From: a virus
IMG/VR virus record: IMGVR_UViG_3300005573_000069
Location: 37,034-101,033 of that record
Reading direction: 5' to 3' (one strand)
DNA: 64,000 nt
Both the position numbers and the translations under genes were made by a program. This document shows positions 1 through 64,000 of the stretch, piece by piece. The notes under the pieces were generated by a model. The model had not been told where the DNA came from and did no database searches. It was given only the letters and a program-made list of their open reading frames with translations. Within the stretch, counting starts at the first letter, position 1; each line of letters opens with the position of its first letter.

Positions 1-1068
1 CTTCGCATAGTCTCGTGCAATTGTCTGGCGAAAATGTTCTACTTTAAGTTTATTGTCTAGCATCAAAAATAGATGTTTACTGTATTCGGGGCAATTTGCC
101 ATTACATACAATGCAAACTCCTTTCGATTTTTATCTTTGATTTCTTCATATATTTTTCTTACCTTTTCTATCTCTAACCGTAAAACTGAATTTAATTGAG
201 ATGTCTTATCTTCAATCTCAATTCTAAATTCTTCGGGTAACTTTGTTATCAAATCGGCAATCTTTTCATCCTTCCATGCCTCTGCGATAGCTTTATCCGA
301 CAACCCACACACAATTTTATGCACCTTTTGGTATTCGGCACTCTTTACTTTAATCCTAAATCCATCGCTCCATCTTAAAACAAACCCTTCTTCTTGACTG
401 TCCAAGGTTACACATTTCTTTACTATTTCATCAATATTAGCTTCAACTTTTTCCGTTACAGGCATCTCCATATCACGCGCCAATTCACACAATTCCTCAT
501 ACGAGAAATCGTATCCGTTGTTACTATCTCGCGCACCAATCAAAATGAGATCAACAAAATTATAGTTGACTACAACCTTTGTTAGGGGATGTATGATCTC
601 AACCAAAAGTGTTATATCCGCAGGAATATTTTTGTTCCAATATTTTTCGTTCCAAATTTCTTGAGCGATTTTAGCCTGCTCAGACTCGAAACTGCCCCGA
701 GTTGCCCAAAATATTTTATTATCCAGGCGATAACTTATGCCTAAACTTCCGTCATATTTGACTGTTATTTCGGGCTGTTCATCGGGAATTTCGCCCTTGT
801 ATTCTCCAAGATTGAAGAATTTTGCGAACGGTAGAGAAATTATCCGCCTTGTTACCTTATCAAAAATTAATCCTCTGCAATTTAGTGTCGCCTCATTCCA
901 TAGCCTTTCAAACGAAGCCTTTAGCGTATAATTAGCAATACAAATTTTTGGATTATCGGGATGTTTCCTTTCAGTAATATATCCTTCTGCTAACATCTTG
1001 TTGTAATTATCTATAGTAATCCCGAGATCATCTAACAACACTTCGTATTCCTCCTGAAACATTATCAT
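1..1068 (-). CDS. RNA ligase, T4 Rnl1-like (3' end runs off window)
   Basis: Not in ORF track; translated manually. ATG at 1068 overlaps the stop of 1065..1367 and the frame is open to base 1. Motifs PFAKFFNLGE, TVKYDGSLG (motif I), LVEII, EEGFVLRW and RIKVKS. Confidence 0.85.
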   Translation of the reverse strand, partial: MIMFQEEYEVLLDDLGITIDNYNKMLAEGYITERKHPDNPKICIANYTLKASFERLWNEATLNCRGLIFDKVTRRIISLPFAKFFNLGEYKGEIPDEQPEITVKYDGSLGISYRLDNKIFWATRGSFESEQAKIAQEIWNEKYWNKNIPADITLLVEIIHPLTKVVVNYNFVDLILIGARDSNNGYDFSYEELCELARDMEMPVTEKVEANIDEIVKKCVTLDSQEEGFVLRWSDGFRIKVKSAEYQKVHKIVCGLSDKAIAEAWKDEKIADLITKLPEEFRIEIEDKTSQLNSVLRLEIEKVRKIYEEIKDKNRKEFALYVMANCPEYSKHLFLMLDNKLKVEHFRQTIARDYAK

Positions 1069-1367
1069 TCTTGAGATTTGTTACATGTGACTTCCGCTAT
1101 TCCCTGTAAATAGTTTTTGAGTATCCGAGCACCCCAACTCAAAACCTCATCTTTCTCGCAACCATACTCCATAAAAACCCACATTATATCAGACTTGAAT
1201 TCTTCAAATGCCTCTTCGGCTGTATCAGCCCAAGAATAAATTTCGAGTTCGGGCCATTGAAATGTAATACGCCCCTTTTTCTTGATAGGTTGAAAAACTA
1301 ATGGAGTCTTAAATGTAACTTTTATGCCATCACTTTCTATTGTTTGTAATTGATACATTATATACAA
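1065..1367 (-). CDS. HicB-like fold small protein
   Basis: WPELEIYSWADTAEEAFEEFKSDI resembles the HicB/UPF0150 N-terminal motif. Confidence 0.45.
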   Translation of the reverse strand: MYIMYQLQTIESDGIKVTFKTPLVFQPIKKKGRITFQWPELEIYSWADTAEEAFEEFKSDIMWVFMEYGCEKDEVLSWGARILKNYLQGIAEVTCNKSQE

Positions 1368-1372
1368 CTCCC

Positions 1373-1867
1373 TTAATTATCTTTAGTAACCTCCTTAACA
1401 TTTGTTGGATAAATGTATAACTCAAAGCGGTCCCATCTGCTATCATATGCTGCAATTGCCGTGAAAACAGCTAAACATCCTTTCTTTTTTAAATCACTTA
1501 TACACACCATTCTTCCTACAAGAGTAAAAGATCGTGCATCTTCTTCCTTGTCCAGGTAAAATTTTGAATTGTTATATTTGAAACCAACTCCTACACTACC
1601 ACAATTTCCTAAAATTATTAATTCATTTTCCAAATCTAAAACAATACTCTTAGTAGAATTAATCCACAACTCGAAGTTTGACCGACTACCATCAATATTT
1701 TCTCTGAATAGTAATTCTGCTCTACACCCTTCTTCATCTAAATTAGATAAAGGGATAATAGTGCCGTCAATGCTTCTTTGGACTCTACCCTGAATACGTC
1801 TTTTTTCGTCGTACTTAAACACCATTTCTTCGTTGCCACAATGTCCAAGACTCAAATATTTCATCAT
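1373..1867 (-). CDS. hypothetical phage protein
   Basis: 164-aa ORF, RBS, coupled to neighbours. Confidence 0.7.
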   Translation of the reverse strand: MMKYLSLGHCGNEEMVFKYDEKRRIQGRVQRSIDGTIIPLSNLDEEGCRAELLFRENIDGSRSNFELWINSTKSIVLDLENELIILGNCGSVGVGFKYNNSKFYLDKEEDARSFTLVGRMVCISDLKKKGCLAVFTAIAAYDSRWDRFELYIYPTNVKEVTKDN

Positions 1868-2664
1868 TATTCCTCTCCTTTTCCTTTTTCATACACAAAA
1901 AACTTTTTCCCAACTATACCAAGAGGAACTCTTCCCATTTCCCAAATCTTCACAAGCGGTTCCCATGGATTTCGGAAATCTACCAAATCTTCTGCACTTA
2001 GGTATTCCACACTACTGCAACTGTCCATCAAAAGTCGTATAATCATACCGCTTCTCATCCAATATCTTTCTGCAAGTATGTCCCACGTTGCACCGCTAGC
2101 CATCTTATATGCGCGTTTTCTATCGTTATCACCCTTTACCGATTCATACGTTGCTGTTATTGCCCTACTCCATGCTCTGCTGTTTTTTACTTTATCCGAT
2201 ATGTCTTCAGCTACTCCAAGATCGTCTATGACTTCCAACGTTACCTTTGGCACTCGTCCAAATCGACTCAGTATTTCCAGATGCTTATTTACTAAATTGC
2301 CTATTTCTTCATGAGTAGCTCCAGGCTTACCAAAGTCTATACTCAGCAACCGATTAATTTGTTCTAGAATTTTTTGCCCATTAGGTCCAAAAGCATCCGC
2401 CAAGGGTAATTCCTTTTCTATAAACACCTTTTTAAACACCAACAAATCATCATCACTCTCAAAATCACCCAATATTTGCCCTTCAAAAATACGAACAGGC
2501 CATAACCCTTTGCGTATAAATAACGTGTATGCCAAATTGGCACCCCCGAATTGCCAATGTACCGATGTTACTTCTTTAGATATTCCATAGGTTATATCGG
2601 GAGTCCAACATGCCGCACCCTCCATACTTGTAGTCAAATATACCTTTTGCATCTTTATTTGCAC
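1867..2664 (-). CDS. hypothetical phage protein
   Basis: 265-aa ORF with AGGAGG RBS. Confidence 0.75.
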   Translation of the reverse strand: MQIKMQKVYLTTSMEGAACWTPDITYGISKEVTSVHWQFGGANLAYTLFIRKGLWPVRIFEGQILGDFESDDDLLVFKKVFIEKELPLADAFGPNGQKILEQINRLLSIDFGKPGATHEEIGNLVNKHLEILSRFGRVPKVTLEVIDDLGVAEDISDKVKNSRAWSRAITATYESVKGDNDRKRAYKMASGATWDILAERYWMRSGMIIRLLMDSCSSVEYLSAEDLVDFRNPWEPLVKIWEMGRVPLGIVGKKFFVYEKGKGEE

Positions 2665-2676
2665 CTCCTCTTTTGG

Positions 2677-2784
2677 CTATTTGCCATTAATTGTTTTACT
2701 AATGTTATTTACTATCTTGGCCAGACTAGGCAGTAACACACTAATCAAAAACATCGAAACTGTAGCAGGAATTACATATTCCAT
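2677..2784 (-). CDS. small hydrophobic peptide (35 aa)
   Basis: Manual translation MEYVIPATVSMFLISVLLPSLAKIVNNISKTINGK, with AAAGGA RBS. Confidence 0.5.
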   Translation of the reverse strand: MEYVIPATVSMFLISVLLPSLAKIVNNISKTINGK

Positions 2785-2807
2785 TTTTATCGTCCTTTCA
2801 AAAATAT

Positions 2808-2894
2808 TGGTGCCGATGGAGGGATTCGAACCCTCATGATATTGCTATCGACGGATTTTAAGTCCGTTGTGTCTGCCTATTCCACCACATCGGC
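2808..2894 (-). tRNA. tRNA-Leu(UAA)
   Basis: GCCGATG/CATCGGC acceptor stem, TAA anticodon, long variable arm, GTTCGAATC, encoded CCA. Confidence 0.95.
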
Positions 2895-2919
2895 ACTTAT
2901 TTCTATCTACTTTCCTATA

Positions 2920-2948
2920 ACTATATCACTACTTGCGTCCTTTGTCAA
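2920..2948 (-). promoter_or_regulatory. sigma-A/70 promoter for tRNA-Leu
   Basis: TTGACA-17-TATAGT on minus strand just upstream of the tRNA. Confidence 0.75.
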
Positions 2949-2975
2949 GCAAAATTTTTTCAACCGCCCTGTTAC

Positions 2976-3080
2976 TCAAAAATTAACCACTTCTTTTTCT
3001 TCATTATCGTCTGCACCAATTTCAATCTTTTCTACTTCCAAAACTTTGCCGTCCTTGTCTTCCAAAATCACTACAATCAT
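2976..3080 (-). CDS. small acidic peptide (34 aa)
   Basis: Manual translation MIVVILEDKDGKVLEVEKIEIGADDNEEKEVVNF, AGGAGG RBS. Confidence 0.5.
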   Translation of the reverse strand: MIVVILEDKDGKVLEVEKIEIGADDNEEKEVVNF

Positions 3081-3092
3081 TTTTATTACCTC

Positions 3093-4367
3093 CTAAAAAT
3101 CAGCCTCATTTTTGTCGTCTCTTAGCCGCATAAAAACGGGAAACCTCAATGACAGCGCGTCATTTTTACTGTTCTTACTTTCCTCAAAATATTTAATGGT
3201 TGCAATTTTACCCATGTATTTGTCTTGATTATCCCATATTTCTTCGCGATCTTCGTCCAAAAAGCCCGTACCAACCTTAACGGTATTGCCTTTATACGCT
3301 ACCATTAAGGCTCCCAACATCCCTTCATACTTTCCTGTTCCCTCTTCAAAGCCTATAATCCTCAAGTCAGCCTCTTTAAATGATTTGACTTTAAGTAATT
3401 CCTTAGTACGCTTAAACTCATACTTTCCGTCCGCAGTATTAACCATAATCCCTTCTACTCCATTAGTGTTAGCCCATTTGAGGTAATCCGCTATCTTACT
3501 TTTGTCATTACCCACATACAACATGCGCACTTCCTTAAGGAATTTCAGTTTATTGTCAAACGCCACAAAGACATCATGTATTAACCTCTTGCGCTCAATA
3601 CACGGATCATACGCCTTCTTGTTTTGGAATTGACTCAAAGGTAAGCAATCAAAAACATGAAATTCAAGTCCCGTTTTGACACCATCCCTTTGAGTAATCT
3701 TAACAGTTTCTCGATACAAGTCCTTACTATGAAGCGATTTTCCGTTAATGGCAATCAATTCACCGTCATAAACATAATTGTTCAAAAGATGTTCCGCTTC
3801 GTTCTCAATCTCGATCATTCCTTCAAACTGCTTCCCTTGACGGCTTATGATTGAGATATTATTATTCTCCTTAATCAATATAGCCCTTACACCATCTAGC
3901 TTCGGCGTGAGTATAAATTCATCTCTTACATGATCTTCATAGTCGAAATAACTATATGCCAACATAACCTCAAAACTAGGAATCAGTTTGGGCCACACCT
4001 TATTTACCGTCTTATAGTCACAACCAATTCTCAAATCCTTGAGAATAATACGCCTGTACCAATCTTTATATTCTTCCGGCTGACTATCTACAAAATTATT
4101 AACCAATTCCTTTTCGGCAAAGGAACCGGTATTGTGTTGTCTTAGATAGTCCAGCAGTTGAAATACGTTTTGAAATTTTGCTTCTTTAGAGGAAAAATAT
4201 TCGTCGAAAGTTTTGGAACCAATCCCATAGACATAGTAAGGATTGAGTGCATACAGCAACGTTTGCTTCAGAGATTCGTTATCCCTGTTACGTTGCAGAA
4301 TTGCAATTTTGTCAGATGTACTAGAAGTACTTTCGATTTTTTCAAGAATTTCAAAGACATCTTGCAT
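3093..4367 (-). CDS. ATP-dependent DNA ligase
   Basis: TPKLDGVR (motif I), YDGEL, FHVFD, EGIMV, KVK, OB-fold VKVGTGF and LRFPVF. Confidence 0.95.
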   Translation of the reverse strand: MQDVFEILEKIESTSSTSDKIAILQRNRDNESLKQTLLYALNPYYVYGIGSKTFDEYFSSKEAKFQNVFQLLDYLRQHNTGSFAEKELVNNFVDSQPEEYKDWYRRIILKDLRIGCDYKTVNKVWPKLIPSFEVMLAYSYFDYEDHVRDEFILTPKLDGVRAILIKENNNISIISRQGKQFEGMIEIENEAEHLLNNYVYDGELIAINGKSLHSKDLYRETVKITQRDGVKTGLEFHVFDCLPLSQFQNKKAYDPCIERKRLIHDVFVAFDNKLKFLKEVRMLYVGNDKSKIADYLKWANTNGVEGIMVNTADGKYEFKRTKELLKVKSFKEADLRIIGFEEGTGKYEGMLGALMVAYKGNTVKVGTGFLDEDREEIWDNQDKYMGKIATIKYFEESKNSKNDALSLRFPVFMRLRDDKNEADF

Positions 4368-4389
4368 GTTAATCTCCCTTTCAATTTTT

Positions 4390-4421
4390 TATGTACAGGC
4401 CGGTTTTTCACCCGGTCGGCC
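4390..4421 (-). promoter_or_regulatory. hairpin-TACATA junction element (before DNA ligase)
   Basis: Imperfect GGCC..GGCC stem, then TACATAA, then GGGAG RBS on minus strand. Confidence 0.7.
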
Positions 4422-4520
4422 AGCCGGAAATAAGTTATGTCTTTTCTATTGTCCAAACGATCTTAGATGTTTCAAGTAACCAGGCACTTGTTTATCGAGT
4501 TCCAACAACATCTCCTCTAG

Positions 4521-4937
4521 TCATCCATCAGCAATATCCGCAGCAAACTCCATACACCCATCAACGTCCATGCCAATCTGAGTCCAAATATATTCACCAT
4601 CGTCTTCACTTTTATCTACAAAACTTAAACCGTAGTTTATTGAATATCCGTGTTTTCTACCATCCGGAAGTGCTATGCAATCTATTCCCGGAAACTCATA
4701 GCCTGGTAATATATCCTTTATCTCCTTGACAAGCTGATTAGTAGCTGCAAATAGCCTATGATATGTGTCGCGTGATCCTTTCGTGATCTGTTCTTTCTTT
4801 GAAAGTACAGGATAACCTTCGTGTTCAAGGTACTTATAGGCACATTTCAGCAAGGGACGTATCTTAGCACTCCCCTACTTTAATACCGCAATTGCTGCCA
4901 TTATCTCTTTTGTTGTATATTCTTTCATTTTAACCAT
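4521..4937 (-). pseudogene. hypothetical gene with in-frame TAG at 4875-4877
   Basis: RBS and ATG at 4937/4928 are in frame with track ORF 4521..4853, separated by one amber codon. Confidence 0.55.
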
Positions 4938-4980
4938 CCCTTCCTTTCCCCTGCCATCCTTCTTTGTCGGCTACGGGCTA

Positions 4981-5009
4981 TATGTATGAGCCAAGGCTAA
5001 AGCCCTGGC
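4981..5009 (-). promoter_or_regulatory. hairpin-TACATA junction element
   Basis: GCCAGGGC-TTTA-GCCTTGGC stem, then CATACATA. Confidence 0.65.
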
Positions 5010-5016
5010 AACCGGG

Positions 5017-5775
5017 TTATATATGCCGGGTAGTAATCTTTGGGATGCCAAGACCCAAGGCAATAGCCTCATGCGGTTCCACTTCGCGGGGTCTTCCAGC
5101 CTCGCCCAACCGCATGAGGATTGAACCTCTGCGTTTGACCCTCCATTGTCGCCAAACAGCAGCGGAGGGATCGCCAGTAACCAGAGAAATGTCTCCATTT
5201 CCCTGGAGATCTACATGAACAGCTTGACAATTTTTAACAGAGTAAATGTCTTGACGTGCCACCAAAACAAACATTCCCGGAGCTGGAACCAACCGGTATA
5301 TGTCTATCCCGGCAGCAGAGCCTGCTTCCTCAAAAGTATAATCTAGCCAAACATGGCCAAAATACGACAATTCTATACCTGGTTTACTGACAGATGAAGG
5401 CCCCACAAGAGCCAACCCCCATCTGCCATTTTGCGATACTTCTCGGAAGAGAGTTATTGTTTCCTCCTTTACCGCCGCTTTTGTTGGCAACGGCACAACT
5501 GTTACTTTGTAGGTGACAGGCTCAGCTGCGATCCTCCGAAGAGTCTCCAAATCGAGTTCTTTTCCCCGGAGCTCGGCACTAAGATTGAGAGGGATTTCTG
5601 TAACACTAGCAGCTAGTGCCGCCAATGAAAGTGGAAGTATACCGATAACATGTTTCCCGCGCACATCCTGCGGGGTGGCGTGCGGAATGACACGCACGCC
5701 TTCTTCGATTAGCCCACGCTCCTGAAGGAGCGCGACCAAAGCCGGGTGACGGGTTACGACAATGGTATTTTCCAT
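5017..5775 (-). CDS. Csx16/Crn1-like (TIGR02620-type) domain fused to unknown C-terminal domain
   Basis: N-terminal VVTRHPAL...PHAT...VIGILPLSLAA...LRGKELDLE pattern matches Csx16 (Cas_VVA1548). Confidence 0.65.
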   Translation of the reverse strand: MENTIVVTRHPALVALLQERGLIEEGVRVIPHATPQDVRGKHVIGILPLSLAALAASVTEIPLNLSAELRGKELDLETLRRIAAEPVTYKVTVVPLPTKAAVKEETITLFREVSQNGRWGLALVGPSSVSKPGIELSYFGHVWLDYTFEEAGSAAGIDIYRLVPAPGMFVLVARQDIYSVKNCQAVHVDLQGNGDISLVTGDPSAAVWRQWRVKRRGSILMRLGEAGRPREVEPHEAIALGLGIPKITTRHI

Positions 5776-5817
5776 TTGTATTCTCCTTTCTCGTACCTTT
5801 TACTTATAAGAGAATTA

Positions 5818-6312
5818 CTAATCAAAAACCACTCGTATTTCTGCCGGTCGTCCATTTCTATATCGCACATACACCGGATAAACACCGTCTCCATCACCCG
5901 TGCGACATACTGCCCATCTTGCAGATGAATTAGCATTCTGCGGATCGAACTTAAAAATATCCGCATTCGTTCTATCTACTTTTTCAAAAACATGGGACAG
6001 AGTACTGTTATCGTATACAATTGTTGTCATAACTCCTGTCTGGTGTAATTTCGCCTCCCATAAATTTACCTCTTCACCGGGCACCATAACTGACCAAGTT
6101 TCGGGAATCGTATCAGGAGTCAATGTAGCTGTATAACCTGCACTCTTAATAATTTTCAACGCTTGAGGAGCAGATGCCCCCCAAAAACGAATCATACCTG
6201 TAGGGGAACATTCCTTTTCTTTTTTCCAATCATTTTCAAAAAACCACGGATCTCCTAATACTAGTGTACCTGTTTCAATCGAAACGTGACCAATTAGCTC
6301 AAAGCCTTTCAT
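5818..6312 (-). CDS. hypothetical protein, DUF4241-like
   Basis: TGTLVLGDP...GDGDGVYPVY; start moved to 6312 after RBS. Confidence 0.6.
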   Translation of the reverse strand: MKGFELIGHVSIETGTLVLGDPWFFENDWKKEKECSPTGMIRFWGASAPQALKIIKSAGYTATLTPDTIPETWSVMVPGEEVNLWEAKLHQTGVMTTIVYDNSTLSHVFEKVDRTNADIFKFDPQNANSSARWAVCRTGDGDGVYPVYVRYRNGRPAEIRVVFD

Positions 6313-6341
6313 ATCTACCTCAATACTCCTTTTCATTTTAT

Positions 6342-6366
6342 TATGTACAGGCACCTATCAGGTGCC
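6342..6366 (-). promoter_or_regulatory. hairpin-TACATA junction element
   Basis: GGCACCT-GAT-AGGTGCC, then TGTACATAA and AAGGAG. Confidence 0.75.
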
Positions 6367-6705
6367 CAATCCCTCTTTTTTGACATCCAGCATCTGTTCT
6401 AGGATATTTGCCTTCTCATTAATTTCCGCCTTATTATTTCTTATATTTTCGCATATTACCTCCAGCAACCGGCTATTACAAACATCGTGTGCGAATTCCT
6501 TTGCAACCTGAGAATTAGCTCCTACCCACACATCGTCATAATTGCGGATACTACCTTGCGAACTGACGTAATATCCGTATGGCAATTGGCATCTTTCCGG
6601 CAGACAATCTGCCATCAGTTTGGAAAGACATCTTACATTTTCCCACAGACGTTCTTCCGCGATCTTATACTCTTCACAAACCTTCTTCAATTCCTCCAAC
6701 ATCAT
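6358..6705 (-). CDS. hypothetical protein
   Basis: Start likely 6705 (MMLEEL) after AAGGTGGAG. Confidence 0.65.
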   Translation of the reverse strand: MMLEELKKVCEEYKIAEERLWENVRCLSKLMADCLPERCQLPYGYYVSSQGSIRNYDDVWVGANSQVAKEFAHDVCNSRLLEVICENIRNNKAEINEKANILEQMLDVKKEGLGT

Positions 6706-6724
6706 AACTCCACCTTTCTCTAAA

Positions 6725-7033
6725 CTAAGATTGTTCCCAATCTGGCACATAGCCATATTTCTCCCTAGCTTTCTTAACAGCATCTTCAAATTTTTGACGA
6801 TTTTCCGCAAGAAGTATTTTAGCTTGTTCAATCACACTTTTCTGAGTACGCCCAAATATATTTAAGTGTACTCCAGTTGACATTTCGGTAATAATCCACG
6901 GCTTCTCTTTAAGATAATTTACTTTTCTCAAAAAGAATCTATATTTATCATCAATTACCACTTCTTTACCTGGAACGCGCTCATAAAACGTTCCACCATT
7001 CCCATCACTTGCATGAATATAATACTCTTTCAT
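6725..7033 (-). CDS. hypothetical protein
   Basis: Start likely 7033 (MKEYYIH) after AGGAGG. Confidence 0.65.
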   Translation of the reverse strand: MKEYYIHASDGNGGTFYERVPGKEVVIDDKYRFFLRKVNYLKEKPWIITEMSTGVHLNIFGRTQKSVIEQAKILLAENRQKFEDAVKKAREKYGYVPDWEQS

Positions 7034-7049
7034 CTTTAAAAATCCTCCT

Positions 7050-7310
7050 TTAACCTGCTTTTCTCTGAGAAATATATGCCGCGAGCTTAACCGCCTCATC
7101 AAAATTGGTCGCTTTTCCCATCGCTAACTGAAAATAACACATGATGTCAAAAGACTTTATAATTTTTTGTTCTAACTGGGCAGCGAACTCTTTTTTGAGT
7201 TCGCTATAAAGATGACTTTTCTTAACACCTTTAAGACAAAGATCCTGTAGTTTTTCCCTAATAATTTCGTGCAATTTAGGATCATAATGTCTATTCGTCA
7301 TGACGATCAC
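7050..7310 (-). CDS. hypothetical protein
   Basis: Track ORF, coupled to upstream gene. Confidence 0.6.
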   Translation of the reverse strand: MIVMTNRHYDPKLHEIIREKLQDLCLKGVKKSHLYSELKKEFAAQLEQKIIKSFDIMCYFQLAMGKATNFDEAVKLAAYISQRKAG

Positions 7311-7531
7311 TCCTCAAAGATATTAGCGTCAACAAATTCCTGGAATCCTGCCGGTTCATTCGATGAAAGCAGCAACCAATCAGGAACATCGGCATCCGGA
7401 AATTCACCAAAATCTACTAAACCACCGTTTTTCATCCATATACCATCTTCGGCCACGTATGATGTCAACAACGCCCTATTCTCACGAGTATCTGCTAGAC
7501 CACAATAATCCAAAAATTCGCGAGCTGTCAT
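7307..7531 (-). CDS. hypothetical acidic protein
   Basis: Track ORF with AAGGAG RBS. Confidence 0.65.
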   Translation of the reverse strand: MTAREFLDYCGLADTRENRALLTSYVAEDGIWMKNGGLVDFGEFPDADVPDWLLLSSNEPAGFQEFVDANIFEE

Positions 7532-7602
7532 CTTAACTCTTCTCCTTATCTTGGTTTATTTATGCCCGTTTTTGAATGGAACGGGCAAACCATTGTTTAA
7601 CT

Positions 7603-7830
7603 CTATCTTTCCCATTCGGCTAGAAAGTTATCGCCATCCTGATACACCCTGAAACCATCTGGATTTTCAGCCATATAAGCCTCAAAATCCTCTTCACCGT
7701 CAAACCATGCTTGCCAAAGTTTTTGGCTAACGTCCAGCACATCATAATTACGCGCCGGATCACCACCAAAACGAGATACTGACACAAATCTCTGGAGACC
7801 ATCGAAACTCTTAATAGTGGAAATCCTCAC
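7603..7830 (-). CDS. hypothetical protein
   Basis: Track ORF with AAGGAGG RBS. Confidence 0.6.
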   Translation of the reverse strand: MRISTIKSFDGLQRFVSVSRFGGDPARNYDVLDVSQKLWQAWFDGEEDFEAYMAENPDGFRVYQDGDNFLAEWER

Positions 7831-7842
7831 TGCTATCCCTCC

Positions 7843-8154
7843 TTATGCTTCTTCAGCATATTCGGGAAAAAGCTCCAGTATCTTCTCGGAACCCCCATGG
7901 GACTCCAAGAATCGAATCGCCGTAGTTTCGTCAATCGGTTCTATTGCTTCCGAACCACCCATACCATTTCCTACAGGCACGGCCATATCAGTCATGGCCC
8001 CACCTACATGATGAATAAAGTATGCTCCTTTTTTGGTACGGTACAATGTCTTTTCCCGATACTTAAAATCACTTACATACCGCCCATTAAACCAGTCATG
8101 AATCAATTCCGCCGTTTCCGTGTCATACAGCTTCCCCTCAATCACCTGACGCAC
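7843..8154 (-). CDS. hypothetical phage early protein
   Basis: GKLYDTETA...ETLYRTKKGAYF pattern; AGGAGG RBS. Confidence 0.75.
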   Translation of the reverse strand: MRQVIEGKLYDTETAELIHDWFNGRYVSDFKYREKTLYRTKKGAYFIHHVGGAMTDMAVPVGNGMGGSEAIEPIDETTAIRFLESHGGSEKILELFPEYAEEA

Positions 8155-8287
8155 CGCGCGTCACCCTCCTTGCCCAACACGGGCTATTTATTTTCGGAGC
8201 ACCTTGCTCCTGGAAGTGGGCTGTTGACGGCCAACCCACTAGAACCGATATATATCACGGTGAACGAATTCTCTTCACAAAAATCAC

Positions 8288-9412
8288 CTATCCCTCTGTA
8301 TATATTTGTTCAATCTCTAAAACAGGCACAATTTCCTTTTCTTGTACTGGCCCAGTAATAACCGAATTAATATTCTCCTTAAAGTCTGCAAGCATACATT
8401 CTATGCGCTTGCTAACATTGTGCTGACTTGCAGTTTTATCTTCACAAGCCAATTTATAGGGGGTGTTACTTCCACGCCCCGTATTGGTGCGCAGGAAATT
8501 TGCACACCAGGCGCCAAATTTACTGGCGCCAATTTCGTCTTCCATTGCAATTTTTGCTATATATGCTACAATAGGGATATGCAATTTGCGTAACTCCTTG
8601 ATCTTTCCACTTTGGTGTACGGTAGGTGCATTTTCGAATGCCTTAGAAAGGTATTCATACACGTTAATGACTGAATTAACTTCTCTCCGGAAACCTACTA
8701 CATCGGTTTCCTTCAACTGCTTTATATCCTCTATAAAACTCTCCATTTCCTTTTTGCCAAGCCCTACCTTACCATCATAGTAAGACAAAGCCAAGCTTTG
8801 CAATATAATTTCCTCGTCTATAAAACCGTTCTTCATTGTATCAGACAGATTAGCATATTTTGTAAAGAACGGCATATTGCCAATTTGCCTAATTTCGTCA
8901 AGCATGAAATCACAATTAATACGCAGCAATTCCATGCGAGACAATGCCGTCCCACGATTCAACCGATAGAACAGGTTCCGAACCTGCTCATCGGTTAGCG
9001 ATTTATACACCCGGAAATTGAACGGATGTGACCCAATTTCGCTCTGAATCACTTGTGGCAATTCCGAGAATTTCTTGCCACAAATGTCCTTCATAGAAAC
9101 TTCGTACTCTTTCAACCATTTTTCATCAATGTCGTCAAACTCCTCTGGCGTCGCAAATTCATCCCGCAAAAACGAACATACCGTAAGTATACGCTGTTTA
9201 CCATCCAACATGTATAATATGTCAGACGATTCAACACCGTACAAATACGGTATGTCATAATTCTCCAAAATGGAAGCAATGAGCATCTGTTTCTGCTCCA
9301 GCTTCCAGACGCTATTCCTTTGAATTCTCAAGTCTAAATTAATCTTACCTTCTTTGACGCCCTTAGCAATTGAGCGCAAGCTCAGTTGCTTCGTCATCGG
9401 CTTGTCAATCAC
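8288..9412 (-). CDS. DUF262 (ParB/Srx-fold, GmrSD N-terminal-like) domain protein
   Basis: IQRNSVW...LIASIL...IP...LDGKQR...F.RLNRG signature. Confidence 0.85.
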   Translation of the reverse strand: MIDKPMTKQLSLRSIAKGVKEGKINLDLRIQRNSVWKLEQKQMLIASILENYDIPYLYGVESSDILYMLDGKQRILTVCSFLRDEFATPEEFDDIDEKWLKEYEVSMKDICGKKFSELPQVIQSEIGSHPFNFRVYKSLTDEQVRNLFYRLNRGTALSRMELLRINCDFMLDEIRQIGNMPFFTKYANLSDTMKNGFIDEEIILQSLALSYYDGKVGLGKKEMESFIEDIKQLKETDVVGFRREVNSVINVYEYLSKAFENAPTVHQSGKIKELRKLHIPIVAYIAKIAMEDEIGASKFGAWCANFLRTNTGRGSNTPYKLACEDKTASQHNVSKRIECMLADFKENINSVITGPVQEKEIVPVLEIEQIYTEG

Positions 9413-9436
9413 TTCTATCGCCGTCCTTTCACAATT

Positions 9437-9466
9437 ATTTTAGCACACCATTGCCATACTCGTCAA
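9437..9466 (-). promoter_or_regulatory. sigma-A promoter (extended -10) for the DUF262 gene
   Basis: TTGACG-18-TAAAAT with TGn. Confidence 0.6.
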
Positions 9467-9511
9467 GCCTATTTTTGAATCGTCTTTGTGAATGTTATTT
9501 CACAAAGACGA

Positions 9512-10825
9512 TCACCTGGTACGAGTGCAGCCCATCGCAAATGCCAGGCAAGCCCTAGCCCATTCACGCTCAAAATCGGCGGTACAATCAGACGCCCGAG
9601 ACACCTGATGTACAGCCTCATGGATCAACGTCTTAAATAATTCATTAAAGTTACTTAAAATATCTCTTTCAAGATATATTAACTCTTCAGAATAGTTGCA
9701 CTCGCCGTTGATCTTGTTACCTGCGTCATCACGCAAATCTTCAACGTAACGCAGGTTCCACAAGTCGGTGTAGTACTTCTGAATCAAATTGCGTGCACGC
9801 TTAATATTATCCCTTTCCTCTCCTGTCAACTCCTTTAACAAAACAAAATCGTGTTTTTGTTTTACCGGCACAATATGCTCACTCGACTTTATTTCGAGTG
9901 ACTCAAGTAATTCCTGCATGCTCCACGATGGGGTAGGAATTACCTTGTACTTCTTATATCGTGCCTTCGTGTCACTTTCGCCTCCACTCGCATAACATAC
10001 CTTTTCACCCCACAATTCTTTAGACGCCCGTTTCCAAGTATCTACATTCCGGTAAATTAAATCCGTGTACACACAATACGTTTCGATAACCGAATCGTTT
10101 GTTGCAGATAGAATTTTCTTAATCCTATCTGTTCTTGTTTCGTACTGCAAAACCTGCTTCCAAATTTCGTAATTGATTGTACCGTGACTGATCGCATTCC
10201 TATCACGATTAGATAAATTCTTGCCTGTTAAATTATAACTAAATATACTCTTAAATTTTTCGTCGATCCTGACCCCGTTAATATATATGTTACCCCCTCC
10301 GTCATCAATCAGAGACGGTTGCGAAAACACGTTACGCTTCTCTGGAGACACGCACAAATAGCCAAAATGATTAATCGCATTTTGGTAAGTTTCTTTGTCG
10401 CATTCCAATACGAAACGAGTCCCTTTGATTCTGTCATTTGGTGCAATATATAGCACCAATTCCTCCGAAAGCAGACTTCCCTGTTCTAATTGTGCTGTTA
10501 CCTTGTAACCAGGAATCTCGATTTCTGCCCGTTTCTCTTCACGGGCAGCAACCAACAAGGCCAATTTTTGGCCTTCGCTATTCTCGCCGGGAGCATTTTC
10601 GATATCTTTTTGCTTCCCTTCACCCAAAAGAAGAGCGGAAACATCAAAACCTTTACCGTCATCTTCCCAATATGCGTATTTACCATCATGCCATGTCTTA
10701 CCATTCGCACCCAAATGCTGAATGGCAAAAACGTGATTCTGAGTAAATTCTTTTGCCGCCTCTAACAATGTCCACTTACGCACGTAATCCTTTCCGATCA
10801 ATGTTTCTTTGCGCAACGTGTTCAT
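9512..10825 (-). CDS. GHKL-type ATPase domain plus C-terminal HExxH zincin-like domain
   Basis: AKEFTQN, DDGKG, GENSEGQKLA and LIHEAVH; start 10825 after RBS. Confidence 0.7.
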   Translation of the reverse strand: MNTLRKETLIGKDYVRKWTLLEAAKEFTQNHVFAIQHLGANGKTWHDGKYAYWEDDGKGFDVSALLLGEGKQKDIENAPGENSEGQKLALLVAAREEKRAEIEIPGYKVTAQLEQGSLLSEELVLYIAPNDRIKGTRFVLECDKETYQNAINHFGYLCVSPEKRNVFSQPSLIDDGGGNIYINGVRIDEKFKSIFSYNLTGKNLSNRDRNAISHGTINYEIWKQVLQYETRTDRIKKILSATNDSVIETYCVYTDLIYRNVDTWKRASKELWGEKVCYASGGESDTKARYKKYKVIPTPSWSMQELLESLEIKSSEHIVPVKQKHDFVLLKELTGEERDNIKRARNLIQKYYTDLWNLRYVEDLRDDAGNKINGECNYSEELIYLERDILSNFNELFKTLIHEAVHQVSRASDCTADFEREWARACLAFAMGCTRTR

Positions 10826-10848
10826 ATTTTTCTCTCCTTTTATGAATT

Positions 10849-10873
10849 TATGTATGTATGGCTCCAAAGGGCC
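10849..10873 (-). promoter_or_regulatory. hairpin-TACATA junction element (motif doubled)
   Basis: GGCCC-TTTG-GAGCC, then ATACATACATAA and AAGGAG. Confidence 0.65.
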
Positions 10874-10877
10874 AAAT

Positions 10878-11144
10878 TTAGATAACCCACAATTCAACCG
10901 CGCCTTCGCGCTGTATGTCCCAAACGCTAAACTTGCAATTGTTCACCACGAGCTTTTTTATCATTGTTATCAATTGTACGCTAGTACCACCATTGGCAAC
11001 CACAATGTAGCATACTTCTTCTTTAGGTACAAAACCTGATACACCTTGTACAGTATAGCCTTCAGGGGCCGGTAGTTTGTCACCGTCCCTAGCTATAATT
11101 GTAACTTCTTCATTTAGTAACGTAGCTTTGCACATGCCTGACAT
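10878..11144 (-). CDS. hypothetical protein
   Basis: Track ORF. Confidence 0.6.
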   Translation of the reverse strand: MSGMCKATLLNEEVTIIARDGDKLPAPEGYTVQGVSGFVPKEEVCYIVVANGGTSVQLITMIKKLVVNNCKFSVWDIQREGAVELWVI

Positions 11145-11308
11145 AGGAAACCTATTAAATCCCCTCTTTGATCATACATACCGGAAACTTCTAAATTTCC
11201 ATATCTATCGCGCTCGGCCCATGACCTAGCTGGTTTCAGGCAAGACTCACAATACCACGTCTCTATAAATTCTCTTGCTTCTTCTCCTTGCAGGTATTCG
11301 GTTCTCAT
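11114..11308 (-). CDS. small Zn-ribbon protein
   Basis: CESC...CQAC; start 11308 after AAGGAG. Confidence 0.6.
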   Translation of the reverse strand: MRTEYLQGEEAREFIETWYCESCLKPARSWAERDRYGNLEVSGMYDQRGDLIGFLCQACAKLRY

Positions 11309-11341
11309 GGTATTTTCTCCTTTCTGCGCCCCGTTTTTGTT

Positions 11342-11382
11342 ACCTGGCGGCCAGGTTATGTACACCGGGATATGCTCCCGGT
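11342..11382 (-). promoter_or_regulatory. hairpin-TACATA-hairpin junction element
   Basis: ACCGGGA-GCATA-TCCCGGT / TACATA / ACCTGG-CCG-CCAGGT. Confidence 0.75.
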
Positions 11383-11388
11383 AGCTGA

Positions 11389-11622
11389 CTATTCCTCTTG
11401 AGCCGCTTTGCGACTCAAGTCATACCAATGCCCTTGCGCATTGGTGGAAATCCAATGCCTTTTAATGCCATCATAACGTGTATCCCGTGCTGCGTCGATC
11501 AGAGCGCGACAATGCATACATTCACCAAACGCATAAGGACCGTAATGGATAGCATACAATGTCACCTCACACCCACAATTCGGGCAATTTACATGATACA
11601 CGGGTACTATATTTTTGTTCAT
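11389..11622 (-). CDS. small Zn-ribbon protein
   Basis: CPNC...CMHC. Confidence 0.65.
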   Translation of the reverse strand: MNKNIVPVYHVNCPNCGCEVTLYAIHYGPYAFGECMHCRALIDAARDTRYDGIKRHWISTNAQGHWYDLSRKAAQEE

Positions 11623-11640
11623 TTTTCATTCATCCTTTCC

Positions 11641-11688
11641 GCCACCTTTCGCCCGGTGGCTGGGCTATGTATGACGGCCATTTGGCCG
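11641..11688 (-). promoter_or_regulatory. hairpin-TACATA-hairpin junction element
   Basis: CGGCCA-AA-TGGCCG / CATACATA / GCCACC..GGTGGC. Confidence 0.7.
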
Positions 11689-11697
11689 CCAATTCGC

Positions 11698-12108
11698 TTA
11701 TTCAACTTCCACCTCCCAAAATTCTTTTCTTTCCAAGCAAGCGATTTTCGCTTGCTTTTTCAGATTTTCCATTAGTTCCATGAGGAAAGCTTTCCCTTTT
11801 TCTATCGAAACGATGTCATCGTCCTCCCACTCCTTATTTAGAATTTTAGCTCTGTCACTTTCAAAAGTGACACGAGCAATGAGTTCTGGATTATGCGAAT
11901 CCTGAACATATATCGTTTCACCTGACTTTGCATTTCGGATTCTCTTCTCGACAAGGCCAAACTCCTTGTCGAACTTTTCCAAGTAAACTGGTGTCGCCTT
12001 GTGGCCAGGATGGTAAATCCTAGCCGTCTCTTCGACTACGAACCCATCCTTCCAATAAACAACTTGTATCTCCCATCCATCCAACCCGCCCTTTTCCCAC
12101 TCGATCAT
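11698..12108 (-). CDS. hypothetical protein
   Basis: Start likely 12108 (MIEWEK) after AAGGAG. Confidence 0.65.
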   Translation of the reverse strand: MIEWEKGGLDGWEIQVVYWKDGFVVEETARIYHPGHKATPVYLEKFDKEFGLVEKRIRNAKSGETIYVQDSHNPELIARVTFESDRAKILNKEWEDDDIVSIEKGKAFLMELMENLKKQAKIACLERKEFWEVEVE

Positions 12109-12182
12109 TTTTCTTCTCTCCTTTCGCCACTTATCGGGCTGATTATTCTTCGATTCTCCACGCCTGAATGTAACCGCCCTGT

Positions 12183-12365
12183 TCAAAAAGAGTTATTTAC
12201 TAAAAATCCTTTCATCTTTAGCGTTTCTCTCATCTCCTTAATTGCCTGCTTCTCTGGAATCCTTGGATGACCGTCTAATGATATCTGCTTTCTTCTCGGA
12301 TAATGAAAAGCGCACCATCCACTCTTGTTGTATAAATCGAAGATTCTTTTTTCCTCTACCGTCAT
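12183..12365 (-). CDS. hypothetical protein
   Basis: Track ORF. Confidence 0.55.
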   Translation of the reverse strand: MTVEEKRIFDLYNKSGWCAFHYPRRKQISLDGHPRIPEKQAIKEMRETLKMKGFLVNNSF

Positions 12366-12371
12366 GAATTA

Positions 12372-12692
12372 TTATTCCCCTTTCTCCCACGGCTGAGGTT
12401 CCAGAAGAATACTAATCACTTTCTCAAAGGTAACATGATTGTGACTATTAGTACCATTATAAAACTTGTAGGGGTCCTCAAACTTGTCTAAAAGACGAGT
12501 AACATCGACTGTAACAGACCGACCACTAGGATTCAATTTCGCGCCGCATTCACGCAATGCGAAAGCTTGTAGGGGACGTGTATGTGACCCCCCAATAATA
12601 ACCTTTTTGTTGCGCAGCATTTGAGCTGCGCATTTTTGGGGATCTTCCACCCCAATCACTTTTAAGTTTTTAATTAGCACTTCTGCTTTCAT
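12372..12692 (-). CDS. hypothetical protein
   Basis: Track ORF with AGGAGG RBS. Confidence 0.65.
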   Translation of the reverse strand: MKAEVLIKNLKVIGVEDPQKCAAQMLRNKKVIIGGSHTRPLQAFALRECGAKLNPSGRSVTVDVTRLLDKFEDPYKFYNGTNSHNHVTFEKVISILLEPQPWEKGE

Positions 12693-12704
12693 TTTTACTA
12701 CCTC

Positions 12705-13097
12705 CTAATATATTCTAGTTTTTACATTCGGTTGCTTAAGTCCCATATTAACTTCCCATAGAGAAAGTCTTTCTCTCGTTTGAATGACTTTCTTTCCATA
12801 TTGCTCCGCTATGGGAGCAACCTTTTTCGATTGGGACCATTTTATGTTACTTGTATCAATTACCTGATATACCGGATACTTGATCGTATAAAACCCTTCA
12901 CGCTGTTCTTCACCTATGACAACCAGCTTCTTGGTTGCCTTATGGCAAAGAACTGTCCATTCCTCCTGTTGACCATATTTCCCAACGCAAGACAACCTAC
13001 CCACATCAAAACTGTAACATTCCGCCCGAAACCGGGAATAGCCCGTATAGCCTCTAATATACTTCCAATGCTTTAGATGCGGATTTACATTTTCCAT
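12705..13097 (-). CDS. hypothetical protein
   Basis: Track ORF with AAGGAG RBS. Confidence 0.65.
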   Translation of the reverse strand: MENVNPHLKHWKYIRGYTGYSRFRAECYSFDVGRLSCVGKYGQQEEWTVLCHKATKKLVVIGEEQREGFYTIKYPVYQVIDTSNIKWSQSKKVAPIAEQYGKKVIQTRERLSLWEVNMGLKQPNVKTRIY

Positions 13098-13123
13098 TAC
13101 AACAACTCCTTATTCTTAATTTG

Positions 13124-13153
13124 TATGTACCCGGTTTTGGTAACCCTGACCGG
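13124..13153 (-). promoter_or_regulatory. hairpin-TACATA junction element
   Basis: CCGGT..ACCGG stem, then GTACATAC. Confidence 0.6.
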
Positions 13154-13167
13154 AAACAGGGGTTAAA

Positions 13168-14100
13168 TTATGCAGCTTTCAGGAGGGAATAAGTCTTATC
13201 AATCAATTTGTCTCCTTCTATAATGTTAGCAAACCGATTTTCAGCGAAGCTTGCACTTCTACGCTTCGGTGCAGAGTGACTTACAAAGTCACTTACCGCG
13301 TTGATAACTGCCCAACCTGTTCCCCGATATTTTTGCAAATCCGGGGCCATCTCATACCGAAACTTCACTTCGGCACGATAGTCTTGAATATTGACAATTT
13401 TCCTGTCGCTCTTAGCGTTCGCGGGAAGTGGGAATATTTCTTCCACGATTTCCGTGAACATCTTATCTGAGACTACAACCCTTGCCAAATTCTCTGCTTC
13501 TTCTTGCAGGTTTGTCATGTATTCGGTAGCAAGATTGAGAGTTCTCATCGCTTCAAACCGCTTTGCTTCCATGTCGCCCATGTGTTTCGTTGCCCATGAG
13601 CGATCAGCTTGCGACAACGCTAGATTGAGTGTATTGTTGCACACTACTCGGATAGGGGTGAGTGCAACTTTTACACTACCCTTCCCAGTATGATCGTTTG
13701 TAAAGACCAAATAGGGAATGGTAGTGTCATCTAAAAGTTTTACTTCATCCATCCTGGCAAGCATCCATACCTTTTTGCCCTCGAACAGTGCACCGGCGGT
13801 TTCGTATTTTACCGTACCGGTGCCGATAATTTGATCAACAAAACTAAACGCCTCATCATTCTGCACAATCCGATACCGATCTGATACTATACCCAAAATA
13901 CTGCCGTCTGTCTCGCGCACATTAGCTACATAGCCATGTGCGATATGACCGTCGATAACGATAGCCTTTGGCAGTACGCGCCACTTTAATCCGCTCTGCA
14001 CCAAAGCCTCTTCTGATGTAAGAGCCTCTTCGACTTTTACACCCAACCCATGCCAGGGTGTCTGCCTGACGTAAAACATACTCTCTACTTCTGCTGACAT
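13168..14100 (-). CDS. DUF932 family phage/plasmid-like protein (TIGR03299)
   Basis: MSAEVESMFYVRQTPWHGLG...YETAGAL..GKKVW...TPIRVVCNNTL. Confidence 0.9.
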   Translation of the reverse strand: MSAEVESMFYVRQTPWHGLGVKVEEALTSEEALVQSGLKWRVLPKAIVIDGHIAHGYVANVRETDGSILGIVSDRYRIVQNDEAFSFVDQIIGTGTVKYETAGALFEGKKVWMLARMDEVKLLDDTTIPYLVFTNDHTGKGSVKVALTPIRVVCNNTLNLALSQADRSWATKHMGDMEAKRFEAMRTLNLATEYMTNLQEEAENLARVVVSDKMFTEIVEEIFPLPANAKSDRKIVNIQDYRAEVKFRYEMAPDLQKYRGTGWAVINAVSDFVSHSAPKRRSASFAENRFANIIEGDKLIDKTYSLLKAA

Positions 14101-14134
14101 TTTCGAATCCCTCCTTTGAATTTTTTCTATGATA

Positions 14135-14163
14135 ATCTTACATGATATTTTTGAATCTGTCAA
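14135..14163 (-). promoter_or_regulatory. sigma-A promoter for the DUF932 gene
   Basis: TTGACA-17-TAAGAT. Confidence 0.65.
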
Positions 14164-14195
14164 TACCCTGGAACAAAAATTTTTCCTGAAATTTT

Positions 14196-14396
14196 TTACC
14201 ATTCCTCCCAATCATCGTCATCTTCACGAGTTTCGATATAGTCCTCAATTTCCGTAATTAACCCGTCGAAATCCTCATTGGGACCAAGAAATTCGGCGAT
14301 AGAAAGTACCACCTTATAAGGAACGTCATAATTATCCGCTAGAGAACGCAAATAATGCTTACGATCCCTATAACCCTTTTCCTGATAAATGTCCAC
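14196..14396 (-). CDS. hypothetical acidic protein
   Basis: AAGGAGG RBS; GY.DRKHYL..LADNY pattern. Confidence 0.7.
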   Translation of the reverse strand: MDIYQEKGYRDRKHYLRSLADNYDVPYKVVLSIAEFLGPNEDFDGLITEIEDYIETREDDDDWEEW

Positions 14397-14743
14397 AAAA
14401 ATACCTCCTTAAAGTTAGTTAAAGAAAGATAAACGCCGTTAAAGGAATATAAGAATAGTTAAGACTATAAAACCCCTCCTTTTTGGCGATAATCCGGCGG
14501 ATAATGCACGGATAATGCAAAAATAATGGAAACACGAGATAAAAACGGCGGAAACGCAACGTTTAAACGGCATATAAATAACATTTGATCGGTATAAATA
14601 AAATGCGAAAAACCGATTAAAAATGCGAAGCAACGATCAAGTAAAAACATAATGGAATCATCAATAATGCGAAGCAATTAAATCAGACTTAGCAAAATAG
14701 AGATTTAAAAATAAGAAAAATCGACCATGCGCAAAAAATTTAT

Positions 14744-15211
14744 TTATCCGACTCTCTCGATATTTGAAAGGGATTTAGATTCTTTCGACGGAATAAAAAA
14801 TCCAGAGAATTGCGCCCGTTTATCGGTGATAAGATATTTCTCATCCAAGTTAACATCGTACACATAAATGTGATCCGGGATGTCGGCTTTCCAGATAGAA
14901 ACCTCATTCTTCAGATGGTTAAGCGAAGTATTATTCACATGACTATCTATGAAGGCCCAAATTCCATATTCAAAATCCTTTTAGTTTTCATAGATAAATT
15001 GAGCGAGTCGTTTGAAATATTGATCGTTTGATGAAAATATCGCGCGTGCCTTTGGATTCAAAGGAAAATGTCGATTATAAAAATAATTCAATAACAGCCA
15101 TATAAGTGAACGAAGGTGATAATCCTGATATTGAGGAATAAATCCGGAATCGGAAAAGCGAACGATTTTCATAATGGGGATCTCCTTAAGGACAAATGGA
15201 GTTTGAAACAA
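14744..15211 (-). pseudogene. hypothetical gene split by in-frame TAA at 14981-14983
   Basis: Track ORFs 14981..15211 and 14744..14938 are in one frame, joined by 14 sense codons. Confidence 0.55.
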
Positions 15212-15225
15212 TTATATACGATGAT

Positions 15226-15254
15226 AGATTAGCACATTTTAGGAGAATTGTCAA
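15226..15254 (-). promoter_or_regulatory. sigma-A promoter (extended -10)
   Basis: TTGACA-17-TAATCT with TGn. Confidence 0.6.
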
Positions 15255-15698
15255 CAGGAAAATTGGAGACTGATATGAGGAATATTTTTTAAACAAAATA
15301 TTTTTGGCCGAATCTTTGCCAAGAAATTTCCGAATTCACTGGAGAATTGGCAAATTCTGTTACCCACCGGAGTTTTTCGCCGGGCTGTTACCCTTGAAAA
15401 ATCCGGTTAATAGGCCCATTTTTCATTTTTTAGACCATATAATCACCCTTCCAGAATTTTCCAACCCAAAACCTACCAGTCCTGACTAGGTGGCATAGCT
15501 TGCCAGGGCTTCCAGGGATTGGGTCCAAGATATAATAGCCAAGTACTGGCAGCGAAACCTATTTTCTGCCAGTATTCTCTTCCAGTATATAGCATATCAC
15601 ATTTTCCCTTTTCGTGTCCTACAATACCATTATGTGGGAAAAATTTTCCTGGACCGGTCCGGCAATAGGAATATGGGATGGCGGGAGATAGAGAATCT

Positions 15699-15845
15699 AT
15701 TCTAAGGCCGCTAGAATGGCCTAGAATGGCTGATCTGCTCCTGGCACGTATAAAGTACCGTGTCCATGTCAGCGGCCCCGTAAATGGCACGCTAGGCGGC
15801 CTAGACGTGAAAATCAATTCTAAGGCCGCTAGGATGGCCTAGAAT
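15699..15845. repeat. two copies of a 29-bp imperfect palindrome
   Basis: ATTCTAAGGCCGCTAG(A/G)ATGGCCTAGAAT at 15699 and 15817. Confidence 0.85.
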
Positions 15846-15991
15846 AGACGAAAAAGAAAAGGCCAGTATATCATACTGGCACATGGGGAAAACGTCTTAC
15901 AGAGGATTTTATGCAATGTATACTGAACTAGTTTAGTATAGTTTTGGGCAAAAAAATGTGGACGGCACATGCCGTCCACCAGGAGAACGAT

Positions 15992-16198
15992 CTATGTCAA
16001 GGTTTTTCTCTTTCTTTTGTAATACTTGCAGTTTTGTTTTTCTCCTCTGTATATGAGGAGAAAAACTGTATATGAAATTATATTGGTTAATTCCTTGGTA
16101 CAAGTTAGAAAATTGTTTATAGTATCCTCAATAAGATACTGACAATTACTGCAGGACGTTTTTTGAATCATTTTATCCTCTCCTTTCAATATAAACAA
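15992..16198 (-). CDS. small Cys-rich protein
   Basis: CSNC...C...C. Confidence 0.5.
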   Translation of the reverse strand: MFILKGEDKMIQKTSCSNCQYLIEDTINNFLTCTKELTNIISYTVFLLIYRGEKQNCKYYKRKRKTLT

Positions 16199-16252
16199 TA
16201 ACTGCGGGAATAATGATGCAAAGATACAGAATGAAAAACATTCCCCAATAAT

Positions 16253-16549
16253 TCATATTATCGCCTCCTTATAGTATATTTCTTTAAATTTTCTGATGGC
16301 TTCGGTCTCAGACCGAAACCATCTATTTTCCTTAAACTGCGCAAATTTTTTATGAAAGGTAGCTTTATAAAGTACCGTCTTTATAATTCCTTCTTCAATA
16401 GCTACCACAAGGTAGCTATTTTTATAATAAATAGTGCTTCCATCTATTACCATCTGGCCTTTTTCTAAGCAAGACCAGATTTCCTTTTCCGTGATACCTC
16501 TCTCTATCATTCTCTTCCTCGCATGAATAGTAAGCGTCATTTTTTCCAC
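16253..16549 (-). CDS. DUF4258-like (RelE/BrnT-related) protein
   Basis: LTIHARKRMIERGITEKEI...L.KG...IKTV. Confidence 0.7.
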   Translation of the reverse strand: MEKMTLTIHARKRMIERGITEKEIWSCLEKGQMVIDGSTIYYKNSYLVVAIEEGIIKTVLYKATFHKKFAQFKENRWFRSETEAIRKFKEIYYKEAII

Positions 16550-16711
16550 TCCTTAAGAAAAATCTTAGTTCGCTTTCGTCTATAAAACCATTTATAAACA
16601 ATAACAAAATGACGTTTTTAATCATGCCATCACTCCTATTATATTTTTCGATTTCAATATGTATTAGGCGGCAAGAGATATTTTTCAATCTATCGCCGCC
16701 GGGAAAACTAT

Positions 16712-17038
16712 TTACAGGAGAGAAAGAGCCCGAGTTTTTCTCTCCTGGAGAGGAATATTTACATCAGCCAAGATATCCGCGATATCTTGACGAACGTAAT
16801 ATCCGTAGGTGTATATGCCGCTACGTCCTGGAATTCCAGGGATATAGTTTTCTATATCCCAAGTGCCAGGAATTCCCAGCCGCTCTGCCATGCGGCCCGT
16901 GGAATTCCACAAGGCCGCCATTCCCTTTTCTCTATAATGTTTTCTAGTCATTCTCATCTTGTGCACGCCGCCCCGTAAATGGGACGACATGCCACAAGAA
17001 CGCAACACATAGCCGCATTCACACTCGACAGTTGCCAT
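16712..17038 (-). CDS. hypothetical protein with N-terminal Zn finger
   Basis: CECG...H.RGGVH; AGGAGG RBS. Confidence 0.65.
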   Translation of the reverse strand: MATVECECGYVLRSCGMSSHLRGGVHKMRMTRKHYREKGMAALWNSTGRMAERLGIPGTWDIENYIPGIPGRSGIYTYGYYVRQDIADILADVNIPLQERKTRALSLL

Positions 17039-17058
17039 TTCGTAATTCCTCCTTATTT

Positions 17059-17241
17059 TTAGAGATAATACGACCTAGCACAATCTCGATTACAGAATAC
17101 TTCCCTTCTTTCGTTATATTTAAATAAAGTACTTGGCTTTGATCCGCACCAATAACAAGAATAAATCCTATTCTTGTTATTGACGGATTCGCGCGAATAC
17201 TCATAATGAGTATATGGGTTGCCATAGCATAACTTTGACAT
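17059..17241 (-). CDS. small Zn-finger protein
   Basis: CYWCG...FCNRDC. Confidence 0.65.
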   Translation of the reverse strand: MSKLCYGNPYTHYEYSRESVNNKNRIYSCYWCGSKPSTLFKYNERREVFCNRDCARSYYL

Positions 17242-17263
17242 GTTTACTCCTCCTTTTTTTACT

Positions 17264-17293
17264 TATGTATAATGGGAGGAGAAATCCTCCCAT
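17264..17293 (-). promoter_or_regulatory. hairpin-TACATA junction element
   Basis: ATGGGAGGA-TTTC-TCCTCCCAT, then TATACATAA. Confidence 0.8.
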
Positions 17294-17299
17294 GATTGG

Positions 17300-17575
17300 T
17301 TACAGTTCTTTTTTAAGTTGGTCAATATATTTTTTTGCTTCGTCTTGTGAATGAAAGCATTGAGACAAATCAGTTAAACGTTCTGTTTCTCCTTTTTCCT
17401 TATCGTACTTTACTATTGTCACACCAAATAAGCTTGTTTCTTCAAATATTCCCCTGCCAGTACTCAATTCGTAAAAAATCATTCCTTTCCTTATCGTGCC
17501 CCTGGAAATAATCCTTGGTGTAACAAAATTTCTTGAATCCCCATATTCCTGCCGAAACGCTTCTTTTGCATTCAT
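17300..17575 (-). CDS. hypothetical phage early protein
   Basis: Track ORF with RBS. Confidence 0.7.
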   Translation of the reverse strand: MNAKEAFRQEYGDSRNFVTPRIISRGTIRKGMIFYELSTGRGIFEETSLFGVTIVKYDKEKGETERLTDLSQCFHSQDEAKKYIDQLKKEL

Positions 17576-17593
17576 TATTACTCCTCCTTAAAA

Positions 17594-17887
17594 TTATTCG
17601 TCGATATCCTCATCGGCATATGCCGATGGGATACGATGGCTGCAGAGTTCGCAATATAAATCGGGATCTTCCCAATTTATATCTCCTTCTAACAGAACGA
17701 GTTCGCTATCCTTCTCCCGAATTGCGATATTCGCGCAATCCGGGCAGATAACGAAATACTCTGTACCATATGGTTCTGAATAATCCTCCTTCCCAATATA
17801 ATACATAGGATATCCTCCTGGCCATGCAAAAGATGGTAAGCTACCGTCAGATAGCAATTCAATGTGTTTAATTTTCATCTTTACCAC
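17594..17887 (-). CDS. hypothetical Zn-binding phage protein
   Basis: FAWPGGYP...CPDC...WED..LYCELC. Confidence 0.75.
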   Translation of the reverse strand: MVKMKIKHIELLSDGSLPSFAWPGGYPMYYIGKEDYSEPYGTEYFVICPDCANIAIREKDSELVLLEGDINWEDPDLYCELCSHRIPSAYADEDIDE

Positions 17888-17898
17888 TCCTTATTATT

Positions 17899-17925
17899 TA
17901 TGTATAGGCCGCCTTTCGGCGGCCT
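17899..17925 (-). promoter_or_regulatory. hairpin-TACATA junction element
   Basis: AGGCCGCC-GAAA-GGCGGCCT, then ATACATAA. Confidence 0.8.
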
Positions 17926-17930
17926 GATAG

Positions 17931-18374
17931 TTAAACCAATTCACGCAATCCGAAATCTAGAATTTCATATAGATATTCCTTAATACTTTCCCCTTGCCAT
18001 CTATAGTCGGAAAACTTTCCTTTAATGCTAAGTTTGAAACCAGATATGAAATCTGGTTTTACGATGACTGTAAAATCTATCCAGCCGGTATAGAACCCGT
18101 TTTCATTCATTACGTGATAGGATTGTCTTAACACAATCTTATCACTGTTTGATTGATCGAGAATAACTTCCCATTTCCCGTCAATCCCTGAACCATGCGG
18201 CAGAGAATCCAATAACTTTTCCAGCTTTTCCATATGTCGCGGTTCCCATTCAGTATCTGCGTACTGTCTGCAATTGTTCAATGCAATAACTGTAGCCGCC
18301 ATCATCTTGTAGAGTGCCACCTTTTGAATCCCGTATTCACAAGTTTTTTGGGTAGCAGTTTGTGTCCGTAACAT
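17931..18374 (-). CDS. hypothetical phage protein (LPHGSGID motif)
   Basis: Start 18374 after AAGGAG. Confidence 0.7.
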   Translation of the reverse strand: MLRTQTATQKTCEYGIQKVALYKMMAATVIALNNCRQYADTEWEPRHMEKLEKLLDSLPHGSGIDGKWEVILDQSNSDKIVLRQSYHVMNENGFYTGWIDFTVIVKPDFISGFKLSIKGKFSDYRWQGESIKEYLYEILDFGLRELV

Positions 18375-18419
18375 ATCACATTCTCCTTTCGGGCCGCCAC
18401 CTTTTTTATGGCCGCACCC

Positions 18420-18448
18420 TATGTAGTTGGTGGTCAATTGACCACCAA
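18420..18448 (-). promoter_or_regulatory. hairpin-TACATA junction element
   Basis: TTGGTGGTC-AATT-GACCACCAA, then CTACATAG. Confidence 0.75.
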
Positions 18449-18451
18449 AAA

Positions 18452-18730
18452 CTAATCTATACTGTAGAGTTCCTCTTGTTCCCGGCCGTATTGAAGTTCG
18501 TCCAATACGTCCAGGAATTCTTGCCAAGCATCCTCTTTTTCTTCTCGATACTCGTCGTATTCGTCGAAATCCTCTCTCATGACATACTCGAATTGATCCA
18601 ATGCATCAATGGCATCCGCGACATCAAAAACCTTGTCGAACTTCTCCAGTTCCCGCCGAATAGCGGGAACAGAACGGCGCCGCAAGGATTGCATTTTGGT
18701 TACAAAATCGGAAAACTGCATATTGATCAC
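18452..18730 (-). CDS. very acidic small protein (possible DNA mimic)
   Basis: D/E-rich C-terminal half. Confidence 0.65.
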   Translation of the reverse strand: MINMQFSDFVTKMQSLRRRSVPAIRRELEKFDKVFDVADAIDALDQFEYVMREDFDEYDEYREEKEDAWQEFLDVLDELQYGREQEELYSID

Positions 18731-18739
18731 TCCTTATTT

Positions 18740-18764
18740 TATGTATTGGCGGCTTAAAGCCGCC
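18740..18764 (-). promoter_or_regulatory. hairpin-TACATA junction element
   Basis: GGCGGCT-TTA-AGCCGCC, then AATACATAA. Confidence 0.8.
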
Positions 18765-18765
18765 T

Positions 18766-27514: not shown

Positions 27515-28270
27515 ATGTATTCAAACAATTTTGTTTGTGCTGTCAAGAGTGGTGGCAAGGTTTTGCGTGAAGAGGGTCATGTGGTTTATCTCCCGTTCGA
27601 TTCTTATTACTCGCTCTTGTTGAAGAATTTGTCATCCAGAAGGGCTTTGGTCAAAATCCAGATTGATGGCAATGATATTCTGTTTGGTAAAAGTTTAATT
27701 GTGAGTGCCAATTCAAGTGTGGAACTGGAGCGTTATGTCAATGATTGTGACAACGGTCCCAAATTTAAGTTTATACAAAAAACCGAAGAATTACGCAATT
27801 ATCGCTCTGATAGAATTGATGATGGGCTGATTGTGGTTAAATACGCATTCGAAAAACCTGTGAATAACATATCCGTGACTTATTCTCAACAACCATATTT
27901 TGTTCACTATCCCGGATATAATATTTCTGTCACTCAGCCTATTTACACGACCGCTTTTCCAAACACCGCAGGTGGTATAATCGTGATGTGTAATAATAGC
28001 TCTAATTTTTCTACGACTTGTGCCTCTTCTTTGAGTCATCCTGGTATAACGGTTCCAGGCGAAGATTCCAACCAAAAGTTCGTCACTGGCTATATTGGTG
28101 AACTGGAACCGTATGAACACACGATAGTAATCCAATTGAGTGGCTATTATGGCGATAAGCCTCTTGAAAAACCAATCACCGTCAAAGAGAAGAAAAAATG
28201 CGTTGTTTGTGGCAAGGAAACCGATTTTGTAAATAATTATTGTCCAAATTGTGGTCATAGGTTGGTGTAA
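27515..28270 (+). CDS. conserved phage protein with C-terminal Zn ribbon
   Basis: VYLPF...Y.LLLKNL..RRA.V.I.IDG; CVVCG..CPNCG. Confidence 0.8.
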   Translation: MYSNNFVCAVKSGGKVLREEGHVVYLPFDSYYSLLLKNLSSRRALVKIQIDGNDILFGKSLIVSANSSVELERYVNDCDNGPKFKFIQKTEELRNYRSDRIDDGLIVVKYAFEKPVNNISVTYSQQPYFVHYPGYNISVTQPIYTTAFPNTAGGIIVMCNNSSNFSTTCASSLSHPGITVPGEDSNQKFVTGYIGELEPYEHTIVIQLSGYYGDKPLEKPITVKEKKKCVVCGKETDFVNNYCPNCGHRLV

Positions 28271-28282
28271 CTGTGCTAACGC

Positions 28283-28358
28283 GGTGGCATCGTTCAGCGG
28301 CTAGGACACTGCCCTGTCAAGGCAGAGATCGCGGGTTCGAATCCCGTTGTCACCGCCA
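28283..28358 (+). tRNA. tRNA-Asp(GUC)
   Basis: GGTGGCA/TGTCACC acceptor stem, CTGTCAA loop, GTTCGAATC, CCA. Confidence 0.93.
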
Positions 28359-28361
28359 TAC

Positions 28362-28436
28362 TGATCCGTAGCTCAAGGGTAGAGCAACCGGCTGTTAACC
28401 GGTAGGTTGCAGGTTCGAATCCTGCCGGATCAGCCA
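28362..28436 (+). tRNA. tRNA-Asn(GUU)
   Basis: TGATCCG/CGGATCA acceptor stem, CTGTTAA loop, CCA. Confidence 0.95.
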
Positions 28437-28459
28437 AGTTTCCAAAAATTATCAAAGGA

Positions 28460-28660
28460 GTGCTGAAAGTGCCGGAATTTAACATCGAATACACCGAAAG
28501 AGATATCAAAAACCTCATTCTTCAGGATTTGCAAAGCAAAATGCCAGATGTCAGATTTCAAGATACTGATGTTCACATCGAAGTCAAAACGTCTGAAAAT
28601 TATCGGGCCGACAAATGGGAACGTGGTCAATTTCGTGGAAGAGTGCATCTGGATAGGTAA
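28460..28660 (+). CDS. hypothetical protein
   Basis: AAAGGAG RBS. Confidence 0.65.
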   Translation: MLKVPEFNIEYTERDIKNLILQDLQSKMPDVRFQDTDVHIEVKTSENYRADKWERGQFRGRVHLDR

Positions 28661-28721
28661 GGAAGGATTGGACCATTTTCATGAAAAATCCCGTAGGTGA
28701 ATTTCTTGGAGGTAGACAATT

Positions 28722-28898
28722 GTGAGTGATTTTCTTCTTCCCGCCTGGAAAATTTGCGAGTTTGTTGATCGTTGCAAGGAAATGGATTGTATCGGTAGGA
28801 CAATTCGTCCAGGACCAGTCAGTTGTGCATTAAGGCGACTGTTTTTAGCGTGTGAACCCAAAAATGATCAAGAAGTGACATCGCAAAAGGAGTGTTAG
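28722..28898 (+). CDS. small Cys-containing protein (58 aa)
   Basis: Manual: GGAGG RBS, GTG start, MSDFLLPAWKICEFVDRC... Confidence 0.45.
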   Translation: MSDFLLPAWKICEFVDRCKEMDCIGRTIRPGPVSCALRRLFLACEPKNDQEVTSQKEC

Positions 28899-28899
28899 T

Positions 28900-30003
28900 T
28901 TGTTTTCGGCAGCGGATAAGCAAAAAATGTTACACTTATTTGAACAAGGTAAAACTTACAGAGAAATTGGTAAAATGTATGGTATAAGCAAGGATGCGGT
29001 AAGAGGCATCTTGCGTCGAACAAAACGAAGTCATATAGATTCAAACTCGTTAACTTACTTACGAATACAATCCGAACGACGAAAACTTCAGCAGGAAAAA
29101 GCCGACTTGAAGAAACTTATTCGTGAGTATGCTACATTTGAGCAAATTATTGAGCATCTTGATTGTGCTATATCAAAATTACCAGCGTTAAACAAGCCTG
29201 CTGGTAATTTTGTGCATCCATCCACCAATCAGCAACTGGTAATGTTGATTTCCGATTTGCATTTAGGCGAAAAATCGGATACATTAGGTATTCAACAGTA
29301 TTCTTCGGACACTATTTCTGAAAGATTGGCTAAATATTTTTCTGAATGTGAGTTAATTGCTAAAGAACACAATATCTCCGTTATCAATTTAGCATTTCTT
29401 GGCGATTTAATTGAGGGTCATAATATTTTTCCTGCAATTTCCGCATATAGTGATACTGATCCCATAGATCAATGTGTAATTGTAGCTGAACTTTTAGCTA
29501 ATCTTATAAATAACTTATCACAAAAGTGCTTTATCAACATCTATTACGTATTTGGCAATCATGGGCGATTATCAAACACATTACAACACACCACCAATTT
29601 TGAGAAACTGATAATTAAATATATTCAATCGAGACTATTTAACAACACTAATGTAAAAATACATGATAGTAATGGCGTTTTTACCATCATGACCGTACTC
29701 AATTGGAAATATTTGCTTTATCATGGTGATCAATTCCGTGATAAGGAAAATGGGTCGTTAAGATTGAAAGATATTCTTAACTCCTATGGTGACGATTTTG
29801 ACGAAATAATTGTAGGTCATTATCACCATTTTTACGAAAAAGAGCTTTTTGCCAAAGGCGGTAGTATAATACAATCTGGTTCATTCACGGGAGGTAATGA
29901 ATACAGCTTACGAAAGTTACAATGCCTGAATAAGCCGTCCCAAATAGCTTTTATTGTTGATGAAATTAAAGGTAGATGGGCAACGTTTAGAATTAAGGTT
30001 TAA
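28900..30003 (+). CDS. calcineurin-like metallophosphoesterase with N-terminal HTH
   Basis: SDLHLG, GDLIEG, GNHG, HGD and GHYH motifs. Confidence 0.88.
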   Translation: MFSAADKQKMLHLFEQGKTYREIGKMYGISKDAVRGILRRTKRSHIDSNSLTYLRIQSERRKLQQEKADLKKLIREYATFEQIIEHLDCAISKLPALNKPAGNFVHPSTNQQLVMLISDLHLGEKSDTLGIQQYSSDTISERLAKYFSECELIAKEHNISVINLAFLGDLIEGHNIFPAISAYSDTDPIDQCVIVAELLANLINNLSQKCFINIYYVFGNHGRLSNTLQHTTNFEKLIIKYIQSRLFNNTNVKIHDSNGVFTIMTVLNWKYLLYHGDQFRDKENGSLRLKDILNSYGDDFDEIIVGHYHHFYEKELFAKGGSIIQSGSFTGGNEYSLRKLQCLNKPSQIAFIVDEIKGRWATFRIKV

Positions 30004-30022
30004 GGAGTGTATAGGGGTAACG

Positions 30023-30184
30023 ATGGGTAAGTGTAACAAGTGTGAGTTTTCTACTTATTGCGGTAGAAATTTGGATGAATGTGTGTTAGAGTATGGAAGG
30101 GTTAAAGATCGCGCTCGCAAACGGCGCATAAGTAAACAAGAGCGAAAGAAGGTCAGAAGGAACGTGGAACGCCGCCATGACTAA
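30023..30184 (+). CDS. small Cys-rich basic protein
   Basis: MGKCNKCEFSTYCGRNLDEC. Confidence 0.5.
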   Translation: MGKCNKCEFSTYCGRNLDECVLEYGRVKDRARKRRISKQERKKVRRNVERRHD

Positions 30185-31013
30185 GACATGTGCCTATTGT
30201 GGAAAATCTAAACCTTTAACCGAATATTATACTGTTTCCAATACTTCTGATGGATATGAGTCCTATTGTAAGATTTGCCGTAAAAATCATATAAAAACAA
30301 AAGAACAATTAATTGGCTATTTAGGTATGAATGATACATACTTTGAAGAACCTAAGTGGCAAGAAATATATGACAAGGTGCTTACAAGACAACGTAAGAA
30401 ATATATAAAAGGCAGGTTTGTTCCTGATAACTTTGAACAGTTAATTGAGGAAGCTGCCGTGGTTCAATATTTGAAGTTATATCGAAATAAATCTACCCCT
30501 TATCACAGGACAGACAATAGATTTACAATAACAGATGATATGATAAAAAGATGGGGTAGTGGTTTAGAACCTGACGCATACCAATACATGGAAGATGTAT
30601 ATATACAATTGATTACGTCATACAAATCTGATACTCCTGTACAAAGAATGATTTATGAGGATGTTGCTAAAACAAAATATGAGGCTGAAAAGGCCCGTAG
30701 AGAAGGCAATTTACAACTTTATGAAAAACTTATTAAAATAGTGTCTGCACTCCTTTCCGATGCGAACATCAAACCTGTGCAAGAAAATGCCTCCGATAGT
30801 GAAAATGTATCTACTTGGGGACTTCAAATAAAAATGATTGAAGAATCAGAGCCCATTCCAGAACCACGTGATGAATTTAAGGACGTGGATGGAATTGAAA
30901 AATATATAACCAAGTGGTTTGTGGAACCCTTTGCTAAGATTTTTGGTATAGACAGTTTGCAAAATTACGAAAGCCAAGACGAAATAGAAGATGATGTTGT
31001 TGGTGATGAATAA
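30177..31013 (+). CDS. putative terminase small subunit / Zn-finger protein
   Basis: CAYC..CKIC; directly upstream of and coupled to terL. Confidence 0.6.
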   Translation: MTKTCAYCGKSKPLTEYYTVSNTSDGYESYCKICRKNHIKTKEQLIGYLGMNDTYFEEPKWQEIYDKVLTRQRKKYIKGRFVPDNFEQLIEEAAVVQYLKLYRNKSTPYHRTDNRFTITDDMIKRWGSGLEPDAYQYMEDVYIQLITSYKSDTPVQRMIYEDVAKTKYEAEKARREGNLQLYEKLIKIVSALLSDANIKPVQENASDSENVSTWGLQIKMIEESEPIPEPRDEFKDVDGIEKYITKWFVEPFAKIFGIDSLQNYESQDEIEDDVVGDE

Positions 31014-32824
31014 TGGCAGGCTATCAAAAATTTGAGGTTGATAAAAGAAAGTATAGCAGAGGATTCATGGATGTTTGGAAATTAAGAAAAAATCAATCAT
31101 TAGTTGTTGAAAATATGAGTAAGGATCAGCGATGGCGAGAAAAAGTGAAATTATGGGCATCTTTTTACAGAGCTAATCCCCATCGTTTTGTAGAAGATTA
31201 TTTTGGAATCAAACTGCACTTATTTCAAAAAATATTAATCTATATGGCCTTCCATAGAGATTTTTTTATGTATATAGCTGCGCGGGGTCAAAGTAAAACT
31301 TTTATAACCGCTTTGATATGTTGCGTAAGATGTGTATTATATCCGGGTACAAATGTGATTTTGGCATCTGGTACAAAAGGTCAAGCGGCTTTGATTATTA
31401 CTGAAAAGGTTGAAAAAGTATTGATCCCCATGAGTCCAAGTTTACATCGTGAAATTAGAGATATCGTTCATAGTCAGCATCGTTGCTGTGTAACATTTCG
31501 GAATGGTAGTACCATTGAAGCGGTAACGAGCACAAGTTATTCTCGTGGTTATCGTGGGAACGTGCTGGTTTTAGAAGAGTTTAGGCTAATTGATTTTGAA
31601 ATGTTAAATAAAGTCTTGCGTATGTTTCTAACCGTAAATAGACAACCCCCCTATCTCATGAAGCCGGAGTACTCGCATTTGACTGAAGAAAATATTGAGA
31701 TTTATATAAGTTCAGCGTGGTATAAGTCACATTGGATTTGGGAAAAATTTAAGTCCTTTACCGAATTGATGTGTAAAGGCAAAGATTATTTCGTTTGCGC
31801 AATCCCTTATCATTTGTCTTTGTATCATGGCCTTTTGTCTCAGAAACGTGTGGAGCAAATGCGTGAAGAAGCGGATTTTGATGAAATTTCCTGGTTGATG
31901 GAAATGGAAACCATGTTTTTTGGAGAATCGGAAAAAGCATACTTCAAATTGGCGGATATACAAAAATGTCGTGACTTACTAAAGCCGTTCTATCCATACG
32001 ACAATATGACGTTTTTGGAACAGAAGTCGCGTAAAATTAAAGATTCTTTCAAAATCGAAAAGAGAAAAAACGAAATACGCATAATTGGTGTTGACGTTGC
32101 TATGATGGCGGGTCGTGCAGTTGACAATACGATTTTTACCTGTTTGAGGATGTTCCCAAACCGTGATGAATATGTAAGACAAGTGGTGTATATTGAAAGC
32201 ATGACAGGACAACATTCTGAAACGCAGGCTATACGACTCAAGCAATTATTTAACGACTTTGAGGCCGATTACGTGGCTATGGATACACTTGGCAACGGTA
32301 TCAGTCTTTATGATGACTGTGCAAAAGTGCTGTACGATTCTGAAAGAGATGTGGAATATCCTGCATGGTGTGCTTTCAACAATGAGGAAATGCGTAGCCG
32401 GGCATTGGATGAGTATGCGTTGCCCGTTATTTATTCCGTAAAAGTCGTATCTCAGCAGGTTAATCACGAAATGGCCATGTTCTTAAAAACGTGTTTTGAA
32501 AAGAGAAAAATCAAGCTCCTAGTTGATGAAATCAAGGGGCGTGAATATCTTCAGGAGGTTAATAAAGATTACATAAAACGATCACCTGAAGAACAGGCTA
32601 AATTTGAGATTCCTTACATTCAGACATCCGCATTGGTGAATGAGTTAGTTAACTTAGAGTACGAATTACGAAATGGCTATGTTAAGGTCAAAGAAGTTGG
32701 TACTCGTAAGAAGGACCGCTATTCTTCTTTGGCTTATGCCATGTATCTTTCAAAGATCTTGGAGAGTGATTTAAGTAAAACGGAAGAAAGTACTAACGCT
32801 ATGGACTATTTCTTCTTTGATTGA
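31013..32824 (+). CDS. terL: terminase large subunit (SPbeta YonF-like)
   Basis: AARGQSKT Walker A, VLEEFR Walker B, GVDVA nuclease Asp, KKDRYSSL. Confidence 0.92.
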   Translation: MAGYQKFEVDKRKYSRGFMDVWKLRKNQSLVVENMSKDQRWREKVKLWASFYRANPHRFVEDYFGIKLHLFQKILIYMAFHRDFFMYIAARGQSKTFITALICCVRCVLYPGTNVILASGTKGQAALIITEKVEKVLIPMSPSLHREIRDIVHSQHRCCVTFRNGSTIEAVTSTSYSRGYRGNVLVLEEFRLIDFEMLNKVLRMFLTVNRQPPYLMKPEYSHLTEENIEIYISSAWYKSHWIWEKFKSFTELMCKGKDYFVCAIPYHLSLYHGLLSQKRVEQMREEADFDEISWLMEMETMFFGESEKAYFKLADIQKCRDLLKPFYPYDNMTFLEQKSRKIKDSFKIEKRKNEIRIIGVDVAMMAGRAVDNTIFTCLRMFPNRDEYVRQVVYIESMTGQHSETQAIRLKQLFNDFEADYVAMDTLGNGISLYDDCAKVLYDSERDVEYPAWCAFNNEEMRSRALDEYALPVIYSVKVVSQQVNHEMAMFLKTCFEKRKIKLLVDEIKGREYLQEVNKDYIKRSPEEQAKFEIPYIQTSALVNELVNLEYELRNGYVKVKEVGTRKKDRYSSLAYAMYLSKILESDLSKTEESTNAMDYFFFD

Positions 32825-32846
32825 AGACGAAGGCAGGTGATCAAAA

Positions 32847-34391
32847 ATTTCTCGTCGTTATAAGCCTAAAAGTGTACAGAACACAAATAGTACTCCTGAA
32901 GCCCCGGCTATTGACCATTTTTCGTTAGAAGCTTTTTATAACACCATTAATTTTGCCAATAATACAATACCTTTTTTGAACACGCCGGGGATGCTCATTA
33001 ATCCTTTGTGGATGAATGAGATAATGAAAAGTATTACATCTTCACCGCGTAAATATGATCGGGATACCGTTTTGCAATTATTGGAGAATCCAATTTATAA
33101 TGAAAAAGCATTAAAAGATCTGCATCAATATCTACTCAATAATAGTCAACATTATAAAAGAACTTTAAACTATTTCGCTACAATACTTACTTTTGATTAC
33201 GTGGTTATTCCCTTAAATGTTGACGAAAAAGATATGAAATCAGGCTCATTTAAACGGGCGCAACAAAAAGTTTACGATTGGCTTGAAGAATTAAATCCCA
33301 AAGATACCTTTACTGACATTATGCGTGTAATCATGGGCGAAGATGCTGCTTTTTACTATTTGCGTGAATTAGAAGATGGAACGGTATATTTGCAACGGAT
33401 GCCTACTGACTATTGTAAGATCGTTAATAAGACTCGGTATGGTTGGCAATATGCTTTCAATATGGTTTACTTTGCGCGTCCAGGCGTAAACATTCGTGAT
33501 TTTGCTCCAGAATTTGAAATATATTGGCGCGAATTTTTAGAAGGAGATAAAAATATACCATTCTTCTGGAAAATTCTTGATCCAGCCAAGGCCTACGTTT
33601 TTAAGTGGGATGAGATAGATGCTGCTATCCTGCTTCCATTGATGGGTCTTTTTCTGGACGCCATTGAGATTATGGAATTTAAGGCGTTATTAAAGACAAA
33701 AACTGCTTTGGAGAATTATAAAATATTATTTCACAAAATTCCTATGCGTCAGGATAAAGATGCTAAGAAGAATGACTATTTGATAGATGCTGTGGATGCT
33801 GGTAAGTTTCATGCAAATATTAGTAGCAAACTTCCTCCGGGTGCTAGTGTATTAACTACTCCGATGGAAATTACCCCTATTAATTTTGAAGGTGCCGAGA
33901 CTCGTACAAATATCGTGGGAGCTGCCGAAGAAAATTATTTCGGCGCAGCAGGTACTTCGCCAAATCTTTTCGGAGCGGCCACTAAGTCAAGTGCTGGATT
34001 GAGTTTGAATATCAAGGTTGATGAAAATTTTGTATTCCCTATGCAAAACAAGTTTGAAAGGTTCATAAATCTTAACCTTAAGCGCATTTCTCCTAAGTAC
34101 AGGTTTAAGGTTAAATTTTTAGGCATCACCAACTTTAACCGTGATGAAAAATTTAATGAGTATATAAAGGCTGCTCAGGGTGGTCTACCGAAAACGTTAG
34201 TGGGTGCCTCATTAGGTTTGTCTCCATATGAGTTAGATAGTTTGTTGAAGTATGAAAATGCGCTCCAATTAATTAGTGAAATGCAGGTTTTGCCATCGTC
34301 CCATGTACAAAGTCCGGTTAATTCTCCAGGGCGTCCTGTGCAACCGAAAGTGACCGAAAAGGGTGAAGAGTGGCGAGATAATCAGGTTTAG
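32847..34391 (+). CDS. portal protein (YonE-like), probable ATT start
   Basis: Position after terL and size; frame open from TGA at 32838; RBS AGGTGAT precedes ATT at 32847. Confidence 0.8.
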   Translation: MSRRYKPKSVQNTNSTPEAPAIDHFSLEAFYNTINFANNTIPFLNTPGMLINPLWMNEIMKSITSSPRKYDRDTVLQLLENPIYNEKALKDLHQYLLNNSQHYKRTLNYFATILTFDYVVIPLNVDEKDMKSGSFKRAQQKVYDWLEELNPKDTFTDIMRVIMGEDAAFYYLRELEDGTVYLQRMPTDYCKIVNKTRYGWQYAFNMVYFARPGVNIRDFAPEFEIYWREFLEGDKNIPFFWKILDPAKAYVFKWDEIDAAILLPLMGLFLDAIEIMEFKALLKTKTALENYKILFHKIPMRQDKDAKKNDYLIDAVDAGKFHANISSKLPPGASVLTTPMEITPINFEGAETRTNIVGAAEENYFGAAGTSPNLFGAATKSSAGLSLNIKVDENFVFPMQNKFERFINLNLKRISPKYRFKVKFLGITNFNRDEKFNEYIKAAQGGLPKTLVGASLGLSPYELDSLLKYENALQLISEMQVLPSSHVQSPVNSPGRPVQPKVTEKGEEWRDNQV

Positions 34392-34408
34392 GAGGCGGGT
34401 GGTGATGT

Positions 34409-34561
34409 ATGCAGAAATTGATAGTCAAATATGAATTGATTGATGATGAGAACATAGAGGTAACGTATTCCGACAACGAAAAAGAAATTATCAAGAAGAG
34501 TAATTTACAAACTTTTAGTAAGGAGTCTCCGTTAAAAATGGCGTTTGTCGTGCCGAATTAG
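34409..34561 (+). CDS. small hypothetical protein (50 aa)
   Basis: Manual translation MQKLIVKYELIDDENIEVTYSD... Confidence 0.5.
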   Translation: MQKLIVKYELIDDENIEVTYSDNEKEIIKKSNLQTFSKESPLKMAFVVPN

Positions 34562-34574
34562 GGGTGGTGGTAAA

Positions 34575-36422
34575 TTGGATGTACAAAAATTAAGATTTGA
34601 TGTAGATGTAAAGGATGTCGAACCTTATAATTCTCAGTTTACGAAGGCTCGTGTGTACATTTGTTATCCTGATCTAAACCGAAATAACTCATATTTACCT
34701 AAAGAAGCCATCATTGACGCTATTCCATCTTTGTATAACTGCCCTGTCTTGGGTGAATACAATGAGGCGCTAGATGATTTTATGGGACATGGTGGTACTG
34801 TGGAAATTACCTCTACAGGAATAAAAGAAGTGCAGACCACTAAGCCATATGGGTTAATCCCGGAAAGCTCTGAAATTAAATGGATTCAGGAGGGTGGTAA
34901 GGATTATCTTACTGCCACAGTATTATTGTGGTCTTCTCGATATCCAGAAATTTTACAAGCGGTGGAAAAACGAAACAAGCAAAGTATGGAAATAGACATC
35001 ATAGCGGGACATATGGATACTGAAAAGAAGTATTTCGTGGTAGACAAATTTAGTTTTTCGGGCCTTTGTATTTTGGGCAAGGATTTTAGCGGTAAACCTA
35101 TTGAACCTTGTTTTGAGGACGCTCACATCGAAGCGTATACATTAAATAAAGACGAGTTTAAACGTCAATTTTATGAAATGATAAGCGAATTAAAGAAATC
35201 ATTGACGGAGGAAGGAGGAATTCTATTTCACATGAAGACTTTCAACACGTCTAAAGATGAATACGGCACAGAACCGAAAATTGAGATTGATAATTCAAAA
35301 GAAGCCGCAAATATGACAGGATCGTGGGGTGATGTGGATAAGACAAAACTGCGCAATGATATTCTCAAGAAGGCAAATTATAAGTCTCTTGTGAAGGAGG
35401 CTTATCTTATTGTAGGAGATGATTGGGAAGATAAGCCGAGTGAAGAATTAAGTTATCCGCATCATGAGATTGATGGTGATAAATTAGTGGTACATAAAGG
35501 AGGGTGTGAAGCTGCCTTAGTCAGACTGCATGGTCAGGATATTACTTCTGGCCCTGCGATTACTCATTTGAAGAAACATTATAGAGAATTGGGGATGTCT
35601 ATGGAGAATTTTACGAAAAGCTTTAAGTTAACCCATAAAGCAAAAGAGGAAGAATTCGCACGTGAATTAGGTAAAAAGGAGTTTATTGACAAAGATTACT
35701 TTGGTAATCCTGTAGCACGTCAAAAGTATTTCTATGTCGATCATGACGACGATTTTGTTTACGCTGTGGATGCAGAAGATGATTGGAAGAGCGTAAAAAT
35801 TCCTTATGAGGAAAAAGGCGATAATGTTGTATTAGATTATGATAAAACTGAAAGAGTCAAGTGGGCTCCCGTCGATTGGGAAGACGATGAACCTGACGAT
35901 GGTGATGCTGGCAGTATTTCACCTTATGCCAAATTTGTGAAGCAATTCAAGGAAGAAGACGAAAAGGATAAAGAAAAGATGGCTAAAGAGTGCGAAGATA
36001 TGGCTAAAAAGGTAGAGGAAAAGGAAATGGCGTTAGAGGATGCCAAAAAAGAAATCGCTTCTCTTGAGAAAGACAAGGAAGAAATGGCGAAAGAAATTGA
36101 TGAATTGAAAGAATACAAAGATAAAAAAATTAAAGAAGAAAAAGAGTTTAAGATTAATTCTGTTTTCGCAAAATTCAAGGGTAAACTAACTGAAAGTGAA
36201 ATGGCTCCTCTAAAAGATAAAGCCATGGAAATGTCGGTTGATACTTTAGAGGAAAAACTGTTTGCTCTTGTTGGAAAGAAAATAGCTTATTCTGATAGTA
36301 ATGCTACATTTGGTATTTTTAGTAACTTTAGTCTTAATGACGCAAGCCAAATTGAAGAACATGAAACACTTTGGGACAAATATAAAAGTCAACTACCGCG
36401 CTCTGAAGGGCGTGGCTTGTAA
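34575..36422 (+). CDS. prohead protease/scaffold (YonD-like); C-terminus altered by IscB insertion
   Basis: IPSLYNCPVLG, HGG, QSMEI, FSGLCILG..IEPCFEDA and a coiled-coil scaffold tail. Confidence 0.85.
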   Translation: MDVQKLRFDVDVKDVEPYNSQFTKARVYICYPDLNRNNSYLPKEAIIDAIPSLYNCPVLGEYNEALDDFMGHGGTVEITSTGIKEVQTTKPYGLIPESSEIKWIQEGGKDYLTATVLLWSSRYPEILQAVEKRNKQSMEIDIIAGHMDTEKKYFVVDKFSFSGLCILGKDFSGKPIEPCFEDAHIEAYTLNKDEFKRQFYEMISELKKSLTEEGGILFHMKTFNTSKDEYGTEPKIEIDNSKEAANMTGSWGDVDKTKLRNDILKKANYKSLVKEAYLIVGDDWEDKPSEELSYPHHEIDGDKLVVHKGGCEAALVRLHGQDITSGPAITHLKKHYRELGMSMENFTKSFKLTHKAKEEEFARELGKKEFIDKDYFGNPVARQKYFYVDHDDDFVYAVDAEDDWKSVKIPYEEKGDNVVLDYDKTERVKWAPVDWEDDEPDDGDAGSISPYAKFVKQFKEEDEKDKEKMAKECEDMAKKVEEKEMALEDAKKEIASLEKDKEEMAKEIDELKEYKDKKIKEEKEFKINSVFAKFKGKLTESEMAPLKDKAMEMSVDTLEEKLFALVGKKIAYSDSNATFGIFSNFSLNDASQIEEHETLWDKYKSQLPRSEGRGL

Positions 36423-36640
36423 ACGGGGGCTGTACCGTTTATAGGTTTTCGTTTTTTAACGGAAGTAGTTGAACGATGGGTGTATCATTGCAGGAACTGA
36501 CGTTTCGGGGCGACACTCCCAGCTTTGAGAGACACTGGTGCAATCCCGGGGCCTAACGCATGGTGCAATGATACGTCTCAGGGAGACCCACCACCCTAGG
36601 GTGCCCAGATCATAGGGCTCCTGCAAAGGAGGTATTTGGT
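36388..36640 (+). ncRNA. omega RNA scaffold (HEARO-like) of IscB
   Basis: About 250-nt structured non-coding leader between element end and iscB start. Confidence 0.7.
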
Positions 36641-38038
36641 ATGATATTCACGATAGACAAGAACGGCAATCCAGGTCATCCAACCAAGAGATTTGATCTC
36701 ATTCGCAAGTTACGGAAGCAACGCAAAGTACGTATTATTGGTGGTGGCGCATCTGGCAAACCGCCCGTAGCGATATTTTTGGACAGGGAATTTGACGCTT
36801 CACGGACAATAGACAGGAAGCATATTATCGCTCTTGATCCTGGCTACAGTTATATTGGTTTTGCTGTTTGTGAGATCATGAATGGAAAGCTGGTCATATA
36901 TTGTCGTGGTATTCTCCAGACTCGCATTTCGGACATTAAGGGACTGATGTCCGATAGAAGGTCTCATCGTCGTCGCAGGAGATATCTTTCGCGTTTCAAG
37001 CAGAAACGTCTTTCTTTCAAGAAGGGTAAGGTATTAACAAAATTCAAAGCTCCTCGAAACGTCAGATCGGTCAACAGAGCAAGCGCCACGCTCAAGCATG
37101 GTATCGAAACACATTTAAATCTTTATCGAAAGCTGCTGCGATTTTTCCCATTTCCCGAATGTCAAGTTCAGTTTGTAATGGAAGACAATATGTTCAATAT
37201 TCGCGCCATGACATGGGGTAATACGTCTGATACAGACTATCAAAAATCGCCGCGCACTTCGATTAAAGAGAAAAAATGTGTGTTGTGTGGTTCATTAGAG
37301 AAGTTGAATCAGCATCACCTCATTCCCCGGAAAATGGGCGGTACGAACATACCGGAAAACAAGGTATATCTTTGCGAAGATTGCCATCGTGATGTTCATG
37401 CTGGTAGAGTTTATCTTCCAGTCACGGGCATCAAGCAATGGCGAGGGCTTGGAACGATGAACGCGATTATAGGTGTATTGCGCAGGTTACCGTTTATTTA
37501 CTTTGTGCCTGTAAGCGATATGGTTTCCAAGAGAAACGCGCTCAAGTTGGAGAAGGATCATGGCAATGACGCGCTTGCGACCGCCGCAGCGTTTTGCGAT
37601 TGCACCATGATTGACACTTCTTTCGAGAAGCGCCTTATTCTGGTCAAATTCAGGCGCCACATCAGAGCTCACACACACGCACAGAGGGAAAGGCATTACA
37701 AGGTGAATGGGGTGATGATTGCTCAGAACAGAAAAAAGCGAACAGACCAAAAAGAACCATCTTTTGCGGACGTATCGCCACTTTCTCCGGATCAACAGCG
37801 TAAACTTGAGGTGTATCCCGGAGTAAAACTTTTCAATCCACTCAGGGAAAACGCATTATGCACTGGTGGCGATGTATGGGTTTACGTACCTACTGGTCAG
37901 CGGTTTATAGCTAAGGGCGTAACATCCAAGACATATTTATATTCCCCAATGTTGGAAAGCATTGTAGGCAAGTCTTATGTTCGTCCTGACAAATGCAGCC
38001 GCATAGTTCACAACGAAGGAATTGTTGTGTGGAGTTGA
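36641..38038 (+). CDS. iscB: IscB RNA-guided endonuclease
   Basis: PLMP-like PGHPT, RuvC-I LDPG, Arg-rich bridge helix RRSHRRRRR, RuvC-II ED, HNH CVLC..HHLIP..GGTN..N..LCEDCH, RuvC-III HGND. Confidence 0.92.
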   Translation: MIFTIDKNGNPGHPTKRFDLIRKLRKQRKVRIIGGGASGKPPVAIFLDREFDASRTIDRKHIIALDPGYSYIGFAVCEIMNGKLVIYCRGILQTRISDIKGLMSDRRSHRRRRRYLSRFKQKRLSFKKGKVLTKFKAPRNVRSVNRASATLKHGIETHLNLYRKLLRFFPFPECQVQFVMEDNMFNIRAMTWGNTSDTDYQKSPRTSIKEKKCVLCGSLEKLNQHHLIPRKMGGTNIPENKVYLCEDCHRDVHAGRVYLPVTGIKQWRGLGTMNAIIGVLRRLPFIYFVPVSDMVSKRNALKLEKDHGNDALATAAAFCDCTMIDTSFEKRLILVKFRRHIRAHTHAQRERHYKVNGVMIAQNRKKRTDQKEPSFADVSPLSPDQQRKLEVYPGVKLFNPLRENALCTGGDVWVYVPTGQRFIAKGVTSKTYLYSPMLESIVGKSYVRPDKCSRIVHNEGIVVWS

Positions 38039-38118
38039 TCGTCTTTCATCTCCGGCCTAAAGGCCGGGGTCTTCCCGGCGGTTTCGAATAAAAATTAATT
38101 ATAAGGAGGAATTAGTAT

Positions 38119-38667
38119 ATGCCTGCTAATGGAATGCCAACTGGTACGATTCACACTATGGTTCGTTTGGACAAGGTTCGCGCGGGTTATGATGGCAACA
38201 TTGTGACTCTTGTGAATGCGAACGCTGATATGGACAATGGTTCAGTATGTCATGTGGGCGATTTGGTTTCTGGTCAGACACAGGAATATCAGGTGGTACA
38301 GCCTACTTCCACCAGTATTCTTAATACTCCAATTGTTTTAATCAAGAGTGCTGAATTTACTGGCCCTGCCTACTATCCCAATACCACTCTTAAGGATTTC
38401 TACAATCCTCAAGGTCAACCTATGCGTGGTTATTTCCTTAATGTTGGTGATGAATTTACTATTACTACTACGGGGATTAGTGGAAATGCCGCCGTTGACA
38501 GTTATCTGGTCCCCACTGCTGGTAGTTATATGTTGAGCGTTGTTCCTAATCTTTCCGGTAATACTCGTTTTGCTGCTGTAATTACAAATGCGAATGCTTA
38601 TTTTGGTTATACGGGATCTGGTCTTACTCAACAGGCTGCTGTGACCGCCCGTGTTGTCCAGGCTTAA
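38119..38667 (+). CDS. head decoration/capsid-associated protein (YonC-like)
   Basis: Precedes MCP; DMDNG..V pattern. Confidence 0.65.
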   Translation: MPANGMPTGTIHTMVRLDKVRAGYDGNIVTLVNANADMDNGSVCHVGDLVSGQTQEYQVVQPTSTSILNTPIVLIKSAEFTGPAYYPNTTLKDFYNPQGQPMRGYFLNVGDEFTITTTGISGNAAVDSYLVPTAGSYMLSVVPNLSGNTRFAAVITNANAYFGYTGSGLTQQAAVTARVVQA

Positions 38668-38698
38668 TTAAATTAAGAGAAAAGGAGGAATTGAATAC

Positions 38699-39766
38699 AT
38701 GAGTACACGTCAGATGTCAGATATCGCTAAGATGGGTTATGATTTGTACTTTGGTGCGAAACAGCCCGAACGGCTTAAGTTTTCTTATGATGAATCCCAA
38801 CATATATTTGTAAAAGCTATTATTGATAAAGCTGCTGAGATGTCTGGTATTCCTTTTAAGTATGAGGGTAAACTAGATTACCGTCACGTATTTTCAAATC
38901 CTACGTTTAAGCATAATTTCTATAACCTAGTGGTAGAAACTTTGGAATCTATTATTCCTAATGTGATAATTAGTACATATGATAATTTTGTGGATGTTAA
39001 GAATCTGAATTTTGGCGAAAAGCCTATATTCCGTATTGATTCTCCTAATCTGTTCGTAGTTTCAAGAACTGCCTTTGGTAATACTAACGTAACACGTCAA
39101 AAGCTTGACAATCGGGTTTTGGAACTCAATCCAGTAGCGCGTATTGTTAAGATTGGCGAAGATTTGTACAATGTACTTTCCGGTAATTCACCTTGGGATG
39201 TGTGGGTAAATAAGGTTGGCATGTCAATTGTTGCTCAGATTAAACTCGACATTTACAATACTCTTGTAAACTCTTTTGATGCTACGAATGCTAACTTTAT
39301 GTATCAGGGAGCTTTTTCCGCAACTACATTTAACACAATTGTACAGCGCGTTCGTGCAGCTACTGGTGGATTACAGCCTGTATGCTTTGGTACTCGGCTT
39401 GCTTTAGCGCAAGTTCTACCTCTAAATGGTTGGAGTCCGCCTAACGGTTATCCTGGTTTCATGTCTCCAAATATGATGGATGAATATAATACTGGTGGTT
39501 ATCTTGGTCGGTTTATGGGTACTCCTCTTATCGAAGTTGACGCTGCTGTTGCATGGGATGGCAGTTACAATTTCCTGACCAATGATAACTTCCTGTATAT
39601 TACGACTACTGCCGATAAGCCCGTCAAACTTGCTTTCGCTGGTCCGATGCTTATGTTTGACAATATGGCGAATCTACCGCAGGATCAGGTATTCGAGCTT
39701 TCTACGCAACAGGCGTGGGATTTGGGTATTTTGACTGCGGCTCCTTATGGTATCTACATGCTATAA
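38699..39766 (+). CDS. major capsid protein (YonB-like)
   Basis: 355 aa, position, GYLGRFMGTPLIE. Confidence 0.8.
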   Translation: MSTRQMSDIAKMGYDLYFGAKQPERLKFSYDESQHIFVKAIIDKAAEMSGIPFKYEGKLDYRHVFSNPTFKHNFYNLVVETLESIIPNVIISTYDNFVDVKNLNFGEKPIFRIDSPNLFVVSRTAFGNTNVTRQKLDNRVLELNPVARIVKIGEDLYNVLSGNSPWDVWVNKVGMSIVAQIKLDIYNTLVNSFDATNANFMYQGAFSATTFNTIVQRVRAATGGLQPVCFGTRLALAQVLPLNGWSPPNGYPGFMSPNMMDEYNTGGYLGRFMGTPLIEVDAAVAWDGSYNFLTNDNFLYITTTADKPVKLAFAGPMLMFDNMANLPQDQVFELSTQQAWDLGILTAAPYGIYML

Positions 39767-39774
39767 TATATCGT

Positions 39775-39800
39775 GGGGTGAAGATTGACTTCTTCACCCC
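39775..39800 (+). terminator. hairpin after MCP
   Basis: GGGGTGAAG..CTTCACCCC followed by pyrimidines. Confidence 0.55.
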
Positions 39801-39835
39801 TTCTCACCTTTCAAAAATATTCAGGAGGGATTGTT

Positions 39836-40324
39836 TTGCCACGCAAGGCTTCCAGTAAAAATTCTGCCAATGAAGTAAATTTAACTGAAACTGCTTTTGT
39901 TGTAAGTAACACCATGGGTGGCGTTGTTCTCGTTGATCCGAATACTCGCCGCGAATGGCATATTGAGTCGTATGGGAAAAGGAGAGCTTTTCCAATTGGC
40001 GATCTACTAAATATTCTCTCTGAACAATCGTCCACTTTTCAAGAGGGATTTGCGTATGTGGACGCGGATGAACGTGTGCTTAATTACTTAGGACTTCAGG
40101 AAGTTGATAAATTGATCGTTAAGCCGGGTGACGTAGATAAATTTCTCTCTTTACCGGAATCTGAATTAAAAGATCGTTGTCAACAAATGCCATTAGGTAT
40201 GAAAATTACAATGATCAAAATATTAAGAGAAAAGGTTAAAAATAAGGATAAACTTCTTGATTCATATGGTAAAATCAAGTTTTTTGAAGAGGTTTTCAAT
40301 ACTAAATTGACTGAAGCGGTCTAA
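39836..40324 (+). CDS. hypothetical virion-module protein (YonA-like)
   Basis: TTG start after AGGAGG. Confidence 0.7.
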   Translation: MPRKASSKNSANEVNLTETAFVVSNTMGGVVLVDPNTRREWHIESYGKRRAFPIGDLLNILSEQSSTFQEGFAYVDADERVLNYLGLQEVDKLIVKPGDVDKFLSLPESELKDRCQQMPLGMKITMIKILREKVKNKDKLLDSYGKIKFFEEVFNTKLTEAV

Positions 40325-40329
40325 AGAAG

Positions 40330-40776
40330 GTGGTGTTGTTGCCTACACCTTATTCAACGATTTATCAATCTTTTTCAAATAAAATTAACGACCCTGTTTT
40401 GGCAACATTAACTCAGCCTAACCAGGAGTCGATTATGCACACTTATTTATTTGCTGCCGTTCCAAAATTTATAAAATGTCAGACTGACTTGACTTCATAC
40501 GATGACACTCTTCAACAATTCAACAATACTTTATCGCCTCTGGAAATTGAAATATTGGCTAAAAAAATGGTTTTGGAGTGGTTGGAACCACAAATCCAAA
40601 GTATTTACATGGTTAAGCAACTAATGAACAGTTCAGACTTTAAGATTTATTCCCAGGCGCAACATTTGCATGAATTAGAAAACTTTCGCAAGAGACTGTA
40701 TGTTGAAATTGATGATTTGACGGTTCAATATACCTATAATTATGCGCCAAATGCTTTTCAGAATCTAGCTTTGTAG
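40330..40776 (+). CDS. head-tail adaptor-like protein
   Basis: TPYSTIY..F..KI.D; SDFKIYSQA.HL pattern; synteny. Confidence 0.65.
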   Translation: MVLLPTPYSTIYQSFSNKINDPVLATLTQPNQESIMHTYLFAAVPKFIKCQTDLTSYDDTLQQFNNTLSPLEIEILAKKMVLEWLEPQIQSIYMVKQLMNSSDFKIYSQAQHLHELENFRKRLYVEIDDLTVQYTYNYAPNAFQNLAL

Positions 40777-40795
40777 AAAGGAGGTAGTTTGACTT

Positions 40796-42031
40796 ATGTC
40801 GTATTTCAATAACTACCTCCTTCGTACATCTGTAGAAGGTACAACTACTCAGCAACAAGATGAATATTGGCTTCAGCAAAAAGTTAACGAAGTGTTCCCT
40901 TATTCGCCCGATATATATACTGTAACATATAAAGGAACGCCTGTAACCGTTCGTTTATTTAATGAGAAGGCTGCTGGCGGTCTTACTCATATCAAAGATG
41001 ATTTCAGGCGTGTCCTATTTCAAAACATACAACAAGTGGTTAATCTTGGTGACTATATCACTTTTGGTGGTTTTGATTGGCTATGCACGGACACGAATAG
41101 TATTAACCGCTTGATTAACTACTACACATTTAGGCGATGCAATACAAAGATTAGCTGGATAGATCCAAATGGAGTAATACAAACCTATTCCGCTATTGCA
41201 GAGACACTTACAAACAAACGTGAAGAATTGAAGGAATGGAAATTTATCGAGACCGTATTTGGTAAAATGCTTATGAGTATTCCATACGATTCAAATACCT
41301 CTCAAATATATGAAAAGCAACGCTTCATTGTAAATAATCGTGCTTATATTGTATCATATGTGGACAATTACACTTATGTTAAAAATGGTGTTGGTCTTAT
41401 TGCCTTAGCGTTAGAAAATGACCAAATTAATCCTATCTTTGACAACCTAACGTTAGGTATAGCAAATTATTATAATAGCCAACAATCTTTTAGTATTGTG
41501 ATAAATAATGGCACTAGCGCGTCAATAGGAGTAAACGAGACTTTACAACTAAATGTAAGCGTTTATGATAATGGTGCTTTAGTCTCCAATCCAATTATTA
41601 CTTATTCAACAAACAATTCGGCTATTGCTATCGTATCCGCTTCGGGATTAGTAACCGGAGTAGCATTGGGTAATTGCACCATAACAGTTTCAAGTTATAA
41701 TGTCAATGCAACTATTTCTATAAATGTGGTTTCCGCTTCGCAGAACAATTATTCATGCACCATAACTGGTAATAACCAGGTGCTTATAAATCAGACACAG
41801 CAATATACCGTTACTTTCTATAACAACGGTGTTGCTGATAATGACGTTGCCTCTCAATGGTGGTTGACTGCTTCGGATGGAGTAAGTCAGACATCCTTAG
41901 CAGCTTTGTCATTTAGTGGAAATAATGCAACATTGGTAATGGGCTCACAGCCCGGAGGCATCAAATTGTGGGTAAAAGATGCTTCTGGTGTAAGTACAAG
42001 TTTGCCCATTACGATAAATAATTTGTGGTAA
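40796..42031 (+). CDS. head-closure/neck protein with Ig-like (Big_2) domains
   Basis: TYSTNNSAIAIVSASGLVTGVALGNCTITV. Confidence 0.7.
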   Translation: MSYFNNYLLRTSVEGTTTQQQDEYWLQQKVNEVFPYSPDIYTVTYKGTPVTVRLFNEKAAGGLTHIKDDFRRVLFQNIQQVVNLGDYITFGGFDWLCTDTNSINRLINYYTFRRCNTKISWIDPNGVIQTYSAIAETLTNKREELKEWKFIETVFGKMLMSIPYDSNTSQIYEKQRFIVNNRAYIVSYVDNYTYVKNGVGLIALALENDQINPIFDNLTLGIANYYNSQQSFSIVINNGTSASIGVNETLQLNVSVYDNGALVSNPIITYSTNNSAIAIVSASGLVTGVALGNCTITVSSYNVNATISINVVSASQNNYSCTITGNNQVLINQTQQYTVTFYNNGVADNDVASQWWLTASDGVSQTSLAALSFSGNNATLVMGSQPGGIKLWVKDASGVSTSLPITINNLW

Positions 42032-42045
42032 TTAGGTGGTGACCG

Positions 42046-42546
42046 ATGAGCTATAAATTCAATTATGTTGAAACTAATCTTTCTAATATATTACAACTTA
42101 TTTTGGGCAATCAAAATATATTAAGATATATCTACTACCTGGACAGCAATCCTCTTGATCCATCTAAACCTAATATAGATGTTAATAAAGTAAACCCGGT
42201 TAATAGTACGATATATCTGCTTCCTCATGATCCGACAGTTATTTCTCAAGATGCGGTAAAACTATTTATAAATCCTCACGTAGGTAATTTAAAAAATACA
42301 CCCAATCAAGGGCAGGCAATAGAAACGTATTTAATTGACATAGTTGTACCGAATGCAATGTGGCTTTTGTCAGGACAGGCTAAGATAAGACCATTCAGAA
42401 TTGCGAATGAGATAGCCTCAATGATTGATGGTCAGCCCATTGCAGGGACTCGTAAAACTTATATTGATAAGTATCAAGTGATTTCACTTGATGACAGAAT
42501 TTCTGCCCTGATTCTATGGGTTACGATATACACACCTAACTTTTAG
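42046..42546 (+). CDS. tail completion/terminator-like protein
   Basis: Synteny with SPbeta-like tail genes. Confidence 0.55.
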   Translation: MSYKFNYVETNLSNILQLILGNQNILRYIYYLDSNPLDPSKPNIDVNKVNPVNSTIYLLPHDPTVISQDAVKLFINPHVGNLKNTPNQGQAIETYLIDIVVPNAMWLLSGQAKIRPFRIANEIASMIDGQPIAGTRKTYIDKYQVISLDDRISALILWVTIYTPNF

Positions 42547-42557
42547 GTGGTGTAGAA

Positions 42558-43256
42558 GTGCAAGATATTCAGGATTTCTATATTTTAGGTTTACCTATTG
42601 ATACATCTATCGGTAAGTGCCACTTTGTAAAAGTTAGGGATTATCCTGACTTTTTGGTTTTCCAAAGACTTCTGTTAATCAATAAGGATAAAATGATGAA
42701 AATATTTAAGGACAATAGCGATTGTGACGACGAAATGTTGGAAATTATTAAACAAACACATGAGTTATACGACTTTATAAAAATGATGCCCGAATTGGAT
42801 CAATTATATAATCAATTGTTCCAATTTGTATTTAAACAAAGTGTATATTCTAAGGTTGATTCATCTAATTTTGATTATTTTAGAAAATTAATTATGACAA
42901 TGAATTGTATTGAAGAGGAAGAAGTTAATCCTAATCCAGAAATCCAAGCGTGGATTGAGAAGTCGAGACAATTTTTTAACAAGGACAAAGTCAGTTTTGA
43001 AGATATTGTGTCTTGTGTTGTAGCTTATACGGGTCATACGTATATTGAAGTGAATGAAATGACCATCTACCAATTATTTATGACATTCCAACGTATAAGT
43101 GCAATTATTGCATACAATACCACTACTTTGTTTCGTACTGTTTCTAATGATGTCAATGTGGAATCGTGGGCGAAGCATATTAATCTATTTGAAAGGCGTG
43201 GCTATGGGGTTGACGAATATAAATTTGGTAGGGTTAAGCAAATTCTGAAGTCTTAG
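42558..43256 (+). CDS. virion morphogenesis protein
   Basis: G.PIDTSIG.C.F.KV.DY; synteny. Confidence 0.6.
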   Translation: MQDIQDFYILGLPIDTSIGKCHFVKVRDYPDFLVFQRLLLINKDKMMKIFKDNSDCDDEMLEIIKQTHELYDFIKMMPELDQLYNQLFQFVFKQSVYSKVDSSNFDYFRKLIMTMNCIEEEEVNPNPEIQAWIEKSRQFFNKDKVSFEDIVSCVVAYTGHTYIEVNEMTIYQLFMTFQRISAIIAYNTTTLFRTVSNDVNVESWAKHINLFERRGYGVDEYKFGRVKQILKS

Positions 43257-43274
43257 AAATAAGGAGGTTGTTTT

Positions 43275-44009
43275 ATGAATACAATTATTTTTGATGTGTG
43301 TGATGTGGTAGGTCGTAGGTTATCCGACAACAAAATTGTATTTACTGGTACTGCTCAAACAACGGATATTACGTCTAAAGTTAAAGAAGAAAAACTTTAT
43401 GGTGGTATAGGATCACAATTGGTAGCTGTTTACCAAAATGAAAGAGATATCGAATTAAAGGTTCAAGAGGTTGTTTTTGACACGACTTATTTAGAAATGG
43501 CCTATGGTAGCGATTTTGTGGAAGGTCAGACGGCTATTGTGTGGAACAAAGAAAACAATTTAACTATTAGTGGTAATGCTCTTCCGATTCAGGGCACTCC
43601 CATGACTGGTTCACTTATTGCGGTTATTGACCAATATGGTCGTAGATATACTGGCACATACGCTGCTGGCACGATTACTGTTTCAGGTTCTATTCCTCCG
43701 AGTGTTACAAACGCTGGCGGTTGGACCGCTTTGTATCAAATTCAAACTACAACCGCAAATACTCTGAATCTGGATGCGACTAAGTTTGGTCAAAACTTTG
43801 CGTTAGAGTTTCACACTATTGGTCATTCGGTGACTAACCAAGTTGTTGCCGATTATTATTTCCAGTTTGCTAATGCGCAACCACAGGGTAATTTTGCTAT
43901 TACTTTACAAAATGGTAAAGCAAAGGCTCCTGAACTTACTTTTACTGCGTTGACTGCTCCTGGTTCCAATTCTTTTGGTACATTTGTTGAAGTCCCACGG
44001 ATTTCGTAA
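43275..44009 (+). CDS. major tail tube protein
   Basis: Position, size, APELTFTAL; followed by terminator. Confidence 0.65.
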   Translation: MNTIIFDVCDVVGRRLSDNKIVFTGTAQTTDITSKVKEEKLYGGIGSQLVAVYQNERDIELKVQEVVFDTTYLEMAYGSDFVEGQTAIVWNKENNLTISGNALPIQGTPMTGSLIAVIDQYGRRYTGTYAAGTITVSGSIPPSVTNAGGWTALYQIQTTTANTLNLDATKFGQNFALEFHTIGHSVTNQVVADYYFQFANAQPQGNFAITLQNGKAKAPELTFTALTAPGSNSFGTFVEVPRIS

Positions 44010-44016
44010 TTACATT

Positions 44017-44056
44017 GGGCAAGAATAATTAAGTTCTTGCCCACCTTCTTTTTGCC
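44017..44056 (+). terminator. intrinsic terminator
   Basis: GGGCAAGAA..TTCTTGCCC with downstream T-run. Confidence 0.6.
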
Positions 44057-44089
44057 TAGCAAAAACCGATTTTATTTGGAGGTAAATTT

Positions 44090-44590
44090 ATGATTACAAA
44101 ACTTTCATCTTTGTATAAGAAAATAACTAAGAATCACATTCAAAAAAGAAAAATTATTGAGATTTTGAATATACCTGCGCATCTTGAACGGGAGACTACA
44201 AAAGAATTTTTAAACGCCAAGAACGAATTAGAAAATATTGAACATCTTCCCTGCTACATTTGCAAGTCAACTAAGGATTTAGAATGTCATCATATTTATG
44301 AAAGAAGTATGTGGAACGCTTTAGATTTGAAGTTAATTGCTCATTATTTGTTCAATCATTTTGATTTTTACGGTCATTGTAAGAGAGATTTCAAGACTGA
44401 AGATGAATTATTAGCCTTTTTGACCAATCTTTCTGAAAATGATAGGCCGGATGTGCTATATAATCAATTGATTCTTTGCGAAAAGCACCATCGGGCGCAA
44501 AGTGTAGGAATTCATTGGATGTCCGCACCGTCTTTTATGGCATGGTTAGCTAGAAAAGAAGGTTTTGAGGTTACCTTACCAATCAAATAA
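44090..44590 (+). CDS. HNH-like/Zn-binding protein
   Basis: CYIC..ECHH..LCEKHH..GIH. Confidence 0.55.
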   Translation: MITKLSSLYKKITKNHIQKRKIIEILNIPAHLERETTKEFLNAKNELENIEHLPCYICKSTKDLECHHIYERSMWNALDLKLIAHYLFNHFDFYGHCKRDFKTEDELLAFLTNLSENDRPDVLYNQLILCEKHHRAQSVGIHWMSAPSFMAWLARKEGFEVTLPIK

Positions 44591-44599
44591 GGAGGGTTT

Positions 44600-45049
44600 T
44601 TGGTGGCTAAAAAGTTAACGTTATCTGTTATTGAAAAGGAAAACAAAAAGTTTCTTGAAAAACAAAAGATTGAATTTGATAATGGTGAGTATTATTTGAT
44701 GCTCGATAAGCACTTTTCTCCTAAGAAAATTACATCATTATTGCATGAATTTAATGAGAAAAACTTGTATATTCGTGAGAAAGGAATAGATCCATCTGAT
44801 TTTGACCATGTATCTTATTTTTGGTTTTTGACAATTAAGTATTTTACTGATTTGGGTGAGACTATCCCGGACGAATTGGAGCAGCAGTTATTCATTATGG
44901 ATCAGTTATTGGACGGTAATTACTTCTGGCGCATTATAGGTGCTTTTAATGATGAACAAATGAATACCCTGTCTGATTACTTATCTCGTTATATTTCGAA
45001 TATGAGTACGTTATTTAATACGGTTGCTCCAGAAAGTGTGGCTGGCTAA
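44600..45049 (+). CDS. tail assembly chaperone-like protein
   Basis: KKLTLS.I...NKK; position. Confidence 0.55.
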   Translation: MVAKKLTLSVIEKENKKFLEKQKIEFDNGEYYLMLDKHFSPKKITSLLHEFNEKNLYIREKGIDPSDFDHVSYFWFLTIKYFTDLGETIPDELEQQLFIMDQLLDGNYFWRIIGAFNDEQMNTLSDYLSRYISNMSTLFNTVAPESVAG

Positions 45050-45051
45050 AT

Positions 45052-45579
45052 ATGGATTCGTTTGATGGTGAAGATGTCTTTGAAAGCGCGGAAGAATTAT
45101 CAAATACTATAGAGGATAATGCAGGTAATTATCTTTTAGGGTATGATGAAGGTATTAAGATTTTGCAGGAGCAAGCCGAGATACTTGCGGAATTGATACG
45201 TGAGGAGATTCAGAATTATTACAACAGTTACACTCCAAAAGTTTACCATCCGCGCACTTACAATTGGCTGAATGCTGTAGAAGTTACTCCTGTAATTGAG
45301 GCTGGCGAATATTTACAAATAGATGTAACATTTAATGATCCTCTTGCCAATCACCCTTCTTTATTTGGTGGTGAGGAAGGCTATGTTCCGTGGTTATTTG
45401 AAGCAGGTTGGCATTGGGGCGATGAAGCTCGATCAAAAATAAAGAATCATGCCAAAATGATATATATGTTATCTGATTTCGATGGTTCTCATTATTTTTC
45501 CAATGCTGTAAGGCGGTACAATGAGCAAAACGAATACGGTATTGTAGCAATACCGTACCATAATGGTGAGCCTTTTTAA
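45052..45579 (+). CDS. hypothetical tail-module protein
   Basis: YTPKVY.PRTY pattern. Confidence 0.65.
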   Translation: MDSFDGEDVFESAEELSNTIEDNAGNYLLGYDEGIKILQEQAEILAELIREEIQNYYNSYTPKVYHPRTYNWLNAVEVTPVIEAGEYLQIDVTFNDPLANHPSLFGGEEGYVPWLFEAGWHWGDEARSKIKNHAKMIYMLSDFDGSHYFSNAVRRYNEQNEYGIVAIPYHNGEPF

Positions 45580-45585
45580 ATTTTA

Positions 45586-45741
45586 CTATTTCTTTTTCCT
45601 CCGGTACTTTTCATCTCGCCTTACGAAAAACCAAAAGAAAGAAAAGAATGGGAATGGTAGTCTGCCCAATGGCCCGTTTTTGAACAAAAATCGTTTGGGG
45701 CTAATTGGGTGGTGATGGTGGTGATGGTACGGTGCCATCAT
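45586..45741 (-). CDS. 51-aa His6-containing peptide, antisense to the tail operon
   Basis: MMAPYHHHHHHP...; AAGGAGG RBS and its own promoter. Confidence 0.6.
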   Translation of the reverse strand: MMAPYHHHHHHPISPKRFLFKNGPLGRLPFPFFSFFWFFVRRDEKYRRKKK

Positions 45742-45764
45742 TATTCTCGCCTCCTTTTTCCTTG

Positions 45765-45793
45765 AGTATACCAAAATATTTTAACATTGTCAA
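45765..45793 (-). promoter_or_regulatory. sigma-A promoter for the His-rich peptide
   Basis: TTGACA-17-TATACT. Confidence 0.75.
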
Positions 45794-45805
45794 GGGGGAT
45801 TTATA

Positions 45806-46822
45806 GTGGGTCACGACCGTGGAAGAGTTTACAACAAAATTTATTCTAGACAAGAATATGAATTGGTGAATCCATTCAACAAACATCTTCTGGAAGATTT
45901 CTTAGAGGAATATAAACAACGTAAGATTAAGCCTTCTACCATTCTTCAATACGAAAATGATTTACGTATTATTCTAGTGCATATAAAAAACAACTTTGAA
46001 AATAGGTCTATTTTGGAATTAACTAAAAAGGATTTTAGGAAAATTTCCTTGTGGCTGACAGAGGATCTAAAGTTGTCTAATGCGCGTGTAAATAGAATGT
46101 TGAGCGTCATTAGGTCATTACTTAGTTATGCTGAGGACGATGATGAATATGACTATGATAACAATGTAGCTCGAAAGGTAAAAGGGCTCCCGAAGGAGCC
46201 CGTAAAAACAAATGAAGATGACTTCTATTTGTCTTTTGACCAGGTGATGCGTTTACGCGAAGAATTGATAAGACGTGGAAAATTGCAACAGGCAGTTTTG
46301 CTTATGTTAATGTTTGATTCTGGCGGCAGACGCTATGAAATTTATCAAGTGAAGAAGACTGGTTTGTTGAATGGTAATAAGACTAATGTGGTAATAGGTA
46401 AACGTGGCAAGGTATTTTCGTTGATATATCTTAATGATACTAAAGAATTAATTAGACAATATTTAGAGCAACGTGGTGATGATGATATTGAGTCACTATG
46501 GATAAATGTGGATGCTAACGGGAATAAAAAGACTGTAACTAGTCAGACTATTTATGAATGGGTAGTTCAGATGTCTAACATCTTAAGTGAATTGGAGGGT
46601 AAAACCATTAAGTTTTTCCCCCACAGTTTGAGGCATAGCCGTATCGAGTGTCTTTTACAAGGCACCGATACCAGGATAATTGATCCAGCAACTGGTAAAC
46701 CTAGAAAATTCACTTTGCAAGAATGTCAGTTATTTGCCCACCATGAAGATCCGAAGACTACCCAGGGATATACAAAAAATCATGCGGACGAAATAATTGA
46801 CAATATGTTTAACTTTTCTTAA
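45806..46822 (+). CDS. tyrosine recombinase (YomM-like)
   Basis: SGGRRYE, GKRGK, PHSLRHS, AHH, TTQGY. Confidence 0.9.
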   Translation: MGHDRGRVYNKIYSRQEYELVNPFNKHLLEDFLEEYKQRKIKPSTILQYENDLRIILVHIKNNFENRSILELTKKDFRKISLWLTEDLKLSNARVNRMLSVIRSLLSYAEDDDEYDYDNNVARKVKGLPKEPVKTNEDDFYLSFDQVMRLREELIRRGKLQQAVLLMLMFDSGGRRYEIYQVKKTGLLNGNKTNVVIGKRGKVFSLIYLNDTKELIRQYLEQRGDDDIESLWINVDANGNKKTVTSQTIYEWVVQMSNILSELEGKTIKFFPHSLRHSRIECLLQGTDTRIIDPATGKPRKFTLQECQLFAHHEDPKTTQGYTKNHADEIIDNMFNFS

Positions 46823-46851
46823 CGCTTGTTTTTTATTTTTCTTTTTCGTGC

Positions 46852-46880
46852 TTGACGGGACGTCTCCTTTTTGGTATAAT
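46852..46880 (+). promoter_or_regulatory. sigma-A promoter
   Basis: TTGACG-17-TATAAT. Confidence 0.75.
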
Positions 46881-46908
46881 GTTCAAAAATCTAAAGGAGA
46901 TGATTTTC

Positions 46909-47493
46909 ATGTCAGAGGAACCCAAGAAGGATTCTATTCCTGTCGGCAACGTAGTTAAGATTACTTTAATTGTCTTGGGCGTTGTGATCGCCGTTAATCT
47001 TGTTATTTTGGGTATTGTAGGGCTTGTGGGTTACATTCGATATCAACAGGTTCAAGCACAGGCACAACAACAATCTGAAGATGCGCTGGATGAGAGTTTT
47101 CATCCCACTGAACCTGATGGATTGAACATTAATCAAGATTTATGGAAGGCTGGTGAAGATGTTTACTCGTCGGCACATTTAGAGGTAGCAATATATGCAG
47201 GTGAAAATAACGATCCCAATAATAGATCCATACCTGGATTTCCTCCTGATTGTTCAACGTTTGTTGATTTTAAGAAAATGATCCCTAAAACTAAAGACGA
47301 GCAAAAATATGTTTCACAACTAGATCAGCTAATTCAATTGTATACACAGTTTTATAATGTGCGTAGTAAGGATACTTTCCCGTCTAGTTTATCATCAGAA
47401 GAGATCGCGCTGAAGAATAAATTTGTTGATTTAGATAAACAAATTGAACACGAGTACGGATTTGATAGAATGAGTTTGGTGCCAATCTACTAA
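46909..47493 (+). CDS. single-pass membrane protein (moron-like)
   Basis: TM segment ITLIVLGVVIAVNLVILGIVGLVGYI; own promoter and terminator. Confidence 0.7.
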   Translation: MSEEPKKDSIPVGNVVKITLIVLGVVIAVNLVILGIVGLVGYIRYQQVQAQAQQQSEDALDESFHPTEPDGLNINQDLWKAGEDVYSSAHLEVAIYAGENNDPNNRSIPGFPPDCSTFVDFKKMIPKTKDEQKYVSQLDQLIQLYTQFYNVRSKDTFPSSLSSEEIALKNKFVDLDKQIEHEYGFDRMSLVPIY

Positions 47494-47523
47494 AGTTTTG
47501 TTCACAAAGTGTTTTTGCTTTTC

Positions 47524-47552
47524 TAACTCCCGTATAGGGAGTTTTTCTTTTT
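47524..47552 (+). terminator. intrinsic terminator
   Basis: AACTCCC-GTATA-GGGAGTT plus T-run. Confidence 0.7.
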
Positions 47553-47560
47553 GGTGAAAG

Positions 47561-50500
47561 GTGGTGAATTTATTGGCAGGAAACAATTTAGGTGTAAAAT
47601 TAGTTATTACTACCACTCCCGCTGATTTAAATAAACAAATTGCTGAACTTGCAACAAAGCTTGAACCCATGAAAGTTAGAATTGCATTAGATTCATCTTC
47701 GTTATCCCAAATTTCTAAACAGTTTGATACACAATTAAACCAAATTCAATCAATGGCAACCAGAGTAGCTGAGCAGGTTGGCAATGTTCTCCGAACCTCT
47801 ACTACGTTTAAATTAGGCCCCGAAGGCCAAGAAACAATGACTAAACAGATTCAGGATTTGCAAACAGGACTTGGTGAGTATCAGCGTTTAATTACGCAAT
47901 TCAAGAATGGTGAACCTTCCGCTCAGTTTAGAGTAGATACATCAAATATAAAAGAGGTACAGCAATTTCTTGATAGGCTATCTTCTTTCAAACAGGGCGG
48001 TTTATTTAATATTGCTCAATTAGAAGAAGAGTATGGTGATATTCTTAAAGAAAATACATCATTGGACGAACGTTTACAAATATTAAAATCTAATTATAGT
48101 ACATTAGACGAATTAAGCTCGTCTACCCAAAAATGGTTTTCTGTGGAAATGGCTTCGCTTCGTGAAGATTTATCTCTTCTCGAAGATCGAAATATGCAAC
48201 TTCAGAGAGCACAGCAATTACAGCTTACTGCTAGTAATGCGCTAAGTAATATAGCGCAACGATATGGCGGTGCTCTCGAAGAAAATGCTAGCCTACAAGG
48301 TAGATATGAAATATTACAACAAAACATTGAAGCCGAGCAAAACTTGGATGCTATAGATCGTAAGTGGCTGACTGACGAAATAAATTCATTAGCTCAAGAT
48401 GCTTCTGCCACACAACGTGCTATGGAACAAAAGACGGCTGCTCTGAATAATTGGCAGTTAGCATTACAAAAAGCTACCGATCAGATGAACAATCTTTCCA
48501 CTAAATTTGGTGAAAATTTTAACTCAAGCTCATTTAATGAATTGATTGAACAAATGAACACCCTGGGTGAACAGTTTAAGAACGATGCTATAAGTGCTGA
48601 AGATTTAAGAGTAGGTATCAAAAATGTACAACAACAGATGAGCCAATTAAGGGTTGAGGCTGCAAATGCACAAGCTGAAGAAAATGCAAATGAAGCTGCT
48701 TTACAAAGATGGAATAATGCTTTAGCTGACTCTATAGCGCAACAAAGTAATTTCCAAGCTCGCTTTATGAAAAACTTTGATAAGTCTGCATTTCAAGATT
48801 TAATAGGGCAAATGGAGAACCTTGGTGAGCAATTTAAAGCTGGGGCTATTGATGCAGACACTCTTACAGAGGGAGTTACCAGATTACGTCAGCAGATGCA
48901 ACAGCTAGGTGCTGATGCAAATCTAGCTATGAAGCAGACTGATATACTACTTTCACAATCTGATTCACGTCTTCAGGTGCTATTGAAAGATTTAACAAAG
49001 TTTTCAGAATGGATGATAGCGGCTAATGTTGTTTTCAAAGGTTGGGACATTTTAAAACAGGGCTTTGTAGACTTGCAAAAAGGTATGGCCGGGGTAGAAA
49101 CTGTTCTGCCACAATTGGAAACTCACCAAGATCAATATAATCAAGCGATGCAAGATTTTCTTCAAATAATGCAACAATATGGCGTTTCGTTAGATGATAC
49201 GATGAATGCGGCGAAGCAATGGGGTCGCATGTATAAGCAACTAGATGAAGTGCAAGTGTTAGTTGCCAATTCTGCAAAGTTAAGTATTGTTGATAATTTA
49301 GATTTGAAGGATGCCGTGCAAGGTCTAGAATCCACAATGGCACAATATAACATGGTTGCGCAAAATGCGGCACAAGCTATGTTATATTCGGGCCGTGTAA
49401 TGGATTCATGGACAGCACTTGCCCATAATGCGTTAGTATCAGCTAACGATTTAGCAGACGCTAACGAACGCTCCGCTGCCGCTGCTAAGCAAGCTGGTGT
49501 AAGTTTTGATGAGTTACAAGGATTAATTGCGGCTTCCACACGTGCTACAGGTTTAGCTGGTAATGTTGTGGGTAACACATTGAAGACCGTATTTGCTACT
49601 ATTTCTCAAGATGCTCCAAAAGCTGCAAAAGCACTACAGGCAATGGGTATAACAGTAAAAGAATCTAGTGGTCAAATGAAAGATGCCTTTGACGTTCTTC
49701 TTCAATTGGCTATGAATACGGATAAGGCTACGGTTAGTCAAGCCCAGTTGAACCAAACTATTTCAGATGTAGCTGCTGGTAAATTTCAGTATTCAAAGGT
49801 AGCTGCCATATTGGGGCAGTATAGTGATATTATTAAAAACGTAACTACATCACTTCTGTCGGCTGGTCAGACTTCCCAAAAGGTCGGCACTCAAATGGAT
49901 ACATTAGCTATTAAATTACAACAGTTACGTGCTACGTTTTTATCGTTTGCTAGCGGTGGAGCATCTGGAGGAATTGAAAATACATTAAAGAGCTTGGTTG
50001 ATTGGTTTAACAGGTTAATGTTGGGATTAACCAATGTTTCTCCTGCCATATTTAATACAACTGCCGTTGTTCTTGGATTAACTCTTGGGTTAAAGGCTTT
50101 GATGGGATTTGTTCAGGGTACGTATTCTACTATTGCTTCTTTATCTAAGGGTTTTGCAGACTTGTTTGCAAAAATCGCATCTGCTACCACGGTTACTACT
50201 GTTAATACTGCTACAGAAGAAGGAAATACTGCGGCTATAGCTGGAAATACGGTCGCAACTGCTGAAAATGATGCAGCTATTGTAGCAAATACTGCTGAAA
50301 AGACGGTGGCTACGGCTGTCACTGAAGGATTAACGGCTGCCACAAGTGCTTTAAGTATAACAACTGCTGTAGCAACAGCAGGCATATCTTTATTGGTTGG
50401 CGGCTTGCTTCTTTGGGCAGAACATGCAGGTCAAGCTCAACAATCTGAGGAACAATTACAGGCTACAGTACAACAGGCTATACTAACAGACACCCAAAGA

Positions 50501-53077
50501 CAGCAAAATATTAAAGAAGAAATCTCTTTTGTAAACGAATTGGTTAGCAATTACCAGCAACTGTCAAAAGAAATTAAAGAAGATGCCAATGATACTCAAA
50601 AAGTTAATGATGCTAAAAGTAAACAACAGGCTATTGAACAGCAATTGACACGTATCTTAGGTGATGGTGCATCACAATTATTTAAAAATAATCAACTTAC
50701 TTCAGATTACATCTCTATTTTAGATAAATTGATTGATAAATTGAAAAAGACTGGGGATGCTGCTAAGGATAGTGCCCAAAAAGAAATTGATGCACAATAT
50801 AAAGCAGCAGAATCTACCTATAATTCAGTAAAAAGTCAGATAGACAGCTTAACAGCATTACAACAATCTTATACTGCTGTTTCAGGTGATTTAGGCCAGA
50901 AGTATGATTTTATAACTGCTTTTAAGGATTTGTTCACTGGCAAGACATCTAACACTAACATTTTTGGCCAGAAGTCTTATTTAGATCAACTAAAAGAACA
51001 AGCGGACCAGGCAAATCAGACAATGTGGGATCTTCGGCACTTATCAGACGAACTTAATGCACCAACTCCACCCTCTGGTAGTGGTGATAGTGGTGGGGGC
51101 GGTGGTTCTGATTTAGGGACTGGTACAGGAGGTAAAATTAATCCTGTAACAGACACTATGGATCAGTTTAAAGCTCAAACAGATCAATATCAGGCACAAC
51201 TTGATGAAATAACGGCCAAATTGGCACTTCTCGATAACACATCGCAGGCTTATAGAGATGAATTACAGAAAGAGATTCCTATTTATCAACAACAGCAAGA
51301 CCAATATCATCAAGCGAATGAAGCATTAAGGAATTTAGAAGCTACTCATAAATTAACTAAATCTCAATTAGATGAATTAAATACAACTCTTGCTCAAAAC
51401 TCGACACATTGGGAAGAATTACAAAAGAAAATCAATGATGTTAATGTTGAAATTCAAAAATCTCAATGGGATGAGATAAATAATCATATTAAGGACTTTG
51501 ATACTAAAATACAAAATGCTAAATCTAATGTAGATAATTTAGATAAGGTTTTGAAAGATTATACTGATACTACTCTTCCTGGTTATAATAAGGTGATGCA
51601 ACAATCAATTGAAGCTAACCAAAATTATATTAAAACTATTCAGGATAAGATTTCATATCTTGAGCAAGAAGCTCGTCAGGTAGGATTGACATCTGAAGCG
51701 TATCAAAATCTTAAAAACCAATTGGTTCAAACCATGACTGAAGAATTAGAAGCTCAAGAAACATTAAAAGTGACATTATTGCAAAATCAAATTAATCAAT
51801 ATGATAATGAGAAAAAAGCTAGCGATGATTATTACGATAATTTAATTAAGCAACGCGAAGAAGCTACTAAAAATTATGATCAACAAATGAAAGAGCAAGA
51901 AGACTTACAGGTAACAGCGTTGCAAAATCAAATTAAGCAATATGATGATGAGAAAAAGGCTAGTGATGACTATTATGATGATTTAATCAAGAAACAAGAA
52001 GAGGCTATTAAACAATTTGATCAACAAACTCAAGCCCAAAGTGAGTTAGATAATCTTAACGAAAAGGAACAAGAGATTCAAAATGCGATGGCAGATACAA
52101 GTTATACGTACATTACAGCAGAAGGTGAGAAGGAGTACACATATAACCGTGAAAAAGTTGCTGAGTTACAGCAAGAATATCAAAAAGAATTGGATACGTA
52201 TAACAACGACCAACTTAGAGATGCATTACAACAAGAATTGGATAATTTGCAAAACAATAAAGAGCAAGAAGATCAAGTATACGATGCAAAGATACAGTCT
52301 CTTCAAGATGAAGTAAGTCAAGTAAAAGCACAGTACGATACAGCAATAAAAAACTATGATGCATACGCTCAACAAGAATTGGATAATTTGCAAAACAATA
52401 AAGAGCAAGAAGATCAAGTATACAATGCAAAGATACAATCTCTTCAAAACGAAGAAAGTCAAGTAAAAGCACAGTACGATTTAGGTATAGCTAACTTGCA
52501 AAACTTTGCTAATCAAGAGAGTGTTACACTAAATCAGTTAATCCAGTATTGGAATAGTGCTGCTACTTCTATCGTAGCTGATGCACAAGAAATAGCTAGT
52601 GCTCAGGCGTCTATGTCTGGTGGTGGAGGTGGAGGTGGCACTTCGGCTGGCGGCGGTGGCGGAACTGTTTTAGGTGCTGGTGGAGGAACTCCAAATACAT
52701 GGGAACAGTCTAATCCTGGTTTTTATGAGTATAATCCAAGTTCTCCTTCTTCTTTAAATCCTACAACCTATGATGAGGGTGGTATTGTAGGTTATTCCAA
52801 TAATTCTCCTAGTGATGCAGCTAATCTCCTTAATACTTTTTTTAATATGGATAATAGTCATAGAATTGTAAAAGCGTTAGTGGGAGAATTAATGATTCCT
52901 CCTAAAAATATAGCTAATTTCCTCCCTAATCTAAAAACAGCACTTACATCCTTTGTGAATGCGGGTGCGAGTGCAATTGCTAACACAACTAACTATACTT
53001 TCAATAACGTAACAGTACAGGCAAACGATTTAGAGAGTTTCATTGAGTCGATCAGATTTTATACACAGACTGTATAA
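47561..53077 (+). CDS. tail tape measure protein
   Basis: 1838 aa; TP901-type core (A..AGVSFDELQGLIAA..RATG..G..VGNTLKT), coiled-coil, YDEGGIVG. Confidence 0.92.
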   Translation: MVNLLAGNNLGVKLVITTTPADLNKQIAELATKLEPMKVRIALDSSSLSQISKQFDTQLNQIQSMATRVAEQVGNVLRTSTTFKLGPEGQETMTKQIQDLQTGLGEYQRLITQFKNGEPSAQFRVDTSNIKEVQQFLDRLSSFKQGGLFNIAQLEEEYGDILKENTSLDERLQILKSNYSTLDELSSSTQKWFSVEMASLREDLSLLEDRNMQLQRAQQLQLTASNALSNIAQRYGGALEENASLQGRYEILQQNIEAEQNLDAIDRKWLTDEINSLAQDASATQRAMEQKTAALNNWQLALQKATDQMNNLSTKFGENFNSSSFNELIEQMNTLGEQFKNDAISAEDLRVGIKNVQQQMSQLRVEAANAQAEENANEAALQRWNNALADSIAQQSNFQARFMKNFDKSAFQDLIGQMENLGEQFKAGAIDADTLTEGVTRLRQQMQQLGADANLAMKQTDILLSQSDSRLQVLLKDLTKFSEWMIAANVVFKGWDILKQGFVDLQKGMAGVETVLPQLETHQDQYNQAMQDFLQIMQQYGVSLDDTMNAAKQWGRMYKQLDEVQVLVANSAKLSIVDNLDLKDAVQGLESTMAQYNMVAQNAAQAMLYSGRVMDSWTALAHNALVSANDLADANERSAAAAKQAGVSFDELQGLIAASTRATGLAGNVVGNTLKTVFATISQDAPKAAKALQAMGITVKESSGQMKDAFDVLLQLAMNTDKATVSQAQLNQTISDVAAGKFQYSKVAAILGQYSDIIKNVTTSLLSAGQTSQKVGTQMDTLAIKLQQLRATFLSFASGGASGGIENTLKSLVDWFNRLMLGLTNVSPAIFNTTAVVLGLTLGLKALMGFVQGTYSTIASLSKGFADLFAKIASATTVTTVNTATEEGNTAAIAGNTVATAENDAAIVANTAEKTVATAVTEGLTAATSALSITTAVATAGISLLVGGLLLWAEHAGQAQQSEEQLQATVQQAILTDTQRQQNIKEEISFVNELVSNYQQLSKEIKEDANDTQKVNDAKSKQQAIEQQLTRILGDGASQLFKNNQLTSDYISILDKLIDKLKKTGDAAKDSAQKEIDAQYKAAESTYNSVKSQIDSLTALQQSYTAVSGDLGQKYDFITAFKDLFTGKTSNTNIFGQKSYLDQLKEQADQANQTMWDLRHLSDELNAPTPPSGSGDSGGGGGSDLGTGTGGKINPVTDTMDQFKAQTDQYQAQLDEITAKLALLDNTSQAYRDELQKEIPIYQQQQDQYHQANEALRNLEATHKLTKSQLDELNTTLAQNSTHWEELQKKINDVNVEIQKSQWDEINNHIKDFDTKIQNAKSNVDNLDKVLKDYTDTTLPGYNKVMQQSIEANQNYIKTIQDKISYLEQEARQVGLTSEAYQNLKNQLVQTMTEELEAQETLKVTLLQNQINQYDNEKKASDDYYDNLIKQREEATKNYDQQMKEQEDLQVTALQNQIKQYDDEKKASDDYYDDLIKKQEEAIKQFDQQTQAQSELDNLNEKEQEIQNAMADTSYTYITAEGEKEYTYNREKVAELQQEYQKELDTYNNDQLRDALQQELDNLQNNKEQEDQVYDAKIQSLQDEVSQVKAQYDTAIKNYDAYAQQELDNLQNNKEQEDQVYNAKIQSLQNEESQVKAQYDLGIANLQNFANQESVTLNQLIQYWNSAATSIVADAQEIASAQASMSGGGGGGGTSAGGGGGTVLGAGGGTPNTWEQSNPGFYEYNPSSPSSLNPTTYDEGGIVGYSNNSPSDAANLLNTFFNMDNSHRIVKALVGELMIPPKNIANFLPNLKTALTSFVNAGASAIANTTNYTFNNVTVQANDLESFIESIRFYTQTV
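51779..52487 (+). repeat. two tandem duplications, each with a 141-nt period, in the tape measure gene
   Basis: Copies start at 51779/51920 and at 52229/52370. Confidence 0.85.
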
Positions 53078-53079
53078 AC

Positions 53080-53117
53080 AATGAGGGGCATATTTCGCGT
53101 ATGTCCCTCATTTTTTG
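53080..53117 (+). terminator. intrinsic terminator
   Basis: ATGAGGGGCATA..TATGTCCCTCAT-TTTTTT. Confidence 0.75.
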
Positions 53118-53135
53118 GAAAGAAGGTGATGACGT

Positions 53136-54170
53136 ATGGCTATTCAAAAGCCTGTAAATCTGGTTTTAGGGAATGGTAATCAAGCCTTTGATGTCACGCA
53201 ACCTACTCAAGTTAGTTGGACAGTTACTGGTAGTGTGCAAACCAGTTTTGCCATTAATTTTTACAATAATAACACTAATCAATTGATTTATCAAGTACAG
53301 GCTTCCAGCTACGCAACCAGTTACCTATTACCTGCTGATTTTGTTTCTCTGCTTCCTATTAAATTCATAGTACAAGTTTGGGCAGCAGACGGGTCTTCAG
53401 CTATATCCGATTCTTCTCCTGTTTACCTGGCATCTGTTCCACCTGTTGTAACTGTAAATACTCCAAATGTTGCTGCTCCTAGTTATGTTTTTTCGGCAAC
53501 ATATTCACAAGCTACTAACATACCATTGAGCAATTGGCAAGCATTTTTGTATGATGCTAATCAGAATTTGATTCAACAAAGTGGTATTCAAACATCTCCT
53601 ACTCTTTCATGGATGTTTACAGGATTACAAAATAGCCAATTTTATTATATACAATTTCAAGCCACGTCTGCTGTAGGATTAACAGCTAATTCTGCTATGG
53701 TACAGTTTGAACCAATTTATGCTACTCCTATGTTAAATTCAATTTTAACTGCACAAAATGTTTATCCTGCGGCTGTACAATTAACTTGGGATATTTTGAT
53801 AATTACTGGTGCTGTGACTGGAACTGCAATATACGTGAACAATAGAACTGCTTTAGATGTTAGAAATGGTACAGTTTATTTTGGCGGTACATCAAATAGT
53901 GGTTTGTATGTTTTCCAAGAAGGAACATACAAATTCTTTATAATTAGTCCTGCTTCTCGGCAGGATTTAATTGTAATTCAAGGCGCAAATGGTAGTTATC
54001 ATCTACAGTATCATTATGAAGATGGAATTTTCTATTTGTATAAGTATGTAAATGGCTTAACAATTCCGATTATATATCAGTCTAACCCTGTATTTGGTAG
54101 TAGTTTCTTTCTCGGAGTACAAATTGTTGATTCACTTAATATCGAAATGTACGCCGAAACTATTTACTAA
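53136..54170 (+). CDS. distal tail/baseplate protein with FN3-like domains
   Basis: Follows TMP; LQNSQFYYIQFQAT pattern. Confidence 0.65.
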   Translation: MAIQKPVNLVLGNGNQAFDVTQPTQVSWTVTGSVQTSFAINFYNNNTNQLIYQVQASSYATSYLLPADFVSLLPIKFIVQVWAADGSSAISDSSPVYLASVPPVVTVNTPNVAAPSYVFSATYSQATNIPLSNWQAFLYDANQNLIQQSGIQTSPTLSWMFTGLQNSQFYYIQFQATSAVGLTANSAMVQFEPIYATPMLNSILTAQNVYPAAVQLTWDILIITGAVTGTAIYVNNRTALDVRNGTVYFGGTSNSGLYVFQEGTYKFFIISPASRQDLIVIQGANGSYHLQYHYEDGIFYLYKYVNGLTIPIIYQSNPVFGSSFFLGVQIVDSLNIEMYAETIY

Positions 54171-54188
54171 GAAAGAAGGTGATGACGG

Positions 54189-55376
54189 TTGATAGTTAAT
54201 TTCAGAGGACAGTATGTAAATTCACTTACTTATAATCAACAAGATGTTGTGACTTATAATAATTACAATTTTATGTGTCTTGTAAATAATACAACGGGGA
54301 TAGCCCCAGTTGTCGGACAAGATACAGCAACGTGGGTGCAGTACAATACAACTTCTACGTTTCCTTCTTCTATTGATTCTTTTGTACCTAAAACGAATAT
54401 TCAACCATCTGATGTACAAAATGTTACTACTTATCAAAACCTTTTGACTTCTTTAGCTTTAACACCCCCACAGCAGGATCAATTGAACCAATTGGCAGCG
54501 AATTTAAGTAATAAACTTTTATTCCCGCAAGACATTAACCAGATTCAGCAGGCAGTCCAAAACCTTGAAATATTCTTTTTAAACAATGTGCAGGGCTATA
54601 TTAATACCATGCAAAACAATGTCCAGACCTTTGTTAATAATATGGAAACCAGCGTGGATAACTATGTAAATACTGCTGAAAGTAATATGAATAACTATGT
54701 AAATACTGCTGAAAGTAATGTGAATAGTTATATTAGTACCATGCAAAATAATTTTTCTAACCAGATAAACCAATTTAATTATAAGGGTGTTTGGTCAGCT
54801 ACAACCCAATATTACACGTGGAATTTAATCACATATAATGGCAACGTTTATATTGCCAAACAAAATAATTTAAATGTCGCTCCTACCACGGGTGATCAGA
54901 ATGATCCAAATTGGTTATTATTGTCGAGAGTGGGCGCTACAGGGCCACAAGGGCCTCCGGGAGTGAATTTAACATTTGTTGGTGTATATTCAAACAGTAC
55001 TGCATATTCCGTGAATCAAGTAGTTGCTTATGATTCTAATCCATATGTTTGTATCCAGAACACTACACCAGGAATTGATCCGTCAAATACTGCGTATTGG
55101 ACATTATTTGCGTCTTATACACCCATTCCGGTTATTTCTACAGCACCTACAAATCCTGCTTTGGGTCAGGTTTGGATCGACTCTAGCAATAACCAAATTA
55201 AATATTGGAATGGGAGTACATGGGTAATTGTGGGAACGGTACTTCCTACAGATTTAGCTAAAGTCGATACCGCTCAGGTTTTTTCGCAACAGCAAACTTT
55301 TTCGGCGGGAATTAATGTGACTGGTGGCATTCTGTTAAATGGTTCACTTGATTTAAGCATATTAACTCTATTGTAG
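54189..55376 (+). CDS. tail fibre-like protein with CBM5/12-like modules and short collagen motif
   Basis: Three W/Y..Y...D/N.V.YNG modules, GATGPQGPPG, 33-nt internal duplication (NYVNTAESN). Confidence 0.7.
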   Translation: MIVNFRGQYVNSLTYNQQDVVTYNNYNFMCLVNNTTGIAPVVGQDTATWVQYNTTSTFPSSIDSFVPKTNIQPSDVQNVTTYQNLLTSLALTPPQQDQLNQLAANLSNKLLFPQDINQIQQAVQNLEIFFLNNVQGYINTMQNNVQTFVNNMETSVDNYVNTAESNMNNYVNTAESNVNSYISTMQNNFSNQINQFNYKGVWSATTQYYTWNLITYNGNVYIAKQNNLNVAPTTGDQNDPNWLLLSRVGATGPQGPPGVNLTFVGVYSNSTAYSVNQVVAYDSNPYVCIQNTTPGIDPSNTAYWTLFASYTPIPVISTAPTNPALGQVWIDSSNNQIKYWNGSTWVIVGTVLPTDLAKVDTAQVFSQQQTFSAGINVTGGILLNGSLDLSILTLL

Positions 55377-55390
55377 TAGGAGGGATTTAA

Positions 55391-55732
55391 TTGATTAATT
55401 TCAGGCAGTTTTATCAAGGGCAACCTGGAACAACAGCAACGACATTATACATCGCGCCATCGAATAATGCAAATGTACCATCACCTTATGCAACAGCGAT
55501 GATTAAAGAAATAATTGCTTGCAACACTACATCATCTGCTGCTACTGTAACAATCGGAATCAGCGGTACAGCAGCGGCAAGTCAGATAGTGGGCGCACTA
55601 TCAATCGCGGGCAACGATTCGAAGGTATTAAGTGGATTGGATACTGCCGTGTCAGGTGGTACAACTATTCAAGCATTGCAGGGAACCGCTGGGGCCATTA
55701 CACTAACCATCAGTGGCATAGAAATTCAGTAA
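55391..55732 (+). CDS. small virion structural protein
   Basis: QGQPGTTATTLY..P; SG..IQAL pattern. Confidence 0.65.
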   Translation: MINFRQFYQGQPGTTATTLYIAPSNNANVPSPYATAMIKEIIACNTTSSAATVTIGISGTAAASQIVGALSIAGNDSKVLSGLDTAVSGGTTIQALQGTAGAITLTISGIEIQ

Positions 55733-55739
55733 CGAGGTT

Positions 55740-56819
55740 GTGCCTCAGAAGGGGGTGTTGCAGTTGGCTCAACTTCGCTCACTGAATGCGATAACTGTTC
55801 CATCGATTAAAAACACGGCAGGTGTGATCGTTGATCCGACAAAGGTGTTGTCGGGAACGGTTATATCTGGTATAGCTGGTACTGTACCGAATCAAGGTGT
55901 TCTAGACACACCAATAGTGGGAGTGTATCCTGCGGGTTATTACTCAAGTGTGCGTATTCCAGGATGGATTACATTAGCAAATGATACTATAGTAAGGTAT
56001 GAGTTAGCCGCTGCATATGATAGTTCCGCTAATCTGACATATGCAATCGATGGGTATAATGGTGGCAATTATTGCACTACTGTCACAGCTTATAGCCATT
56101 CGTCTAACTCATGGACTGGAGTGGCAAATGATACTACAGGAAGGATATTTTTAGTCGCTGCATATGACAGTTCCGCCAACCTGACATATGCAATCGATGG
56201 CCAAAGTAGCAGCGGTTACAGTACCACTGTCACAGCTTACAGCCATGCGTCCAACTCATGGACTGGAGTGGCAAATGATACTTTAGCAAGGGAGCAATTA
56301 GCCGGTGCATATGATAGTTCCGCTAATCTGACGTATGCGATTGATGGGTATGACAGTACCACTGTCACAGCTTACAGCCATTCATCCAACTCATGGACTG
56401 CAGTAGCAAGTGATACTACAGCAAGGCAGCAATTAGCCGGTGCATATGATAGTTCCGCAAACTTGACGTATGCGATTGATGGGACTTACACTAGTCCCCT
56501 TACTACTGTCACAGCTTACAGCCATTCGTCTAACTCATGGACTGGAGTGGCGAGCGATACTATGGCAAGGGTGGAGTTAGCCGCCGCATATGATAGTTCT
56601 GCTAATCTGACATATGCAATAGATGGGGCTAACTCTAATAATATAGTTGCGTTGTTTACAGCTTATAGTCATGTGTCCAATTCATGGACTGCATTAGCAA
56701 GTGATGCTATATCTAGATCTCAGTTAGCCGCTGCATATGATAGTTCCGCTAACCTGACATATGCAATAGATGGGGGTACGCCTCAAATTAGTACCACACT
56801 CACGGCTTATATATATTAA
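55740..56819 (+). CDS. six-bladed Kelch-like beta-propeller protein (candidate receptor-binding)
   Basis: Six ~48-aa repeats LAAAYDSSANLTYAIDG..TTVTAYSHSSNSWT. Confidence 0.75.
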   Translation: MPQKGVLQLAQLRSLNAITVPSIKNTAGVIVDPTKVLSGTVISGIAGTVPNQGVLDTPIVGVYPAGYYSSVRIPGWITLANDTIVRYELAAAYDSSANLTYAIDGYNGGNYCTTVTAYSHSSNSWTGVANDTTGRIFLVAAYDSSANLTYAIDGQSSSGYSTTVTAYSHASNSWTGVANDTLAREQLAGAYDSSANLTYAIDGYDSTTVTAYSHSSNSWTAVASDTTARQQLAGAYDSSANLTYAIDGTYTSPLTTVTAYSHSSNSWTGVASDTMARVELAAAYDSSANLTYAIDGANSNNIVALFTAYSHVSNSWTALASDAISRSQLAAAYDSSANLTYAIDGGTPQISTTLTAYIY

Positions 56820-56836
56820 AACAAGGAGGTATTCCT

Positions 56837-57349
56837 ATGATACGTTCAGTTGATTTGGTGAAATTTGCTGCTAACCACGGTATTATCCTGAGCACCGCAA
56901 TCGCCAAGCAAGCGGTACAAGCAATCGACCAGGAAGAAGTCGAGGAAAGGGAACGCGCCCGCTGGACCGCATTGGTGTGGGATGGAACCGGTGATCCGCC
57001 TATTGGCACTCGTGAACGCTGGTTACACGAAAACGATGCCATTGGCAGAGCCGCCAAGGAAGCGGCGGAACATCCCGACCATTGCATCTACTTCTTGATG
57101 AAGGATGGCAAACTGCATCACTTTCAGCCGTTCCGTGCGTATGACCGTGGGCGGACGCCTATTGTCCACAATGATGAAAACCATCCCGACCATCATTCCA
57201 AGGTTACGCAGAACCATATAGACATTGAGGTTGAGCAAGAAGTTAATCGCCAGGTTCTCGACTTGGCGCTTGAGAAGGCGCTGGAGCTTCATGAACAGCA
57301 GGGTATTCCGGTCGGCATGGCCGCCGTGCCGCAAGACAGGAGGCGGTAA
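56837..57349 (+). CDS. hypothetical protein
   Basis: AAGGAGG RBS; higher GC. Confidence 0.7.
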   Translation: MIRSVDLVKFAANHGIILSTAIAKQAVQAIDQEEVEERERARWTALVWDGTGDPPIGTRERWLHENDAIGRAAKEAAEHPDHCIYFLMKDGKLHHFQPFRAYDRGRTPIVHNDENHPDHHSKVTQNHIDIEVEQEVNRQVLDLALEKALELHEQQGIPVGMAAVPQDRRR

Positions 57350-57351
57350 TA

Positions 57352-58194
57352 ATGTGGATATTGATTGATGGCAACAACGTCGTTCAGCACGCGCAGGACG
57401 TACAGCCTAGTACTGTACCAACCGGCCAAACGGCGGTGCAGATCAGCGACACGCTGACCAATGCGCAGTACTTGTATGGCAACCCGACCGCGTATGAGTA
57501 TACTAATGGTCAGATTGTTCAGCGACCGTATTTCTCGCTGGCTTACGCGAACAACACCGTAACGGCTACGCTGGAATTGCCGCCGTCTACCGCGCCGACC
57601 AGTGTCACTTTTGCGGTCGCCGGGCAGCAATACACGGCCAGTTTGACTAACGGCGTGGCAACGCTGTCCTTGGCGGTGCATCCTTCCTTAGCCAGCCAGC
57701 AGGTGATAGTCACGTGCTCGGCAAGTGGATGCGTCAGCGGTTCCCTCAACCTGACAGGTGGCACGCAACAGACAATCGGGTTGCAGGTGTATACGCCATC
57801 CGGGACTGGTAGCATTCCTACCGTGGCCCCGGTTGGAGCAGGTGGCATTGAATATCTGACGAAATACTATGCGAGCCTTGCCGATCCGGTGGCCCTGGCG
57901 ACAAATACCGGCTATGCGGTAGAACTATTGTATGATGTGGTGTTCAACATCTTGCTGCCAGCGTTCCAAAAGTCCACCTACACGCCAGTATCGCTTGATG
58001 CCAACCAATCCAACGCATTGGCCGACATTCAAAAGAATGTGCTGGCATACCTGTATCTGTCGTTAGAAAAGGTGTACCCATCCGGCGGTTCTCCGATGCC
58101 GCAGTACCAAAACATGGCGGGAGGCTTCCAATTGGCGCAACAGCAGATGGCGCAATTTATAGCGGCAGTAACCTCCATCCCAGGGCTGGAGTGA
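57352..58194 (+). CDS. hypothetical tail-associated protein with Ig-like segment
   Basis: TFAVAGQQYTASLTNGVATL. Confidence 0.65.
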   Translation: MWILIDGNNVVQHAQDVQPSTVPTGQTAVQISDTLTNAQYLYGNPTAYEYTNGQIVQRPYFSLAYANNTVTATLELPPSTAPTSVTFAVAGQQYTASLTNGVATLSLAVHPSLASQQVIVTCSASGCVSGSLNLTGGTQQTIGLQVYTPSGTGSIPTVAPVGAGGIEYLTKYYASLADPVALATNTGYAVELLYDVVFNILLPAFQKSTYTPVSLDANQSNALADIQKNVLAYLYLSLEKVYPSGGSPMPQYQNMAGGFQLAQQQMAQFIAAVTSIPGLE

Positions 58195-58200
58195 TGCCAA

Positions 58201-58689
58201 GTGCAACTGCTTCCCGCCGACCTGATAATTGTTCGTGGCACAAGCCCATTTGATCGCGTGATAGAGGACGTGGAGCATTCGCCCTACAGCCACGTTGTCG
58301 GCTATGTCGGAGGCGGCCTGGTGATTCAAGCGGAGGGGTGCAAGCCTACGGGCTATGCGCCTCTCGCCTTTTTCGCCGGGCAACCGGTGTTTCGGTGCGC
58401 GTTGTTGACTGATGGGCAACGGCGGCAGATCGTGGACTGGGTGACTGACCGCATCGGAAGTCATTACGATTACAGGCTACTCTTGTGGGAATGGCTACGG
58501 TATGTCTTGCATGTAATGCTTCCTTGGTGTGTTGAGAGGCGAAAATATATCTGCTCCACACTTTGGGCCGATGCGTATCGGACGGCAGGTATTGATCCAT
58601 GCCCAGGAATACGTTTCCCCAGCCCGGCGGATTTAGCGGAATCGCTGCTGCTGGTACAAGTAGGTACTGTGACAAAAAATAGCACATGA
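58201..58689 (+). CDS. permuted papain-like amidase (YaeF/YiiX, C92)
   Basis: PADLI.VR, SPYSHV, G.HYDY, YICSTL. Confidence 0.8.
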   Translation: MQLLPADLIIVRGTSPFDRVIEDVEHSPYSHVVGYVGGGLVIQAEGCKPTGYAPLAFFAGQPVFRCALLTDGQRRQIVDWVTDRIGSHYDYRLLLWEWLRYVLHVMLPWCVERRKYICSTLWADAYRTAGIDPCPGIRFPSPADLAESLLLVQVGTVTKNST

Positions 58690-58748
58690 AGATAGTATGA
58701 TTTTTGTGATTCATAAGCAATATCAATCTGAAAGGAAAGGTGATTTAA

Positions 58749-59918
58749 ATGTCTCATTTCAATACGTTTCGTCTAACTGACACCTATCGTAAACGCCTTG
58801 CTCAGATGAATCGCGTAGCAATTCCTGCTGGCGCAAATCAGGGAGCAGATTTGTCTCAGTGGTGTGGTCCAGTATTCGACCAGCAACAGGAAGGAAGCTG
58901 CACTGCTTGTTCTTGCCGGGATTACCTGCTATGGCTGCAAAATAAATATGGCTATTCCGCGAAAACCACTCCACCATACACTGATCCAAGTGTAAATGCG
59001 ATATATTACTACGCACGTCTGCTTTGCGGTGACCTTACAGTCGATGAGGGGTCTACTGAGTATAACGCAATGTTGGCTGCGGTTGAATATGGGGTAATTC
59101 CTACCTCGGACGACCCATATGGTGAAAACACTCTGTTCACTCCACCACCACTTCAGGATGTGGTGTTTAAGGCTACTGAAGCACGGAATCTGTTAGCAAC
59201 CACGGCCTCAATTCGTGCATCCCTGGATGCAGGTGTACCGGTTGGAATAGCTGTGCAGGTTATGAGCACTCTTTTCAATCCGCAAATTATAAATGGTAAG
59301 GCGATAGTTGATTGGGGCACGGCATATCCTGAAGGCCATGGAATTTTTGTTGTTGCTTACGAACCAACTACAGAATTTAAAGGAGGATATATCTATAAAT
59401 TCCAAAACTCCTGGGGAACTGACTATGGAATTGGAGGTTATGCTTGGTTCACAGAGTTATATTTAGGTGGAATGCTAGGTGAAGTGGTTCAGCTTGACAT
59501 ACCTCAGCCTAAGCCAAACTATCAGACGGTTATCGTCATGACCGTGGGCAAAAAGACCTACACCCTGAACGGCCAGCAGGAGACGATGGATACTGCTCCT
59601 GTCCTTGATGCTACCAGCAGCCGCGTATTCGTGCCGGTGCGTTTCATTGCGGAGGCGCTGGGATGCAAAGTTGCTTGGCTGCCGGATGTGCAACATGTTA
59701 TCATAACGGAGGGAGCTGGCAAACCTAACCCGACCGTAATCGTGCTGATGATCGGGAAAACCATCTATAGTGTCAATGGAGTCGATAAGACAATGGATGT
59801 GGCTCCTTATATCGACTCCGACAACCGTACCATGGTGCCAATTCGTTTCGTGGCGCAGGCGCTGGGATGCACAGTAAATTGGGATGAGAGTGCCATGACG
59901 GTTACCATAGAAAAGTAA
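58749..59918 (+). CDS. papain-family C1 cysteine peptidase with two copper-amine-oxidase N-terminal-like domains
   Basis: DQQQEGSCT, GHG, QNSWG..YG..GY; VFVPVRFIAEALG and TMVPIRFVAQALG..VNWD. Confidence 0.88.
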   Translation: MSHFNTFRLTDTYRKRLAQMNRVAIPAGANQGADLSQWCGPVFDQQQEGSCTACSCRDYLLWLQNKYGYSAKTTPPYTDPSVNAIYYYARLLCGDLTVDEGSTEYNAMLAAVEYGVIPTSDDPYGENTLFTPPPLQDVVFKATEARNLLATTASIRASLDAGVPVGIAVQVMSTLFNPQIINGKAIVDWGTAYPEGHGIFVVAYEPTTEFKGGYIYKFQNSWGTDYGIGGYAWFTELYLGGMLGEVVQLDIPQPKPNYQTVIVMTVGKKTYTLNGQQETMDTAPVLDATSSRVFVPVRFIAEALGCKVAWLPDVQHVIITEGAGKPNPTVIVLMIGKTIYSVNGVDKTMDVAPYIDSDNRTMVPIRFVAQALGCTVNWDESAMTVTIEK

Positions 59919-59994
59919 GGCGCAGGTACAAGCTAACTTAGCTGACACGCACCACAAGCAAGTTAATTATGCCCAGTAAAGGCAGGTGAATTAA

Positions 59995-61335
59995 TTGGCC
60001 TATATATTAGGATATAATGCTTTTGGAAACGGGAGCTATTTTTCGCCTCCCGTTTCTAATATTTATAATGTGGGTTACGTGGAAGCAGAAAACTGTATTA
60101 TTGATGAAATCAGTATTAGAACAAATGTGGAACAAAATTATATAACAACTACGTTATGGGATTACTATCTCGGTCAAGGTACATTTTCAAACGTAATTAC
60201 AAGTGGAAACGCACTGGTTCTTGGAACATCGGGTTCAGTTTACTATAGTGCAGGCGTTAGAACATCACCCATTTATCAATTATCAAATTATGCTATTTTA
60301 ACAAGTTATCAAAATTCCGTTATTATTTGGAATTCTAATGTTCCAGTAGGTACGAGCGCCAATGTAATGTGTAATTATTCTTTTGATAACGGTCAAACTT
60401 GGAATGGTTGGCAGACTTGCAACAATGGTAGTGAATTACCAGATATGGCCGCATATTATGGTGCTAATTTACAGGATTTTCAGATTCAGATACAAGAACA
60501 GTTATCCACTTCAAATTCATCCATGACTCCTTCAATTGGCCCAATTAGGATATGGTTCCAAGATAATAACATAATTACTATTCCCAAAAACAGTCATGAT
60601 CCTTGGTACGATGATACTCGAATGTTAGCACAGTTTAATGGGAGTTTGGAAGCTGGCAATATTTATAGCAATGGCTTATCATTCACTCAATTTGCAATAA
60701 CCCGCAGGCGTTCTAGTGAATTAAGTAGTATTCTTATAAAAATGGTTCCGTTTTTAAACGGTCAGCAAATGACTTATACAGACGTTACAGCAGGCGTTGA
60801 TAATTACATATATGAAGTTTATCCTGTTGCATCAAACGGTATTTGGGGGAATCCAAGTTCAGCGGAAATATATACAGGATCGTTTGCTGGTTGGTGGATT
60901 TTGGACAAAGAAGATATTACAAACGTAATTGAGGGCGACCAATATACAGATTTAAGTAGTGAGCCTGATATTCAAGGACAGCTTAATCAAACAATTAGTG
61001 TAATTGATACTTTTCAACAGTATCCTTTGGTCTATAAATTTGGAAATAAATCCTATCATTCTTATACTTTAAACTTAATATTGATGGGTACTAATGAAAT
61101 ATCGTCATTTTCAATATATAATACTTTACTAAGTATGGCAAACTTAGGTCGTCCGTTGGTATTCAAAAATGGTAATGGCCTACTTTATTTTGGACAAATT
61201 ACAAATATCAAACCAAAATCACACTTAGCATCTCATCGAGATACTGCTGGTGGAATTGTACGTGATTTTATGTATGTTGATGTAACTTTCGTTGAAACTG
61301 TTAGTGAGGCTAATTATCACATAAATTACACATAA
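59995..61335 (+). CDS. baseplate/tail protein
   Basis: FNGSLEAGN, Y.YEVYPV; synteny. Confidence 0.7.
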   Translation: MAYILGYNAFGNGSYFSPPVSNIYNVGYVEAENCIIDEISIRTNVEQNYITTTLWDYYLGQGTFSNVITSGNALVLGTSGSVYYSAGVRTSPIYQLSNYAILTSYQNSVIIWNSNVPVGTSANVMCNYSFDNGQTWNGWQTCNNGSELPDMAAYYGANLQDFQIQIQEQLSTSNSSMTPSIGPIRIWFQDNNIITIPKNSHDPWYDDTRMLAQFNGSLEAGNIYSNGLSFTQFAITRRRSSELSSILIKMVPFLNGQQMTYTDVTAGVDNYIYEVYPVASNGIWGNPSSAEIYTGSFAGWWILDKEDITNVIEGDQYTDLSSEPDIQGQLNQTISVIDTFQQYPLVYKFGNKSYHSYTLNLILMGTNEISSFSIYNTLLSMANLGRPLVFKNGNGLLYFGQITNIKPKSHLASHRDTAGGIVRDFMYVDVTFVETVSEANYHINYT

Positions 61336-61338
61336 AGT

Positions 61339-62649
61339 GTGGTGGTTCTCTTGATACCGTGCTCACAGGAGTTTTACAATGTGATGTCGTCCTTTTTGCC
61401 TAAGACTGTTTGGATAAAAATTGAGTTATATGATTCTCAAATGAATTTTATAGCAGATTATAGCGAACAATTAATTGAAAAGGACTTAAATCATTTGGAG
61501 ATGGATACCACCAAAGATGTACAGAGAAGTGTAAAATTAACTTTAAACAACATAACTGGTGATTTTATATTTAATGCGGGTGCAAATATTTGGATAGATA
61601 AGAGGATTAAATTATGGCTAGGTTTAACTATCCCTTCTACGGGTCAAATCGAATGGATTCAATTGGGTTTATTTGCATTAACTGCACCTATAAATTATCA
61701 TGACGAAAAGGATTTGAAGTGCGAGATAACTGCATCTGATAAGGCTTTCTATTTAACAAACAATAGAGGCAGATTGACAACACAAACTACAATTACACAA
61801 GGAACGCCTCTAACAACTGCTATTCAGACATTGGCAGGTAATTTTGGCGAAACAATGTTTAACTTTGATCCTGATATTACTTTTACCATTCCTTCTGATA
61901 CGACTTTTGATATAGGTACAAACGCTTGGAAGGCTTTAAACGATTTGGCAGCTTTGGGTCAATGTCAAATATGGTATGACCGGTTAGGGTATCTAAGATT
62001 AAAAGCCATTAACTTAAATGATTTAGCTTCGTATAGCACCGTTTGGAGTTTTGATAGTACGACAACGACTGACTATTTTTTCATTGGCGCTAAAAGAACA
62101 TTTGATGAAAGTCAATTATATAATCAGTATTACACATCTGGTTATCTAATTATTAGTCCATCTGGTGGAATTAATCCATCGGGTGGAATCAATCCGTCTG
62201 GTGGGGTCAATCCATCTGGTGGAGTTAGCCCATCTGGAGGAATTAGTCCATCTGGAGGCGGCTCATACACAATAGGTGTCGTTTATGATATCTTAACTAT
62301 AGATGATACAGTTGCACCGTGGATAGGATCGCCCTATTCGGTACAAAAATTGGGCTATTTGACGAAGATAAATCAAAACGATGTGACATGTTTAAGTTGG
62401 AGTGATTGTCATAATAAAAATAAGTGGTTTTGTCAACAGTATTTAGGATTTTCAGAAGATATAGAATTATATTGTCCACCACTATATATCTTAGAAGCTG
62501 GTGATATTGTGAGTATTAACGATCCACTTTCTGGTTGTTCGGGCAATTATTATATCTATGGATACACACTTCCTCTTGTTCCTAAAGAGAAGGAGACTCT
62601 AAAACTTAAAAAATTGAACTTAGTAGATTTAGACTGGAATAGTTTTTAA
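61339..62649 (+). CDS. baseplate hub-like tail protein (YomG/DUF5048-like)
   Basis: RS..LTL.N, WIDKRIKLWLG, I.LG.F, WYDRLGYLRL, LEAGD. Confidence 0.75.
   Translation: MVVLLIPCSQEFYNVMSSFLPKTVWIKIELYDSQMNFIADYSEQLIEKDLNHLEMDTTKDVQRSVKLTLNNITGDFIFNAGANIWIDKRIKLWLGLTIPSTGQIEWIQLGLFALTAPINYHDEKDLKCEITASDKAFYLTNNRGRLTTQTTITQGTPLTTAIQTLAGNFGETMFNFDPDITFTIPSDTTFDIGTNAWKALNDLAALGQCQIWYDRLGYLRLKAINLNDLASYSTVWSFDSTTTTDYFFIGAKRTFDESQLYNQYYTSGYLIISPSGGINPSGGINPSGGVNPSGGVSPSGGISPSGGGSYTIGVVYDILTIDDTVAPWIGSPYSVQKLGYLTKINQNDVTCLSWSDCHNKNKWFCQQYLGFSEDIELYCPPLYILEAGDIVSINDPLSGCSGNYYIYGYTLPLVPKEKETLKLKKLNLVDLDWNSF
62155..62262 (+). repeat. six 18-nt units encoding (S/N)PSGG(I/V)
   Basis: Direct reading of sequence. 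Confidence 0.9.
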
Positions 62650-62661
62650 GGGGCGAGATAA

Positions 62662-63279
62662 ATGGAAAAATACTCTGCCGACATGATGAGGAGTGCTAAA
62701 CGATTTCATGATTATGTAAAACAATGGATATATAACATTTTTGATAAAGAGAAAGTTTTAGAATCGGAATTTCATATTGCGACTGTGACTCAAGTTTTAA
62801 CTCCAACGTCTTGCATGGCAATTGTGGATGGGTTGGGATCACCACAAAAATTATACAACAATCCTGATATTGTCTTAGCGTCAGGTAATATTGTGTCAGT
62901 ATTCTATAGGCAAAAAAATCCTTTAAGTAAATTTATTACCCATAGAATAACTGGCAATGGTCCGCAAGGAATATATAACTTCACCATAACTCACGGTGAT
63001 TCGCGGAACATATATGTAACTATTACTGATATAAACGGTAACCCCTTAGATTTATCGGGTTATTCCGTTAACTATTCATTGATTAATCCATCCGGTGGAA
63101 TTGTTTTAACTAAAACAGTAGGAAATGGTATCACAATATTACCGAGTGGTCAGATATGTATTGCGTTATCTAGTACCGATACATCTTCTCTTAGCGGTAG
63201 TTATACTTATCCTGTACAAGTTATTAATCCTTCCGGTGCAGTTTCTACTGTCCTTACGGGGGTGATGACCGTTAACTAA
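62662..63279 (+). CDS. baseplate protein with BppU-like C-terminal domain
   Basis: GDSRNIYVTI..NG.PLDLSG...G.YTY.VQV. Confidence 0.65.
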   Translation: MEKYSADMMRSAKRFHDYVKQWIYNIFDKEKVLESEFHIATVTQVLTPTSCMAIVDGLGSPQKLYNNPDIVLASGNIVSVFYRQKNPLSKFITHRITGNGPQGIYNFTITHGDSRNIYVTITDINGNPLDLSGYSVNYSLINPSGGIVLTKTVGNGITILPSGQICIALSSTDTSSLSGSYTYPVQVINPSGAVSTVLTGVMTVN

Positions 63280-63319
63280 TTCACCCCGTTTTGCAGAAAG
63301 GGGGTGAAATTTTGTTATA

Positions 63320-64000
63320 ATGAATATAGCTGGAGATATTAATTCTACATCGTCTATTAGGCAACATGTTGAGTACTTTACTCTACCAATAACGTTTCCT
63401 TTTACGATAAATAAGCCATTATTTACTGCGTCAATGAGTGTTTCTAGTTCTGTATCTGCAACAACTACGATAGTAGCAACAATAACTGCTCAGGCCCCTA
63501 TTCCAATTTCTGGTTCGTCAACATCTACTTCACAAGTTTCCGGTAACGTATCGGCGATTATGCAATTGGTTGGGATAATTGTTGCTAACACCGGCGTTAC
63601 TGGATCTATCCAAAATAACATTTCTGTAAATTCTACTATTACTAGCAATTCATCAATAGTATCTACTGCTAGTATGTATGTATCTTTGCAGTCAGATGAA
63701 ATGATGAACTTATTACCTCTTGATACTTTTTTGGGATTGGGGGGTATTGGAAGCTATTGGTACGGAGTAATTACTCCTGATGATAATTCTAATTTATACA
63801 ATGGACAGCCAACTTGCAAAGTAACTACTGTAGCCAATAATGGTTACCCCGATGGCTTTATAACTGATTCCGCAGGGGCGGTTCCAGCTTCGACAACCTA
63901 TATTGGCAACTTAATGGCATGGATACCTTCGGGCTATAGTGTATTTTTTAGTTTTAGGGAAACTGGAAATGAAGGTCAGGGTAGCGTTGTAGTAGCTGGA
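63320..64000 (+). CDS. Ser/Thr-rich tail fibre-like protein (partial, runs off window)
   Basis: Manual translation MNIAGDINSTSS..., frame open to window end. Confidence 0.6.
   Translation, partial: MNIAGDINSTSSIRQHVEYFTLPITFPFTINKPLFTASMSVSSSVSATTTIVATITAQAPIPISGSSTSTSQVSGNVSAIMQLVGIIVANTGVTGSIQNNISVNSTITSNSSIVSTASMYVSLQSDEMMNLLPLDTFLGLGGIGSYWYGVITPDDNSNLYNGQPTCKVTTVANNGYPDGFITDSAGAVPASTTYIGNLMAWIPSGYSVFFSFRETGNEGQGSVVVAG

What the first reader, a model, noticed from the sequence alone, without database searches (positions are those of the whole stretch)
5017..5775. Phage-borne Csx16/Crn1-like ring-nuclease domain fused to a 160-aa unknown domain
Seen: the N-terminal ~90 aa follow the Csx16 (Cas_VVA1548) pattern TRH..A....G....H......VIG.LP..LAA......L.LP.ELRGKEL. 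Known: Csx16-type proteins are type III CRISPR accessory proteins linked to cyclic-oligoadenylate degradation, and viral ring nucleases such as AcrIII-1 act as anti-CRISPRs. Inference: an anti-type-III protein from a family distinct from AcrIII-1, with an extra domain of unknown role.
Basis: partly seen in the sequence, partly recalled or inferred. Interest (0 to 1): 0.68.

Follow-up and report, generated by a model that had tools for sequence, protein, structure and literature searches.

The report
Phage Csx16 ring nuclease, beta-domain fusion
A 110-kb phage carries a copy of Csx16, an enzyme family that destroys the alarm molecule of type III CRISPR immunity, fused to an unnamed all-beta domain that was found here only in virus or metagenome sequences and that recurs fused or adjacent to three different ring-nuclease families, so the gene is probably an anti-CRISPR and its second half a new counter-defence module.

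Summary
Window 5017-5775, on the minus strand, is a 252-aa ORF. Residues 6-91 match Pfam PF09652 (Csx16) at E 2e-16, which is 60 bits against a cut-off of 25. The record is a 109,955-bp virus contig with terminal repeats.

Csx16 is a published cA4-specific ring nuclease and has already been reported in two phage genomes (PMC12409355). The anti-type-III reading is therefore plausible, but that part is not new.

The new part is the C-terminal ~140 aa.
- It belongs to an unnamed family of about 80 protein clusters.
- It has no Pfam or PHROG match.
- It was not found in 185,579 species genomes or in 50,697 cultured-phage records.
- It recurs fused or adjacent to three ring-nuclease families: Csx16, Crn4 and Csx20/MJ1673. 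It also occurs next to, or fused to, small DNA-binding-type domains.

Both halves are under purifying selection (dN/dS about 0.1). The same phage also encodes a stand-alone Crn4b homologue at 18766-19095.

The function of the beta domain is inferred, not shown. This scan reported the same architecture earlier on other DNA (e1-3268414). I reached it independently here.

The parts
5017..5775 (-). Whole gene: 252-aa Csx16-beta fusion protein (P0001), stop codon included
   Evidence: ORF list and translation. Full-length homologues at 41-76% identity: P0002-5 and P0009. GC is 50.6% against 39% for the window and about 40% for both flanks.
5783..5788 (-). Ribosome-binding site AAGGAG, 7 nt upstream of the ATG
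   Evidence: Read directly from the sequence. The upstream gene's stop codon is at 5818-5820.
5494..5772 (-). Csx16 (PF09652) ring-nuclease domain, residues 2-94
5455..5493 (-). Variable Pro/Ala/Lys-rich linker, residues 95-107
   Evidence: Low-confidence segment between the domains. Higher dN/dS of 0.34-0.43. Poorly conserved in the alignment.
5029..5454 (-). Unnamed all-beta domain, residues 108-249. Motifs: S-x-N-G-R-W-G (res 114-120), L-Q (190-191), K-R-R-x-S (214-218)
18766..19095 (-). Companion gene in the same early array: stand-alone Crn4b-like ring nuclease (P0140, 109 aa)
   Evidence: PADLOC Unk_01 E 7.9e-30. Solved Crn4b 9r7b E 1.4e-12 and Crn4a 9sma E 5.6e-12, with the N-L-T-P-H motif and the C-terminal V-R-D...G-C motif aligned. 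It is the only such match in the 110-kb genome.

Best explanation
This is a phage early gene for a two-module inhibitor of type III CRISPR signalling.

Module 1 (residues 2-94) is a Csx16-family ring nuclease. By homology it dimerises, binds cyclic tetra-adenylate (cA4) made by Cas10, and cuts it to linear products. cA4-activated effectors such as Csx1, Csm6 and Can2 are then never switched on. This mechanism is shown for cellular Csx16 and inferred here.

Module 2 (residues 108-249) is an all-beta domain, found here only in virus or metagenome sequences, with its own independent function in the same pathway. My preferred mechanism is that it binds a nucleotide signal: cOA of another ring size, the linear products, or a related messenger. 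It would act as a sponge or as a second nuclease, broadening or speeding the shut-down. The precedent is phages that fuse two anti-signalling domains in one protein.

What is shown: domain identities, the recurrent association with ring nucleases, absence from the cellular genomes searched, and purifying selection.
What is inferred: every activity, and the target of module 2.

Rough odds: module 1 acts as an anti-type-III ring nuclease, about 0.75. Module 2 works in the cOA pathway, about 0.65. Module 2 binds or cleaves a nucleotide signal, about 0.35.
For: Csx16 membership rests. Csx16 is an experimentally confirmed cA4-specific ring nuclease, and phage copies have been reported (PMC12409355).

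The gene is in a virus record. It has a strong ribosome-binding site. It sits in a minus-strand array of small early genes that also holds a Crn4b homologue.

The beta domain is linked to three ring-nuclease families.
- Csx16: fused in 7 protein clusters, P0001-5, P0009 and P0054.
- Crn4/Unk_01: fused in both orders, P0141 (= L004:7590-8441) and P0137 as Crn4-beta, and P0138 as beta-Crn4. A Crn4 gene lies immediately upstream of the beta gene in L003 and L007.
- Csx20/MJ1673: fused in P0057 (= L023), with precomputed PF27247 and PADLOC Csx20 E 3e-4. An adjacent gene occurs in L008 and L009. These match NF040559 at E 5.6e-4 and 9.7e-7, and the Atlas gives structural TM 0.68/0.88 to PF27247 clusters.

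The beta domain also has a life of its own.
- About 60 stand-alone clusters exist.
- There are fusions to an RHH-like segment, seen only by eye.
- In L005 a lambda-repressor-like HTH gene lies just upstream. This resembles an acr-aca arrangement.
- In the tandem paralogues of L019 the Csx16 T-R-H motif is degenerate (T-S-N and K-H-H), while the beta motifs persist.

Support for a counter-defence rather than cellular role:
- No beta domain was found in two scans of the 185,579 GTDB species genomes.
- Both domains have dN/dS of about 0.1.
- The invariant polar and aromatic residues (S, N, R, W, Q, K, R) are of the kinds that commonly bind nucleotides.
- Fusion of two anti-signalling domains in one phage protein has a precedent in Tad2-Acb4 (PMC12265669).
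Against: No biochemical activity, host or target system is known.

The protein misses the strict NCBIfam TIGR02620 cut-off, so it is a divergent Csx16.

The beta domain has no recognisable fold relative, so its nucleotide-binding role is pure inference. I could not map the conserved residues on the model.

The largest stand-alone subfamily (P0086-like, L005) has no ring nuclease within a 17-kb contig.

All four fusion partners would be obligate dimers if the unverified RHH-like segment is a true RHH. The fusions might therefore only supply dimerisation.

The Csx20 assignments are weak at the sequence level and fall below curated cut-offs.
Confidence: 0.6

Rival explanations
1. The Csx16 domain is the whole anti-CRISPR. 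The beta domain is only a scaffold for dimerisation, stability or localisation and has no anti-defence activity of its own.
For: All fusion partners are families that work as homodimers, if the unverified RHH-like segment is a true RHH (Csx16, Crn4 and Csx20 per PMC12409355 and PMC12830947). Stand-alone beta proteins carry a Pro-rich linker plus a short amphipathic helix. The Csx16- and RHH-fused clade lacks this tail, as if the fusion replaced an oligomerisation tail. No ligand-binding fold was recognised.
Against: Most family members are stand-alone proteins. Some of them sit behind their own HTH gene with no ring nuclease nearby. The beta motifs stay conserved where the Csx16 motif decays. 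Seven invariant polar or aromatic residues are unusual for a mere scaffold. The Crn4-beta fusion P0141 keeps the tail.
Confidence: 0.2
2. The beta domain is a protein-protein inhibitor: a classical stoichiometric Acr that blocks Cas10/Csm-Cmr or a cOA-activated effector. It is paired with a ring nuclease as a belt-and-braces design.
For: The arrangements with an RHH-like fusion (unverified) and an upstream HTH gene resemble acr-aca units. The domain was found only in virus or metagenome sequences. It is small and has no matched fold, as is typical of Acrs. The weak BFVD match is to an uncharacterised Sulfolobus rudivirus protein, E 4e-4 and TM 0.41.
Against: Conservation is concentrated in Ser/Asn/Arg/Trp/Lys/Arg motifs shared across very divergent members at 22-35% identity. 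Surface-mimic Acrs, which track one host protein, rarely show this pattern. No target is known.
Confidence: 0.15
3. The protein is not an anti-CRISPR. It senses or clears cOA, or acts on 2',3'-cyclic-phosphate RNA ends, for the phage's own regulation or RNA repair.
For: The RHH-like-beta fusions look like ligand-responsive transcription factors. A T4 Rnl1-type RNA ligase and an ATP-dependent DNA ligase lie within 5 kb on the same strand.
Against: There is no synteny between the fusion gene and the ligases in related contigs. The partner families are all cOA ring nucleases. No Cas10 or effector was noticed in the parts of the window I annotated, but I did not search for them specifically.
Confidence: 0.05

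Closest known systems
Csx16 (Pfam PF09652 Cas_VVA1548; TIGR02620), the CRISPR-associated cA4-specific ring nuclease (Hoikkala et al. 2025, PMC12409355)
   Different: The gene is encoded by a phage, not in a CRISPR locus. It falls below the TIGR02620 equivalog cut-off. It carries a 140-aa C-terminal domain. At 252 aa it exceeds the 250-aa length filter that paper used for ring nucleases, so such fusions could have been screened out there.
AcrIII-1 / Crn2 (DUF1874, PF08960), the viral cA4 ring nuclease anti-CRISPR
Crn4 (Unk_01; PDB 9r7b, 9sma, 9qs9), a broad-spectrum ring nuclease with phage and plasmid orthologues (PMC12830947)
   Same: The same phage has a stand-alone Crn4b homologue at 18766-19095. 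In other viruses the beta domain is fused or adjacent to Crn4 instead of Csx16.
   Different: Crn4 is unrelated in sequence and fold to both halves of the protein under study. The published phage Crn4 extension is an N-terminal 60-80 aa segment, not this 140-aa beta domain.
Fused phage anti-signalling proteins (Tad2-Acb4, and PF21825 fusions; PMC12265669)
   Same: Same design logic. Two independent modules against immune nucleotide signals sit in one polypeptide, and new modules can be discovered through their fusion to known ones.
   Different: Those are sponges against Thoeris and CBASS signals. Here one module is an enzyme against type III CRISPR cOA and the other is uncharacterised.

Membership tests
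Csx16 (PF09652 / TIGR02620) | Match to the Pfam family model above its gathering score | tested here: met
   60.3 bits against a cut-off of 25, E 2.1e-16, profile positions 2-90 of 91. The six-frame search of the genome gives 62.5 bits.
Csx16 (PF09652 / TIGR02620) | Match to the NCBIfam TIGR02620 equivalog-domain model above its curated cut-off | tested here: not met
   24.5 bits against a cut-off of 46.35, E 2.4e-05. This makes it a divergent member, not the narrow equivalog.
Csx16 (PF09652 / TIGR02620) | Family-conserved residues clustered at the predicted cOA site | tested here: met
   T8, R9, H10, L13, H32, V43, G45, L47, P48, L51 and G71 are at least 90% conserved in 49 homologues, and all are present in this protein. 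Which of them are catalytic is not stated in the text I could read.
Csx16 (PF09652 / TIGR02620) | Small derived-Rossmann (CARF-like) fold: a five-strand sheet flanked by helices | tested here: met
   AF2 gives pLDDT 97-98 over residues 1-90, with strands at 4-7, 28-30, 42-45, 57-60 and 87-89 and intervening helices. Best PDB matches are AFV3-109 and the Crn2 domain, as published for Csx16.
Csx16 (PF09652 / TIGR02620) | cA4-specific ring-nuclease activity | not testable with these tools
   Needs HPLC or TLC assays with cA3, cA4 and cA6.
Csx16 (PF09652 / TIGR02620) | Location in or beside a type III CRISPR-Cas locus | tested here: not met
   The gene lies in a phage genome between ligase, DUF4241-like and GmrSD_N genes. 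The paper also reports phage copies outside CRISPR loci.
AcrIII-1 / Crn2 (PF08960, DUF1874) | Sequence match to the family model | tested here: not met
   PF08960 finds no match anywhere in the 110-kb phage genome. The Pfam scan of the protein lists only PF09652.
AcrIII-1 / Crn2 (PF08960, DUF1874) | Shared fold | tested here: inconclusive
Crn1 (CARF7 ring nuclease) | Sequence or fold match to Crn1/CARF | tested here: inconclusive
Unnamed beta-domain family (S-x-N-G-R-W-G ... K-R-R-S-S) | Profile match and conserved motifs | tested here: met
   The profile of 80 sequences gives E 3.2e-38 on residues 108-249. S114, N116, G117, R118, W119, G120, Q191, K214 and R216 are present. Y213 of the consensus is Val in this clade.
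Anti-CRISPR (functional class, type III) | Encoded by a mobile element and inhibits a CRISPR-Cas system | not testable with these tools
   Virus encoding is shown. Inhibition needs an interference assay.

The most novel reading that the evidence does not exclude
The all-beta domain, found here only in virus or metagenome sequences, is a new class of inhibitor of type III CRISPR (cOA) signalling. It would be a sponge or ring nuclease with a fold unmatched in the PDB. Phages would deploy it alone behind a small repressor gene, or welded to whichever ring nuclease they carry (Csx16, Crn4 or Csx20). That would make it the ninth extrinsic family acting on cOA.
Probability: 0.35. Interest if true: 0.8.

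Novelty: new variant of a known kind. Interest (0 to 1): 0.62.

Why it matters
Ring nucleases are the main way viruses and cells switch off type III CRISPR signalling, and eight extrinsic families are currently counted (PMC13148439).

The Csx16 half adds only another phage example. The beta half is different. It is a conserved domain, found here only in virus or metagenome sequences, that evolution has joined repeatedly and in both orders to three ring-nuclease families. This is the kind of guilt-by-fusion signal that recently uncovered new phage sponges.

If the beta domain binds or cleaves a signal, it extends the catalogue of anti-CRISPR mechanisms and may add a new nucleotide-binding fold. 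It also flags a blind spot: length filters of 250 aa or less in ring-nuclease surveys would miss these fusions.

Tried and rejected
1. Plus-strand reading of 5017-5775: full of stops. The gene is on the minus strand.

2. FG-GAP or integrin-like kinship of the beta domain. The long hits P0055, P0060 and P0063 are FG-GAP/RTX repeat proteins. They match only the short D-L-Q-G-N-G-D segment, as many short stretches per protein (8, 8 and 4). I rejected this as motif-level chance.

3. DNMT3B PWWP hit of the beta profile. E is 0.04 for single domains and 1e-6 only for a duplicated construct. It covers only the C-terminal part of the profile (positions 106-159), which includes the tail of the stand-alone proteins. 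Rejected.

4. Fold searches of the beta model.
- Foldseek against the PDB: best E 0.01, with TM below 0.3.
- BFVD: one weak hit to a Sulfolobus rudivirus protein, TM 0.41.
- ESM Atlas: nothing at 0.9 or above.
No fold assignment can be made. This does not prove that the fold is new.

5. The first AF2 run on the whole protein left the C-terminal half below pLDDT 50 because only 9 sequences covered it. It was solved by building an 80-sequence alignment.

6. Searches that found nothing:
- Megablast of 3000-9000 and tblastn of the protein against 50,697 phage records.
- Two scans of genome contigs for the beta domain.
- A search for longer fusion forms, which found only P0137.

7. The 98-aa ORF downstream of the beta gene in L006 starts with an F-I-S-R-H motif. 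hhalign found no similarity to Csx16 or MJ1673. Left unexplained.

8. The RHH identity of the N-terminus of P0006-8 could not be verified.

Contexts came from the search for related loci instead. The portal is only about 32% identical to portals of large Bacillota siphoviruses.

Full report
**1. The observation**

Coordinates 5017-5775 correspond exactly to one open reading frame on the minus strand. It runs from the ATG at 5775 to the TAA at 5019-5017 and encodes 252 aa. The plus strand is closed by stops. A canonical AAGGAG sits 7 nt upstream at 5783-5788, 30 nt after the stop of the preceding gene.

Domain matches:
- Pfam PF09652 (Cas_VVA1548 = Csx16): residues 6-91, nearly end to end, E 2.1e-16, 60.3 bits against a gathering score of 25.
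- Three PADLOC Csx16 models agree, with best E 2.2e-16.
- The stricter NCBIfam TIGR02620 model is matched only below its cut-off, 24.5 bits against 46.35.

The window is bases 37034-101033 of a 109,955-bp IMG/VR virus record with direct terminal repeats. Its plus-strand half encodes terminase, portal, a 1838-aa tape-measure protein and tail fibres.

**2. The N-terminal domain**

In an alignment of 49 homologues, T8, R9, H10, L13, H32, V43, G45, L47, P48, L51 and G71 are at least 90% conserved. All are present in this protein.

AlphaFold2 models residues 1-90 at pLDDT 97-98 as a five-strand sheet with flanking helices. Against 48,161 PDB representatives the two best matches are:

The domain is thus a divergent but intact-looking Csx16. 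It is not Crn1. At the sequence level it is not AcrIII-1 either, because PF08960 finds nothing in the phage.

**3. The C-terminal domain**

Residues 108-249 have no Pfam or PHROG match. A full phmmer scan of 1.84 billion representatives with this half found 22 proteins. Most were stand-alone proteins of about 160 aa. A profile search then brought the family to 79 clusters.

The family shares these motifs:
- S-x-N-G-R-W-G (residues 114-120 here)
- L-Q (190-191)
- G-Y-K-R-R-S-S (R-V-K-R-R-G-S here, 212-218)
- L-L-A-x-G-L near the end

With the 80-sequence alignment, AlphaFold2 gives a confident all-beta model: pLDDT 90, pTM 0.82, 11 strands.

No convincing structural relative was found.
- Foldseek against the PDB: best E 0.01, TM below 0.3.
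- BFVD: one weak match to an uncharacterised Sulfolobus rudivirus protein, E 4e-4, TM 0.41.
- ESM Atlas: nothing usable.

Apparent hits to FG-GAP repeat proteins and to the DNMT3B PWWP domain are motif-level or tail-level chance.

**4. What the domain keeps company with**

I built local HMMs for the beta domain, Csx16, Crn4 and the MJ1673-like domain. I scanned all fetched proteins and all ORFs of 8 viral and 12 metagenome loci.

*a. Csx16-beta fusions.* There are seven protein clusters: P0001-5, P0009 and P0054. L019 carries a tandem pair.

*b. Crn4 links.*
- Crn4-beta fusions: P0141 (= L004:7590-8441) and P0137.
- The reverse order, beta-Crn4: P0138.
- A Crn4 gene immediately upstream of the beta gene in L003 and L007.
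- The Crn4 identity is firm. PADLOC Unk_01 gives E down to 8e-30. Unk01 was renamed Crn4 in PMC12830947.

*c. Csx20/MJ1673 links.*
- Fusion: P0057 (= L023), with precomputed PF27247 and PADLOC Csx20 E 3e-4.
- Adjacent genes: just upstream in L008 and abutting downstream in L009.
- These three sequences are clearly homologous to each other.
- They match NCBIfam CAS_Csx20 only weakly, E 5.6e-4 and 9.7e-7, below the cut-off.
- The Atlas model of the L008 protein superposes on PF27247 'MJ1673' clusters at TM 0.68/0.88.

*d. DNA-binding-type partners.*
- P0006-8 (L012-14, L017) replace Csx16 with a roughly 50-aa segment that looks like a ribbon-helix-helix. I judged this by eye only, and it is unverified.
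- In L005 a lambda-repressor-like HTH ORF overlaps the start of the beta gene.

*e. No partner.* The largest stand-alone subfamily (P0086-like) has no ring nuclease on its 17-kb contig.

**5. Distribution and selection**

- The beta domain was not found in two scans of the 185,579 GTDB species genomes.
- It was not found in 50,697 cultured-phage records.
- It occurs in nine IMG/VR contigs, counting this window's own record, and in metagenome contigs.
- Neighbouring genes are not syntenic between carriers, as expected for a mobile accessory gene.
- The gene is a compositional outlier in its phage: 50.6% GC against 39%.
- Against three homologues, dN/dS is 0.09-0.15 for the Csx16 part, 0.11-0.15 for the beta part and 0.34-0.43 for the linker. 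dS is near saturation, so the values are approximate.
- In the paralogues P0005 and P0054 the Csx16 T-R-H motif has become T-S-N and K-H-H, while the beta motifs persist. This suggests that the beta half is not a mere appendage of the enzyme.

**6. The phage's second ring nuclease**

Window 18766-19095 (minus strand) encodes a 109-aa protein that matches:
- PADLOC Unk_01 at E 7.9e-30;
- the solved Crn4b (9r7b) at E 1.4e-12 and Crn4a (9sma) at E 5.6e-12, with the N-L-T-P-H and V-R-D...G-C motifs aligned.

It is the only such gene in the genome, and the beta domain occurs only once. The phage therefore carries two unrelated ring nucleases 13 kb apart in the same early array.

**7. Interpretation**

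The best-supported reading is a bipartite anti-type-III protein. The Csx16 domain degrades cA4. The beta domain contributes a second, independent function in the same pathway.

I favour nucleotide-signal binding or cleavage, for four reasons:
- the invariant Ser/Asn/Arg/Trp/Gln/Lys/Arg set;
- the repeated pairing with ring nucleases;
- the pairing with DNA-binding domains, which fits either an acr-aca unit or a ligand-responsive regulator;
- the precedent of fused anti-signalling modules in phages (PMC12265669).

The rivals are a pure scaffold or dimerisation role, a stoichiometric protein inhibitor, and a function outside CRISPR counter-defence. The scaffold rival gains some support because all the partner families work as dimers (assuming the unverified RHH-like segment is a true RHH), and because the fused clade lacks the Pro-rich amphipathic tail of the stand-alone proteins. 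None of these can be settled without experiments.

**8. Novelty**

Phage-borne Csx16 and viral ring nucleases as anti-CRISPRs are published. The fusion, and the beta family's pattern of association, were not found in the papers I could search. The published survey excluded candidates longer than 250 aa.

Within this scan the same architecture was reported before on other DNA (e1-3268414). I saw that note only after reaching the same conclusion. Another note on this window had guessed that the gene at 18766-19095 is Crn4 (e1-5349013), and I confirmed this.

**9. Limits**

- The host is unknown.
- No coordinates of the models were available for mapping conserved residues.

Noticed in passing
window 18766-19095 (-): Stand-alone Crn4b-like ring nuclease of 109 aa, starting M-E-I-I-N-L-T-P-H. 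It matches PADLOC Unk_01 at E 7.9e-30 and solved Crn4b 9r7b at E 1.4e-12. The phage therefore carries two unrelated ring nucleases.
   Followed up: yes
window 5017-5775: The gene is a GC island: 50.6% against about 40% in both flanks and 39% for the window. GC3 is 44% against 30-39% in neighbouring genes. This suggests fairly recent acquisition.
   Followed up: partly
L019:41-715 and L019:841-1578: Two Csx16-beta genes lie in tandem on one metagenome contig. Their Csx16 T-R-H motif is degenerate (T-S-N and K-H-H) while the beta-domain motifs are kept. They may be binding-only or neofunctionalised copies.
   Followed up: partly
L006:6862-7158 (+): A 98-aa ORF lies directly downstream of a stand-alone beta gene and begins with an F-I-S-R-H-T-P-T-P-E-Q motif reminiscent of Csx16/Csx20 N-termini. 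hhalign found no significant similarity. It might be a further minimal ring-nuclease-like family.
   Followed up: partly
A4 alignment; e.g. P0086, P0056, P0141: Stand-alone beta proteins end in a Pro-rich linker plus a short Ala/Leu amphipathic helix (for example ...A-L-A-K-A-L-G-R-D). The Csx16- and RHH-fused clade lacks this tail. It may be a docking or oligomerisation peptide.
   Followed up: no
L012-L014, L017 (P0006-8); L005:7786-7998: The same beta domain is fused to a roughly 50-aa RHH-like segment (judged by eye, unverified). In L005 it is preceded by a lambda-repressor-like HTH ORF (PDB match E 1e-3). This resembles an acr-aca arrangement.
   Followed up: partly
window 1-1068 (-) and 3093-4367 (-): A T4 Rnl1-type RNA ligase (PF09511, E 1e-15) and an ATP-dependent DNA ligase lie in the same early array. 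An RNA-repair enzyme beside ring nucleases could counter RNA-cleaving defence effectors. No kinase/phosphatase was identified in the three unannotated ORFs between them.
   Followed up: no
window 8288-9412 (-): A phage-encoded GmrSD_N/DUF262-domain protein (PF03235, E 7e-15; phrog_2598) sits in the early region. It has the N-terminal domain of a modification-dependent restriction enzyme, with no C-terminal nuclease domain detected.
   Followed up: no
P0013, P0014, P0023, P0049: These metagenome proteins have two Csx16 domains in tandem (288-305 aa). They are presumably single-chain pseudo-dimers of the ring nuclease.
   Followed up: no
window 4987-5006 (-): A GC-rich stem-loop (GCCAGGGC-TTTA-GCCTTGGC) lies right after the stop codon and is followed by TACATA. 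This is the junction element that another note on this window describes. It has no T-run, so it is not a canonical intrinsic terminator.
   Followed up: no
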